Assembly: GCA_030295235.1 (NCBI GenBank)
Contig: AP026132.1
Coordinates: forward strand, 1-64,000
Source: Fistulifera solaris
Taxonomy: Eukaryota
DNA length: 64,000 bases
Reading direction: 5' to 3'
The notes under the pieces are model-generated. The model saw only the letters and a program-made list of their open reading frames with translations. It was not told where the DNA came from and ran no database searches. Numbering within the stretch: the first letter of the stretch is position 1; each line of letters opens with the position of its first letter. Shown one piece after another: positions 1 to 64,000 of this stretch. A program made the translations under genes and the position numbers.

Positions 1-3000
1 ATCTACGACAAGTCAAGAGTACCATTGACATTGACACTCCGCGTGAAAACGGGAAAAGACGCTTACCTTCGAAAGCAGTACTGTACTCTTCTCCTCTACC
101 AAAGTTCCCAAGTTACGATGCACAGTTTTCTGCGAGACCACGCCGTAAGGTTCTGTACCATGACGTTGTTCAGGATGACCCGTATGACGCATGACGACGC
201 TGGTTACGTAGTACGACATCGATTCTTCTGTGTCTGAGCTGTACATCAACGCTGCTGCCCGGCCGTCCTGCACGCAATCGCCCACCCGGTATTTCTTCGA
301 CTACACGCACTACTGGACCGCGTATGGCTCGTGAACGCTGGATGCAACTGAGCCACAACGCACGCATTTGGGACACTATCTCAGATAAGGATAAAGCCAT
401 TATTTTGGGCCTGTCGTCTAACCCCAACTATACTGGTTCTGGCAGTCATCATGGTCCCCATTCGTCGAAAGTCGCGAGTGTGCACTTCCATGAGTCTCTT
501 CCTCCCCAGCCCTATCCTGATCCTGAACCCACGGTCCCTAGTGATGAGTTCCACGATGCACCACAAGACATTGATCCTTCCCAAGAAGCCGATTCGACAC
601 TTTTGGTCAATGCTGCACGCTCTGATTCGCTGACTCGATCCCCCGCGGATATTCGGCCGATCTTGTCACAACCTTCTTCGAATCGCGCTAATCGCATTAA
701 CGTAGTGCAAATGTGCACATCATGTACCGTGTCTCGAATGGACATACGGCATCGCTCTCTTGCTTCTTTGGTCGACCGTGGTGCTAACGGTGGAGTTGCT
801 GGTTGTGACGCCAGGGTCATTGACAAGGCTTTTCCCGCGATCGTCAGCGAGATATCCAAGGCATTGATAACCACCAAATGACTGACCTCGAAATTGGTAC
901 TGTCGGTGGTGTCGCTCATACCCACAAAGGACCGGTCATTGCAATCTTCCATCAGTACGCCTCTCTATGGAAAAGGCTCCTACGATACACGCTGCTGGAC
1001 AAATCGAACACTACAAGAATTTTGTGGACTTATAAGTCTTCAGTCGTGGGTGGTACTCAATGCATTACTACGCTTTGATGGTTATGTTATTCCGCTTCAA
1101 CATTCAGCAAGGTCTGGCACGCCTTCCTATTCGGCCCATTTACCGACATACTGAATGGGACAGTTTGCCGCGATGTCTTTATGACTTGTGACGCTATGCG
1201 GGACCCGTCAGTACTAGATCACACCATTAACGTAGGATGATACAGCCTGGTATGATGCAGTCAGTACAGAAGCCGAAGCTCGCCGCAACCATCTTTCTCG
1301 ATGCCTTTGGTGACTATCGTTTCCGCGTAAATGTCCAACATGCGCTTGTCCATGTCCCTTTGACGCATGACATCGACAACGTGATTGACAATTGCATTTA
1401 TGCTGTTCACGGTTGATAGTACTCCGGCAGGTGCAGGCTTCATCGCGTCTACTGAGTTGCCTCCTGGCTTAACCTCCTCCCATTCTTCCCGGGTCACTCC
1501 ATCGCATCTTGTCCAAACGTTTCTCCCGACTTCGCTGTCTACGCCCTTATTTTGGCTGGATTTCCGCCGACTTGGTCCAGTTGACCCTCGAACACACCAC
1601 GCGAATATGCACGCTCTTCCCACGGGTACTCTTTTGAAACGGTGCTTTCAAGTCTGCCAATCCGGCACTCAACGCTCGTCGCCGTTCTGAGGCAGTTATG
1701 CGGTGACATTGTGTAATCTCGACACTCCTGCTATTGATAATGGTGCAACTTCCGCTGTACTCTTTTGCGGTCGTGGATACTTACGCCACCGACATCTACG
1801 GTATCAAAACCGACAAGCAATTTATCAATACACTCGAGGACAATATACGCCGAACGGGGAGCCCCTACACGCTTGATCAGTGACCACTTCAAGTCGAAAT
1901 CAGCAAAGCCGTTGTCAACCTTCTTCGCATCTTTTGTATTGATTCTTGGCAGAGTGAACCCAAGAACCAGCAACAGAACTTTGCTGAGCGACGCTTCCAG
2001 ACTGTCAAGACCACTACGAACCGCATTCTTGATCGTACTGGCGCTCCGGCTTCGACTTGGCTCCTTTGTCTACAATACGTATGCTTCCTACTCAACCATA
2101 ATGTATAACGAGACACTCAAGACCGCTCCGATTCAGGCGCTTACAGGGTCTACTCCTGATGTCAGTGTCCTTCTCCGCTTCTACTTCTGGCAGAAGGTAC
2201 TCTATATGCGTGACGATTATGACTTCCCTTCTGAGTCTCCTGAGGCGATGGGCCATATTGTCGGCATCTCCGAGCACGTTGGACCTGCTCTCTGCTGGAA
2301 AATACTTACTTCGGATACTCAGAAAGTTATTTTCCGTTCTCAGGTCCGTCCGCACACTGACGACGCATCCTAATTTGCGCGCCGCCCGACTGACGGGGAG
2401 AGTTCGCATCCGCCCCACACCAGTTGTACAATCGCTGCACACCTGTTTTCGGCGTGGATCCTGATGCTACAGACGATATCAGTCCTCCCGACGCTGCAGT
2501 CCGTCCGAATGTACCCATTATTGACGTTGAAGATCTTATCGGACGACATTCTTAATGGATGAGGAATCGGATGGTCAGAGGTTCCGCTGCACGCATCTCC
2601 CATCTTGTTGAAGATCACGGCCGCTGTACGCAATGATCCTACACGAGTCAAATTTGTCTGTGACATTACTGAGAAGGATACGGAAGCCATTTTCACATAC
2701 AACGAGATCATGGAATATTTGAACCGTGACTCAGAAGCTCCACTGTGGAAATTCAAACGTGATATTTCTCACCAAGGTCCACTAGGCACTACTGACCGTG
2801 AGTACAAAGGATGCAGCTACAATGTGCTGATAGAGTGGGAGAACGGGAGATTACCGCAGAACCGTTGAATGTTATTGCGCGGATGACCCAGTAACGCATG
2901 CCATTTATGCCAAGGACAACAATTTGTTAGATATGCCTGGATGGAAACGCTTCAAGTCAATTGCAAAGAGGCATAAGAAGTTCGTCCGTATGATCAACCA

Positions 3001-3783
3001 GTCAAAGCTAGCGCCCTACAATTCAGCCACGCTATAAGTACGGATTCGAAATTCCTCGCAATTATGCCCATGCAATGCGCCTCGATGAACAGAACAAGAA
3101 CACTAAGTGGAAAGACGAGTGGCACTCGAAGTTACTTCAGATCAAGAGTACCACACTTTTAAGGACTTGGGGCATAAGTCGACAGTTAAGCCTCCCCCAG
3201 GATACAAGCCGTAATTCGCGCTTCACTTGGTATTCGGCGTCAAGCACGATGGACGGCACAAGGCAAGATTGGTTGCGGATGGTCACCTTACTGAAGTGCC
3301 TACCGAGTCCGTGATAATTCGGTGTAGTGAGTCTTCGTGGATTCCGATTGGTCACCTTCCTGGCAGAACTTAACGATTTGAAGTTCTGGGCTACTGATAT
3401 AGGTAATGCCTACTTAGAAGCCTATACTTCAGAGCGTGTTTACATTGAAGCCGGGCCGGAATTCGGTAAGCTCGAAGGCCATATACTGTTGATCAGTAAG
3501 GCACTTTACGGGCTACGCACCAGTAGCTGCAGATGGCATGATAGGCTCTCCGATGTACTACGAGAATTGGGTTTCCAGTCCTGCAAGGCTGAACCGGACA
3601 TATGGTTACGCCCGAGTGGTGATGTGTACGAGTATGTCGCTGTGTACGCCGACGATCTTGCACTAGCGATGAAGGACCCTGACGCTTTCGTCAAAATTTT
3701 GACGGATAAGTACAATTTCAAGCTTAAGGGTACTGGTCCTATCACCTTCCATCTGGGAATGGATTTCTCCAGAGATCCTGATG
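1..3783 (+). mobile_element. Ty1/copia (CoDi-like) LTR retrotransposon, first partial copy: end of gag, protease, integrase, RT truncated after DFSRDPD
   Basis: ORF fragments carry LVDRGANGG (protease-like), integrase-region text, TDIGNAYL, KALYGL and YVAVYADDL. Near-identical to 4106-7843, with many indels. Confidence 0.9.
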
Positions 3784-6700
3784 TACGCAGTCCTTGAAGC
3801 TACTGTCCTTACTGACCAAGGCAAGGCCATTGTTCGCAAGTACGAAGTCTACCTACGATGCACAACGCGTTTATGCTGAGTTGAAGCGCCATCACCTACA
3901 GTCTACTAACGCGCTAAATGGAATCTTCCAGCATACTCGCACATCACTTCGGCCAAACTTGGTGACGGTACATGGAACGGTACTACCAATGCGCTCATCC
4001 TGAACTGGCAAGATCAAGTACGACGCTATGAACAGATTTCCGGCGAAGTCATTTCCGATAAACAGAAACGTGCATTACTTGAAAACGCGGTTAACGGCAT
4101 TTCTGATCTACGACAAGTCAAGAGTACCATTGACATTGACACTGCGAAAACGGGAAAAGACGCTACCTTCGAGCAGTACTGTACTCTTCTCCCTCGCCCC
4201 AAAGTTCCCTGCTACGATGCACAGTTTTCATGACCACGCCGTAAGGTTCTGTACCATGACGTTGTTCAGGATGACCCGTATGACGATGACGACGCTGGTT
4301 ACGTAGTACGACATCGATTCTTCTGTGTCTGAGCTGTACATCAACGCTGCTGCCCGTCGTCCTGCACGCAATCGTCCACCCGGTATTTCTTCGACTACAC
4401 GCACTACTGGACCGCGATGGCTCGTGAACGCTGGATGCAACTGAGCGACAACGCACGCATCGATTTGGGACACTATCTCAGATAAGGATAAAGCCATTAT
4501 TTTGGGCCTGTCGTCTAACCCCAACTATACTGGTTCTGGCAGTCATCATGGTCCCCATTCGTCGAAGTCGCAGTGTGCACTTCCATGAGTCTCTTCCTCC
4601 CGAGCCCGATCCTGATCCTGAACCTACGGTCCCTAGTGATGAGTTCCACGATGCACCACAAGACATTGATCCTTCCCAAGAAGCCGATTCGACACTTTTG
4701 GTCAATGCTGCACGTTCTGATTCGCGACTCGATCCCCGTGACATTCGGCCGATCTTGTCACAACCTTCTTCGAATCGTGCCAATCGTACACGTAGTGCAA
4801 ATGTGCACATCATGTACCGTGTCTCGAATGGACATACGGCATCGCTCTTGCTTCTTTGGTCGACCGTGGTGCTAACGGTGGAGTTGCTGGTTGTGACGTC
4901 AGGGTCATTGACAAGGCTTTTCCGCATCGTCGCGTAGATATCCAAGGCATTGATAACCACCAAATGACTGACCTCGAAATTGGTACTGTCGGTGGTGTCG
5001 CTCATACCCACAAAGGACCGGTCATTGCAATCTTCCATCAGTACGCTCTCTATGGAAAAGGCCCTACGATACACGCTGCTGGACAAATCGAACACTACAA
5101 GAATTTTGTGGACGATAAGTCTTCAGTCGTGGGTGGTACTCAATGCATTACTACGCTTGATGGTTATGTTATTCCGCTCAACATTCAGCAAGGTCTGGCA
5201 CGTCTTCCTATTCGGGCCCATTTACCGATACTGAATGGGACAGTTTGCCGCATGTCTTTATGACTTGTGACGTTGCGTGGGACCCGTCAGTACTAGATCA
5301 CACCATTAACGTAGGATGATACAGCCTGGTATGATGCAGTCAGTACAGAAGCCGGAAGCTCGCCGCAACCATCTTTCGATGCCTTTGGTGACTATCGTTT
5401 CAGCGTGAATGTCCAACATGCGTTTGTCCATGTCCCTTTTGACGATGACATCGACAACGTGATTGACAATTGCATTTATGCTGTTCACGGTTGATAGTAC
5501 TCCGGCAGGTGCAGGCTTCATCGTGCCTACTGAGTTGCCTCCTGGCTTAACCTCCTCCCATTCTTCCCGGTCACTCCACGTACCTTGTCCAAACGTTCTC
5601 CCGACTTCAAGGCGTCTACGCCCTTATTTTGGCTGGATTTCCGCCGACTTGGTCCAGTTGACCCTCGAACACACCACGCAATATGCACGCTCTTCCCACG
5701 GGTACTCTTTTGAAACGTGCTTTCAAGTTCGCCAATCCGGCACTCAACGCTCGTCGCCGTTCTGAGGCAGTTGCGTGACATTGTGTAATTCGACACTCCT
5801 GCTATTGATAATGGTGCAACTTCCGCTGTACTCTTTTGCGGTCGTGATACTTACGTCACCGATATCTACGGTATCAAAACCGATAAGCAATTTATCAATA
5901 CACTCGAGGACAATATACGCGAACGGGGAGCCCCTACACGCTTGATCAGTGACCACTTCAAGTCGAAATCAGCAAAGCCGTTGTCAACCTTCTTCGTACC
6001 TTTTGTATTGATTCTTGGCAGAGTGAACCCAAGAACCAGCAACAGAACTTTGCTGAGCGACGTTTCCAGACTGTCAAGACCACTACGAACCGCATTCTTG
6101 ATCGTACTGGCGCTCCGGCTTCGACTTGGCTCCTTTGTCTACAATACGTATGCTTCCTACTCAACCATAATGATAACGAGACACTCAAGACCGCTCCGAT
6201 TCAGGCGCTTACAGGGTCTACTCCTGATGTCAGTGTCCTTCTCCGCTTCTACTTCTGGCAGAAGGTACTCTATATGCGTGACGATTATGACTTCCCTTCT
6301 GAGTCTCCTGAGGCGATGGGCCATATTGTCGGCATCTCCGAGCACGTTGGACCTGCTCTCTGCTGGAAAATACTTACTTCGGATACTCAGAAAGTTATTT
6401 TCCGTTCTCAGGTCCGTCCGTACACTGACGACGATCCTAATTTGCGCTCGACTGACGGGGAGAGTTCGCATCCGCCCACACCAGTTGTACAATCGCTGCA
6501 CACCTGTTTTCGGCGTGGATCCTGATGCTACAGACGATATCAGTCCTCCCGACGCTGCAGTCCGTCCGAATGTACCCATTATTGACGTTGAAGATCTTAT
6601 CGGACGTACATTCTTAATGGATGAGGAATCGGATGGTCAGAGGTTCATGCGACGCATCTCCCATCTTGTTGAAGATCACGAAGCCGCTGTACGCAATGAT

Positions 6701-9074
6701 CCTACACGCAGTCAAATTTGTCTGTGACATTACTGAGAAGGATACGGAAGCCATTTTCACATACAACGAGATCATGGAATATTTGAACCGTGACTCAGAA
6801 GCTCCACTGTGGAAATTCAAACGTATTATTTCTCACCAAGGTCCACTAGGCACTACTGACCGTGAGTACAAAGGATGCAGCTACAATGTGCTGATAGAGT
6901 GGGAGAACGGGGAGATTACCGCAGAACCGTTGAATGTTATTGGCGGGCGGATGACCCAGTAACGTACGCCATTTATGCCAAGGACAACAATTTGTTAGAT
7001 ATGCCTGGATGGAAACGCTTCAAGTCAATTGCAAAGAGGCATAAGAAGTTCGTCCGTATGATCAACCAGTCAAAGCTGCGCTCCTACAATTCAGCGCCAC
7101 GCTATAAGTACGGATTCGAAATTCCTCGCAATTATGCCCATGCAATGCGCCTCGATGAACAGAACAAGAACACTAAGTGGAAAGACGCAGTGGCACTCGA
7201 GTTACTTCAGATCGAAGAGTACCACACTTTTAAGGACTTGGGGCATAAGTCGACAGTTAAGCCTCCCCCAGGATACAAGCCAATTCGCTCACTTGGTATT
7301 CGATGTCAAGCACGATGGACGGCACAAGGCAAGATTGGTTGCGGATGGTCACCTTACTGAAGTGCCTACCGAGTCCGTATACTCCGGTGTAGTGAGTCTT
7401 CGTGGATTCCGATTGGTCACCTTCCTGGCAGAACTTAACGATTTGAAGTTCTGGGCTACTGATATAGGTAATGCCTACTTAGAAGCCTATACTTCAGAGC
7501 GTGTTTACATTGAAGCCGGGCCGGAATTCGGTAAGCTCGAAGGCCATATACTGTTGATCAGTAAGGCACTTTACGGGCTACGCACCAGTAGCTGCAGATG
7601 GCATGATAGGCTCTCCGATGTACTACGAGAATTGGGTTTCCAGTCCTGCAAGGCTGAACCGGACATATGGTTACTCGAGTGGTGATGTGTACGAGTATGT
7701 CGCTGTGTACGCCGACGATCTTGCACTAGCGATGAAGGACCCTGACGCTGTCAAAATTTTGACGGATAAGTACAATTTCAAGCTTAAGGGTACTGGTCCT
7801 ATCACCTTCCATCTGGGAATGGATTTCTCCAGAGATCCTGATGGTACTTTGTGCATGTCCCCAAGAAAGTACATCGAGAAGATCATAGCCAACTACGAAC
7901 GGCTATTCGGAGAGTCACCCAAGCAAGTAGTATCTTCTCCGCTTGAGAAGGGTGATCACCCGGAAATGGACACTTCTCCTTTCCCTCGACGAAAAGGGCA
8001 TAAGAGATTATCAGTCGCTGATTGGAGCTTTACAATGGCTCATCAGTATCGGTCGATTCGACATTATGACCGCTGTCATGTCTCTCTTCTTCGCGCAGCA
8101 CCGAGAAAGGGGCATATGGATCGTGTTAAACGGATCTATGGGTATGTGTCTAAAATGCGCCATGCCTCCACACGCTTTCGAGTTGAAGAACCAGACTTCT
8201 CCGATCTCCCGAATTTTGAGTACCTAATGGTCGCTTCTGTGTACGGTGATGTCAAGGAAGCGGAACCCAAAGATGCTTCAAACCTCTTGGGAACTTCGCT
8301 CACATCAGTACACTTTGTAGATGCGAATCTTATGCACTGCATGGCTACGGGAGATCTGTGACTGGAATTCTTCACCTTCTTAACAAGACCCCTATCGAGT
8401 GGTACTCCAAGAAGCAGACAACTGTTGAGACTGCTACTTATGGTTCAATTTATTGCAGCGAGAACATGCGTTGAGCAGATCATCGATCTCCGCAATACAC
8501 TGCGATATTTAGGGGTACCGATTCGCGAGAAGGCCTACATGTTTGGGGATAATGAGTCTGTCGTCAACAGTGCTAACATGGTACACGCAGCTACACAAGA
8601 GACATACTATGCTCTCTTTTCACCGTGTACGCGAGGCTATTGCGTCAGGAATGGTTGCATTCTTGCATATTCCCGGGGAGATGAACCCAGCTGATATTCT
8701 CAGCAAACATTGGGGTTATTCGCAGATATGGGATCGCTTTGAAGGCGATACTTTTCTGGACTGGAGACACCGCAGAACTGAAGAACTAAAGAGTACCAAG
8801 TACTACTTTGGGTTAGAGAGATATTTGTTTAGAGAGAAATGCATGTGTTAGTGATTAGGATTTAGGAAGAAAATGGAAGACCTTCGAACGAGAATGCGAG
8901 TCAGTTATTGCAGCCGCCTTCGAGAAGACGGGAGTGACAATTTTCTTAGCAAGATCGAGTCATGTTAGTGACTGATTTTCCATAGTATTTGTGTAGTCTT
9001 CTACTTATACTACACAGAGACGGCGCATCGGTATTGCTATTTAGACTTCGACTGTCTATTTGAAGATAGAGTCA
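3784..9074 (+). mobile_element. Ty1/copia (CoDi-like) LTR retrotransposon, second copy: gag part, PR, IN, RT, RNase H, PPT and putative 3' LTR
   Basis: Domain order PR-IN-RT-RH. Motifs HKARLVADGH, DIGNAYL, YADD, and RNase H FVDANL / FGDNESVV / NPADILSK. Frameshifted throughout. Confidence 0.92.
8935..9074 (+). repeat. Putative 3' LTR preceded by a polypurine tract
   Basis: Purine-rich GAGAAGACGGGAG immediately before TGAC at 8935, and a matching GTCA ending at 9074. The 5' LTR is not in the window, so the right boundary is unconfirmed. Confidence 0.5.
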
Positions 9075-10018
9075 CTTGGATACCATTGGGAGTTATTTGA
9101 AGTTGCAGTTACAAGGTTTGGATACCGTTGAGAGTGCAACGTCGACAATTTTGCAGACGTGGACATGTTTCTTCTCTTGCCACGACTGACTGTCACGTAG
9201 ACCTTCAGTACATTTCTTACGTGTCGTAGCCAACCTACGGAATTTTCTACAGGAATCCAGTACTTGTTTTCTTTGCCACCTCAGCACAAGTTCCTGAAGA
9301 TTGGAGAAAGGTGTGCAATCATTTTCCATTAGAATAGGTCTCATAAAATAAGAAATCAATCAATCTATACCGAGTTTACTGAGTCTTCTTTTGTGGTGAA
9401 ATTCTCAAGGTCACAAGCCTTGCGAGTCGATCTACATCCTTTGGAGTCCAGGCAGGCAGACAGTGAGTAAGTAACAACAAGCGCACTGTGTGGTTGTCTT
9501 TGCTGATCATTGCAATCAAAGAGTGTTTGCGATATCAGTGCTTTCGCTTGACAGTTGATCATCTCATCAAAGAGTGTTGAGTTGGTTGATTGTTGTTTTT
9601 GCGTGAGATCATTCCGCATTCGAATTCCGTGAGCTATCTGTGCGCTCGGAATTTCTGTCAGAATGCTTGATGAACAACAAGCAATGATAATGTAGTTGAT
9701 GTAATATTAGCATCGCGAACAGATACGCTACGCTTGGAAAGATGGTGGCATGAGTAAAGGAATTGTAAATGTTGGTTGTAGTGGTTTTGTTACGACGTCA
9801 GTCGACCTCCTTGTGGCGACGATCTGTTTACCATTCATTCGGATAATACAAAATTTCGCTCCCTGAACGAAAATGTCAGTGCAATGTATGTCTTAAAGCA
9901 ATCAAGGGACTGAAGCGACCAAGGCAAGCGCGAACCACGATGACAAGTGAACAAGCAACGGCAGGTGAAATCGAGTGGTAGAGAAAATTTGAACTGCTTC
10001 GTCAAGGGTTTCTGTTTG

Positions 10019-10156
10019 ATTGCCCTCATATTTCTTTACTTTTTAATGCAACTAAATGGTGTAAGAATTTGCATAATAATACAAATAATTGCCCTCATAT
10101 TTCTTTACTTTTTAATGCAACTAAATGGTGTAAGAATTTGCATAATAATACAAATA
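10019..10156. repeat. Perfect 69-bp tandem duplication
   Basis: attgccctcatatttc...aataatacaaata occurs at 10019 and again at 10088. Confidence 0.95.
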
Positions 10157-12124
10157 ACTTTAGTTTCTATTAGGTCATTCAAACGCTCTCTTTAGGCTTA
10201 CGGAACGGAAAAATTACTTTGAATATTCGCCATCCGTTCAGAGCCAAAGCGAACTTACAAAGTGTTGTCGATGCTCTCTTCAGAAAAGCGTTGATGTGGC
10301 GAAGTAGCAGCGCCGGTTTCCGCGGTTTGCAATAGCGCCTTGGATGCGATATTTTCCTAGCCTTGTCATTCAACTGCCGTTCGAACTGTCAATCGAGAGA
10401 ATTGTTGCTTTCCTTTGATCAAATGCGCCGCCTTTTCAAATCAGCAGTGCTAAGAACCAGTCACGTATGAGCACTCAATGCCCGTTTCAAGCAAACGCCC
10501 GTCCCTTTCATCGATACACTCGAAGGACCTTTCATAGCACCGACTAATCCCGGACTCGCTACCGCTTCTCGTACAATATTTTGGGATCATTAAACATCAA
10601 AGCCGTCGTGAAATGTGCTTTGCAATTTCCCGATTCAAGACTCTGACTACTTTTCCTGCCCTGTCGGCTTGAGATTGCAATTTGACGTCATCACGAAATA
10701 AAACATGTTGAACGTCGACACAAATCCACTCGGAGAGTCATGCAATTTGACCCGGGCATCATTCATTGAGTTAGTTTCATCCATAAAAAAAGCTTTGTAA
10801 AGCTTCGAATGCACACAACACTGACGTCGCCCAAACGGTGCTTGCCCACTCTCTTGGATTTCGCCGTCCATCATCCAACTTCCAATTAGCCCTTAGTAAA
10901 ACTTGCCGTATATGAAGTAAGTCTGAGTACCACCTTCAACGTTTGTTGTAAAGACTGCTGTTCCCCAAGGCAAGGCACTCCAAACGCGGCACCATGCGCT
11001 CATTCGTCACGGTTTTTACCGTGACGTGATGCGCAAACAGCTTTCCTTTGGTCGTTTTGGTCCACTATCAACCAGCCGCAAATCGTCAGAGTCTGGGTTG
11101 GTTGATGCGTGGTAACGTTGCACTCCAGCAAAACACACGGACGTCGCTCAAACAGTCTTCCGATTTGCAATCTCTCGCTTAGAGAAGCTCGCGCATTCAC
11201 TATGTAAAAGGCGCCAAGCAGATCGCATGCGAGTGCTCTATTCCGGCCTTCATAAACTGCCGTAGGATAGCCTAAGACTGAGAATCTTGGCCGCACTGAG
11301 CTAGTTGTTGCTTCGAAAGTCCTTCTGTTCGACTGCATCCATCGTGAGAGTGATACACGGCCACGAGTGTTCGCTCTTTGTTCAGTGCCGATACTACGCA
11401 CCGACCGAATATTTCCATGATTTCTTCATCCATATGGTTGTTACTTGCAGCGCATCTACTTTCGATCCATCCTGGAGCCCAACTTGCGTATTGATTGGTC
11501 TCCGGTCGAAAGTCTGATCCCTACGAACGACACTCCGCGTTGAGCAGCGATGAATACGAACACAGACGCCTTTGAAACTGAATCTCTCGCATTATAATGT
11601 ATGAGAACATCTCTTGAAGTTTAAAGAAAACAGAAAGATAGTAGCTCTTCATCAAGAGCTGATACGGATTATAGTTGCGTTTCGACAAGGCTTGCGCCCC
11701 GTCGTGTGGTCGTCGTCGTCGTCGTCGTCGCAAGAAGAAGTCTCGAGGGAGTTTTTATTGTTCGTCCGTCACTCGTACAGCCTTTCTCCATGCGTAATGC
11801 GTACAGTGTACAGTACAGTCTTGTTGGCAGTGGCAAAATTCGTCCGCTAAGCGCTGCGTGCCGGCGTTTTTGTTTTCGTCCTTAAGTGCGAAAACTGAGG
11901 AGCAGATTTTGTGTACCGGTTGACTCGTGAAAATGATTTTTTGAGTATCGGTGCGTTATCGTTGCTCCGGCTCGGCCTTTTCCAACCTACAACAACAGCA
12001 TAACAAAAGCGCCAAGACCATGAGCCATGAATTTCACTTTGACAAAGCATTGCCGCTATTCTTTGAATAGAACATCGATCCTCTTTCGTTCTTATCGTAA
12101 CTGCATCTCTGCTCGCTTGCATTA

Positions 12125-15100
12125 ATGGTTATTTTGGTAGCGGCACTGTACACAGTGTATCAGCAGCAAATGAATCAAAAACGAGAAGGAAATCCTGACG
12201 AAGACGCGAGCGACTTTTACTCTTCGCTCTTGGAAGCAGCCTTGGAGCAATTTTCACCGCGGTCTCAGAAAGAAAGCGACAATGAAGACGAAGATGTTGA
12301 AACTAATGATGAAGAGAAACTCGAAAATTCGTCGCCGCAGCACGTCACTAATTTGTCAACGTCTGTCTCAAATCCTCAGATCGATTCGGCGATTCAAAAC
12401 GAATGGTGGAATGCCGTTTTCGGTCTAAACTGGAAACCATCCACGCAGTCGACTGTCGGGCTTGCGGGCTACAAGTCAACAATATCGCAACAGCTGCGTC
12501 TGCCTTCGGATACTGAAAAATTGGGCATCACAATCAGTCGATTGGCTTTGGGCGTTTCGGTTCGAAACATACAGCCCAATTCGCCAGCAGCCGTTGCGGG
12601 GGTACCGGTACATGCTGTATTGCTAGAAATGAATGGGATTCCGTTACTTGCAGAGCCAACACGGACAGCTCTTGAGCGTCTCTGGCAGTACCAAGGCTTT
12701 GCGCAATCGGGAAATCGAATGGATCATCCAGTCCGACTCCGTTTCATCAAAGGAGGACGCATTCGAACTTATCTCATCACGGGAAGACCCCCATGGGGCA
12801 TTACCTGGGGACCCTGTGGACAATTTGCCTTGGTGAAGAAAACACGAGGTGTAGCAGACGAAATTGGGATTAAGCGGGGAGCCATTATTTCGGCAGTAGA
12901 CGAACACGTCGGACTCGATCATGTTGCCGCTGCTGGCTTTCTCAAAGATGGAGCGAAGACGATAACCTACTCATTGCCACCAATGACGGCTAGATCGCAG
13001 AGAAGAACATGCATACATGATGTCGAAGGAGAGACGACCGCCTTGCGGAAAACATCTGTGGAAGGCGTACAGGTCACATTTCATCCAGTTTGGTCAATGA
13101 CTAAAAAGAACTCTTCAATACGGCATACGGAAGCGGATTTACGAATGCTGGCGGATCAGGTCGCCGCGGGATTTGACGAAATCCAATCTGTCTCCTTCTT
13201 TGACGGTATTGTTGCTCCACGCGCTGAAGAAGCTTTTCCTTCCTGTCCGATTCTGAGCGACGAACAAATCATCGAAGCAATGGACCCGCTGTCGTGCGCA
13301 TTGTATTGTTGGAATATGCTCCATGATGATTTCGAACCACCAGTTGCTTGTGATCGATGGAAAATATCTCCCGCATCAGCTAAGCACGCGCACGTTCTCA
13401 TACTCCCCCTGCTGTCTTTGCTATGCTTCTCTCACGAATCAAAGGAACCGGTCGAGCTAACAGTGCTCTTGTTGAAATTATCGCGGCGAGACGAATCGAT
13501 GCAACAGTATCTATACTATGCTTTGCGCAGCTACATTGCGACTTTAGAAACTCGCAAAGATGGCAATCTCATGGCTTTACTTCATTGCCTAGAATTGCTA
13601 CGATTTGCAGAGAAGGAACTTGCTAGTCGCGTATTGCCGGATATTGAACCATCAATACCTCCAAGCCCTACTTCAACAGTTGAACAACCGCTTGGTCCGG
13701 AAGAAGGAAAGCGCTACCTGCGTTTCTTTCGCAAAAGAAGAAACGAACTACTCCTCGGAAACAACTGGAACTCGATATTGTGAAGTCTGCTTCGTCGACG
13801 CTCTCACATACCCCTAGCACCGTATACGAAAGTATGAGCGATTTTCTAAGTGAACTCGACCGTATATGCTCTTCTCTTGAGCGCTTTTTACAAAAATCAT
13901 TTCGACAAAAGCTGACAGACTGGGCCGTCAGCGCTTGGAGTGCTTCAAAAGGGACGGCATTGGCGGACGTAACGAGCACGTTGCGTCGCTCCTTGAAGCA
14001 ACCGACTTTTCCCCTGTTGAACCCCGTTGATCCCTCCCAATATCTGACAAAAATTGTGACCGAGGAATGTTATATTCTTCCTAGCGCTCATTTTCCCATT
14101 CTTTTGACGTTCGAAGTGGATCGTTCGGAAGAGAGCCTCTTTCTTACTGAAGTCCAGCTGGAGAGCTTGGTTGGCGAAATCGACACACCGGAAGAAGTAA
14201 TTTACACGGTGGATATGACCGTTGGAGGATGCTTTGTGGGGTCGACACCTGGAGAAATTAAACACAATGCGTCGGGCAAATCAATGTACCAATGGACGGA
14301 TCAAAAATATTCCTTCGCAACAAGAGATCGAACACCTCCTTCCACGCTGTCCATTCGTCTATCCTCGCGTCCTAAAAGCGACTCGGGAGCAATGACTGCT
14401 ATCGGATATGGCTGGATCGATTTGACACACGATGCAATAGTGAAACGAGTTCAATTATTTTCCTTGCCGTCTTTTTGATACTACAGGTGCGAGCACTGCA
14501 GTGTTATCGCCGTTCGAACTGAAGCTGAACATTCGGACAAGAAAGACGGCCCTTGACGTTTCGAAACGTCTTCTGCTTTATAAGCATGACGATGACCTCC
14601 GACAAGAAGCATTTGCGGTGAAATTCTTACAAATTTGTGATCGACTATTTCAAAAGAATGGCCTGGATTTGCATCTGCTGACGTTCGATGTGGTTCCAGT
14701 AGGCACTCGTCGCGGTTTTGTGGAGTGGATCTCCGGTAGTATCCCTCTTTCGGAATTGTGTGAAAATTGGATACCCGAGGAGCCCAGCATGATACGGAAA
14801 GCCGGTCTTACAAAGTATGAGAACATTAGCGATGGAAGCTCCAATCCAGTTCAGGATTATTTGCGCTCTTGCGCGTTCGATGGCGATGCACCCTACTGGA
14901 TCAGCAAAGTTGTCATGGACAGATACATCAAAAGCTGCGCGGGATATTCTATTTTGACCTATATCCTTGGTGTCGGAGATAGACATTTGGACAATCTTCT
15001 CATTCATTCGTCGGGAGCTTTCTTTCATTGCGACTATTCATTTTTGATGGGGAGCGATCCAAAAGCCTACTTGCCGCTTCGAATTACTCCCCATATGGTA

Positions 15101-15403
15101 GCAGGCATGGGCGGTGTTGAATCGGATGGGTATACTAAGTTCTTGTCTTTGATGGGAGCAGCTTTTCTGTGTCTACGGCAAGCGGAGAACGTGCATTTGA
15201 TTTTGAGCTTGATTCGGCTCATGGAAGCGAGTTGCTTGCCTATGGAAATGCGCTTGAACGACGTCCGAAATCGTCTGAGGCTTGATCTGTCGGACGAAGC
15301 TGCGCTCGAATATCTAGAGGCCCTACTTGAAACTACGGTGTCCAATAAGATGTGGCTAGCTGTTGATGCGATTCACACGATTGGAAAGAGAATCAAAATG
15401 TAA
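12125..15403 (+). CDS. Phosphatidylinositol 3/4-kinase family protein (Vps34-like catalytic domain) with N-terminal PDZ-like domains; split by two probable indel errors
   Basis: YKHDDDLRQE, YILGVGDRHLDNLLI, FHCDYSFLMGSDPK. PDZ-like KLGITIS...VRNIQPNSPAAVAGV...LLEMNG. Frames join near 13740-13780 and in the T-run near 14475. Confidence 0.85.
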
Positions 15404-15587
15404 AAATTTATACATCAATTTCAATGCAACAACGCAAACTCTCCGATCCAGATCGTTACACTCGGGTGGTGTTCGTTTGTCCCATAACAGCTTGGACAGA
15501 GTCCATCAACGCTTGACCTTCAAGAAGAGTTTTTGACTTCTATTTCGAATGGGGACTTTTAGAGCATCGCCTTGAATATCAATACAA

Positions 15588-18500
15588 TCAGATTTTTTGG
15601 ACGCGGAGACCGTTGGTGCCTAAAATGGCATCGAGTTCCAAAATGGCAGGCAGTTCAACCATCACATCGTCGCCTATAACCTTGATGGGAAAGGTCAAAA
15701 TTTTGAGGTCACCACCGAGCTCCTCGCCGCTTTCCAATGCGAAATTCTTCTTGTGCAATGGACATGCGACCTTCGGAGTTCCAGCGCTGTCGCCGATGAT
15801 GCCTTGAGACAAGACGAAAGCCTGCTTGTGCGGACACATATTTTGAGTGCAGTACCATTCGCCTCGGGCTACATTATTGAAGACGGCCAACTGCGTTTCC
15901 CCTACTAGAATAGGTGTCCCAACATTTGGTCCGAAGTTGGACACCTTCCCGACGATAATCCAACTTTTTTCAGACTTTGCAAACACATCATCGGTTGGAG
16001 CACGCCACATTGTTTGGGCCTGTCCATCTTTCGGCCAATCTGCCGGGCGCTTCTGGCCTCGCATGTCAACGAACTCAATCATGTGCTCTTTATCAATCGT
16101 CTTGTCGGTATTCGCGAACTGCTTGAACTTTGCGCGTCGAGCTGGGTCCTTTACTACTTCGGCCTGCCGTTCGATGGTATTGTTTGAGTTTTGCTTTAGC
16201 GTGTGTCGAGAAATATTGAACACGACAACAAATTGACTTACCCACTCATCATGATACGTGTCGACCAAATGCTTCATTCTGGCGTCAAGTTCCGCACATA
16301 TCCCTAGCGAGTCTTCGATGATGACATCGCGCAAATGTCCAATGACAGTTCCGTCCTTGCCTTTCGGTAGCTTTTGCTGCCAAAAAGCCGTGCGCTCCAG
16401 ACGATCCGCTGTCAGAATGTAATACATGATGTATCGGTCCAAATAAAGCAACACGGTGTCTTCGTCGATATCGGTAGCCAGCAGTTGTGCATGAACAGGA
16501 ACAGAACCTCCGTTGCCGCCGACATACAAGTTATAGCCGTTTTCTGTGGCAATCATACCAAAATCTTTCGATTGCGCTTCTGCACACTCGCGGACACAGC
16601 CCGATACTGCACTCTTCATTTTGTGGGGAGATCGAATGCCCTTGTAGCGGTTCTCTACTCGCACCGCGAAACTCACGGCATCTTGTACTCCGTAGCGGCA
16701 CCATGTCGACCCGACACAAGATTTGACCGTACGCAGCGCCTTTCCGTAAGCGTGACCCGACTCAAAACCAGCCTTGCCCAACTCTTCCCAGATATCCGGC
16801 AATTCATGCTTGGCCGCTCCAAACAAATCAACCCGTTGTCCTCCTGTAATCTTGGTGTAAAGGTTATATTTATTGGCCACCACACCCAACGCAATCAACT
16901 GATCAGGGGTTAGCTCGCCACCAGCCACGCGAGGAACAACGGAATATGACCCACCGCGTTGCATATTCGCTAGGGCTCGGTCATTTGTATCTTGAAGCGC
17001 TTCATTATCGTCGATAATGACATCATTGACAAGTGAAGCCAAGATAGAACCCACAGTTGGTTTGCAAATCTCACAGCCGTCACCGCTTCCGTGTTTGTGC
17101 AAAATCTTTTCGAACGAATCAACGCTAGTAATGTCCGGATCCGTGCGGACCAAAGCCATGAGTTCCGTGCGACTGTAAGCGAAATGTTCACAAAGATGAT
17201 TGGAGAGACTACCACCAAGTTTTTCAAGCTCAGACGCTAATACAGCTTTCACTTGGGACTCGCATCCTCCGCATCCAGTTCCGGCGCGAGAGCACTTTTT
17301 CACATTGGCGTATGTAGCTTCCTGAACACCGAGCTCTTGAATGACGGAGGCAATCGCGCCTCGGGTAACATCATTACAGGAACAGATTTGAGTGCTGGGG
17401 TCGTCGCTAAGACTTTCCTCGTCCATGCCACTATCTCCACGAGCCGAAGGTGGTGCGAGTAAGACAGCACCGGGCACGTCAAGTTCTTTGTCGCCGGGCA
17501 CAGCGAGCTTATGCAAACGGTCGTAATCGCCGGCATCGCCCACCAGAATTCCACCACGCAACTTTGTACCGGCCTTGTTAAAAATCAGTTTGCGATAAAT
17601 GCCAGAAATAGGATCATTCCAAACCATCTCGCTAACATCATGGTCATCCGGTCGGGGCTGGTTGACACCAAAGGACGCCACATCGCAGCCGAGCAACTTG
17701 AGTTTGGTAGACATGTCGGCGCCAGTAAATTCTGGCAGTGCGTCGCGAAAGACGCCCCAGTCGGCTGCAATACACTTGGCAGCGACATCCGCCATCACGT
17801 ATCCCGGAGCAATCAAGCCGTAGATGAAATTATTGTAAAGAGCAATCTCGCCAATGGCATACACGTCTTCCACGCTTGTTTTCATGAAGTTATCGACGAC
17901 AATGCCCCCTCGCTCGCCAATTGATATCTTGGATCCGTCAGCTCGAGCCAAGTCGTCACGTGGTTTGATACCTGCCGAGATGATGACCATTTGAACCTCT
18001 AAATCGTCCCAATCTTCATTACTAAAGCGCAGCGCTGCGACTGGACTTGTGCTCTCCATATCCGTCGACCCATCTTGCCCAACAATCGACTCGGTGCGTG
18101 CACCACAGTGAACCTTGAGACCCATTTCTTCGATCTTTCCCACCAGAGCATTGTGACCGCCTTGATCAATCTGTCGACACATGAGGATGTCCGCGAACTC
18201 AATAATATGCGATTCGAGACCCATGTCTTTTGCGGCTTTGGCGGCTTCCAAACCGAGCAAGCCTCCTCCGATGACGGCCGCTTTTTTCACGTTATTGTCA
18301 GCGACATACTTGAGCATGCTCTCCAAGTCTTCGATAGTGCGATACACAAACACACCGGGTCGCTGCTTGCCCGGAATGGGAGGGACGAAAGGAAACGATC
18401 CAGTAGCCAAGACGAGTTTGTCGTAGGGGAATCGTCCGACCGGATGCTCCGGTCACCGTTTTGGATTCTGTGTCAACCGCGATAGCTTTATCATTCAAAT

Positions 18501-18853
18501 AGAGCTCCACATTGTTCTCTTTGTACCATGTCGTGCGTCCGTCTTCTTGAAACTCGCTTGTCATGCTCAGATCCGAAGGATTTCTCGTTTCAAAAAAGGA
18601 TGTGAGCTTGACTCGATTGTAAGCGGCTCTTGGCTCCTCGCAGAAAGTACTCAGCTGCACCGCAGGATCCAGTTTGAGCATATTTTCCATGAATCGCTGT
18701 CCGACCATGCCGTTACCGACCACAACAACGCGTTTCCCCGGACTGTCGCTTTCGGATGCCATCGACAACGACAAGAACGATTTCTTCGTCGAATGAATGC
18801 CGACAAAAGCAGTGGAGCTGCCTAGCAGCAAAAAAGGAGACGAAGGTTTTCAT
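15588..18853 (-). CDS. nirB: NAD(P)H-dependent assimilatory nitrite reductase (NirB with fused C-terminal Rieske/NirD-like domain), probable bipartite plastid leader
   Basis: VVVGNGMVG and IGGGLLGLEAA FAD/NAD motifs; CSCN...GTGCGGC BFD-like cluster; CVGSTWC and SGCVREC siroheme/4Fe-4S motifs; Rieske CPH...CPLH. In-frame 78-nt GT-AG intron at 16164-16241. Indels near 18830 and 18428; the 3' end may extend slightly past 15588. Confidence 0.93.
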
Positions 18854-19519
18854 CGTGCGTTTCGTATTCTTTAACAGAGCTATTACAGCAAAAGCGAGAG
18901 TCTTTTTGTTGTTAAAGATGAAAGAAAACAAGATGATGGAGGAAAGGTATCTCTCGAGCTTGGCCATTTTTTCTTCCTTCTTCCCCTTCCGTTTCCTTCA
19001 TGCTTCCGGAGGATATTCCGACTACTCTTTAGTCTATATTGAAACTGATTGACATTTGGCTGAGTACCGAATCGACGACGAAAACACAACAGCGCATACT
19101 GAAAGTGCCCGCACTTTCTGCCGTGAAAACCAAACAGAAGCATTCTTTGAACGAGGACGATTTGGAACGGGGAAAACCTCGGGAACTTTTTTTATGTACA
19201 ATGAAAGTATAGTCGAAATTCTGTTGGGAACCGTTCCGATCTTGTAAAGGTTTTACAACGGGTGTTCAAGATTCAAGAGGCAACGGTGTAGGGACTTTTT
19301 TCTATGTGAATGTGAAAATGGATGTTTTCTGCCAAGCATAATGATTAATTAGAGTCTTGGCCTTGGATGTCAGAGAGGCTCCAACGAAAGAGATTCCACA
19401 AACGGTGTCATGGCGCTTTGCCATGGCTTTTCCAGTAATACCACGAACAAGAGAAATACGTCGATGATTTAATGTTGATCTTGTACCGAAAGTATTTACT
19501 CCGTATCTTTTAGAAGTGA

Positions 19520-20444
19520 CTATAGAACGCTCTGTTTCATTCCTCGCTCCGATCAGAGTTGTCCGTGCCACGTTGTTGCTTGTTGGCCATACATGAACTT
19601 TGTGTGCTGCAATAAATGGGGCGTATCCGTTCATTTCTGTCTTTTTTTTTCTTGTAAACAACGGAGTAGTTTGTAAAAGTCTTACTCCGTACATCTTACC
19701 AGGTACGGAACATGAAAGAATTCAAACACTAATCTAAAGATTTCTTTCCCTTTACCTCCTTCCTAGACCTATAATTCATCAACTCTTTTATTATCCGTTT
19801 TCCGTCGTATTCGTGCCACATTTCCAAACTTCGCCGCCACCGGCCACAACCCACAACACCTGAGACTGAGACGCTTGCGAACACCGAAGACCGCCGACGC
19901 CGACAGCGGACAGCGGATATCGACGCATCGACACCCAAGGAGAGAGTAGAGTGGTCAGTGAATCTTTCTATCTTTTGAGGCTTACCAGCCTAAAGTACAG
20001 TACCAGGTATCAGGTATCAGGTATTGCTAACTGCTAACATTGCTTATTGTCCACTGTCCACTGTCCACTTGACTTTCGAATCTTGAACTTTGAGTGTCAT
20101 CGGGCCCTTTGAGTTTACCATTTAGATTTTAGATGATGATTCATGATTCATGATTCATGCCTTTGGCGGTATTTCGCGCTTCGAGCTCGTGCCTCGTGCG
20201 TGGTGCTCGTCGCAATCATCTAGAGAGTCTAGAAAATCTAGAATCAACTGTAGACTACAATACAAGTAGACTCTCTAGCTAGACTTGGCTATATGGCCAA
20301 TGGCCAATGGCCAATGGCCAATGAACAGCCGAATGCCGACGTCAATCGTCCTGAAGCATTTTGATTTTTGATTATTTTTTTAACTACTTGTACTCCGTAT
20401 TACAACTCTGATCGGAGCGAGGAATGAAACAGAGCGTTCTATAG
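19520..20444. repeat. Perfect 43-bp inverted repeat pair (19520-19562 / 20402-20444), possibly MITE termini
   Basis: ctatagaacgctctgtttcattcctcgctccgatcagagttgt and its exact reverse complement. Confidence 0.85.
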
Positions 20445-21040
20445 ATTTTATACGGAGTATGATGGATGATGGATTGATGAATTATGACTTATGACGTACG
20501 GAGTATGACGAATGACGAATGACGAATGACGAATGAACAATGAACGCGACACGCGACGGCGTATTCAAAGAAGGCCCAAGAGAAATCGAAGACAGCATTA
20601 GAGCGTTAAGGCTCTACGGCGTAGAGCGTCTGCTGGGCTGCTGGGAAACACGAAACACGTCAGCTTCATCATTAATCGTGATTTGATAATATTTGTGCTT
20701 TTTCTGCCCTTCCTGTTTACTGCAGCATCAAGATGGGCATGTGGCAAAGATACGGGCTACATAAGGTAGAATGACCCGAAACTGAGACCGGAGTTCTTCG
20801 ACTTTCGACAGCGTGACTAGTGATACATAAGAATATGGCCTACATAGTAGTCTCTCACCTTCGTCTTGGTCCCTTACGGCTCTATCAAAATGACTGGCAT
20901 CGAATCGATGATTTACATCAAATTTCCAGTCGATAAGGGACGAGCGAAGACCGCCTATTGAACCTTTTTCGTCTTTTTTATGCCAGTTTGGCAACCTCAC
21001 AAAACCTTCTATCGTAGAATTGCATCGAACAACTGGTATC

Positions 21041-23597
21041 ATGTTAGGATGGATGAACGATTGTCTTGAGAAGCTCGTCGTCGAGAAATTCGGGATCGAT
21101 GCATGGCATGAAATCAAAACCATTGCCAAGTGCGACGTTGCTGACGGCGGCTTCTTACGATTTGAGGAGTATCCCGATCAAGGCGTCTATGATCTTATTT
21201 ACGCTGGAAGTAAAGTGTCCGGCTTAACCGTTAATGTTCTCTTGGAAGAATTCGGTCGGTATTTTGTTCCTTACATCTCCAACTCCGGTCATGAGAATCT
21301 GGTAAGCTTTTTTAAACAAATGAACCAGCCCTCGCCTGCTATATAATATGTGACTCATCTGATTGACTCAGCTTTGGTGCCAAGGAAATACGCTAAAGGA
21401 CTGGGCAACCAACATCAACGCCATTCACAGTCATCTACAGACGACGTTTCCGAACAAAATGGTTATGCCCGAGTTCTGGGTGGAGGAAATGGGCGAGGAT
21501 GGTTCTTTGCACCTCCATTTCGTTTCAGCTCGAGGGCCAATTTTAGCACCGGTGGGTAAAGGAATCGTCATGGCAGTTGCTGAAAAGGAATTCGAACTTG
21601 ATATTCTTATGGAGCAACTGCAAACTCAAGGACAAGATGGAGCCAAGGCGACAACGTAAGTTTCTGTTGCACTTAAGAGCTTGAGCGCAACAAAATCCGC
21701 AGTCTAAATTGCCTCTTTACCAGCTGGAGAATCACTACCCGTGACCCGTTGGACATGTTCAAATTGACGCAGAAAAAGAACAAGTGGATTGAAACTGTAT
21801 CTCCCCCTCGTGTATTGACCTGTCCAATGTCGGGAATCACTTTGAATATGGCAAATGACGATGAGATGTCGGAAAACAGTGCGAACGAGATCCTGGACTC
21901 CCCACCGCGATGTCCCATGTCCAAGGATTACTCGACGCCCCCGTCGAAGAAGTCGAAAAAAGCAATCCAGGAAAACGAGTGTTTCCACTGTAGTATCTCA
22001 AATGACAAGATCGACGGAAGAAAGTGAGAATTCCGACGATGAATTCGACGATGACGATTCATTTCAAGCTCCTATCCAAATGACGGCAGAGCAAGCGAAA
22101 AGTGTGGTTTCGAAAAGCACTCGCACTTCGAAGACCTCTTCGACGGGATCCTCTGTCGGCATTACATCCAACGCTGCCTCAAATGGTTTATCGATTGCCA
22201 TGACGAGAAAATTATTTCCTTATCACATCACGCTGAGTAAGCATTTCGTGATCCTCGACGTTGGAGAGGACCTTCCAAAGATTCGCGGTGTCCCCAATAC
22301 GGAGCTGGTCGGGCGCCTGATTGAGGATGTGTTTTTAATCTCCAAGCCGGATTCGGCAAAATGGACCAAGGGATGGCTTCGTCGTTTGGAGGGACAGACA
22401 ATCACACTCGATCCTTTGGTTGCCCATGGCAGTACAATGCGCTTTGCAGGAAGTGTTGTAACCATGATTGATTCGATCAATGCAAAGTGGATGCTGATCT
22501 TAGCGCCAGACGCAAGCAACCTTACGGAGCTGCGCGGAATCGGTCTCACCCTCAGCGATTTGCCGGCTCATGGCTGTTATCGTGATGCAGTATTCTTGCG
22601 CGAGCACCTGAGCAGCCAAATGCAAGATGCATTGAAAATGGAGAAACTCAGCAAGTCCTTGCAGCGAGAAAAGGGGCTTCTGGAGTCGTTGCTACCTCAG
22701 CATGCTGCCGAAGGATTACGAATGGGACGCACCGTCAAGCCGCGCCTTCACAACAACGTGACCATCTTCTTTTCGGACGTGGTTGGTTTCACTAGCATCG
22801 CGGACAAGCTGTACCCTTGGCAAGTGATCAACATGTTGAACCAGCTGTACTGTATCATGGATTTTCTCGCCATCAAATTCCATTTGTTCAAGATCGAGAC
22901 AATCGGAGACGCGTATGTGTGTTGCAGCGGACTCCCGGAGACCGATGAAAATCACGCCAAGAACGTTGCCAATTTCGCGTTGGCCGTCCGACACTGCTGC
23001 CGTCACGTCAAGTCGCCTGTTGACGGGAAGCCGATTCAGCTGCGCATTGGCATTCATTCGGGAGCCTGTGCTAGCGGTGTGGTCGGTGTGACCAATCCCC
23101 GATATTGTGTCTTTGGTGACACAATGAACACGACCGCCCGACACGAAACAACCGGTTCGGCCAACATGATCCACTGCTCGAGCGTAACGCGAACAGAGCT
23201 ATCTCGAAATGCACCGACTTTATTTTCTTTGAAGAGACGCGGCAAGGTTGAGATGAAAGGAAAGGGTACTCTGACAACGTTTTGGCTTGATGCTTCTAAA
23301 TCGAACGAAGCTTTTTCGGCTGAGGGTCTGGCACAACTTGATGAATTGGTATTGAAAGAGTTGGGACAAATGGCATCCTTTGGAGCTGACGACACTTTGA
23401 AACAAGATCAGTCGAAGTTACCCGCAAGCCCTGTCAAAAGCGACTGTTCGTTGAACATGGAATCCAATGACCATCGATCCCTCGGCGATATGTTGTCGTG
23501 TCTATCACCACTACTGCCAAAGAAGCAAAACAATCCATTCGGTTTACCCCCTGGTATGCTTCTTTCACCGACGCCTTCCCTGATGATGTTCATCTGA
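21041..23597 (+). CDS. Soluble guanylate cyclase-like protein: H-NOX (HNOB) + HNOBA + class III cyclase
   Basis: MLGWMNDCLEKLVVEKFGIDAWHEI; heme His in INAIHSHL; LHFVSARG; FSDVVGFT, KIETIGDAY, PRYCVFGDTMNTTAR. GT-AG introns at 21302-21371 and 21656-21723; one indel near 21960. Confidence 0.92.
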
Positions 23598-24006
23598 GGG
23601 GCTCTCGGGTAATTAGTTTCGTTCTGAAAATAAGATCATTCATCTTTAGTCAATTGTCATTTGTCATGTAATAGGATTTTTTCAAAAGTAGAATCACTCG
23701 CATTCATTCCTCAAGTAGTTATTCGCAACAAAGCGTTCAATTGTTCTTTCAATAACATTATGCGGAGTACACCCTTCAGCTGCAAGTGCCAAAGATTCGA
23801 TGCACGGCAAAATTGAATGAACGAAAGAGGAGTAATTATGATTGAATTCTCCTTTTCGCGCAAAAGAACATACCTCTACAACTTTTCGATTACCTATCAT
23901 TGTTGAATTTATCATTGTATTGGCAAAACCTGCATTGCAAAAGCCTTTCAATCATTTGTTTTGTTAACGTTGGTGCCCGAAAGACGTGAATAAAATGGTA
24001 TGTTAT

Positions 24007-24723
24007 CGAAATAACACAATATCCGGGTGTCCCCTCTGTCGATAAATTTCCCTACGAGAGCTACGTGAAATTACGTAGACATTCGCAGCGGTGCATTAAT
24101 TGTTTTATTCATCGTTTTGTTTTCGAATCAATGGCTGTTGTTGCTTATTGATATGAAGCCATTACGATGCACAAGATAACATTCACATTTGTGCACTGAA
24201 AATCCAAAAATTGGATGGTGGTGAATAATACAAACTCCGGGTTAGAGATAAATTTCCTACTGCTGCTACGTAAAATTCGCGTAGACACAGGAAGCGTTGT
24301 TTCTTTTTATATATGGATGTTTCACTGTCATATTAGAATTGATTATTATTCAATATCACCCATTAGCAATGTTGGGCCAAGTATGGTTGATATGGGTGTC
24401 CGAGAAATGCGGAAAAAGATGTGTGATCGAAACAACACAATATCCGGGTGTCCCCTCTGTCGATAAATTTCCCTACGAGAGCTACGTGAAATTACGTAGA
24501 CATTCGCAGCGTTGTATTTCATCTTTATCATAAAAGTTTCCACGAAAATGAATGCTTTGATTGCCAAAACGAGATTGTCTTTCGCATCGGATCATCGTCA
24601 CGACGGTAAAACGTTTCCTACAGGCTTCAGCGACAATTACACGTACTGTACGGGTAGGCCTCATCGTAGGATATAACGGAGTATTTTAACAACATTGAGG
24701 GAACCCGGATATTGTGCCTTTCG
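24007..24723. repeat. Non-coding repeat element with ~210-bp internal periodicity (family B)
   Basis: Identical 78-bp blocks at 24013-24090 and 24434-24511, a degenerate copy at ~24225-24296, and an inverted partial copy at 24697-24723. Confidence 0.85.
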
Positions 24724-25315
24724 ACATCGCATTCATTTTTCGAGTATTTTTGGCTACAAAATGTTTTCAAATAAATTGTTTTCGAACGGCATCGATTGTT
24801 GCTTGTCTGCTGTCAATTATTACGATTCGTGCTTGGGCACCCTGTCGTTGGCTGGCGCTCTCGAGCAAGTGGAAAGAGTAATATCATTTCGGTTGTGGTA
24901 GGACGATGATGTGCGACTTATTCGACAATTTCTTTTCGCGCGCGACAAGAGATTGAAGTCGGTCAATTCACTTCCCCGCTACCCGGATACGGATATCATT
25001 GTGTAAGATTTGTCCGGCTTTGACCGAACCAAGTTGTTCTGTCCTTTTAGCAAGTACCGGAATTCGTAAAGCTTTTCGACGTGCGCTGTAAGACTATTTT
25101 GACCAATCGTTCTTTTTTCTACAGTCAGCCAAGTTCGGTCTTTACCCGGCGATGGTTCAGAATCAGCTGCTCATCAACGTCGTCATAACGAAACGGCGTG
25201 TAAAAGTTGAAGTCGAAGATTCAGCTAAATCAAGAGTTAATTGATACGACAATGGCTACAACTACTGCGATCGAATTAGCCGACGACAAACAGCGAGGAT
25301 CATCTCATGGTCGAC

Positions 25316-25903
25316 CTAGTACAAGAAAGGAAGTCCAGTAATCAACTTGTCCAAGCCATCAAATCCAGGACTGACAAAATTCTGGCTGTCATGACGGAGT
25401 AACTCCAAGACGGCAATCATGGCGAGACGACCGTGCTGCAATTCCTGCAATTGACGCTCCTTCATCTCTTCGGGAGTGAGGTCAAGCTTTCCGGCATCGA
25501 AGTCGCCCAAGTAGCCATAGTAGTCAACCGCTCCAATGAGGAAGAACATCTGGGCCCAACCGAGAGAGGGGATAGCGTCAATGGCGGCAACACCGTTGGG
25601 GATATCAGCGAACTTAAGACCGGGCGCAATCTCACCAGGGAATCGGTAGATCTCGGGCACGATGTATCCAATGACGGCGAGTTGGGCAACACGGCCGTGC
25701 TTGAGTTCAGCAGTGCGGTACTGAGCGAAGGTCTTTTCGTCAATGCCTTCGGAAAGGCCGAAAGGATCGAAAAATCCAGTGGGAGCAATGACACCGAGTT
25801 CGTTCTCGTACGACGCCTTCAAAGCGGAGGAGGACGCCTTGTTGGCAGAGGGTGCAAATGCAGCTGCAGAGCCGAAGAGAAAGGCAGCGATGGCTAGTTT
25901 CAT
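25316..25903 (-). CDS. Fucoxanthin-chlorophyll a/c light-harvesting protein (LHC/FCP family)
   Basis: Signal peptide plus AAAFAP, GFFDPFGL, AELKHGRVAQLA, ELQHGRLAM; intact ORF. Subfamily not assigned. Confidence 0.96.
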   Translation of the reverse strand: MKLAIAAFLFGSAAAFAPSANKASSSALKASYENELGVIAPTGFFDPFGLSEGIDEKTFAQYRTAELKHGRVAQLAVIGYIVPEIYRFPGEIAPGLKFADIPNGVAAIDAIPSLGWAQMFFLIGAVDYYGYLGDFDAGKLDLTPEEMKERQLQELQHGRLAMIAVLELLRHDSQNFVSPGFDGLDKLITGLPFLY

Positions 25904-26633
25904 TATTGCAAAGTGATTCTCAAAGCGAATTATGAGCCGATCGGATCGCTTGTGTTTTGTGGGTTTAGTCTTTACCGGAAATTTGCACGCTCAATAGGGG
26001 CGCATGCTTGGAGCAAGGTGTTCAAGGTTTATCGAAGCTCAAATTGGTATCTTTAATATATTGCTTAGTCTGAGCAAGTTTTACGTTATACGTCTTTGCT
26101 AAAGAGCACGTTTTACATCAACATTCTGTCATACACTAACACTGAGTAAAGTACTTCAACCGGTACTAAGACAATTTTCCACGCATTTATGATCCTGATC
26201 CCTATGGCCACTTGGAAGATCGACTGCAATGCGGTGAGTTTTGCACGCTTGAGACACGCTGCAAGCTGCTGCTTGTTGTGTGTCGTCATGATGCAATTTA
26301 AATGCTTACAGACTCAATCACTTTTGGAGCACACGACACTGTTGACTCCACTTCATTTGTGAGAATAAGATTGCGTGGGAGGCGAACGTCAAAAGCATCG
26401 TATGCTTGAAGACTGGAAGATTTTTGAAGCGATGTATTCGCTTCTACGAATTGTATCGCCGGGATTCGGGATGGTCTCGTCTATCAACAACAAACTGTAC
26501 GATGTGCACTGCTCTGTTTTCTGATCGAAGTAATGCTTGCACGCTAGCAAACGCGACCCATCGCTCATCTTACAAACCTTGAGAAACAATGTCGCAACAA
26601 AACATGCTATTTAAAGCAGCGAACTGCATTCGC

Positions 26634-27983
26634 TCATTCATACATTGCAGACTGTTTACCTGGTAGGGACTCATAAGACCCGCAGCACGAAATAATCGCA
26701 AGGATCAAAGGGAAGGAGAATGTCACCGATTGGCGGCAATTACTCGAGGAAATGTTTCGTAAAAGTGGTCCGTCGGAATAGGAAATCGGGGCTATATCGC
26801 ATTGTCGACCATTTCGATCCACTCTTCTTTGGCTATAGTTCCGTCGCGGCAGCGATCCGATGCGCAATCGCTCCTGAAAAGCCGCAACGCCAACGGCATG
26901 CATGTGGTCACGAAATTTGAAATCACCACCAAAAACGCGATCGCCAAGCTTGATAGCAACGGCTGGAATGCCCAATTAGTGGGGAAAAATGATACCGTGC
27001 AAACTGGAGCTCACGACCCGTCGGCATTTCTGCAATTCGAACAAAAACAAAATCGGCTCTTGGATATGATTGTCAACAAGGAGATCCATACACCATGGGC
27101 ACTCTTTTTTTCATGTACGGGCGATCCACCTCGTGGATCACAAAAAACAAATCCTGCTTCGTATCTTCCGTTACATTTTGGGTTCCAGCTCCTAATTCCG
27201 ATATGATATATCTTGCCAGCATTGCGGGATCTCCAATTACCATGTGATTGATCCCGAAGTATTTCAGCATCAGTTCTCGTGATCGGGGGCCCCGCACTGC
27301 CAATATCTCACCTGAGGGTAAATATTTCGACACGAGTCTCTTGTCTTTGATGATACCGGTCCCCCAATTCAACTGGGCGTTAGAAGTCTCGTCTAAAATG
27401 CTACCTACGACGGCGATTTGCGGAGTCCTTACGCCTGACTTTCCTATAGTAACAAACACGTCCGATTGTCCCCGATAAGACAAATATGGCGAATCACTTC
27501 TGGACCAAACAAATCTCCTCCGTTTACCTCCCTTCCGTCTCTGCACAGACCTTTACTTCAAGCACACTGTGCCCGTCTATATCCCGAGCTTGAATGAGAG
27601 TGGACTTATTCTGCATTTGCCAAGCTGCGTGCCGATGAATGGTAAAAGAGCGCAGCGCGGTATCTAAGTTCCAATCCGATAGACCGGGATCGAAAGTAGC
27701 CTTGCTCACAGCGAAGCAGTCGGATAAATCTCCCCTGACTTTTTTGTTCACGATTCTGTGCGGTAGAACCACAAAGGGAAAGGGTTCGGTCATCGTGATT
27801 GAGGTAGAAGGCGAAACCGAAGAATGTGGCAATGGCCACAAGGTCGGCATTTCTTACAGCGCTCAAAACAGGAATAGTTCTTGTCAGAAAACTTGCCACC
27901 AACTGAAAGAAAATCTCATGCTGTCGCCACAACGAAATCCTCGACCTCGAACCTCGAATACGTGCGAATAAGAAAGCTGGCAT
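26634..27983 (-). CDS. Polysaccharide pyruvyl transferase family protein (ExoV-like), fragmented by indels
   Basis: VVGSIL, NWGTG, ILAVRGPRS, GDPAML and GIPAVAIK...GGDFKFRDH in successive minus-strand ORFs. Boundaries approximate. Confidence 0.7.
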
Positions 27984-28472
27984 CTTGAGTTTTTATTCTT
28001 ACTGTAGTAAAAAGTGTAGACTTCGTCCTTTGCTGCACTGGAAACTTGAAGTCTTCAGTCTTCAAACGAACTTGAGGAAATTATTAACAGATTTTCTGTA
28101 TCTATCTAAAAACACCGTTTCCAGAATATCTGGAATTTCTTACACGGAATTACTAAATAATTTACAAAACATTTTATCAGTCCATAATAATTCTTGAAAA
28201 TACACACTAGCGAGCTGCTTTCAATGTGTTTGTTAACGTGTAACGTGTAATATCTAGACTTCCACTTCAGAAGTATGTCTTCATTTTTTTTACTACTCGG
28301 AGTAACTCGATCTTTTCCCAATCATCTTTCTATGAGATTATTTCTCATCATGTCCTCGTATATTCGATTTAGACATAGCTTCGAGTTATTTTTGCACATT
28401 CGCATTTCTGCATCGTCACAAATATTCTAGAAGTCAGAGGCCATAGGATTGGAATTTCGTTTTACAATCATG

Positions 28473-28540
28473 ACTCATGACTGGAGCAGCAGTCGTGGCA
28501 AAGGTAATCTACATTTTGGGGCCATAGTAACTGTCCATGG
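28473..28540 (+). repeat. Solo copy of hairpin repeat family A
   Basis: act-CATGACTG-gagcag-CAGTCGTG (28476-28497), 13 nt, ACATTTTG, then atagtaactgtccatgg, which resembles atagtaattgttaagg after the 62361 copy. Confidence 0.8.
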
Positions 28541-28833
28541 AAAATGTTAGCCTCATCTCTAACGCATAAAGTAGGTCCGAAATCCTCCGTCATCGCGTCC
28601 GCAGTGTGTACAAGTATCTCGCGGCGCCTCACGATCGCGACGAACATGATGATGCGATGATGATGATGAGAGTCAATCACACAAAAGGTTGACGAGTCGA
28701 AGAAAGGAATTAACGTTTAACATTGCGTTTCATAACAATTACCAGACCTTGTCTGTTGCTTTGTATTCGCGTCGCTTCCGTCGCAGCACACACGTAATTT
28801 CTTCTTTGTGCTTTATAACGCATAACCAACAAT

Positions 28834-30804
28834 ATGATGCAGACGAGTTCTCCAGCCGCTAAAACAACACCTGTCACGCCTCTCACACAAGCAAATCGCG
28901 ATGCTGTTGTACAAGAAGAACACGTTATTGATCACTGTTTGGTGTGCTACTCTTCTTTGGCCGATTATCACGTCGTAACACCCTGCGGGCATGCGGAAAT
29001 TTGCGGTGTTTGTCATTTGCGATTGCGTTATTTGCATGCGGATCGGAAATGCCCTATTTGTAAAGCGGAATCGGAACAAGTCATTGTCGATCTCACCACT
29101 TCCGACAAAAGTGACTTTAGTGAATACAATATTTGGGGAAATGATCTGGGAGTTGACTTTATCTATAATGAAGAAAGTCAAATGTTTGTGCGCACCGAAT
29201 ATTACGATCGAGAATTGAAGCCACTGTTTGGTTATCGATGCAATTACAAGAATTGTTTGTTCGATGCGACCGCACAAGTCAGTAAGCACGAGAGTAACAA
29301 CAACGGCGAGAACAGCAACAAGAGTAAGAAACCCATTCGCGTCTTGCAAGATCATTTACGGAATCAACACAAGCTCGCATTGTGTCAATTGTGTGTCGAT
29401 CATCAACGGGATTTTGTATCACAACTACCCCGATTCACTCCTTCGCAATTGCAAACCCACCTTAGTCGGGGAGATCCAGCCGCTGGGTTTCATGGACACC
29501 CGCTGTGTGAATTTTGTCGACCCACACGGTTCTACGACATTACCGCATTGCATCATCATCTGGCTCTGGAACATTTTAAATGTCATGTTTGTGAAAAGCA
29601 GGGTCTTTCGGATCAATATTTCAAAAACTATGCACAACTCGAGAGGCATTTTGATCGACAGCACTTTCTTTGTCGGGACGTGCAGTGCATAATGGCAAGG
29701 TTTGTGGTCTTTGGCAATGAACTCGATCTGAAGCATCATCAAAGGACGGTACATGGGGCGACGCTGGGTGATACCAAGATTCAATTAGAGTTTCGTGTCG
29801 CGAGGTCTTCGAATGCGCCGCAAAATCAGTCGGTTCCGAACGATGAGGAGTTCAATTACGGAGTGGATGGGCAAGCCTTTGTACCTGCCGCTTTGCCGGG
29901 GAACAATGAGGGTGGAGCAAACGCCGTCGCGTTGCATCCTTTGCACGTGCAACGTACTGCACAACTGCGAGAGCAGGCGGCGTCTTTGCGAATCTCAAAC
30001 AACCAGGTTTCTCGAGCAGAAGAATTCCCGACGTTACAATCCAATGCGGCCGGTGCTACTACAGCTCTTCGCACTGGATGGACATCGGCAGCTCAGCGGA
30101 CACGAAACCGAGGACCAGCTGGTGCTGTCACGCAGGAAGACTTTCCTTCTTTGCCCACCGCAGCTCCAGCGCCTCGAGCAAAGGTGAGCAGACTGCAAGC
30201 GCTTCGACCTCAACAAAAGCCTGCATCAGCCCCTACTGCTTCATGGGGTACCGCGGCTCGTCCTGCGCCTCCCAGTTCCAGCGTCAACCATTTTCCGTCC
30301 TTAACTTCTACAGCGGCGGCGCCATCGATGGCTGCTTCGAGGAAAAAGCCACCTCCAATGAACAGCTTGTCGGATTTTCCTGCGCCACCGACGTCCTCTT
30401 CACCCTACATCGGACCTTCCACTGCATCAATAGCTGCCGCGAACGTAACGATTGAGGATATGAAAGCGACCATGGGCTCGATTGGTTACAAGCAGCTAAA
30501 GCAATTGACACAGAATTTGGTTGTCCATGAAACCATCAATCCCGTTGATTATGTACAGGCGACGGCGGCCTTATTCGACGACACCAATACTTATCAAAAA
30601 TTCGTGGCGGCCTTGTTGCAATCATGTCCGCCGCATCCAGCAGCTCAAGAAGCTTTGCAGCGCGTGCGTCAGTCACAAGTACGTGGGTTTGCGGTGAACA
30701 ATAATTCGAATAGCAATGGTAGTAGTCAGAGCAGCAACAACAATGCATGGGCTAAGAAATCAAAGCAAAGTAAGGAGTTGCGACAGCTGGCTTTTGGAAG
30801 ATAG
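28834..30804 (+). CDS. ZNF598: RING E3 ubiquitin ligase ZNF598/Hel2-like (ribosome quality control)
   Basis: N-terminal RING (CLVC...CGH..ICGVCHLRLR...CPICK), C2H2 fingers, GHPLCEFC, and repeated (E/D)FPxL motifs in a low-complexity tail. Confidence 0.88.
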   Translation: MMQTSSPAAKTTPVTPLTQANRDAVVQEEHVIDHCLVCYSSLADYHVVTPCGHAEICGVCHLRLRYLHADRKCPICKAESEQVIVDLTTSDKSDFSEYNIWGNDLGVDFIYNEESQMFVRTEYYDRELKPLFGYRCNYKNCLFDATAQVSKHESNNNGENSNKSKKPIRVLQDHLRNQHKLALCQLCVDHQRDFVSQLPRFTPSQLQTHLSRGDPAAGFHGHPLCEFCRPTRFYDITALHHHLALEHFKCHVCEKQGLSDQYFKNYAQLERHFDRQHFLCRDVQCIMARFVVFGNELDLKHHQRTVHGATLGDTKIQLEFRVARSSNAPQNQSVPNDEEFNYGVDGQAFVPAALPGNNEGGANAVALHPLHVQRTAQLREQAASLRISNNQVSRAEEFPTLQSNAAGATTALRTGWTSAAQRTRNRGPAGAVTQEDFPSLPTAAPAPRAKVSRLQALRPQQKPASAPTASWGTAARPAPPSSSVNHFPSLTSTAAAPSMAASRKKPPPMNSLSDFPAPPTSSSPYIGPSTASIAAANVTIEDMKATMGSIGYKQLKQLTQNLVVHETINPVDYVQATAALFDDTNTYQKFVAALLQSCPPHPAAQEALQRVRQSQVRGFAVNNNSNSNGSSQSSNNNAWAKKSKQSKELRQLAFGR

Positions 30805-31029
30805 ATCATGTTAACGATATCGTCATTGATCTCGCACATATTGTAGTTAAAAGAAATGCAGTTTCCAAGGAAAATATCGCACTTTAGTTATTTATTAAGT
30901 GGACTGCAGCGATAATGCTCTTGCCCTTATCTCACGCAAATAACTCCTTCTTCAGTTTTATGATAGCCTTCTATTGCTTGAATGTAGATTGTACTTCTAT
31001 TAATTTTCCCGTGCAAATCGACTTGCAGC

Positions 31030-32750
31030 TTATTCATCTTGTTTAAGCCGTTTGGCCGACGACTGCAAATAAGCCAAGCACTCATCTACTGTCCCGTTGG
31101 GATTTTGGTATTGGAAATCCAATTGCCGCTGCTGATATTCGCCAATCATCGGACCCGGTTTCAGCTGTAGCTTTTGCATTAATTGTTTACCAGGTAGTAA
31201 TGGCAAAATAGTCCAGGCCTCGTGCAATTGTGCTTCATGAATCGCTTGAATAAGGCGCGTCACAGTAACGGCACATGATTTAGCTGTCGTTGATGTTGTA
31301 GTTGAATCATTGCTCGAAACAAACCACACCGTGGCTGCCAAATACAAACTACTAATCCAGTTCGTTTTGGATGCCTTAACAAAACGTCCCGCTTTCAGTC
31401 GATCCAACATTAAGAGGTTGCTATTGCTTTCTTGACTTTCCGATGACTGCAACAACAAGTCCATGGCCATTTCAAGTGTATCAAAAGGTTGGTCACACAC
31501 TGTACATCCACATTCTTTGCTTTAAGGGAATTTCGAAAAATGAAAGCAATCGCCGACGTACTCTTTTGTTTCTCATCTTGACACAAATAATCGCGAAAGG
31601 GCAACAAGAACGCCGCAACGGGCGTCCATACTTTCTGATAGTAAGGGGCAGTGAGACTGCTAAACGTTGATGAATCATTCATTTTTTGTACCGCTCTTAC
31701 AATGTCGTCGAAAGCTTGTAAAGAAGTGTTGGTGAGCGACCAAGCCGTTGCAATCATAGTATCATCCACTGCCCCTTTATTGCGTTCCAAGGTGAGAGCT
31801 TCACCGTGTTTCGGATCCTTTATTATGCAACTCATAGATGATGCATCAGGTAGTACAAAGATCGACGAAGCAATGTTCCATTCGTACATGGTGTGCAATG
31901 CCGTGACTGCATCCGCTTGCCACATTCCCATGCATTCCTTCCCTATGCGTTCTCGCGACACTTTCGTCTGTAACATATGATTCATGTACGGCTCTTTCGC
32001 CACCGCCACAAACGCCGGATCGAGCGTAAACGAATACCGTACAGCAAATCTCAGTCCTCGCAACAATCGCAACGGATCGTCTTGTAGAGTAACGACAGGA
32101 TCGAGAGGCGTCACCAATACTCCGCGCCGCAAATCCACTAGGCCCCGGCCTGTCCAATCTTCAATACATTGTGTATGTACATTGAAAAACAAAGCATTCA
32201 ATGTGAAATCACGACGCATGGCATCTTGATAGGGCGTTCCTGGTTGTGTTTGTTGCGGTATCCGACTGTTCGGATCGGAATAAACTTCGGCACAACGAAG
32301 AGGGACAAAGTCAACATCCAGTTCCTTGTACAACTTCAACACGGCCGTTTCTAAATGCTTCGATTGCTCTGGATTTGCTGCTACGATTCCGAGTGATGAT
32401 ACGATAGTATGCGGCGGTGCATGTTGTGACACAACCCATTCGGCTGCTTCGACTCCAGTCGCGTGTTCGACAGCAACATCAATATCGTGCGATTGTTTCT
32501 GCAATAATTTGTCTCGAACCCAGCCACCTGCTAATCGAAATTGCATAGGGGAGGGTACTCTCTGCAATAATTGCAGAAATTTGTGTTCAGTGGGCGTAAA
32601 TTGAATCGGGATTGTAGCATTCATCGAGTTCATACTGTCGTTCGGCAAACACGCGGTCCGTGTTGCTACTTCACCCTCTGTGACGACAGAAATAATCGTC
32701 GGGTAAGACACCGACTCAATGGATGGTTCATTTACTGTTGAGTCGCTCAT
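31030..32750 (-). CDS. CCA tRNA nucleotidyltransferase (class II / PolyA_pol family), one indel near 31480
   Basis: RLAGGWVRDKLL, DIDVA, ANPEQSKHLETA, DAMRRDFTLNALF, DDPLRLLRGLRF, VSRERIGKE. Confidence 0.9.
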
Positions 32751-32989
32751 CTTTGTCGGAAAAAAGAAACAAAGTTACCCTTTATCGTATGAATGAAGAG
32801 TACATCAATAGATAAAACGCGGAGATGGGTTGTGTATTTCTCTAAAATAAACGCGAGACCACAGGGTTGGTGTAGGACCAAAAACAAAAATACCGATTCC
32901 AGAAATTCTGGAACATAGACAGGATTTCTGTGTGACCGAGAAAAACATCTGGTCCAGAAATTCTGGACCATGCACAAAATCTATGTGTA

Positions 32990-33602
32990 GCGCAAAACAA
33001 CGATACCAGAATATACATTCGAAGCGTTGCATCATTCGTTCCATCAACGTTTTGCTATCAAATCAATGACGATTATTGCCTTTCGAAACAAAGAAAATAT
33101 GACATCTGTGCACTGTAAACCCTTGAATTGGATGATAACGAAAAAGCACAATATCCGGGTTCCCTTTCAGACATAAATTTCTTACGGCGGCTACGTAAAA
33201 TACGCGTAGACACTGGAATGCGAATTTAGCTGAGATGAATGATCATGGAGATCTCACTACGGAATTCGACCTTCGACTTGCAATGCAACGGGAAAGAATT
33301 CGTTCCCCGCGGACGCGAAACTGCACTGTGTCAAAACGCGCTCGAAGAGAAAAAAATTATGCAGGATTCCATATTCCGTACGACATTTTATCCGGTACTT
33401 GTTATTCTAAGGAAAAAACCTGAAAGATCAATACGTAGGATGTTTGACCCGTAGAATCGTTGTATGTTTCTATTGTTTCATGTTTCATTGTCAAATCAAA
33501 ATCGATTATTGATTCATCGCTTGCATAAGCGATATTGGGCAGAGTATTATACGACGGTAAAACATGTCCTCCATACAGGCGTCAGCGACAATCAAGTCCT
33601 GT
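32990..33602. repeat. Diverged second locus of repeat family B, in the divergent intergenic region between the CCA enzyme and UCH37
   Basis: 33010-33222 aligns by eye to 24078-24296 (tgtgcactg, aattggatg, cacaatatccgggt, ctacgtaaaa..cgcgtagacac). 33552-33600 matches 24602-24650. Confidence 0.75.
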
Positions 33603-33780
33603 TAGTTTTGATAGCCTCGCTCCGCTCCTCCCTCGTCATTCCTCATTGTCCGAGTGTTCCGTACGTCGTCAGTCAGCGCACAAACTTTTCGATTGATTTT
33701 CATGAATGTTCACATTGCATTATTTGCTACCTGACATTGTTAACCCTCTCTTTTACAAAAGATTCTCAAATATTATCAAG

Positions 33781-34766
33781 ATGACAGACCCAAGCAACGA
33801 CTGGTGCACGATTGAGAGCGATCCGGGCGTCTTTACCGAATTACTCGAAGCTTTAGGATGTTATGCTGTCGAGTTGCAAGAACTGTATACATTGGATGAT
33901 ATGGATATCATTTCAACCGACCAGACGATCTACGGTTTAATCTTCCTGTTTCCTTGGAAAAGTAAAGAAGAGCGCGCGGCAGCTGCAAGTAATAATGCTG
34001 CTTCGACAAGTCCTGCCGAACAATCCCCGCCACCGGAAGATCTCTTTTTGCGCATCAAGTAACAACCAATGCGTGCGCGACACAAGCGTTACTTAGTGTC
34101 GTTTTGAATACAGTGACGGATCTTGGTAGTACTTTGACGGAGTTTAAGACGTTTACGGCGTCGTTCCCGCCTCCGTTGAAAGGAATGGCGATTGCCGGTA
34201 GCGAAATCATTCAGAAGGCACACAATTCGTTTGCGCGGGCCGATGCCTTCTGGCAGGATCCGACGCAGCCGCGGGCGCCCCGAACGGGATCGAAGGAAGA
34301 TGTGTATCATTTTGTTGCTTATATTCCTTTTCGTGGTACTGTATATGAGTTAGATGGTTTGCAATCGGAGCCCGTGTTTGTAGGGACTTACAACCAGGAG
34401 GATGAGATGATCAACACGTCTTGGCTGGCGGTAGCACGTGAGGCATTGCAGTTACGCATGGCGGAGCAGCAAGGGCAATTTAATCTAATGGCGGTCATTC
34501 CCAATCAAATGCAGAAGGTACAGCAACAATTGGAGCAAGAGGGCAATAGCAGTGACACGGAAACCCTGCAATTGCAACAACAACTGCAACATGAAATGAA
34601 CAAAAGGCAGTTGTGGAAGCTAGAAAATGAACGTCGCCGACACAACTATGTGCCATTGTGTGTGCAGTTGTTGAAGGAAATGGCGCGACAGGGAACGTTG
34701 GAGCAGTGCGTACAGCAAGCCCGAGAACGACGTGCCGCCAAAAAGGCCAAGCAAAGTCAGGATTGA
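33781..34766 (+). CDS. UCHL5: Ubiquitin C-terminal hydrolase UCH37/UCHL5 (peptidase C12), indel near 34048
   Basis: WCTIESDPGVFTEL; QVTTNACATQA after frame correction; YHFVAYI, YELDGL; C-terminal ENERRRHNY. Confidence 0.92.
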
Positions 34767-35122
34767 GGGAAAAGGAGGTTAATTATATTCTAAGAACGGT
34801 GTTTGAATTCGTAGCAAATATATGTTATCAAAACAAAAGATGTTGTTTATGCTTTGAACCACCAATGGACAAATTCGCTGAGCTCGTAATGTTTTATCGA
34901 CATGATCGTGGCATGCTTGTTTTTTTAACTCGGGGCACCGCTGCCTTCCTTACATAACTCCTTAATTGAAATAGATTTGATAGGAGATACGGCAGTCTAG
35001 ATAGACCAAAAAGCCAAGCCATCTCGTTTGTTCTAGATAGTCGATAACGTTTGGCTGTCTTGTATCGGAAATACTGAATCCTCCGTAGCGTTTCGCTGAA
35101 ACAGCTTTTGGCTGAAAAGTTT

Positions 35123-36682
35123 TCAAGTCGACGGTGCTGACTGTAATGATTGTGCCTTTTCATCTTCTGCCTGTTCTTGTGACTTCTTGTTCATATTGGA
35201 AATAACGCGCTGCGTCAAAAACTGTGCTAGCAGAGAAGGGAATTGCGGCACCTCCTTATAAGAAGGGAAGTAATTGACATCAACAACCCACAACATAGGT
35301 TCATCATCCCCGTTCTTACTATCCTCTTCGGGATTGACTTCTAAAATGACATCAAACCCAAATAATTCTAGTTGGAAGGCTTCTTTCAAAGCAGCGGCTA
35401 TGGGTTGCACTCGTTGAACCGTCAGCGGCGGTAGTACGTGCTTGGTAGGATTCGTTCCGCCAGACAAACCAAAATCCGCCGGTCGTGGATACGGTCGCTG
35501 CGAATCAAACCATAAGGACTTTCCTCCCGTGGCGGGCAAATCGGGCAAACTTCGACGTGGGTGTACACTGACATGATCTCCCAGCACGTATACTTTGTAT
35601 AAGACCGAGCCATGATTGCGGTATTCTTGCGCCAACCAGGAGGTATCGGCAACGTGTGGTTCTGGCAAAGGACTATCCGCAAATAGTATAGCCATGTGAT
35701 GGCTGACTTGTGTTCCAGCGGCAATTAGGGGTTTCAAAATGAGAGGAAACTGCAATACTCCGTTTTGTTGACATCCTTCCGTATCGGTGACGATCGTACT
35801 AGCCGGGCACTGGACGCGTGGCAATGATGCGAGACATTTGATTAGTGTCTGACAAATATTGGCGCGATTCAAGAGTGTTTGCACACGAACAGGATTATCG
35901 AGGACTAAACAGCCGGGTGGTGGATGACACAAACGGTGAACACGGCGGACGGCAGCATGTTCGGTGGGTGTCAAAGGAAGTGATGAAAGCGCGGTAATTG
36001 GAACGCCGCGTAAGTCCTGCAATATTGTGTGTTTTTGTGCTAGCAGACTAGTGCACAGAATGTCCTCTGTAAGTTTGTGCAAAATGACGTGACAGGAAAG
36101 AGTGTTGGATTCTCTTGTCCCATCATCGTCTACCTCTTCTTCGGGTTCAACGGGTACAAATGTAATAGGGGGCAGTCGCCACGGGGCTTGCCTTGAACGT
36201 CCAGCAGTAGTGGAACTCGATGCATGTGAAGCGGTGCAAGTTCCCATCGACTCATCCGAAGATGCCGCCAATCGTCCCAAAATCAAACCCAAATCCGAAT
36301 CACCAACCGTAAAGACTACATGTTGTTGTTGCTGCTGTTGCGGATGCGGTGACAGAGACGTCTGAAAAAGAGATTCTCGTTGATCCCACAAACTCGCTTT
36401 TTCCATTACAGCACTCATCGTACTCATCTTTTTAGGTCCAAATGCATATCCAACTACAATCGGTGTTTGAGATGCGAGATTCTCGTAGGTATCGGGGGCA
36501 GAATCATCCTCGTCGTCGTTATCAAGTGACTCTTCGAGATCACAGAGCGATATCCTATTAAATGTTGCCTCGTTATGGCCTTCCTCTTTGTGTAAGAAGG
36601 TGTGCGGAAAAGGAGTAATACTGCTAATTTGCTGATCCTTTTCTTCCTCCTCGTTCCCCGACCATGTGTTTAACCGTGTCAT
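35123..36682 (-). CDS. ITPK1: Inositol 1,3,4-trisphosphate 5/6-kinase (ITPK1 family, ATP-grasp)
   Basis: ILHKLTED, FPLILKPLIAAGT..SHHMAI, QEYRNHGSVLYKVYVLG, LFGFDV, VVDVNYFPSY. Confidence 0.88.
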   Translation of the reverse strand: MTRLNTWSGNEEEEKDQQISSITPFPHTFLHKEEGHNEATFNRISLCDLEESLDNDDEDDSAPDTYENLASQTPIVVGYAFGPKKMSTMSAVMEKASLWDQRESLFQTSLSPHPQQQQQQHVVFTVGDSDLGLILGRLAASSDESMGTCTASHASSSTTAGRSRQAPWRLPPITFVPVEPEEEVDDDGTRESNTLSCHVILHKLTEDILCTSLLAQKHTILQDLRGVPITALSSLPLTPTEHAAVRRVHRLCHPPPGCLVLDNPVRVQTLLNRANICQTLIKCLASLPRVQCPASTIVTDTEGCQQNGVLQFPLILKPLIAAGTQVSHHMAILFADSPLPEPHVADTSWLAQEYRNHGSVLYKVYVLGDHVSVHPRRSLPDLPATGGKSLWFDSQRPYPRPADFGLSGGTNPTKHVLPPLTVQRVQPIAAALKEAFQLELFGFDVILEVNPEEDSKNGDDEPMLWVVDVNYFPSYKEVPQFPSLLAQFLTQRVISNMNKKSQEQAEDEKAQSLQSAPST

Positions 36683-37347
36683 GATTTACTGAGAGGAGGA
36701 ATGTTTTGTTGTAACCTAAAACAAAGCGAAAGACTGAGCTCTCACAGGGATCAATGCTTCGATTCGATTGGATATTCGGCTTGTGAATCTGTATTGATTT
36801 CAGTTTACAGAAAGCTAACCGCTTTTTTTATCCATTGCAATTTTCCGGCCGCTTTCCTGTCTCGTTTGCTATCTTTACTGCCCTCAATTGATTTCTTCTT
36901 TTACCGTCATTCGGTTGAAATTTGAAAGTGTTAGCCCGGAGTGTATCGTCGTTGATTGTTGTCGTTCTATTTTTTTTCGGTGCTGTGGAAAAAAATCAAT
37001 CGCGACGATCCGAACCTCGGCAGCCGATCGGCGTACGGACGGTCGTTTGGACCGCGAACACAGCCCGCCGAAGGACAGACGTATGACCTAGTTTTCAATA
37101 AAATCAAAGTCTCGAGCCGTAAACTTCCTAGCTATTGTTGCCATTCTACATAGCTTGCGTTGAACTACTGTTTGCAAATTATCAATGATATCATTTATTA
37201 TTTTTGTTCACAAACTATTACTAGGATAATAAAACAACTAAACAATGTCCGACGGAGGATCGCCACCTCGTGCTCGTCTTGCATTGGGCTGGTCCGCTGA
37301 GGACGCTCTTCGGATGCGAGTCAGTAAGCCCGAGTCTTCAGATTGAT

Positions 37348-39605
37348 CTAGTACCGGTTGTTGCTGTCGAGGGGGTGCACGATAACTGGATGATGGCATG
37401 GATGACTGCGGGCATTGGATTTCTTGTTGTTCTTTCTGGGTTTTGGTTGCTTGGGTGTGACAGAAGGAGTGTCTTCGTCGATTACAACATCGGTCAGATA
37501 ATGCGGGACGCCGCTAGATCGATGACGACCCATATCGCTGCGGCGATGAGAATCACGACGGCTGCTGGTCATACGACCGTTACCGTAGTCGTCCGACTTG
37601 GGGCTGCCATCTTCTTCGTCCGTGAGAGCCGGTTGCATTAGAACCGTCTTCTCCTTCTTCTTTCATAGACCAGAATTGATTCTCGGCGTCCAACTCAGCT
37701 ATGCTCTGACTAACGTCGCCTCTGCCTCCCATGCGATGCATCATACTAGGTGCCTTGCTGACGGAATAGTCAATGCCCAAACCACGAAAGCTCCAGTCAT
37801 AACCATTATTTTGCGAAGCACGGCTATGATCACGACTGGCACGACTGCGCTCGCTGTCGAAGTCGTTGCAGCAGGATGACCGGGCTTGCTCCACTCAATG
37901 TGAGTGAGGACGTGATATTTACTGCTTTCTCCGATCTGGGACGATTCTTCGGCCGCTACGAGAGTAATGGAAACGATTAGAGCGTGTGACAGCTCTTCAG
38001 CGGAAGCGATTGCGACTCGGCAACAGTACTGAAGGTAGACAAACCCGATTTGGATAGCGCTGAGAGACATGACGGACATGCTGGGTTCTCCGACACTTTT
38101 GATTTCGGTTTCTTTGGGAGCTTCTCCGACGCTGCCTTCTTCAATAGCCATGTTTTCGGCTTTCGCACTACGAGGGCGTGACACGCCAAGCAGATTCCCC
38201 AGCTACTTGCTTCAGATGCGCGACACGACAGCAGACGTTCTTCAGCGTCCGTGTAGATGAGCAGCGAGAAAATGGCATATTGAACAAACCACCAGGGATT
38301 CTTCAAGCTGGGATGGCACAACGAGAAAGCAAATAGCGTACTGACAGGCCCGATGATGGTGGTGAAGGCGGTGGCACTGAGCAGCAGAGGATCCAAAAAG
38401 TTGAATTCGCCCCTGAATGTACCAGTACAAGAGGAGGGTGATGATTTGCGAGCGATCCAAGGATAGATTTCACGAATGAACAGGAGCATAAACATGCCGA
38501 ACTTTTGTCGAAGTCCCAGGTTGTGATTCATGATGAGCGGTATGCAGTGTTTCATCGAAACCTGCATCCAACCTGCTTCAACGCAGACGCTGATTCCACG
38601 TATGAAGAGCAGTGGTCGTGGAAAGCTCGCGACTGATGAGCTTTGGGTCAGTCTATCGACAAAATGAGAACACAATGAGATTATTCGTTTAAAAACCAAT
38701 GCATCGCACAAATCAGCTAATAGGTACTCACGCCAATATTTCCGCCTTCAGCCAGCACACGCATACTGCTATCAATATCTTCGGTCAACATGCTACCAAG
38801 CATACCGATTCGCTTCAAAAGGGGACTTTTCCAGTACCCATTCGAGCCACCAAACACACCAAATCCGTCTCGGACTGTGCGACCAGGGTGAGCGACGGCA
38901 TAGATTGTTTCGAACTCAATAGCAACCATCTTAGCCATCCAGGTCTCTTCTGGGTTTCGACTTAGACAATGACCCTGCACGACATCATAGCCGTTCGATA
39001 GCCAGCGCCAGGCACGCGAGTAAGAGTCTAGATCGGGTTGGTGATCGGCATCAAAGACTCCCACAAAATCTCCGACGACAAAGTCCAGAGCGGCGTTTAA
39101 GTTCTGACTTTTACTTCCGACTGTTCTCGATTTTCAATACCAACAGGTTAGGATGCTGATTGGAAAGCGCTCGAAGGTCGTCTTCGATAGGCATAGGGAC
39201 CGGTGTGTTATAACTGAGAATGACTTGAATACCTGGTTCGTACTCGATGCTAAGAAAATGTTCCAAAGTCTCCATGATGGTTTCAGCCTCGTTGGGCATG
39301 TAGGCGCAGATAATGGCAGACGAAGCCTCGGGAGCTCCGGGTTTTGCCGGGGCGCCCTTATGAAAATATGCAACAAAACATTCCGTTAGAATCAAGACGG
39401 ACATGACATTCAAGAAGAGAAGTGTCGCCACGTAAACTCCGTATGTGATATCGATTCCGACCAAGTGAAAGAGATAAAAGATGAACATAGGAAGAAAGAC
39501 GGACAATGCGTAGGATGCGATGACTTGCAGAAAGTCCATACCCATCGCTGTGATTTTGCCATCTTTCATGAACCATCGGAAGGAGAAGAAGTCGATGCAG
39601 CCCAT
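37348..39605 (-). CDS. Processive GT2 glycosyltransferase (CesA-like), copy 1; fragmented, possibly a pseudogene
   Basis: CAYMPNE, VFDADH, GYDVVQG, GGSNG, LTEDID. Intron at 38653-38731. The QxxRW codon reads TGA here. The 3' end is approximate. Confidence 0.8.
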
Positions 39606-40350
39606 GGTAACTAACTTTCGCTTCCGATCGAGAAGCTGGATTTCTTAGCGCTTGGAAGCAATGAGATGGAGCAGGAAGCTTTTTTCTAAGGAAAGCAGCA
39701 AGTTGATAAACAATGGAGCTCTTTGTTGCCCTTGTAATCGTTTTGAAAGGGAAGACGAGTGTTGCTTTTGGGCTTCGGCTCAAAAAGAAAAAATTTAGAG
39801 GGTCTTTGTGGTCATTCATGTCGCGTCGCGCCATAGAGCGGCCTGCGCGAGATTCTCTAAATAGAATCCGTTTGAGATCCTTCTTTTGTCTACAAGCAAG
39901 CCAAGCCTACATTTTGTATCATACCAGCGCAAGGCTTAAGTCCACTTACTTAGAAGCAAAGAGTTTTAAGTTTTTAGGTATCCATTGCAGTCATCCAGTC
40001 TTCTTCGGAGTAAAATAATGACCAGAAACAACAGAAGGGCAATAGCGGACTATTCTTACTCAGAATTTCTGAGTGACAGAGCTCTGTTGACAAGAGAGTA
40101 GGCCACTCTAATGACTCTAATTCACCTTGTTCCTCCGTTGTCTTTGTCGTACATTCTGGGTCATAGGGTCACAATTGCTTTTCGATAGTAGGTCATCAAG
40201 ATGTTTCTATAATACTCAATAAACCATACATAATCATGATTTCAAATTTCAAATGACTACTGTAGAGACTCTCTCTCTAGAGAGAGAGAAAGACAAAGAA
40301 AAAGACAAGGGACCGAAGACGATTGGGGAATGAAATATGCTTACCAGGTA

Positions 40351-40406
40351 CCTATAGCTACATGAGTAAATGGTAAACCCATTTACTGTACTCATGTATA
40401 GCTAGG
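40351..40406. repeat. Short inverted repeat whose right arm carries a 5-bp CTGTA insertion at a TA
   Basis: Left arm tacatgagtaaatgg (40359-40373); right arm ccattTA-CTG-TActcatgta (40379-40398). Confidence 0.8.
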
Positions 40407-40711
40407 TGAAATGTTTTGTCTAGGTCTAGGTCTGCGTGGTCACCGAAATCGTCGCAACTCAAAGAGCATACCACATGTAGCAAAGAAATAGACTGTAATT
40501 TGCGATCATACCTGAAATTAATGGTCGAATTGTGGATTACGTTCCCTCTTTCACTAAATGGCTATCCTGCAATAACGACAACCTGACGGCCGAGAGAGAT
40601 GTATCTCATAAGTCAAAGTCCGAAAAAAGAGCCTAAAAAGTCCAGCTTTATCTCGAATTTACATAAAAGCCATAAATTCACAGGTTGTAAGCGTCTCATA
40701 GCTTCCCCCCC

Positions 40712-42787
40712 TTACGCTATACTATCGTCTGGCTCATCGTTGCTGTGGTGAGATTCATGCTGGCCGCTGGTCCTACTACCATCGCAATCATCGGACTTGG
40801 GGCTTTCATCTTCATCGTCCGTGAAACCAGTGGCATCTTCGGCTTCTTGCTTTATGGACCAAAATTGGTTTTCGGCATCTAGCTCAGAAATGTTCTGACT
40901 TTCGTGACTCCTTCCACCTATACGATGCATCACACTAGATGCTTTGCTGACGGAATAGCCAATGCCGAGACCATGAAAAATCCAATCATACCCATTTTGC
41001 GATTCACGGCTAGGATCGCGACTGGCTACGCTCGCTGTCTAATAGTTGCAGCGGGATGACCGGGATTGTTCCACTCGATATGAGTGAGCACATGGTATCT
41101 ACTGCTTTCTCCGATCTGGGACGATTCTTCGGCGTTACGGGAGTAATGGAAACGATTGTGCGACGTGACAGCTCTGCATGGAAACGACTCCGACTTTCAG
41201 CAATAAAGCTGGAGGCAGACAAACCCGATTTGGATAGCGCTGAGAGCGACATGACGGACATGCTGGGTTCTCCGACACTTTTGATTTCGGTTTCTTTGGG
41301 AGCTTCTCCGACGCTGCCTTCTTCAATAGCCATGTTTTCGGCTTTCGCACTACGAGGGCGTGACACGCCAAGCAGATTCTCCAGCCATTTGTTTTAGATG
41401 CTAACACGACAGCAGACGTTCTTAGCGTCCGTGTAGATGAGCAGCGAGAAGATAGCGTATTGAACAAACCACCAAGGATTCTTCAAGCTAGGATGACACA
41501 AGGAGTAAGCAAAAAGCGTACTGATGGGTCCAATGGTAGTGGTGAAAGCAGTTGCACTTAACAAAAGTGGGTCCAAAAAATTGATGTCGCTGACCCAGAA
41601 TGTACCAGTACAGGAGAAGAGTAATGATCTGTGACGCGATCCAAGGATAGATTTCACGAATGAACAGGAGCATAAACATGCCGAACTTTTGTCGAAGTCC
41701 CAGATTTTGGTTCATGATGAGGGGTATGCAATGTTTCATCGAAACCTGCATCCAACCTTGCGCCCAACGCAGACGCTGATTCCACGTATGAAGAGCAGTG
41801 GTCGTGGAAAGCTCGCGACTGATGAGTTTTGGGTCGGTCTAACGCAAAACGAGAAAAACCGCTAATGAGATCACATAGCCAAGGTTCCAGGGCACACGAC
41901 CTTCCTTTACGTACACCAATATTTCCGCCTTCAGCCAGCACATGCATACTGCTATCAATATCTTCGGTCAACATGCTACCAAGCATACCGATTCGCTTCA
42001 AAAGGGGACTTTTCCAGTACCCATTCGAGCCACCAAACACACCAAATCCGTCTCGGACTGTGCGACCAGGGTGAGCGACGGCATAGATTGTTTCGAACTC
42101 AATAGCAACCATCTTAGCCATCCAGGTCTCTTCTGGGTTTCGACTTAGACAATGACCCTGCACGACATCATAGCCGTTCGATAGCCAGCGCCAGGCACGC
42201 GAGTAAGAGTCTAGATCGGGTTGGTGATCGGCATCAAAGACTCCCACAAAATCTCCGACGACAAAGTCCAGAGCGGCGTTTAAGTTCTGACTTTTACTTC
42301 GACTGTTCTCGATTTTCAATACCAACAGGTTAGGATGCTGATTGGAAAGCGCTCGAAGGTCGTCTTCGATAGGCATAGGGACCGGGGTGTTATAACTGAG
42401 AATGACTTGAATACCTGGTTCGCATCGATGCTAAGAAAATGTTCCAAAGTCTCCATGATGGTTTCAGCCTCGTTGGGCATGTAGGCGCAGATAATGGCAG
42501 ACGTAGGCGCCTCGGGAGCTCCGGGTTTTGCCGGGGCCCTTATGAAAATATGCAACAAAACATTCCGTTAGAATCAAGACGGACATGACATTCAAGAAGA
42601 GAAGTGTCGCCACGTAAACTCCGTATGTGATATCGATTCCGACCAAGTGAAAGAGATAAAAGATGAACATAGGAAGAAAGACGGACAATGCGTGGGATGC
42701 GATGACTTGCAGAAAGTCCATACCCATTGCCGTGATTTTGCCATCTTTCATGAACCATCGGAAGGAAAAGAAGTCGATGCAGCCCAT
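40712..42787 (-). CDS. Processive GT2 glycosyltransferase (CesA-like), copy 2
   Basis: Same motifs as copy 1, with intact NQRLRWAQGW (tgg aat cag cgt ctg cgt tgg). Intron near 41840-41915; several indels. Confidence 0.85.
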
Positions 42788-43722
42788 GATTACGAGGCTC
42801 GGTCTCAGTAGGAGGAACTGGGAAAATTCTAGGGATAGAAGGCGATGAGAGTGAGAGAAGAAAGCCTTCCTTTTCACAAATGCAAGAGCTTGGCAAGTAA
42901 ATGAGCAATAAAAGCCTCGTATTGTCGGCAAACGTTTTGTGAAAGATAGAAAGAAAGAGCTGCTTTCAAGCCTCAAGCCTCGACTAATCAAAAACAAAAA
43001 TGAGCAATGATGATGACGACAAAGATGACGACGGATGCAATAGAGATGGCCGACACGCACGATACACAATACACGATACACCAACTTTATTGTAAAGCTG
43101 AAATGTGAATGCTGGAATTATGCACATGGGACTGGAGTTGATTGGGGAGTGAGTTTTCTGACGTGAGGGCGAAACGTAAGCATCGACACAGTCACGAGTG
43201 TCGTCGTCACGAGTCATGAACAAGGGTCACACACAGCTTAGCAGGTAACCGGTCACCTTAGCATCATGAGACTTGCTGTAACTTGCGGTACGAGTAGCTA
43301 CATTTTGTTTGTGCTAGATATCTCTCATCTCCCCAGACCAAGAGTCCAGCTTTCCGGAGGTTCCGATTACCAACCGATCAGAGGGGACTATCAAGGCACG
43401 GGCGTTAAATTATCCGGTAGAGGAACTTGCGCGCATGCCGGTATGTCCTGAGAGCTAAGTATCTATATTCTCGACAGGAAAAATAGACGTTGAGATAAGC
43501 ATAAAACTCGATCAAAACCGTTAAAACATCTACTTAGGCTTTGAGTACCGGGTAAACCCAGGGATTGTTCGTGAGATGTCTCAACGGCTATGTAGTGATT
43601 TCACGCAGTCGCTTAACATTGCAACCCATTTTCTTGCAAGCAGGGTGCTATTAGCTCACAAACAGCATCAAAAGACACCTCCTATGTGCACATTCTACTC
43701 TTACATGATGTGTAAAAGAGAT

Positions 43723-44309
43723 GCTCCGAAGCAGATTATCGCGTATCCGCGATATTATCCTGAGCTCGCGATAATATCGCGGAATTTTATCGCGTATCCG
43801 CGATAATATCCCCGACACGCGATAATTTTTTTGGATTCCAAGTTCCATGTAGGAATTTTGGCGTCTCGGGCTAGTTAGAGTTTTGTGAAAAGAAAGAAAA
43901 GCGAAAACATACAGTACCTCTGGTAAAGCTCGCAACCGACCAAACACCTTCAGATTCTGCGCCCCAATTTCAAGATCTCCTCTAAAATGATCTTGCGCGC
44001 CTCACTCGGTCGCAACTTGATATGCTCCTTGCGCTCTGCCAATGACAAGGTGATCCCCAGTAGCAAAAGTAATTTTGTCGCGGTCGTTGTTGCGCCGGCA
44101 ATTATGCAGTCAGGCGCATTTTTAAAGGTAACCTTACTGCAGACTTGTGGTAAAAAATGGCTCGACCGGGCGATGGAATTTTTCATGCAACGTCAGACGG
44201 AATCCAAATTATCCCCACCAGGCGATAATATCGCGGAAAATTATCGCGTATCCGCGATATTATCCGCGATTGGGGATAATATTATCGCCGAGTGGCGATA
44301 AACGGAGCC
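43723..44309. mobile_element. Putative non-autonomous DNA transposon with subterminal GCGATAA/TTATCGC arrays
   Basis: Dense palindromic motif clusters at 43735-43826 and 44207-44301. Ends are GCTCCG...CGGAGC; the right end reads GGCTCCGTTT on the minus strand. No target-site duplication seen. Confidence 0.55.
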
Positions 44310-45174
44310 GCAAGAATTTTGCTTGAAACACAAGCATCATTGTTGTCTAGCATTATTTACCGCAAAGTGCTCTATTTCTAAATTCGAAATCGCCAAAATA
44401 CCGGAAATATCTAGCATCTAGGCCATTTTTCATTGTACTATTTCGGAGCCATAAAATTGGCCTCTTACTCAAAGATGTTTCATATATGGCGCACGCTGTC
44501 GTCCCGGCTCCTAAAGCTACACAACGTTTGACTGTTATTTCTACCTTGCTGTTTGCTATCTAAGGAGATACTGTTTTCAGGCCATTCCAACGACGGTGAA
44601 AGCTGGGATTATCGTCTTCGCGACATTTTAACGCCGTGCCCAAGTAAGCTCACACGTCGAACATTTTTTAAAAATAAAAAAAGCGACTATACTTCAGTCC
44701 AGCTCCAACTAAACCCTAATGATAGCTTTTCACTATGCATGAGCGTCATATTATATACGTTTTAAATTATTGTGTCTGTAAGTCTTGTTGTTGTGCAATC
44801 TTATTCCCACGAAAGGATGTTGTCTTCAGCACCAAAATTTCCCCTACCCACAAACACAACCTACAAGTCTCTTCGCAAAACATTCTCTTTTTGGTAGGAT
44901 TATTTCATGTAATTTCAGAAGCTTTGGCTGTCAGGGAAGGTCTTAAGATGGAGGGGCATTCTGTTACTACGATACCTCTCTCTTAAGGGCAATGTCATGA
45001 CCCTAGTCAAGCCGCAATACGATTCGATACAACAGTCATGAAGCAAAAGGTATTTAAAAATATAATGTAAGTTCCTTCTTAGCGGAAAATTGTAGCATCC
45101 AACATAGTTACTCCAAAAGTCAAAACAACCATGACATAGCAAAATCAATCAAAAACGTCATAGCCGTCCTCGCT

Positions 45175-45573
45175 TTATAGATCCATCTCAAAGATTCCTT
45201 CTTCCGGATAATAGTCGTGATCAAAAGGGTGACCGTGTTCATCGACTCGAGACTTGGCAAAACTGATTTGCTTGGACGTAACCAAACTTCGCAAGTCCTC
45301 CGACGGCAATCCAAAAGCACGGGCGCAAGTGGGGGACGATGACACGACGTTCGGTTCACTGCGTTTGGCCGAAATGCGCTGAAACATGACGTAGTCTCGA
45401 TAGTCAGCGAGTGCTTCCGAGTTCTGCAGTTGCATTTGATAAGTGTTCGGTTTCGGAGGTGCAATCTTAATCGACCTGGACGCGGTAAACGTTGATGAGA
45501 ACTGCAACTCCTCTTTGTTCGGTGTACCGCAAGGTGTCAGATGTGACGATGATTGATGTTGAGCGCTTTGCAT
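45175..45573 (-). CDS. Small hypothetical protein (DYRDYVMFQRI ... EEGIFEMDL C-terminus)
   Basis: Intact 132-aa ORF with motifs I recall from diatom hypothetical proteins; not verified. Confidence 0.65.
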   Translation of the reverse strand: MQSAQHQSSSHLTPCGTPNKEELQFSSTFTASRSIKIAPPKPNTYQMQLQNSEALADYRDYVMFQRISAKRSEPNVVSSSPTCARAFGLPSEDLRSLVTSKQISFAKSRVDEHGHPFDHDYYPEEGIFEMDL

Positions 45574-46496
45574 AGTTGTATTGTTAGATCAGTGAAACGA
45601 TTAGGTAAGAAACGATGATTTATGATGCAAAGCGAAGTGTTGACGCTCGTTCTGGGTTGGCTTGGGAATTTTGATGTGGCTGTGAGTTGTGAGAATCTTC
45701 AACGAAATGAATCTCACAATTTTCAGCGAGTAAAACGGTAACAGTAACAGGGTGCGCGGGCAAAAGGGAAAAGGGGGCAAAACAATCGCATGGCTGCGGG
45801 CTGCGGAGAGAAGGCTTATTTTACAGTTGTCGTGATTTTGATCTGGTGCGAAGAGCAGTACGGAATACACCGTATAATAGTTTTTTTAGAAATGCCGTCG
45901 ACAACATAGAACTTTATGCGAAAACAACGCGAAACGGAACGTGGCAATGGGTTATCGGCCTAACTTTATGAATGAATGGCTTGGGGACGCCCCAGGACGC
46001 TCTATTCCGAACGGATGTCGCGAATCTTCGCGGAGTTATTACTGGCTTGATACTCGAAGTAGGTGACTACTAATTGCCGTACGCACGCTTTCGGGATTGT
46101 GCGATCAAATTCCTTCCCAACGAGATTTGGGAAGATACGATGTGTACAATTCAAATGACAGAATCCCAAAGTCACGATCGAGAGCGGAAGATCTACTGCA
46201 AGATTGTGAACCTTCAAGATTCCTTCTTGGCGATCGTCTTCAGTCACTTTTCCCGCATCATCAATTATTTATAACCAGCGCACGATCAAGATTCATTTCG
46301 ATGCTATCGGATTCGTATCAATATCAATTCAATTTATGCTCTTAATAACTCGGGCTGGAAATTACCAGTAACCGAATGATATCTTGGTATGGTTCTTAGT
46401 CGTTCGTGTCACTAAACATCTAGATTGGTTAGAATTGAGGATTGATGCCCCTTATAGAGTGAATAGGCTAGCTCTAGTTTCTGGTTTATTATGCAA

Positions 46497-47895
46497 TTAG
46501 TCGATACGGCAATCAAGTGTAAAGCTGGATACTCCCGATACGGCATAAACAAATGCGTAAGCGACGCCTTCATCCTGTGAAGACAACGCCATCGAGCATA
46601 TTTGAACGCGATCGTTCGTCTCGGCACTGCATGCGAAATCGTGGAATTCACCGTGATGATTGAGAAACAAGTCTAAATCACCGTCATCGTCAGCGGCGGC
46701 GGGTGTAACAATACAAGTCAACAAGGAGTCGGGCGGTATATTCTGCAACTCAAAAACTTGGGTGGCACCAGTTTCCAAAGGACCCATTTCGTAGTAACCC
46801 ACTGCCGTCGAAATTGAATTGGCCATGAACAACGACGCATCACTTGTACTCCGATAAGCTTCGAGACTGTCCAACATTGCTGCAATTTGACCACTGGTAA
46901 ACTCGTACATACACGCATCGGTAGAATAGTCCATGTAATTGAAAATAGGATCCGGTAGTGAATCACCTGGGCAGGTGTCGCGTCGCTCTGATGGTGTGCA
47001 TCCCTTGTTGGCAGTGCGCTGTGGTGCTGTGATAGAACAATGTTAGTGATTACTTTTGGTTCATCATGGACTGTTACGACGTACCTGTATCGTCAACACC
47101 GTCTCCTGGAGCGCATCCATCTTGAAAGGTGTGAAACAACCCCAACCAATGGCCCACTTCATGCACGAGTGTATCTCCTTCATTGTATTCGGGAAGTGAA
47201 CCACCTTGCACCGTTCCGGGATTGATGACTACGCCATCCATTGCCGGGTCTGTTGCATATTCCCACGGAAATGAAGCGTATCCCAGCAACTGGGTGCGCG
47301 TGACAGACATGGGACGAATGTAGTAAATATTCAGCGTTCGGGCGCCCCCTTTGCGTAACGCTTCCTTGATCGGTTTCTCACGATACAACAAACTGTTCAT
47401 AATGATTTGCGTCCATTTTCGATTTTTGGGGCGTGTCACACAAGCAGAGGCTTCGGTCACGGAACTCGTGGTCCCATTGACGTTGCCATTGGCATCGAGC
47501 GTTGCCATCGCAAAGGATATTCCAGTATTGAGCGAACATTCTCCGTTGCACCAATCCAAGTTAGTGTCACAACAAGACGAAGATGAATAGCCGAGGTTGA
47601 GGTGCTCTAGCTCACGCTGTAGTTGTTCGTCGGTGAGTGGGGCCGTTTGTCCTTGAGGCACGTGAAAGCACACCGGAATGACGATGGAATTACCAAATTC
47701 GCTTTCCGGCCGCAGAATCGAATGTGACTGATACCTTTCCGACCGAAATTTTCGATATTGTCGAGCTCGTTCAGATGCGCGATGATCATGCTCTTCTGGT
47801 TCTTTGGTGTTGCACCGTTGAATGGAAGATGTCGAGTGAGCGCTAGCCTGGCGAATACCCAAGGCCAATAAGAATAGCCTTTGCAGCAGCATCAT
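46497..47895 (-). CDS. Secreted zinc metalloprotease, family M43 (pappalysin/ulilysin-like), with a C-terminal PPC-like domain
   Basis: Signal peptide, HEVGHWLGLFHTF, Met-turn NYMDYS, GDLDLFL. GT-AG intron at 47027-47084. Confidence 0.9.
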
Positions 47896-48470
47896 CGTAC
47901 TTATTCTCTTGTTTTTAATTGCAAAGCCTTATCTTTTCAATTGTCCTTATGGCGCAGTCGTTCGAAATCAATCCATGGTTTCTCACAACGACGGTGGCAG
48001 TTGAGAAAAGTCTTTTTTCGTGTTGAGATGAAAAAATGGTGCAAGGTATCTTTGACCACTGTAGTATCGTGCTAGAAGTAGACGATGCGCGATCCCAAAT
48101 TTCTCGTTTCAACGGGTGCGTGAGACTACAATTCAATATATAGTGAAAATGGATATAAGTGTTGACTGTAGATTACTTTTTTTTATTACAAAGTATTTCT
48201 TTAATTAAAGACCTCTACGACACGGACAAGTTTTATGGATAACACTTTTGTGCGCACCTTTCAACATCGCATCTCGATCACTCACAACAAAAGCACGATT
48301 TCCGCGAAACGGAAAGAAGAGGAGTCAGAAGCACTCGTTCAAAGAAACGTTCGACTTTGTTGACAACTCGCTTCATAGCCTCGATAAAAGACTTCAAATG
48401 TACTGTCTTGTGTAATTGAAGAGAGAAGAGACGACAAAAGACGACAAGAACGCGTAATTTAACGAGAGAT

Positions 48471-51400
48471 ATGGTTCGACATCAGGAGCGTTATGAGCCC
48501 AGTGATTCCTCTGACACAATATCACCTCATGTCACGTTTCCCTTCAATGAAGACACTAGTTACGTATACGAACCTCTTCCAATACCGAAGCGGATGCAAC
48601 AGAAACGGGCGATACCTTTAAAAGAAGAGTCGACCGAATTTGACGAGGAAGAAGGATCGATAGGAGCTCACAATAAACATGCTTCCACCCGAGCAAACAG
48701 AAACGATTCGACAACCGCCTGGATATCAAGAAGACTGTATACTTCGAATGGATGGAGACTGATTAGCACTTCTTTGATTGCGCCTTGCTCAAGAGCACTG
48801 TGTTCGTCGAGGATCTGCCGTTCTCTCTATCAAAATGGGCGCTGTACTCCCTTGGGTCGAGAGGTTTGGCAGCTGGGTCTTGTCTTTTGCATATTTCATT
48901 TGCTTCCCCTGTTCCTATACTTCTTATTTGATCTGATGGGACTCAACGTCAGTTTTGGGGTCTATGTTGCGACCATGATCTTTTTGGTGACCATGTCCTT
49001 TTTACTCCTCACCGAATGCGTGTGCGCCTTTGGGCATTTGGGTCCTCCAAAAGCACCTGGCGTCCCTGAAACACCCGCGTCGGCTATCATCTGCGCCTAT
49101 CTACCCAATGAAGCCGAAATTATTGTGCAAACGGTCGAACATTTTTTGAATCTAAAATACGACCCGGGCATTCAGGTTATATTAGCCTACAATACACCTG
49201 TGCGCATTCCTGCCGTCGAAGAGCAGCTGGAAGTCCTTGCGAATCGGTTTCCCAATTTACTGGTCTTGTGCATCGAGAATTCGATTTCGAAAGCACAAAA
49301 TATCAATGCCGCGCTGGATTTTGTCGTCGGGGACTTTGTAGGGGTATTTGACGCCGATCATCGACCAGAACTGCATTCGTTTTCACGCGCATGGCGATGG
49401 CTGTCCAGCGGATACGATGTCGTGCAAGGTCATAATGTATCGCGCAATGCGGACGCTTCCTGGATGGCTCGGATGATGGCGGTGGAAGCGGAATGTCACT
49501 ATGCCGTTTCCGAGCCCGGGCGGACTACGCGTGATAGGATGGGGTTTTACCAATCCAATGGCTACTGGAAAAGTCCCTTGTTGAAGCGAATTGGAATGCT
49601 GGCGAGTATGAAAGCAGAAGATGTGGATGCTGGAATGATGGCTTTGGGTGAGGGTCGCAACATAGCGGTACGTTTGCAATATGATTTGATTCACCGCAAA
49701 GTTTGGCTTGTTTGATGCTTAGCTGACCGTTAGTCTGTTGATTTTTACACTTATTTAATCGATGCAGATGGACCCACAATTAATCAGCTTTGACTTGTCA
49801 GCCACTACTCCTTTTCAGATATGGAATCAACGCATTCGATTAGCCCAGGGGTGGTTTCAGGTATCAATGAGACACTGCTTCCCGCTTCTTTTCAGTCCTT
49901 CTTTAGGTGTTCGGCAAAAACTAGGTATTTTTCTGCATCTCAATGTCCGAGAAATATTTCCGTGGTTTTCATCGCAAGTCTTTACCTTGGTTTTTTATTG
50001 GCTTGTCTCGGATCGAAATCGAGATCTCATTCGGCCGTTGCTCCTCGCGTACATGACATATTTGCTTGTGGCGGGTCCCTTGAATGCCCTGGCGGCATAT
50101 TGCTTGTGTCATAACACAATGCGGAATCCACGGTGGTTTGTACAGTATGCTCTCTTTAATACTTTCTTCTTTGTCGCCGCTAAAGGGTTGTTCGCGCGTA
50201 TGGCGCACATCAAACAAGCTATTGGCGAAAATATTTGGAGAGTGACACCGCGATCGACAAAAGCTACTCAAACTGTACGACCGGAGCATGTTTATCAGAT
50301 ACCGCAAGAGGCAGAGGTCAAGGTCATTGGTGAGCCGAGCATGACGGCACTGACCATACAAAAAGTGGCGCAGTCAACGCAAAGAAATATGAAAAGCGTT
50401 CTGCAGGACAGCAGGTTGCTATTTCAGGAGCGACTTGATCGCACTGACCGATCTCGGCATTATTTCAGCCGCCAAGAAGACGAGAGTATGATGATTGCCA
50501 CGCACAAGCTGCATTACATCGTAGAGAGATGCGACTGGTCATACGCAATCACGAATGCTGATTGCCTACCTACTACAAGCCCTGATGGCAGCCAAAGTGA
50601 TGCTGACAGAGGTCGGCATGGTAAAGAGTATTCGATTAAAAACAAGATATCTGGTGTCACTCGTGACACGACAAATAGTATGCGGCGGCCCAAGCCGTCA
50701 TGGGCAAAGTCCGAAGGCGTGAAAGTAGTTCACAAAGGAGACCGCAGTAGCCATGCGAGCGAGAGCAGTAGTGATAGCCAGAGCCGTGGAAAGACGTCTG
50801 CTTTGGATTGGAGCTTTCAAAACATGGATGGTGATTATAGTGTCTCCTTACAGCGTGATGGCTACGGCGTTCCTCTTTCACCTGGCAATCAGAGTGTTTC
50901 GTTGCAACCCTCCGATCATAGTGACTCAATCCGGACATCTGACCTGTCGACATCACATTCACAAAAATACAAGCCGAGAACCACACGCTTTCAAAAGGTC
51001 TTCAATTTTCCAAAACTTTTTTCAGGATCTGTTTTGAGCCGAGGAAGTTCCGATCAAAGCTCTTCCAAGAACTCATTTTATAGTGACTTCAGCAAAAGTA
51101 TCGATGAAAATGGACCAGGTGCATTCTGGACAAGAACGAAAGAGACAAGTGTCGCCGACGAACACTCAATCAGTACCGTATCAGAGGCCCAAGTTCCTTT
51201 GCAAGATACACCAGAAATGGATCTCGAAAAGGGATTGGATGAAAACGAGGATGTGCAGCGCATTCGAGCACAAAACTTAGCTGCCGCAACAATGCCTCTT
51301 CAGGACACCATTGGCATTGTTTCATCAAACGCTAAGAAAGGATTCGCGTTTGACCCGCCATCCTCGTCCGTTTCAGCGACCGAAATGGCGTTTCGTCCCG

Positions 51401-53911
51401 ATCCACCCTTGAAAGAGCTCTCTCAAAAGATCCAGAAAGATGACATCCAGTCGAATCTTGCAGGTCAACCTGTCAAGGAACAGTATTGGAAGAAAAGAGG
51501 TCGATACTGGGTTGCTAATAACGATAAATCAGGATCAGGTGGTACGCTATTGGGAGACTCTAAAAAGCCGCATCGAGTGCGCAAGGACCCCGAGGGAAGA
51601 CGTAAGCCTCAGAAACGTCGACATAGAGACGCACCGAGCGAGCTTGGCCGGATATACACCATTGAGGAATCACAAGATGACAATGCGACGTACGAGACAG
51701 GTGACTTGGACATTTTGATTAATACACCTAATGAGATTCGTACAGAGTTACGCTGTGCTGATCCTCCAGCCGAAGAAATTCCATCGATGAGTCATCATTG
51801 CTGTGATATATCCAGTCAGACCTCTTTCGAATCGCCTCGTGTAATCATCGATGCATATACGCCAAGCCGCAATCCAAATCTGGTTCAGCAGCTGGATATA
51901 GAGCCCTTAACTGATATCCTTGACTACAAATCGATGCAAGATTCGCACTCGGACGCCCCAGCGGAACTTATAGAATGTCTATCTTGCCTCGATCTGGACC
52001 AAAAAGTAACGTTCGATGAAGATAGCGAAGCTGGGCGATTCGGCTCAAAAACTGAAAGCGAAGTCGACCATGTTTTACGATTCGGTAAAGAAGAAGTTGA
52101 GGTGCTTGAAAATGCTTGTTTGATGTCACAAAACGGTAGAGGAAATGGAAGTATTCCGACGTGTAAGCAGGCTGATAGCAATGACGCCCTAATTGCCGGA
52201 GTTATGGAACAAGCTACAGATTTTTTGCTTAACGAAAATTCAGCGGCAGAACCGGCATTGAGTGTTTACTCTGTCGATTTGCAACTGCTGAGAAGAGCTG
52301 ATGCTAAGATTGAGCAAACTCATAGATTCACTGACATTCAAGCCGGCACGATGTATTCTTTTTCGGGTGATAATAGAATGTGTTCTTTGGAAGAGCACGA
52401 CGATAACGAGGCTCCTCAGGCTTTGTCTGAACCTTCTAGAGAATTTTCGTGCGGACCTGGATCGAAAGGCGGTGCGTCCATGCATTCATTCATTCCGAAA
52501 GCCGAAGACGACAACAAATCATCTGAAACAAATGTGGTAGATTGTATCTCGGTCGATTCGAGCGATTTTATGGATTTCGAAAACAAATTGTGCAGAAGCA
52601 CCAAGTTTTGTGGAGTGGATGCTAACTCAGAGTGCGATATAGCTGAGTCTGTAGATGAACACCTTCGCGCCAACAATTCGATCAATCAACCTTTAGATAC
52701 AAGTTCTGTAGCTAGCGGCCAACACTTTGGGGGGATGCCATGATTTGCTTGCACTCCAGGAAATGATGGCGCTTGAAATGGATCGCGAATGCCATGCAAA
52801 GGGTAATTACATGGAGGTAGAGACTGATACCAGCCTAGACGAATGTGATTTTAACCTCCAACCAATACCGACCGAGAATAAGCCATCGCAGCGGAGGGCC
52901 TTTTTCAAAGAACTAGCAATAACAGCAGCTCCGGATGAACTCTCAGAAGGTGTTTCTGCTAAGCACGATCACTCATCGTTTTCGAGCCGTTCGCAGCCAA
53001 AAACCCTCAAGTTGATTACTCCTAGTGCAGACGGCCTTTCCAGCTCTTCAGAGGATGAAACATCGAGCCGATCCCACGAACAGATTTATCTGCCTTTTCA
53101 ACCGCCCGTTCACATCGAGCTTGACGACGTGGCATCACTCGGTGATAGCGTTTCATTTGCTGGGACGGCTATCCATTCTTGCTCGCAATTGCACAGTGCT
53201 ACAAATATCGGCGGCTTCAATGATGTGCCTAAGACACAAGACCTTTTATCTGTTGACTGTGATCATTCGAACGATGCAGTTTCAAGCACTTTGGAGATCG
53301 AATTAGAACATTATCAGGATACGGGGAACGGCCACAGTACAGCTTCAACATCCAACAAGGGTAGAGACAGCAATAAAAATTTGAACGACTCGAGAGTCTA
53401 CTCAGATTTGGCTGCTCCTAGGAAGAACAATGTGAATGAATACTGTTTTACGAAAGTATCGCACGAAGACGCAGTTGTTACTGAACAGCAAGAAAATAGC
53501 CAATTGCCTGCACATGCTAGCGGAGTTACCGCAGCATCAAGCAACGAGGACGAGCACTTGATGGTTAAGCCCGCCATCTGTTCAAACATGCGGATTTCTA
53601 AAAGCCAGTCCACCACTGATGAAGAGTCTGCAGTCACTGACACCGAGGAAAACATGCATTCGTGCGACGAAACCGAACATTCCACATCATGGATTCAAAA
53701 CTTGCTAGACACCATGGATGAGGAGATCATATTTTCTGATACATTGCTACCATTTGTAGAAAATGACGGTGAAGAAGTTCCCGACTTATTGCCGTCAATT
53801 ACTGGGCAAGATACGTTTCTAACAGCATCGTCGCAAAGCTACGATGAACAAGATAAACGCGACGATTGGGTAGGCGACGAAGTTTCAACTGTCGATTTAA
53901 CTGTAAACTAA
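48471..53911 (+). CDS. GT2 glycosyltransferase paralogue 3 with divergent catalytic motifs and a very long acidic low-complexity tail
   Basis: CAYLPNE, VFDADH, GYDVVQG, KAEDVD, NQRIRLAQGW. Intron at 49668-49767; probable indel in the G-run near 52730 joins the last ORF. Confidence 0.82.
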
Positions 53912-54448
53912 GAAATACGGAGTAACAAACTCTGTAAGTTTAGCCTCACAACTAATTCACAAAGGATCATTCCTGAGAAGAGAATAATAAACTAGGAAGA
54001 TACCTTTACTCACCATAGTCTAGTCATGGGAAAATTGTCGAAAGTTCGTGGGGACATGATTTCTTTCTCGCTTCAACGTGGTAAACGCTGAAAAGTAGGA
54101 AGCCGGCAAAAAAATACTCCGCATTTCTGTTTTCATACTTTTGCGGCAGAAGCGGGACATTGTTTCAAGAATGTCCGGGCGCGGATTTATGACATTCCTG
54201 TGCGGTTTGGTCCGGAAGCCTACAATCCCATTGTCCGCTTAAAGCATAGGGCATAGTGCATAGTGTATGCTTTTGTACGTACGTAGAGTGTAAAATAAAT
54301 ACTGAGTATTATACTGCCCTCGGCCCCGTTTTTCGTTTCTCTGCCGCATCCGCCATTTCGTCTCAGTCGCACCTTTTTACAAGCCCAGATTATTGTTTTT
54401 ACATCATTATAACGACTCTTCCATCGGAAACAAAAGTAAACGTCAAGA

Positions 54449-55720
54449 ATGCCTCCTCTGCAGCGTATTCCTTCAAACCAAACCATTTCGGAGACCCGAA
54501 CATCTGTTTCAACTCATCGTTTCAAGACAGGTGGGGACGATGAAAACGGAAGCCGCGTTCAAAGCTGTTTACCGGTGATCAAAAAACGAGTCAAGAGGAC
54601 AATTGCTAAAACTCCCTTTCTCCAGTCTATCCCCCCAAAAGAGAATGTTATGGCCATCGGCCACTTTATGAGGTCTGAGATTCGGATTGGTAAAAAACTC
54701 GGAGAAGGCGGTTACGCGGAGGTTTATGAGATCGAAGCCTTCGATCTGTGCCCCCAGACGTCGGGTAAATACTCCAAAGATATGCAAACTATTCGATCCA
54801 AGTTTCAGAAAGAAGCGATCGATCCATCTACTGGAAGATGCCGTTATGTGATCAAGCACATGAGAAAAAGCTCCCTGGAAAAGAGTCGAGGCGAGTTTGC
54901 AACGGGGGTGGCAGATATGGCCGCGGAAGCATCCTATCTGATGCGTTTCGAGCATGCCAACATCTTGTCTCTTCGCGGCCTTCCTTCAAAAGGCCTGGAG
55001 TCTTTAGAGGATGGCAAACACGACAGCTTCTTTCTAATTCTCGATCGGATAACTGAAACTCTCAACGAAAGAATTGTCCGATGGCGTTCGGAGGAAAAGC
55101 AAAACAAGAAAACCAAGATTATGCACAGCAAACAAATCGCGAGTGCCTTGGAATATCTTCACAGCCATCGCATTGTCTACCGCGACATCAAGCCGCAAAA
55201 TATTGGGATCGATTCGAATGACAACATTGTGTTATTCGATTTCGGTCTATGTCGTCAACTCCCTGCATCGCCCGGCGAAAGCGATGCTGTTTACAAACTA
55301 GCGAGAGCCGGAACACGACGCTACATGGCACCAGAAGTCGTTGCTCAAGCATCATACAATTGCAAGGCTGATATTTACGGATGGTCGCTTGTCGTTTGGC
55401 AAATGTTTACACTGGCAAAACCCTTCTCAGCGTACAACGAACAGTCCCATCTTAAGTACGTGTGCGTTGGGGACGAGCGACCAGCACTGAACCTGTTAGA
55501 TAGCTTGAAAAGCCCACACGAGGACATTTATTTTCCAGTACCGAAATCCATCAGAGCCATCCTTACGAAAACATGGGATGCCTCGCACATCAAGCGTCCA
55601 GGCATGCACTCCGTTTGTTGCGAGCTTGAAAGCCTACTGACGCGCCAGACAAACAAACCTCCCAGCCGATTCAGTCGTCTCGTTTCAGGAAACCGAAAAG
55701 TCCGAGTCGTCAATGTCTAA
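54449..55720 (+). CDS. Ser/Thr protein kinase
   Basis: LGEGGYAEV, YVIK, VYRDIKPQN, LFDFGL, GTRRYMAPE, ADIYGW. Confidence 0.93.
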   Translation: MPPLQRIPSNQTISETRTSVSTHRFKTGGDDENGSRVQSCLPVIKKRVKRTIAKTPFLQSIPPKENVMAIGHFMRSEIRIGKKLGEGGYAEVYEIEAFDLCPQTSGKYSKDMQTIRSKFQKEAIDPSTGRCRYVIKHMRKSSLEKSRGEFATGVADMAAEASYLMRFEHANILSLRGLPSKGLESLEDGKHDSFFLILDRITETLNERIVRWRSEEKQNKKTKIMHSKQIASALEYLHSHRIVYRDIKPQNIGIDSNDNIVLFDFGLCRQLPASPGESDAVYKLARAGTRRYMAPEVVAQASYNCKADIYGWSLVVWQMFTLAKPFSAYNEQSHLKYVCVGDERPALNLLDSLKSPHEDIYFPVPKSIRAILTKTWDASHIKRPGMHSVCCELESLLTRQTNKPPSRFSRLVSGNRKVRVVNV

Positions 55721-57018
55721 AATTATCTTCTAAGAATAGAACATCATCAGCTCAAATCAAAGATAACGTAGATCGTAGATAAGCCACCTCTCAACCGTCG
55801 ACTGAAGAAGTTACAAGGATTTCAACTCATTTTAAGCCAACTTAAAAATGAAAAGATGCCGGGGCTTTACATGCTGTATAGTCTTCGTAGGTTGCTCGTT
55901 CTTTTTGCTTCGTATCAGGATGCTCGCTTTCGGTTCCGCCGAACGCGTGACATTTCAACACGGGACAGACGCGAGACACAGACGCTCGGATCTGGGATGA
56001 CATTCTCCTTCTTGTTGTTTGATGTTTCAGATTGCGCAGTTGCGCAGAGAGAGCGGAGAGGTGGCTGTGCGTTGTGCACTTTTTTCTCCTGGGAGACACG
56101 GGAACGCACCTCTGCTTGGTACATTTTTCTACGGGGGCCTACGTGAGTGTACACTTTTTCCCGAACCTTCCAGTCAACCAAGTGTCAAACGTGTGAGGAC
56201 TGGGGACTGTGGATTGTACATTGTACATTGTACATTGTACAGTTAATTTCCGAGCAAGTTCAAGCAGAAACATAGAACGCCGAAACGACGCCGCAGTAAA
56301 GTTCAAGGTTCAAGGGAAGATTCAATTTCAGATTTCAGTGTGGATTTTAAAGTAGTACCATCATGTTTCTGGGTCTTGGTTTCTTTTTGAAGCAAACAAG
56401 TAAGTTTTCCAGTCTCCTCAAAAATGTACATGAAGATAAAATAATAATGACCATTAAGCATTAAAAGCATTGATCATTGATTGGTTCATTTCAATTATTG
56501 ATCATTCTCGGTTCTCGGAAGCTCTAACTCTTTTCTGTTTTTTTGTTAACGCAGCTTTAGGAATTCAAAATATGTTTACGAGTAACGAACGTACCTCGTA
56601 CTCTTTAAGCTCAGTTGGCATCTGCTACTTGAACTATCTTTCTTTCTTGTTTCTTGTTTGACATCACTTCTTAACTAACTTGAATTTGCGCTGGCACTGT
56701 GAGCTGGCAGTTGGCATTCAGTCATCGTTCCATTTATTTAGTTTGATCCTTAAAGTACATCTTTCTGGCATGGGATATTTGGGAGTTGGGAGCAAGTTCC
56801 AAACCGTTCTATTTGGACTTGGTATGCATCACATGCCACTTGCACATGCATCATCATCGTCCGAATGCGCGGGAGAAGATAAGAGCGGCTCGGAACGCGG
56901 AACGCTCGCAAGTTCGCTCTCGGCAAAAGGCTCGTAAAATCGGTGGGCCTTATTGTTTTTCGACCTGACACTCATTGCATCCCATTCATCTTTGTAAAAT
57001 ATCATTCTTTAAGCAACA

Positions 57019-58764
57019 ATGAGACACGACGACTTACTCATCACTTTGGCTTACTTCTCTATCCCGATACAGCTGCTAATCTCGCTATATTACTATCCGC
57101 TGCTGAAAGTTACACCCAAACGATTTCTCGCGTTGATTGTGCTTTTTGCCCTATTCATTCTGCTTTGTGGCGTGGGGCACTTGCTTCGAGCATTTGGTTT
57201 GCATGGTGACTCTTTTGAAGTCCTAAATGGCTTAACTGCCGCCATCAGTGTGACAACGGCACTTTATTTGATTCCTATGATCCCTAATATCATGGCTACG
57301 ATCGAGAATGCGCTCGCTGAATTGAAGATGAAAGAAGAATTAGAGGAAATCAAGAACCGAAAGCTAATGACTTTCATAGGTTTCTTGTGTCACGAAGTTC
57401 GTAACCCGCTGTTTGCAATTACCAGCAGCATTGCCTTCATGAAAGAAGGAGGCAACGAAAGGGATAGAGTCAATTGTCTTTGCTCGATTGAGCAAAGCGC
57501 GAATCTCATGTTGCGGTTAGTGAATGATGTGCTCGATATTAGCAAGCTTGAGTCGGGAAAGGTTGAGCTGGAGTTGAAAGGATTTAATGTTCTGGATCTT
57601 TTTAACGGGATATCCGCGTCTATCCAGACACAAATTCGTCACATGCGGGGCGCTACGGTGACTTTCACTTCTCATATCGGAGAAAACGTCCCAGCTGTCA
57701 TCGAAACGGACCCTGCTCGGCTGCTTCAAATTGTTTACAACTTGTTGTCGAACGCCTCCAAGTTCACCGAGAAAGGAAAGATTGATTTCATGGTAGATGT
57801 CGTACGCTATGATGAGGCTTTTGGAGATGATTCGCTTGCGGATGAATCACTGAGACGCTTTCCGACAGGAGATGAACCAGATTTTTCAGTACAGTTGCTA
57901 GCAAGCGATGATCAAGCTTTCATTGTCGGAAATCGATCGGATCAACATGTACTCAAAATCGTGGTAGCAGATACTGGGTGCGGAATCGCCCCCGATCGAG
58001 TTAATGACATTTTCCGACCTTTCAATCAATCCAAGGTGTCAGATTTTAGAAAATTTGGAGGGACCGGTCTTGGCCTGAGCATTATTGCTCAACTTGTCAA
58101 GGTGATGTCAGGAAGAATTCAAGTCGATTCGAAAGAGAACGAAGGTTCGACTTTCACCGTTTATTTACCCGTGCTGATACCCACAACTCTGCAAGCTCCC
58201 CCGATCCTGGATACCGAATCAATACTACACGATTCTATCAAGAATAGTCGCTTACCGCCCATGCTAGTAAATGATGGCAGCATTGAGTTTGATGATGTAG
58301 TTACTCAGGAAGCTCTTTCCATGTCATCGCCGCCCTTCACGCGCGACGTTCAAGAGAACGTTTCTGCCCCACCGAACAACAATAAGGTTCTAGTTGTGGA
58401 CGACAATACCGTGAATCGAAAAATCTTAGGAAGAATGCTAGCGAGCTTTCAACTAATCGTAGAGTTTGCTACGAATGGGCAAGAAGCGGTGAATGTTCTT
58501 GCAAGTAATTCTGATTTCGGGTTGGTACTAATGGACTTGGACATGCCCGTTTTGGATGGAATTTCTGCGACCCGAATAATTCGGAGAGATCTCGGTTTGA
58601 CAGATTTACCTATCATTGCGCTAACAGCATTTGCCGTCCAAACGCAAGCAGAGGACGCGTTGGATGCAGGCGTGACAGAGTTTGCGACGAAACCTATTCT
58701 CAAAGAGGACTTACGGCAAAAGTGTTGCCGGTATTTGCTGAATAGGACGGATGAGATTGTTTAA
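57019..58764 (+). CDS. Ethylene-receptor-like hybrid histidine kinase (3-TM ethylene-binding domain, HisKA, HATPase, receiver), copy 1
   Basis: DDLLITLAYFSIP and FILLCGVGH match ETR1 DFFIAIAYFSIP and FIVLCGATH. H-box CHEVRNPL, NLLSNASKFT, DTGCGI, GGTGLGL; receiver VVDDN/LMDLDMP/KP. Confidence 0.92.
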   Translation: MRHDDLLITLAYFSIPIQLLISLYYYPLLKVTPKRFLALIVLFALFILLCGVGHLLRAFGLHGDSFEVLNGLTAAISVTTALYLIPMIPNIMATIENALAELKMKEELEEIKNRKLMTFIGFLCHEVRNPLFAITSSIAFMKEGGNERDRVNCLCSIEQSANLMLRLVNDVLDISKLESGKVELELKGFNVLDLFNGISASIQTQIRHMRGATVTFTSHIGENVPAVIETDPARLLQIVYNLLSNASKFTEKGKIDFMVDVVRYDEAFGDDSLADESLRRFPTGDEPDFSVQLLASDDQAFIVGNRSDQHVLKIVVADTGCGIAPDRVNDIFRPFNQSKVSDFRKFGGTGLGLSIIAQLVKVMSGRIQVDSKENEGSTFTVYLPVLIPTTLQAPPILDTESILHDSIKNSRLPPMLVNDGSIEFDDVVTQEALSMSSPPFTRDVQENVSAPPNNNKVLVVDDNTVNRKILGRMLASFQLIVEFATNGQEAVNVLASNSDFGLVLMDLDMPVLDGISATRIIRRDLGLTDLPIIALTAFAVQTQAEDALDAGVTEFATKPILKEDLRQKCCRYLLNRTDEIV

Positions 58765-59839
58765 AATCGAATTCATCACGTATAATTTAGAGCTAGATGT
58801 TTATGAAATGTCAACGCTGTTCTATTCTGAAAATGTGGAGAGAAAGCTAGACCTCTACCGGCTTACGTATCCTTAGGAGTAATTATAGACAGCCCTACAG
58901 CTAGTCTAGCTAAAGAGGTTTGTCGTCAATCTCACTTTGGAGCTTTAATCGTAATAGAGAATACGACTATCCTTTCTTGTGATGTTGCGTCAGGCGTCAG
59001 GCGTGAGACAAGCATGAAGAATATCTAAAATCTAAACGGTAAACCGTTGAGACATACTGTAGATTCATGAGACAAGTGACAAAGTGACAAGTGACATCAC
59101 TGCGTTACTCCGTATTTCCAAACTCCAAACATCCAAAATCCAAACCCCAAACCAAACTTGGGAACAACAAAGAACAAAAACTGTGATGCGATGTTCAACT
59201 TATCGTAAAGATCACTATATATAGAAAAAGAACCTAGAATAACCTTCTCAGTCACCGCTAGCTTGGGCCTTTCTCAATAAAGAAAATAGTACCTCATCTC
59301 AACTACCAAGTAGTCGTTCTTCGCCTTCGCCTGCTCGATGCATTCTCTCCTGGTTGTACAGTGTTATTTTTGACACGTCATCGTTTTTAGAGTGCGTGGC
59401 GCACGGCGTGCCTATAGCCGAAACTTTATTTCCGTCCGGGACGCAAGAACGCAAGAACGCAAGAAGCACAATTTTTACAGCGCGAAATGTACGGTACCGC
59501 AACCTACGTACAACTGAAACAACTTTGTCGCAGATTACTAGCACTATAAGATTTAGAGTAAAGAACAAGTGTAAAAATGTGTCTCAACGAAAAACTTAAG
59601 CGATATTTTTCCGAGGATCGAAGGAAAAGTACGTGCTTCATTTCTGAAATTCGGAATGTCATGTTTGATGCATAGGTCGTGGCGATTGCACACGGTGATA
59701 GCGCGAGAAATGTCTGTTTCCGGCGTTGTTCAAATCGCGTGCTCGCGGCGCTTGTGTCATGGAAGTGGAAGGGGAAAAATCCATTTTCCTTTTTATCCAT
59801 TGAATTCGCTGTTAACAACAAAACCAATAATCTACTATC

Positions 59840-61582
59840 ATGAGACATGATGACTTATTAATTACGTTGGCATACTTCTCTATCCCGATACAGATACTGA
59901 TCTCTTTGTATTACTATCCGTTGTTGCATGCAACTCCGATACGATTCTTGGCCCTTTTCGTGTTGTTCGCCTTGTTCATTCTGCTGTGTGGGATAGGGCA
60001 TCTATTGCGAGCCTTTGGAATACATGGTGATGAATTCGAGCTCTTGAATGGTTTAACGGCAGCAGTCAGTGTCATTACCGCACTTTACTTGATTCCCATG
60101 ATACCCAATATCATGTATACGATTAAAACGGCGTTAGACGATATCATTTTACAAGAAGAATTAAACAAGAATCGAAAGCTAATGGCTTTCATGGGCTTCT
60201 TGTGTCACGAAATACGTAATCCGCTCTTTGCGATAACGAGCAGTATCGCTTTCATGAAAGAAGGAGGCAACGAAAAGGATCGCATCAACTACATTTATGC
60301 AATTGAACAAAGTGCTAATCTCATGCTGCGATTAGTGAACGATGTTCTCGATATTAGCAAACTTGAATCAGGAAAAGTTGAACTGGAAAGGAAAAGTTTT
60401 AATGTTCTGGATCTCTTAAATGGAATATCGGCTTCCATTCAGTCTCAAGTTCGTCACATGCGAGGTGCCGCGGTTGCTTTTAATGCGAAAATCAGCTCGA
60501 ACGTTCCAGCTGTCATCGAGGCAGACCCTGCACGACTTCTTCAAATTGTCTACAACCTGCTTTCGAATGCCAGCAAGTTTACGGAGCAAGGAAAAATTGA
60601 CTTTACGGTAGATTTGATTCCGTACGATGCGGCTATCGGCGACGATTCTTCCGCCGACAGCGGAGGACTGCGTTCCTCACAGGACGATGAAGGTGATTAT
60701 TCGGCTCGTTTGCTGGAAAGAGATGGCTATGTAACAGAGTCGGAGTATAGATTAGAGCAACATGTTCTCAAAATCAGTGTTGCAGATACTGGTTGCGGAA
60801 TCGCGCCAGATCGTATTGACGACATCTTTCGACCTTTTAACCAGTCCAAAGTCTCTGACTACCGAAAGCACGGAGGGACAGGTCTGGGTTTGAGTATCAT
60901 CGCACAGCTGATTAAAGTCATGGCTGGAAGAATTCAGGTCGACTCAAAAGAAGACGAAGGATCCACTTTTACAGTATACCTTCCTGTTTGTTTACCTTCG
61001 GCCAATACAACATCTTCTGCTCTGGATACCGATTCGATTTTGAACGACTCAATCAAGAATAGGCGTTTACCGCCCATGCTCACAAACGAGAACAGAATAG
61101 ATCGTTTCGACGACTCGGAGAATAGCAGCGCGGATTCACCGCCGCTGTCGCGGCCTAACATGGATGACGTGGACGATTTTCGACATTTGCAGACGGATAG
61201 TAAGGTTTTAGTGGTCGATGATAACACGGTGAATCGAAAGATTCTTGGACGCATGTTATCTAGCTTCCACTTGGAGGTAGAGTTTGCTACGAACGGTCAA
61301 GAAGCGGTGGATATCCTTGCAAGTAGATCTGGATTTGGGTTAGTACTGATGGACTTGGATATGCCTGTATTAGATGGTATATCAGCAACTCGCGTTATCC
61401 GGAAAGATCTCGGATTGACCGAGTTGCCTGTTATCGCTTTAACTGCATATGCTGTCCAAACACAAGCGAAAGAAGCACTGGATGCAGGTGTGACGGAATT
61501 TGCTACAAAGCCTATTTTGAAAGAAGACTTGCAACAAATGTGTAACCGATATTTGCTGAAACGAACGCAGGAGATAGTGTAG
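59840..61582 (+). CDS. Ethylene-receptor-like hybrid histidine kinase, copy 2 (tandem paralogue)
   Basis: Same architecture and motifs as 57019-58764; intact ORF with extensive synonymous divergence. Confidence 0.92.
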   Translation: MRHDDLLITLAYFSIPIQILISLYYYPLLHATPIRFLALFVLFALFILLCGIGHLLRAFGIHGDEFELLNGLTAAVSVITALYLIPMIPNIMYTIKTALDDIILQEELNKNRKLMAFMGFLCHEIRNPLFAITSSIAFMKEGGNEKDRINYIYAIEQSANLMLRLVNDVLDISKLESGKVELERKSFNVLDLLNGISASIQSQVRHMRGAAVAFNAKISSNVPAVIEADPARLLQIVYNLLSNASKFTEQGKIDFTVDLIPYDAAIGDDSSADSGGLRSSQDDEGDYSARLLERDGYVTESEYRLEQHVLKISVADTGCGIAPDRIDDIFRPFNQSKVSDYRKHGGTGLGLSIIAQLIKVMAGRIQVDSKEDEGSTFTVYLPVCLPSANTTSSALDTDSILNDSIKNRRLPPMLTNENRIDRFDDSENSSADSPPLSRPNMDDVDDFRHLQTDSKVLVVDDNTVNRKILGRMLSSFHLEVEFATNGQEAVDILASRSGFGLVLMDLDMPVLDGISATRVIRKDLGLTELPVIALTAYAVQTQAKEALDAGVTEFATKPILKEDLQQMCNRYLLKRTQEIV

Positions 61583-61747
61583 TAACAGCAAGGGCAGGCG
61601 AGTATCATTGTATCACCCACAATTCATTCATTTTTCCGATGGCTCCATTAAATTTAAACGAAAAATACATTCTGAGTTAAAAGATAAAATCCATAGACGT
61701 ATTGCGACAGATTATTTCCCTTTTCGCATTACAAGTCTGGAACAGTG

Positions 61748-62220
61748 TCACTTCTTGAACGTTGAATACAATTGATACACGCCCCATATTGGAAACACCC
61801 AAATTCCCCAACAAATAAATCGTAGTGAAAGGATAGAAGCGTACTGCAGTAATAAAGCCAAGCCTAGAACATCCAACGATTTTCCTCCGGTCAGTTCACT
61901 GCTTTTACTGCTTTTCGCCGATGCTGTCGTTCCTGATGCCGCGTGCTCTAGAATACCCTTGTAAGCTGTGTACTGCATCATCATTAAAACCGCCAGACCG
62001 AGTCCTTCCCATCTAACAGTAAAGGGTCTTGGAGAAACAAATGTTCGTATAGCAGCATAAATGAGATTAAGAACCAAAATAATCGGCTGATAAGTCGATG
62101 AAGCGGCCTGACGCGCTAAAATGACTCGAGGTTGTCGTGAGACACAAACGAGAGGAAGGATAATTACGTAAGAAAAGTTACCGTACCTGCGGCGGCCTTC
62201 TTCGCAGCAGCTCCGGCCAT
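61748..62220 (-). CDS. TMEM208: TMEM208/SND2-like (DUF788) ER membrane protein
   Basis: Exon 1 MAGAAAKKAAA (62220-62187), GT-AG intron 62116-62186, hydrophobic helices, LDVLGL...FPIWGVYQLY. Confidence 0.7.
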
Positions 62221-62354
62221 GGTTTCTCAGCAACTAAAGATAAAACGATTCCTGTTAAATTGTTTATTGCTATTGTTTGCGAGACAGCTTACGAACATTG
62301 CCGCAGAAAATGACAAATAATGCTTGGGTCCATCGTTCATATCGTCGGTGCGAC

Positions 62355-62838
62355 GTAGTTCATGACTGAAATGCAGTCGTGGATAATTGAGCTAACACAT
62401 TTTGTATATTATAGTAATTGTTAAGGACTGCATTCCGCGAGCGTGTTTCGACGATAAAAACGGATGTACTGCACAAGAGTAATAGTATTATAGTTTTCGT
62501 TGATTGCAGCTAAGAAAGAGAAAAATATAGATTGCAGCTAGCGCGAATAGCGTCATACATAAATGTTACTCATGACTGAAATTCAGTCGTGAAAAACGTC
62601 GCCTACATTTTGAGCCTACAGTGAATATTGAAAACAACAATCTTCGAAGTAAGGAACCGAGGCGCGCAAGGAAAATGACACTGTAGATAATAATTTATGT
62701 GAATAAGAGCAAATGGAGCTTGTGTTGTCTGCAGAATTAACCGAGGATAGGTTGCAGTTTGGTGCATAAAATTATTCCGTAAGACTTATGACTGAAACTC
62801 AGTCGTGGCAGATGTCGCTTCTTACAGTACATTTTTTT
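62355..62838 (+). repeat. Array of three hairpin repeats (family A) at 210- and 216-bp spacing
   Basis: catgactgaaatgcagtcgtg (62361-62381), catgactgaaattcagtcgtg (62571-62591), tatgactgaaactcagtcgtg (62787-62807); each followed by ACA and a T-run. Confidence 0.9.
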
Positions 62839-63014
62839 ACGGACCGATAATAGACATCAGACATCACATATCACATCAGCGATCGGCAGCCTTTTTTCCA
62901 CTAAACTAAAACAGAAGGATTTGTACAAGTAATTTATTAGTGCGTGGTAAATCGTTATGCATCTAATTTTTATGTTCATCGAATGCCTGTTTCAAAGAAA
63001 TGAAGCTCTAAGCT

Positions 63015-63620
63015 TCAACTGTATTCAGTTGAATCCAGATCTGGGAGGGCGATGCTGGAGACTACATCGAAGTTTGCGAAGCTGGGGCACTCTCGCAATT
63101 TTGACTGTCTTTTTTGATCAAAGGTTCTCTCCGGAGAGAGCTTAGGTCTACAATAGACCGGTGTCTTGTCCATCAATCGCCTGCGAGTAGGAGTTCTTCC
63201 TCTCGCCTCTATCCTGTTGGATGAAGAGAGGCTAAGATCATACTTGATATTATGCGACTTGTTCTCGGGCGGTGATAAAGTGATGCCGTGGTAGCGTTTC
63301 CTCACGTTCGTCAAATCGAAGTTAAGTACGAACGACAAGAGCTTACTGAGTTCTTCATGACATTGAGAAGCCGGTGTGCTCTCTTCTGTGGAGCGCTTCG
63401 GAGATACAGAACGTCTCGGGCAGACTGGTGGCTTATCGACAAATGGCTCGCCAATCAAAGACCATGCCCTCCTTTCGCTTCCTGTGTTCGGACAGCTTTT
63501 CCGAAGCGGTTCATCTGATCTGTGTTTTCGGGCTCCCGAATCGAATCGTTCTGGTCGAATCGGCTGATGATCTGCTGCGAAGGAATCGAAGCGACTCAAA
63601 TTCAAAGAGTGTCGATGCAT
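63015..63620 (-). CDS. Hypothetical low-complexity protein with repeated DKPPVCPRR-like motifs
   Basis: 201-aa ORF; DQPIRPER / DKPPVCPRR / DKTPVYCRP-type repeats. Confidence 0.5.
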   Translation of the reverse strand: MHRHSLNLSRFDSFAADHQPIRPERFDSGARKHRSDEPLRKSCPNTGSERRAWSLIGEPFVDKPPVCPRRSVSPKRSTEESTPASQCHEELSKLLSFVLNFDLTNVRKRYHGITLSPPENKSHNIKYDLSLSSSNRIEARGRTPTRRRLMDKTPVYCRPKLSPERTFDQKRQSKLRECPSFANFDVVSSIALPDLDSTEYS

Positions 63621-64000
63621 TACAGACCTGATGAAACGAAATGAACGAACAGAAAGCTTTTTATGTGAAAGTTAGTCTGCAGACAACAAGAAGAAACACG
63701 AAAGGAAGATGTGGCGCTGAAATCTGATTCCTTTTTCAATGGTTCCTAAAATCTGAGAAATAGGATCGACGTACTTTTGCATCCTTTGGAGCCATCGCAT
63801 AATCCATCAATTAGCTGGTATTACCCATCACATTTTGCCCTCACCGTCCTTCTTGCCGTTTCTTTCCTATTTCGATGCTGGTTTTCTCGTTTCTTTCCTC
63901 TCCTCCATCTTGCATTGTACAATTGAGCATTGAGACTTATAAGATGAGAGCCAGAAACAGAAAACAAAAGTGCAACTGTATCATTCTCGCCACAAAGGAC

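Follow-up and report, generated by a model that had tools for sequence, protein, structure and literature searches.

The unit that is present in three tandem copies in the Fistulifera solaris DNA analyzed here (64,000 nt in total, referred to below as the window) is a real, non-random and constrained element, and is both longer and more widely spread than first thought. We regard the unit as constrained because its duplicated surroundings have decayed, because tens of loci carry it, and because both versions of the locus have kept it. It most likely represents a family of small hairpin-RNA genes, or else the promoter of such a family. An initial annotation of this DNA had described a conserved scaffold with + strand polarity and variable flanks, interpreted as an array of H/ACA-like guide units or of repeats and spacers; the description stands and is extended by evidence for constraint, whereas neither interpretation is supported by the data presented below. 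Both alternatives named in that annotation, an array of protein-binding sites and a rolling-circle remnant, are still in contention.

Anatomy of the unit and its four copies

A 20-nt pattern, ATGACTGAAANNCAGTCGTG, has three exact matches in the 64-kb window, all of them on the + strand (62362-62381, 62572-62591, and 62788-62807), while 100 dinucleotide-preserving shuffles of the window yielded no match to this pattern with up to two mismatches allowed. A repeat finder identified the same three copies at periods of 210 and 216 nt, consistent with the spacing initially reported. The conserved part had been taken to be a 21-nt hairpin; alignment of the copies instead gives a unit of approximately 48 nt, composed of a 9-bp hairpin, a 13-nt semi-conserved linker, and ACATTTT(G). 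An ACA at 13, 13, and 16 nt past an 8-bp stem, followed by a T-run, can be read in the sequence as annotated; in copy 3, the alignment identifies a second ACA (62829-62838) as the box homologous to ACATTTT, and the linker is 13 nt long in copies 1, 2, and 4 and 21 nt long in copy 3. ACATTTT itself is invariant; a G comes directly after it in copies 1 and 2, its T-run extends to seven Ts in copy 3, and a T-run of at least four closes the conserved block in all four copies (T4 in copies 1, 2, and 4; T7 in copy 3).

Copy 1 (62356-62405, + strand) carries the exact motif, pairs 62360-62368 with 62374-62382 around the loop AAATG and, after the linker, shows the box ACATTTTG at 62397-62404. Copy 2 (62566-62613, + strand) pairs 62570-62578 with 62584-62592 around AAATT and has ACATTTTG at 62605-62612 after a 13-nt linker, and copy 3 (62782-62838, + strand) pairs 62786-62794 with 62800-62808 around AAACT, its first inner pair being U-G in place of C-G. 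A covariance model was built from these three copies and searched, unfiltered, against both strands of the window. Fifteen matches were found at E ≤10, including the three training copies at 59-65 bits (64.9, 63.9, and 59.0 bits for copies 1, 2, and 3, respectively), two weak − strand echoes that stem from the palindromic copies 1 and 2, and nine matches with E >1 that were treated as noise. The search also identified a solitary fourth copy, outside the training set, at 28471-28519 on the + strand (35.5 bits, E ~6e-6), 34 kb from copies 1-3, such that the array is not the isolated feature it had seemed. Copy 4 has a 6-nt loop, GAGCAG, that differs from the other loops in both sequence and length, followed by a 13-nt linker and ACATTTTGG; the arms and the ACATTTTG box are kept exactly and at the same 13-nt distance. 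Partial matches at approximately 9177-9189 (− strand) and 39905-39916 (+ strand) do not resemble units and were set aside.

The stem runs uninterrupted over 9 bp and is closed by a loop of 5 to 6 nt in each of the four copies; RNAalifold, when applied to these copies, returned a single 9-bp helix and no other shared fold, and no consistent outer stem enclosing the hairpin was found across copies. Pairing is complete on the + strand (36 of 36 cells) as compared to 28 of 36 cells on the − strand, which agrees with the earlier remark that a T/G position forms a G-U (G-T) wobble on the + strand alone, and folding predicted higher stability for the hairpins on the + strand than for those on the − strand, whether folded as RNA or as DNA. 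One stem position is U-G in all four copies. Only two stem changes were found (C-G to U-G and U-G to U-A), both of which are one-sided and keep + strand pairing; none of the 9 pairs shows a two-sided (compensatory) change among the four copies, and the stem thus provides no proof by covariation. The increase in loop length from 5 to 6 nt with unchanged arms fits a stem-loop better than it fits a rigid dimer site on duplex DNA.

The stretches of approximately 147-149 nt downstream of the ACA box in each of copies 1-3 folded no better than shuffled sequences on either strand (6 of 6 folds; z from −0.34 to +1.73, each against 200 shuffles), and a z of −3.3 for the array as a whole was rejected as a sign of a long structured RNA, as this fold arises from pairing between copies 1 and 2, which are palindromic. 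Rfam gave no match at the gathering score anywhere in the window, such that the family scan that had been recommended did not point to a known RNA; near the units, with a cut-off of up to 10, only chance-level Rfam matches (E ≥0.45) were seen, among them a weak sn1185-like match at 62863-62883 on the − strand (E = 9.5), which we rejected and which covers 21 nt of the window as compared to a 66-position model. No tRNA or tRNA-like genes were found in the window. A C/D snoRNA was likewise rejected, with no RUGAUGA box visible by eye in spacers 1 and 2, as was a peptide; the motif opens with ATG, yet the frames run to 6, 20, 20, and 16 or 26 codons and have unrelated tails.

Genomic setting, decay of the flanks, and dispersal

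In keeping with the earlier statement that no ORF covers the array, no stop-to-stop ORF of at least 70 aa overlaps 62234-63014. On one side lies a TMEM208/SND2-like gene (61748-62222, − strand; weak Pfam match with E = 0.0065, below the Pfam cut-off), the start codon of which (62222) is approximately 140 nt from copy 1 and places the array in the upstream region of this gene. On the other side, a 218-aa ORF without a Pfam family (63015-63671, − strand) has its stop at 63015, with the array thus located downstream of this ORF. Two tandem 583-aa hybrid histidine kinases are encoded on the + strand upstream of the array, and the mRNA of the second kinase ends at 61675, as judged by the A-tail of an RNA contig. 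Two public runs with poly(A) RNA-like behavior, X4 and X5, provided contigs over 61500-61675 and over 61811-62096 (i.e., the TMEM208-like gene) only; their gap over the array is uninformative either way with regard to transcription of the units. Copy 4 is also intergenic; the ATG of a RING/C2H2 ORF (28835) lies approximately 315 nt downstream, with several upstream ATGs between the two, and a probable − strand gene that has a weak pyruvyl-transferase match lies on the other side of this copy. Elsewhere in the window, the best named match of a nitrite-reductase ORF (15588-18452, − strand) was to Fistulifera solaris with 95% identity, as compared to ≤78% for other diatoms, which places the window in this raphid pennate diatom or in a very close relative; F. 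solaris is allodiploid, and the 95% match is presumably the copy of the other subgenome.

The 80 nt upstream of copy 1 (62281-62360, + strand) and those upstream of copy 2 (62491-62570, + strand) are homologous and align co-linearly, with an alignment score of 13.5 as compared to a null of 5.3 ± 2.1 (p = 0.006; 500 shuffles). For copy 2 and copy 3 (upstream 80 nt at 62707-62786, + strand), the corresponding comparison gave p = 0.044, and the remaining four upstream pairs among the four copies gave p values of 0.15-0.73. The ATAGRTTGCAG box that had been reported upstream of copies 2 and 3 is present as ATAGATTGCAG at 62527-62537 and as ATAGGTTGCAG at 62747-62757, respectively; as ATAGnTTG, this upstream box lies at a variable distance of 33-44 nt from the hairpin. 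Since the upstream 80 nt of neighboring units are homologous, the three units are old tandem duplicates. The upstream DNA of neighboring units has nevertheless retained only approximately 60% identity, and local alignments did not detect similarity between spacer bodies (p ≥0.12 in 14 of 15 pairs), while the 16 arm positions show a single change over copies 1-3 and the ACATTTT box shows none. That decay has been so uneven over a span of 130 nt suggests that the arms and the box have been subject to selection, or to conversion.

Base-level examination covered the four copies in the window, and the size of the wider family was estimated from contig depth and contig-level counts in one survey, in which contigs from four public runs were aligned to 61500-63300. 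For X1, a DNA-like run from the same organism, contig depth reached 491 in the bin with copy 1 and 236 in the bin with copy 2, as compared to approximately 20 elsewhere; for X2, a metagenome that contains the same organism, the respective depths were 131 and 116, as compared to 9-12 elsewhere. The aligned contigs numbered 46 from X1 and 36 from X2, mostly aligning over part of their length, and among the pieces listed, 62569-62612 or 62361-62403 was matched with approximately 6 differences inside otherwise unlike contigs of 550-1554 nt. The recurring block spans approximately 44 nt with approximately 86% identity over unrelated loci, and the alignments stop at 62612; on both sides of the unit, the consensus of the loose ends reached an agreement of just 0.43-0.63, indicating that the flanks are unlike. 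Judged from these sequences, the unit belongs to a dispersed family represented by a few dozen contigs, the flanks of which are unlike. The family loci may be nearer 15-40, as contigs of this kind are prone to break where words are repeated, which perhaps leaves fewer loci than contigs. The initial annotation had considered hundreds of copies that would align as parts of an ordinary TE or satellite, which is not what was found; copies number in the tens and have only the short unit in common. Among the upstream loose-end consensus sequences, one is similar to the 25 nt that precede copy 4, which suggests that the main family unit is longer (approximately 75-80 nt) than the approximately 48 nt seen in the window. 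Furthermore, a joint from 62382 to 62568 was present in at least 3 other X1 contigs, suggesting that serial pairs of units exist at other loci as well and, hence, that clustering recurs.

The survey also identified a second, diverged version of the locus, which is 14-16% different in the flanking genes (over 62198-62287 and 63013-63294). The motif aligns in this second version (joints 62287 to 62569 and 62591 to 63013), and no alignment was obtained for the rest of the approximately 700-nt intergenic DNA with the likeness setting at 85%. Along the 218-aa ORF, the second version aligns from 63013/63014 on, either without gaps or with two close, offsetting 1-nt gaps, and 13 of 22 differences among those listed (63047-63234) fall at third codon positions.

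Searches in other collections did not extend the family. In metagenome contigs, the 20-nt motif was found at 28 loci, none of which carried the linker or the ACATTTT box as judged by the flanks (0 of 28), with a pattern that demanded a 5-nt AAANN loop and is blind to copies like copy 4; we rejected these 28 loci as relatives and consider them chance matches, many of them representing one bacterial gene family. With a gapped pattern (arms plus ACATTTT), two loci were found in prokaryote genomes, which we likewise rejected as chance-like (rough expectation approximately 3-4), and none in viral contigs. Three 16-nt strings of the hairpin were absent from the published literature covered by our search, which excluded most subscription journals, and searches on Fistulifera non-coding RNA, intergenic palindromes in Fistulifera, diatom snoRNA and snRNA promoters, and diatom Helitrons or MITEs found no description of the element.

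Proposed small hairpin-RNA genes and competing readings

Our leading proposal, which we advance tentatively and with less than even confidence, is that the units form a lineage-specific family of small hairpin-RNA genes that end in a T-run. The locus would then hold three tandemly clustered members of a multi-copy family of tiny self-contained units that is specific to the lineage, each unit comprising, on the + strand, a hairpin whose arms are invariant and whose loop is free, a 13-nt semi-conserved linker, and ACATTTT(G). Each unit would constitute a small non-coding RNA gene transcribed on the + strand, with the transcript ending at the T-run either in a manner that resembles Pol III termination or with a U-rich 3' end; the resulting RNA would have a 5' stem-loop and a short single-stranded tail, the sequence of which would be recognized by a protein. 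As the unit is a self-contained block with + polarity and a T-run end that is multi-copy, intergenic, and partly clustered, very small RNA genes would provide the simplest account. We count in favor of this proposal that the unit is self-contained, with matching contigs diverging from the window on both sides, as well as the arms and box of copy 4, the pairing polarity, the constraint in place, the retention of the unit in the second version of the locus, the T-runs, the recurrent clustering, and the precedent that Dictyostelium Class I RNAs provide for such a layout. Against it, we count that the stem shows no two-sided change and that the units have no fold in common beyond the hairpin, as well as the combination of invariant arms with a free loop, which is the reverse of what is seen in most protein-bound RNA hairpins and which a DNA site fits equally well. 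In addition, the block could be a promoter rather than the product, as ACATTTT resembles an initiator; neither Pol III A and B boxes nor a USE or TATA at a constant distance could be recognized by eye. It is from the anatomy of the DNA that we infer transcription of the unit, the polymerase used, the ends of the RNA, and any function in trans.

The strongest rival places the function of the unit in double-stranded DNA, i.e., as a cis-regulatory or promoter module with a near-palindromic factor site located 13 bp upstream of an initiator-like CA(+1)TTTT; such a module, which we consider possible though doubtful, would drive short or unstable + strand transcripts or would regulate neighboring genes (TMEM208-like; RING/C2H2). 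As in dimer sites, the arms are invariant around a free center. Each of the four copies is located in intergenic DNA close to a gene start, and conservation ends just past the box (62612), as would be expected where the transcribed part varies. A layout similar to that of the unit (21 bp, spacer, and 8-bp box) is found in snRNA-type proximal promoters. When snRNA-type (PSEA-PSEB/TATA) promoters are considered together with initiators, the likeness consists of an invariant block of approximately 21 bp, a 13-bp spacer, and an 8-bp AT-rich or initiator-like box (for the initiator, as given in part of PMC3599244), and of a block that is common to many small transcription units. ACATTTT fits 6 of the 7 positions of the stramenopile/oomycete INR, for which a portion of PMC3599244 gives YCAYTYY with A at +1. 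In contrast to snRNA-type promoters, however, the diatom unit is not followed by a snRNA or snoRNA known to Rfam, and its block is a hairpin-forming near-palindrome with a + strand wobble polarity. A rigid dimer site would also not usually tolerate a change in arm spacing from 5 to 6 bp with unchanged arms, both stem changes preserve + strand pairing, and a common block of at least 44 nt with approximately 86% identity at unrelated loci is far longer than usual factor sites. The upstream ATGs that follow copy 4 argue against this copy being the core promoter of the RING/C2H2 mRNA, and the spacers, which show no fold signal and do not align to the second version at 85%, make conserved non-coding RNA products of such a promoter unlikely. 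A third reading, according to which the copies are relics or ends of mobile elements without a host function, seems to us rather unlikely; the relics could possibly be the hairpin 3' end of a rolling-circle (Helitron-like, HUH) element with tandemly repeated ends, a miniature element, or a retroposed small Pol III RNA. Copies are indeed dispersed with unlike flanks, and an 8-nt direct repeat, GGCCATAG, flanks copy 4 (28439-28446 and 28520-28527, + strand, approximately 73 nt apart). Helitron ends have a hairpin 10-12 nt upstream of a CTRR terminus, at which similarity ends; in the unit, the hairpin is followed after 10-11 nt by CTAA in copy 1 and by CTAC in copies 2 and 4. HUH transposons typically have terminal hairpins and insert in one orientation, as described in part of PMC10288648, and Helitron/HUH 3' hairpins resemble the unit in that a short hairpin precedes a CTAA/CTAC-like tetranucleotide by approximately 10-11 nt and in that copies are dispersed, oriented, and able to stack in tandem (partly after the same portion of PMC10288648). 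Neutral decay would, however, be even, whereas identity in the upstream DNA that was duplicated together with the arms has dropped to approximately 60% and the arms themselves are intact. CTRR is present in only one of the four copies (copy 3 has CTTC), and conservation continues through ACATTTTG, beyond the CTRR point, in 4 of 4 copies; on these grounds, we do not regard the unit as a Helitron-type end, and keep mobility or retroposition more generally as a rival. Unlike Helitron/HUH elements, the unit shows no conserved interior in the contigs surveyed, and its arms are kept as compared to the co-duplicated flanks. There are no terminal inverted repeats, flanking direct repeats of at least 8 nt are absent at copies 1-3 (present at 1 of 4 copies overall), neither flank is common to other genomic copies (loose-end agreement 0.43-0.63), and no Rep or helicase domain was found among the 19 window ORFs scanned with Pfam. 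Replitrons, a hairpin-using group, were not detected in diatoms by their describer, according to the relevant part of PMC10288648.

Two further readings assign the units to specialized RNA classes. In a bold extension of the small-RNA gene proposal, which we regard as very improbable, the units would be autonomous mini-genes of a previously undescribed diatom small-RNA class that acts in trans, and each RNA would combine a constant 5' hairpin "handle" with a short stretch of single-stranded RNA that varies in part, and with a 3' element that is rich in U and Sm-like or La-like; in its boldest form, this RNA would be a spliced-leader-type donor. Taken as a rival in its own right, for which we see even less of a chance, the spliced-leader/Sm-class reading has the 5' arm and loop as a leader of approximately 20 nt, a GU within the 3' arm as the donor, AUUUUG as the Sm site, and genes repeated in tandem at approximately 210 nt. 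The GU-bearing stem-loop is followed by single-stranded AUUUUG(G/A/U) in 3 of 4 copies, the genes would be multi-copy and in tandem at approximately 210 nt, and very short SL RNAs exist in other lineages. To our knowledge, however, trans-splicing is unreported in diatoms despite many transcriptomes. Moreover, the leader would bear an AUG, GUCGUG or GUGG makes a poor context for a donor, the U-run is not followed by a conserved 3' stem-loop, and copy 3 has no G after the U-run; as compared to the Sm site RAU(4-6)GR, the CAUUUUG(G/A/U) found in 3 of 4 copies has C, not a purine, as the preceding base. The polycistronic array of H/ACA-like guides and the repeat-spacer array cut at the hairpin, as initially proposed, are jointly the least probable reading, with hardly any weight left to them. 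ACA 13-16 nt downstream of the stem, with approximately 3-4 U following, is a genuine likeness to box H/ACA snoRNAs, and the spacing is regular. The 9-bp stem, on the other hand, has no internal pseudouridylation pocket, there is no second hairpin and no H box, the shuffle-like folds of the spacers (6 of 6) argue against a folded two-hairpin body, and Rfam gave no gathering-score match window-wide. A repeat-spacer array is at odds with spacers of 189-195 nt, with neighboring spacers that are partly homologous (upstream 80 nt), with solitary and dispersed copies, and with a eukaryotic host.

Significance and the closest described analogue

The non-coding RNA biology of diatoms is poorly charted; a small RNA survey in Phaeodactylum reported, in the part of PMC4247016 drawn on here, small RNAs that are abundant but of unknown biogenesis, while canonical miRNAs were not found. 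If transcribed, a near-invariant unit of approximately 48-80 nt would provide a handle on a new small-RNA class, and trans-splicing in a diatom would follow if the spliced-leader-type donor form were true. If the unit is a promoter, it may be of use in diatom engineering, because guide-RNA expression needs a defined small-RNA promoter and terminator; if it is a transposon end, it would be ordinary.

In layout, the closest described analogue of the diatom unit is the Class I RNAs of Dictyostelium, which, according to part of PMC7919456, are 42-65 nt long, are encoded by 18-39 genes per species, and are intergenic and often clustered, with T-runs downstream. There is no sequence relation between the two, and the lineages differ (Amoebozoa as compared to a diatom). 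Within what the same portion of that source describes, expression has been proven for Class I RNAs, whereas the diatom unit is known from DNA alone, and the stem is terminal and variable in sequence in Class I RNAs, whereas it forms a local hairpin of invariant sequence in the diatom unit. Within the same limits, both occur as tens of genes per genome that are intergenic and include clusters of at least 2 non-identical genes; both combine a short stem with a short, strongly conserved block and an otherwise variable remainder; and both show a conserved element upstream and T-runs downstream (PMC7919456, in part).

Sequence elements around the hairpin units

Alignment of the units showed a weak third box, YAYAGTRA, located 4-5 nt 3' of ACATTTTG (the ACATTTT box with its following base) in tandem copy 1 (62410-62418), tandem copy 2 (62617-62625) and the solitary copy 4 (28523-28531); in copy 4, this third box overlaps the right-hand copy of the GGCCATAG direct repeat, an 8-nt repeat that flanks the unit. 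Further downstream of copy 4, sequence reading identified an ATGATG-type microsatellite on the plus strand (28646-28670), which lies between this unit and the RING/C2H2 ORF and places several ATGs 5' of the start of that ORF. On the minus strand at 9177-9189, 12 nt (CAGTCGTGGCAA) are identical to the 3' arm and the start of the linker; this match, which is accompanied by neither a 5' arm nor a box, probably represents chance or a relic.

With regard to the flanks of the tandem hairpins, the hexamer GCGACG is found 5 nt 5' of the copy 1 hairpin (within 62350-62360), and its reverse complement, CGTCGC, occurs 5-6 nt 3' of the hairpins in copies 2 and 3 (e.g., at 62597-62602). When GCGACG and CGTCGC are included, the inverted repeat identified by a repeat finder between copies 1 and 2 grows to 37 nt, with 78% complementarity.

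A second version of the array locus and the genes beside it

Contigs from X1, a DNA-like run of the same organism, and from X2, a metagenome that contains this organism, carry a diverged version of the array locus, which differs by 14-16% over 62198-62287 and 63013-63294 and probably derives from the second subgenome of an allodiploid organism. By our own count, 13 of the 22 differences among those listed for 63047-63234 fall at third codon positions of the minus-strand ORF, and this share supports the ORF being coding. For the minus-strand TMEM208-like gene, sequence and RNA contig ends point to a likely GT...AG intron directly after exon 1 (62100-62190); RNA contigs over this gene end at 62096.

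Histidine kinases and other genes in the window

ORF and domain searches identified a tandem pair of hybrid histidine kinase genes on the plus strand (57013-58764 and 59831-61582), both intronless and encoding proteins of 583 aa that share 75% identity, each with an ethylene-receptor-like N-terminal domain (ETR1_N) as well as HisKA, HATPase and receiver domains. An RNA contig from X4, a run that behaves like poly(A) RNA, terminates at 61675 in an untemplated A-run, which places the polyadenylation site of the second kinase gene approximately 93 nt past its stop codon. Domain searches also showed that the ORF at 15588-18452 (minus strand) encodes a NirB-type NAD(P)H nitrite reductase, a fused protein that includes a Rieske domain, and that the ORF at 21846-23597 (plus strand) encodes a guanylate cyclase carrying an HNOBA domain.
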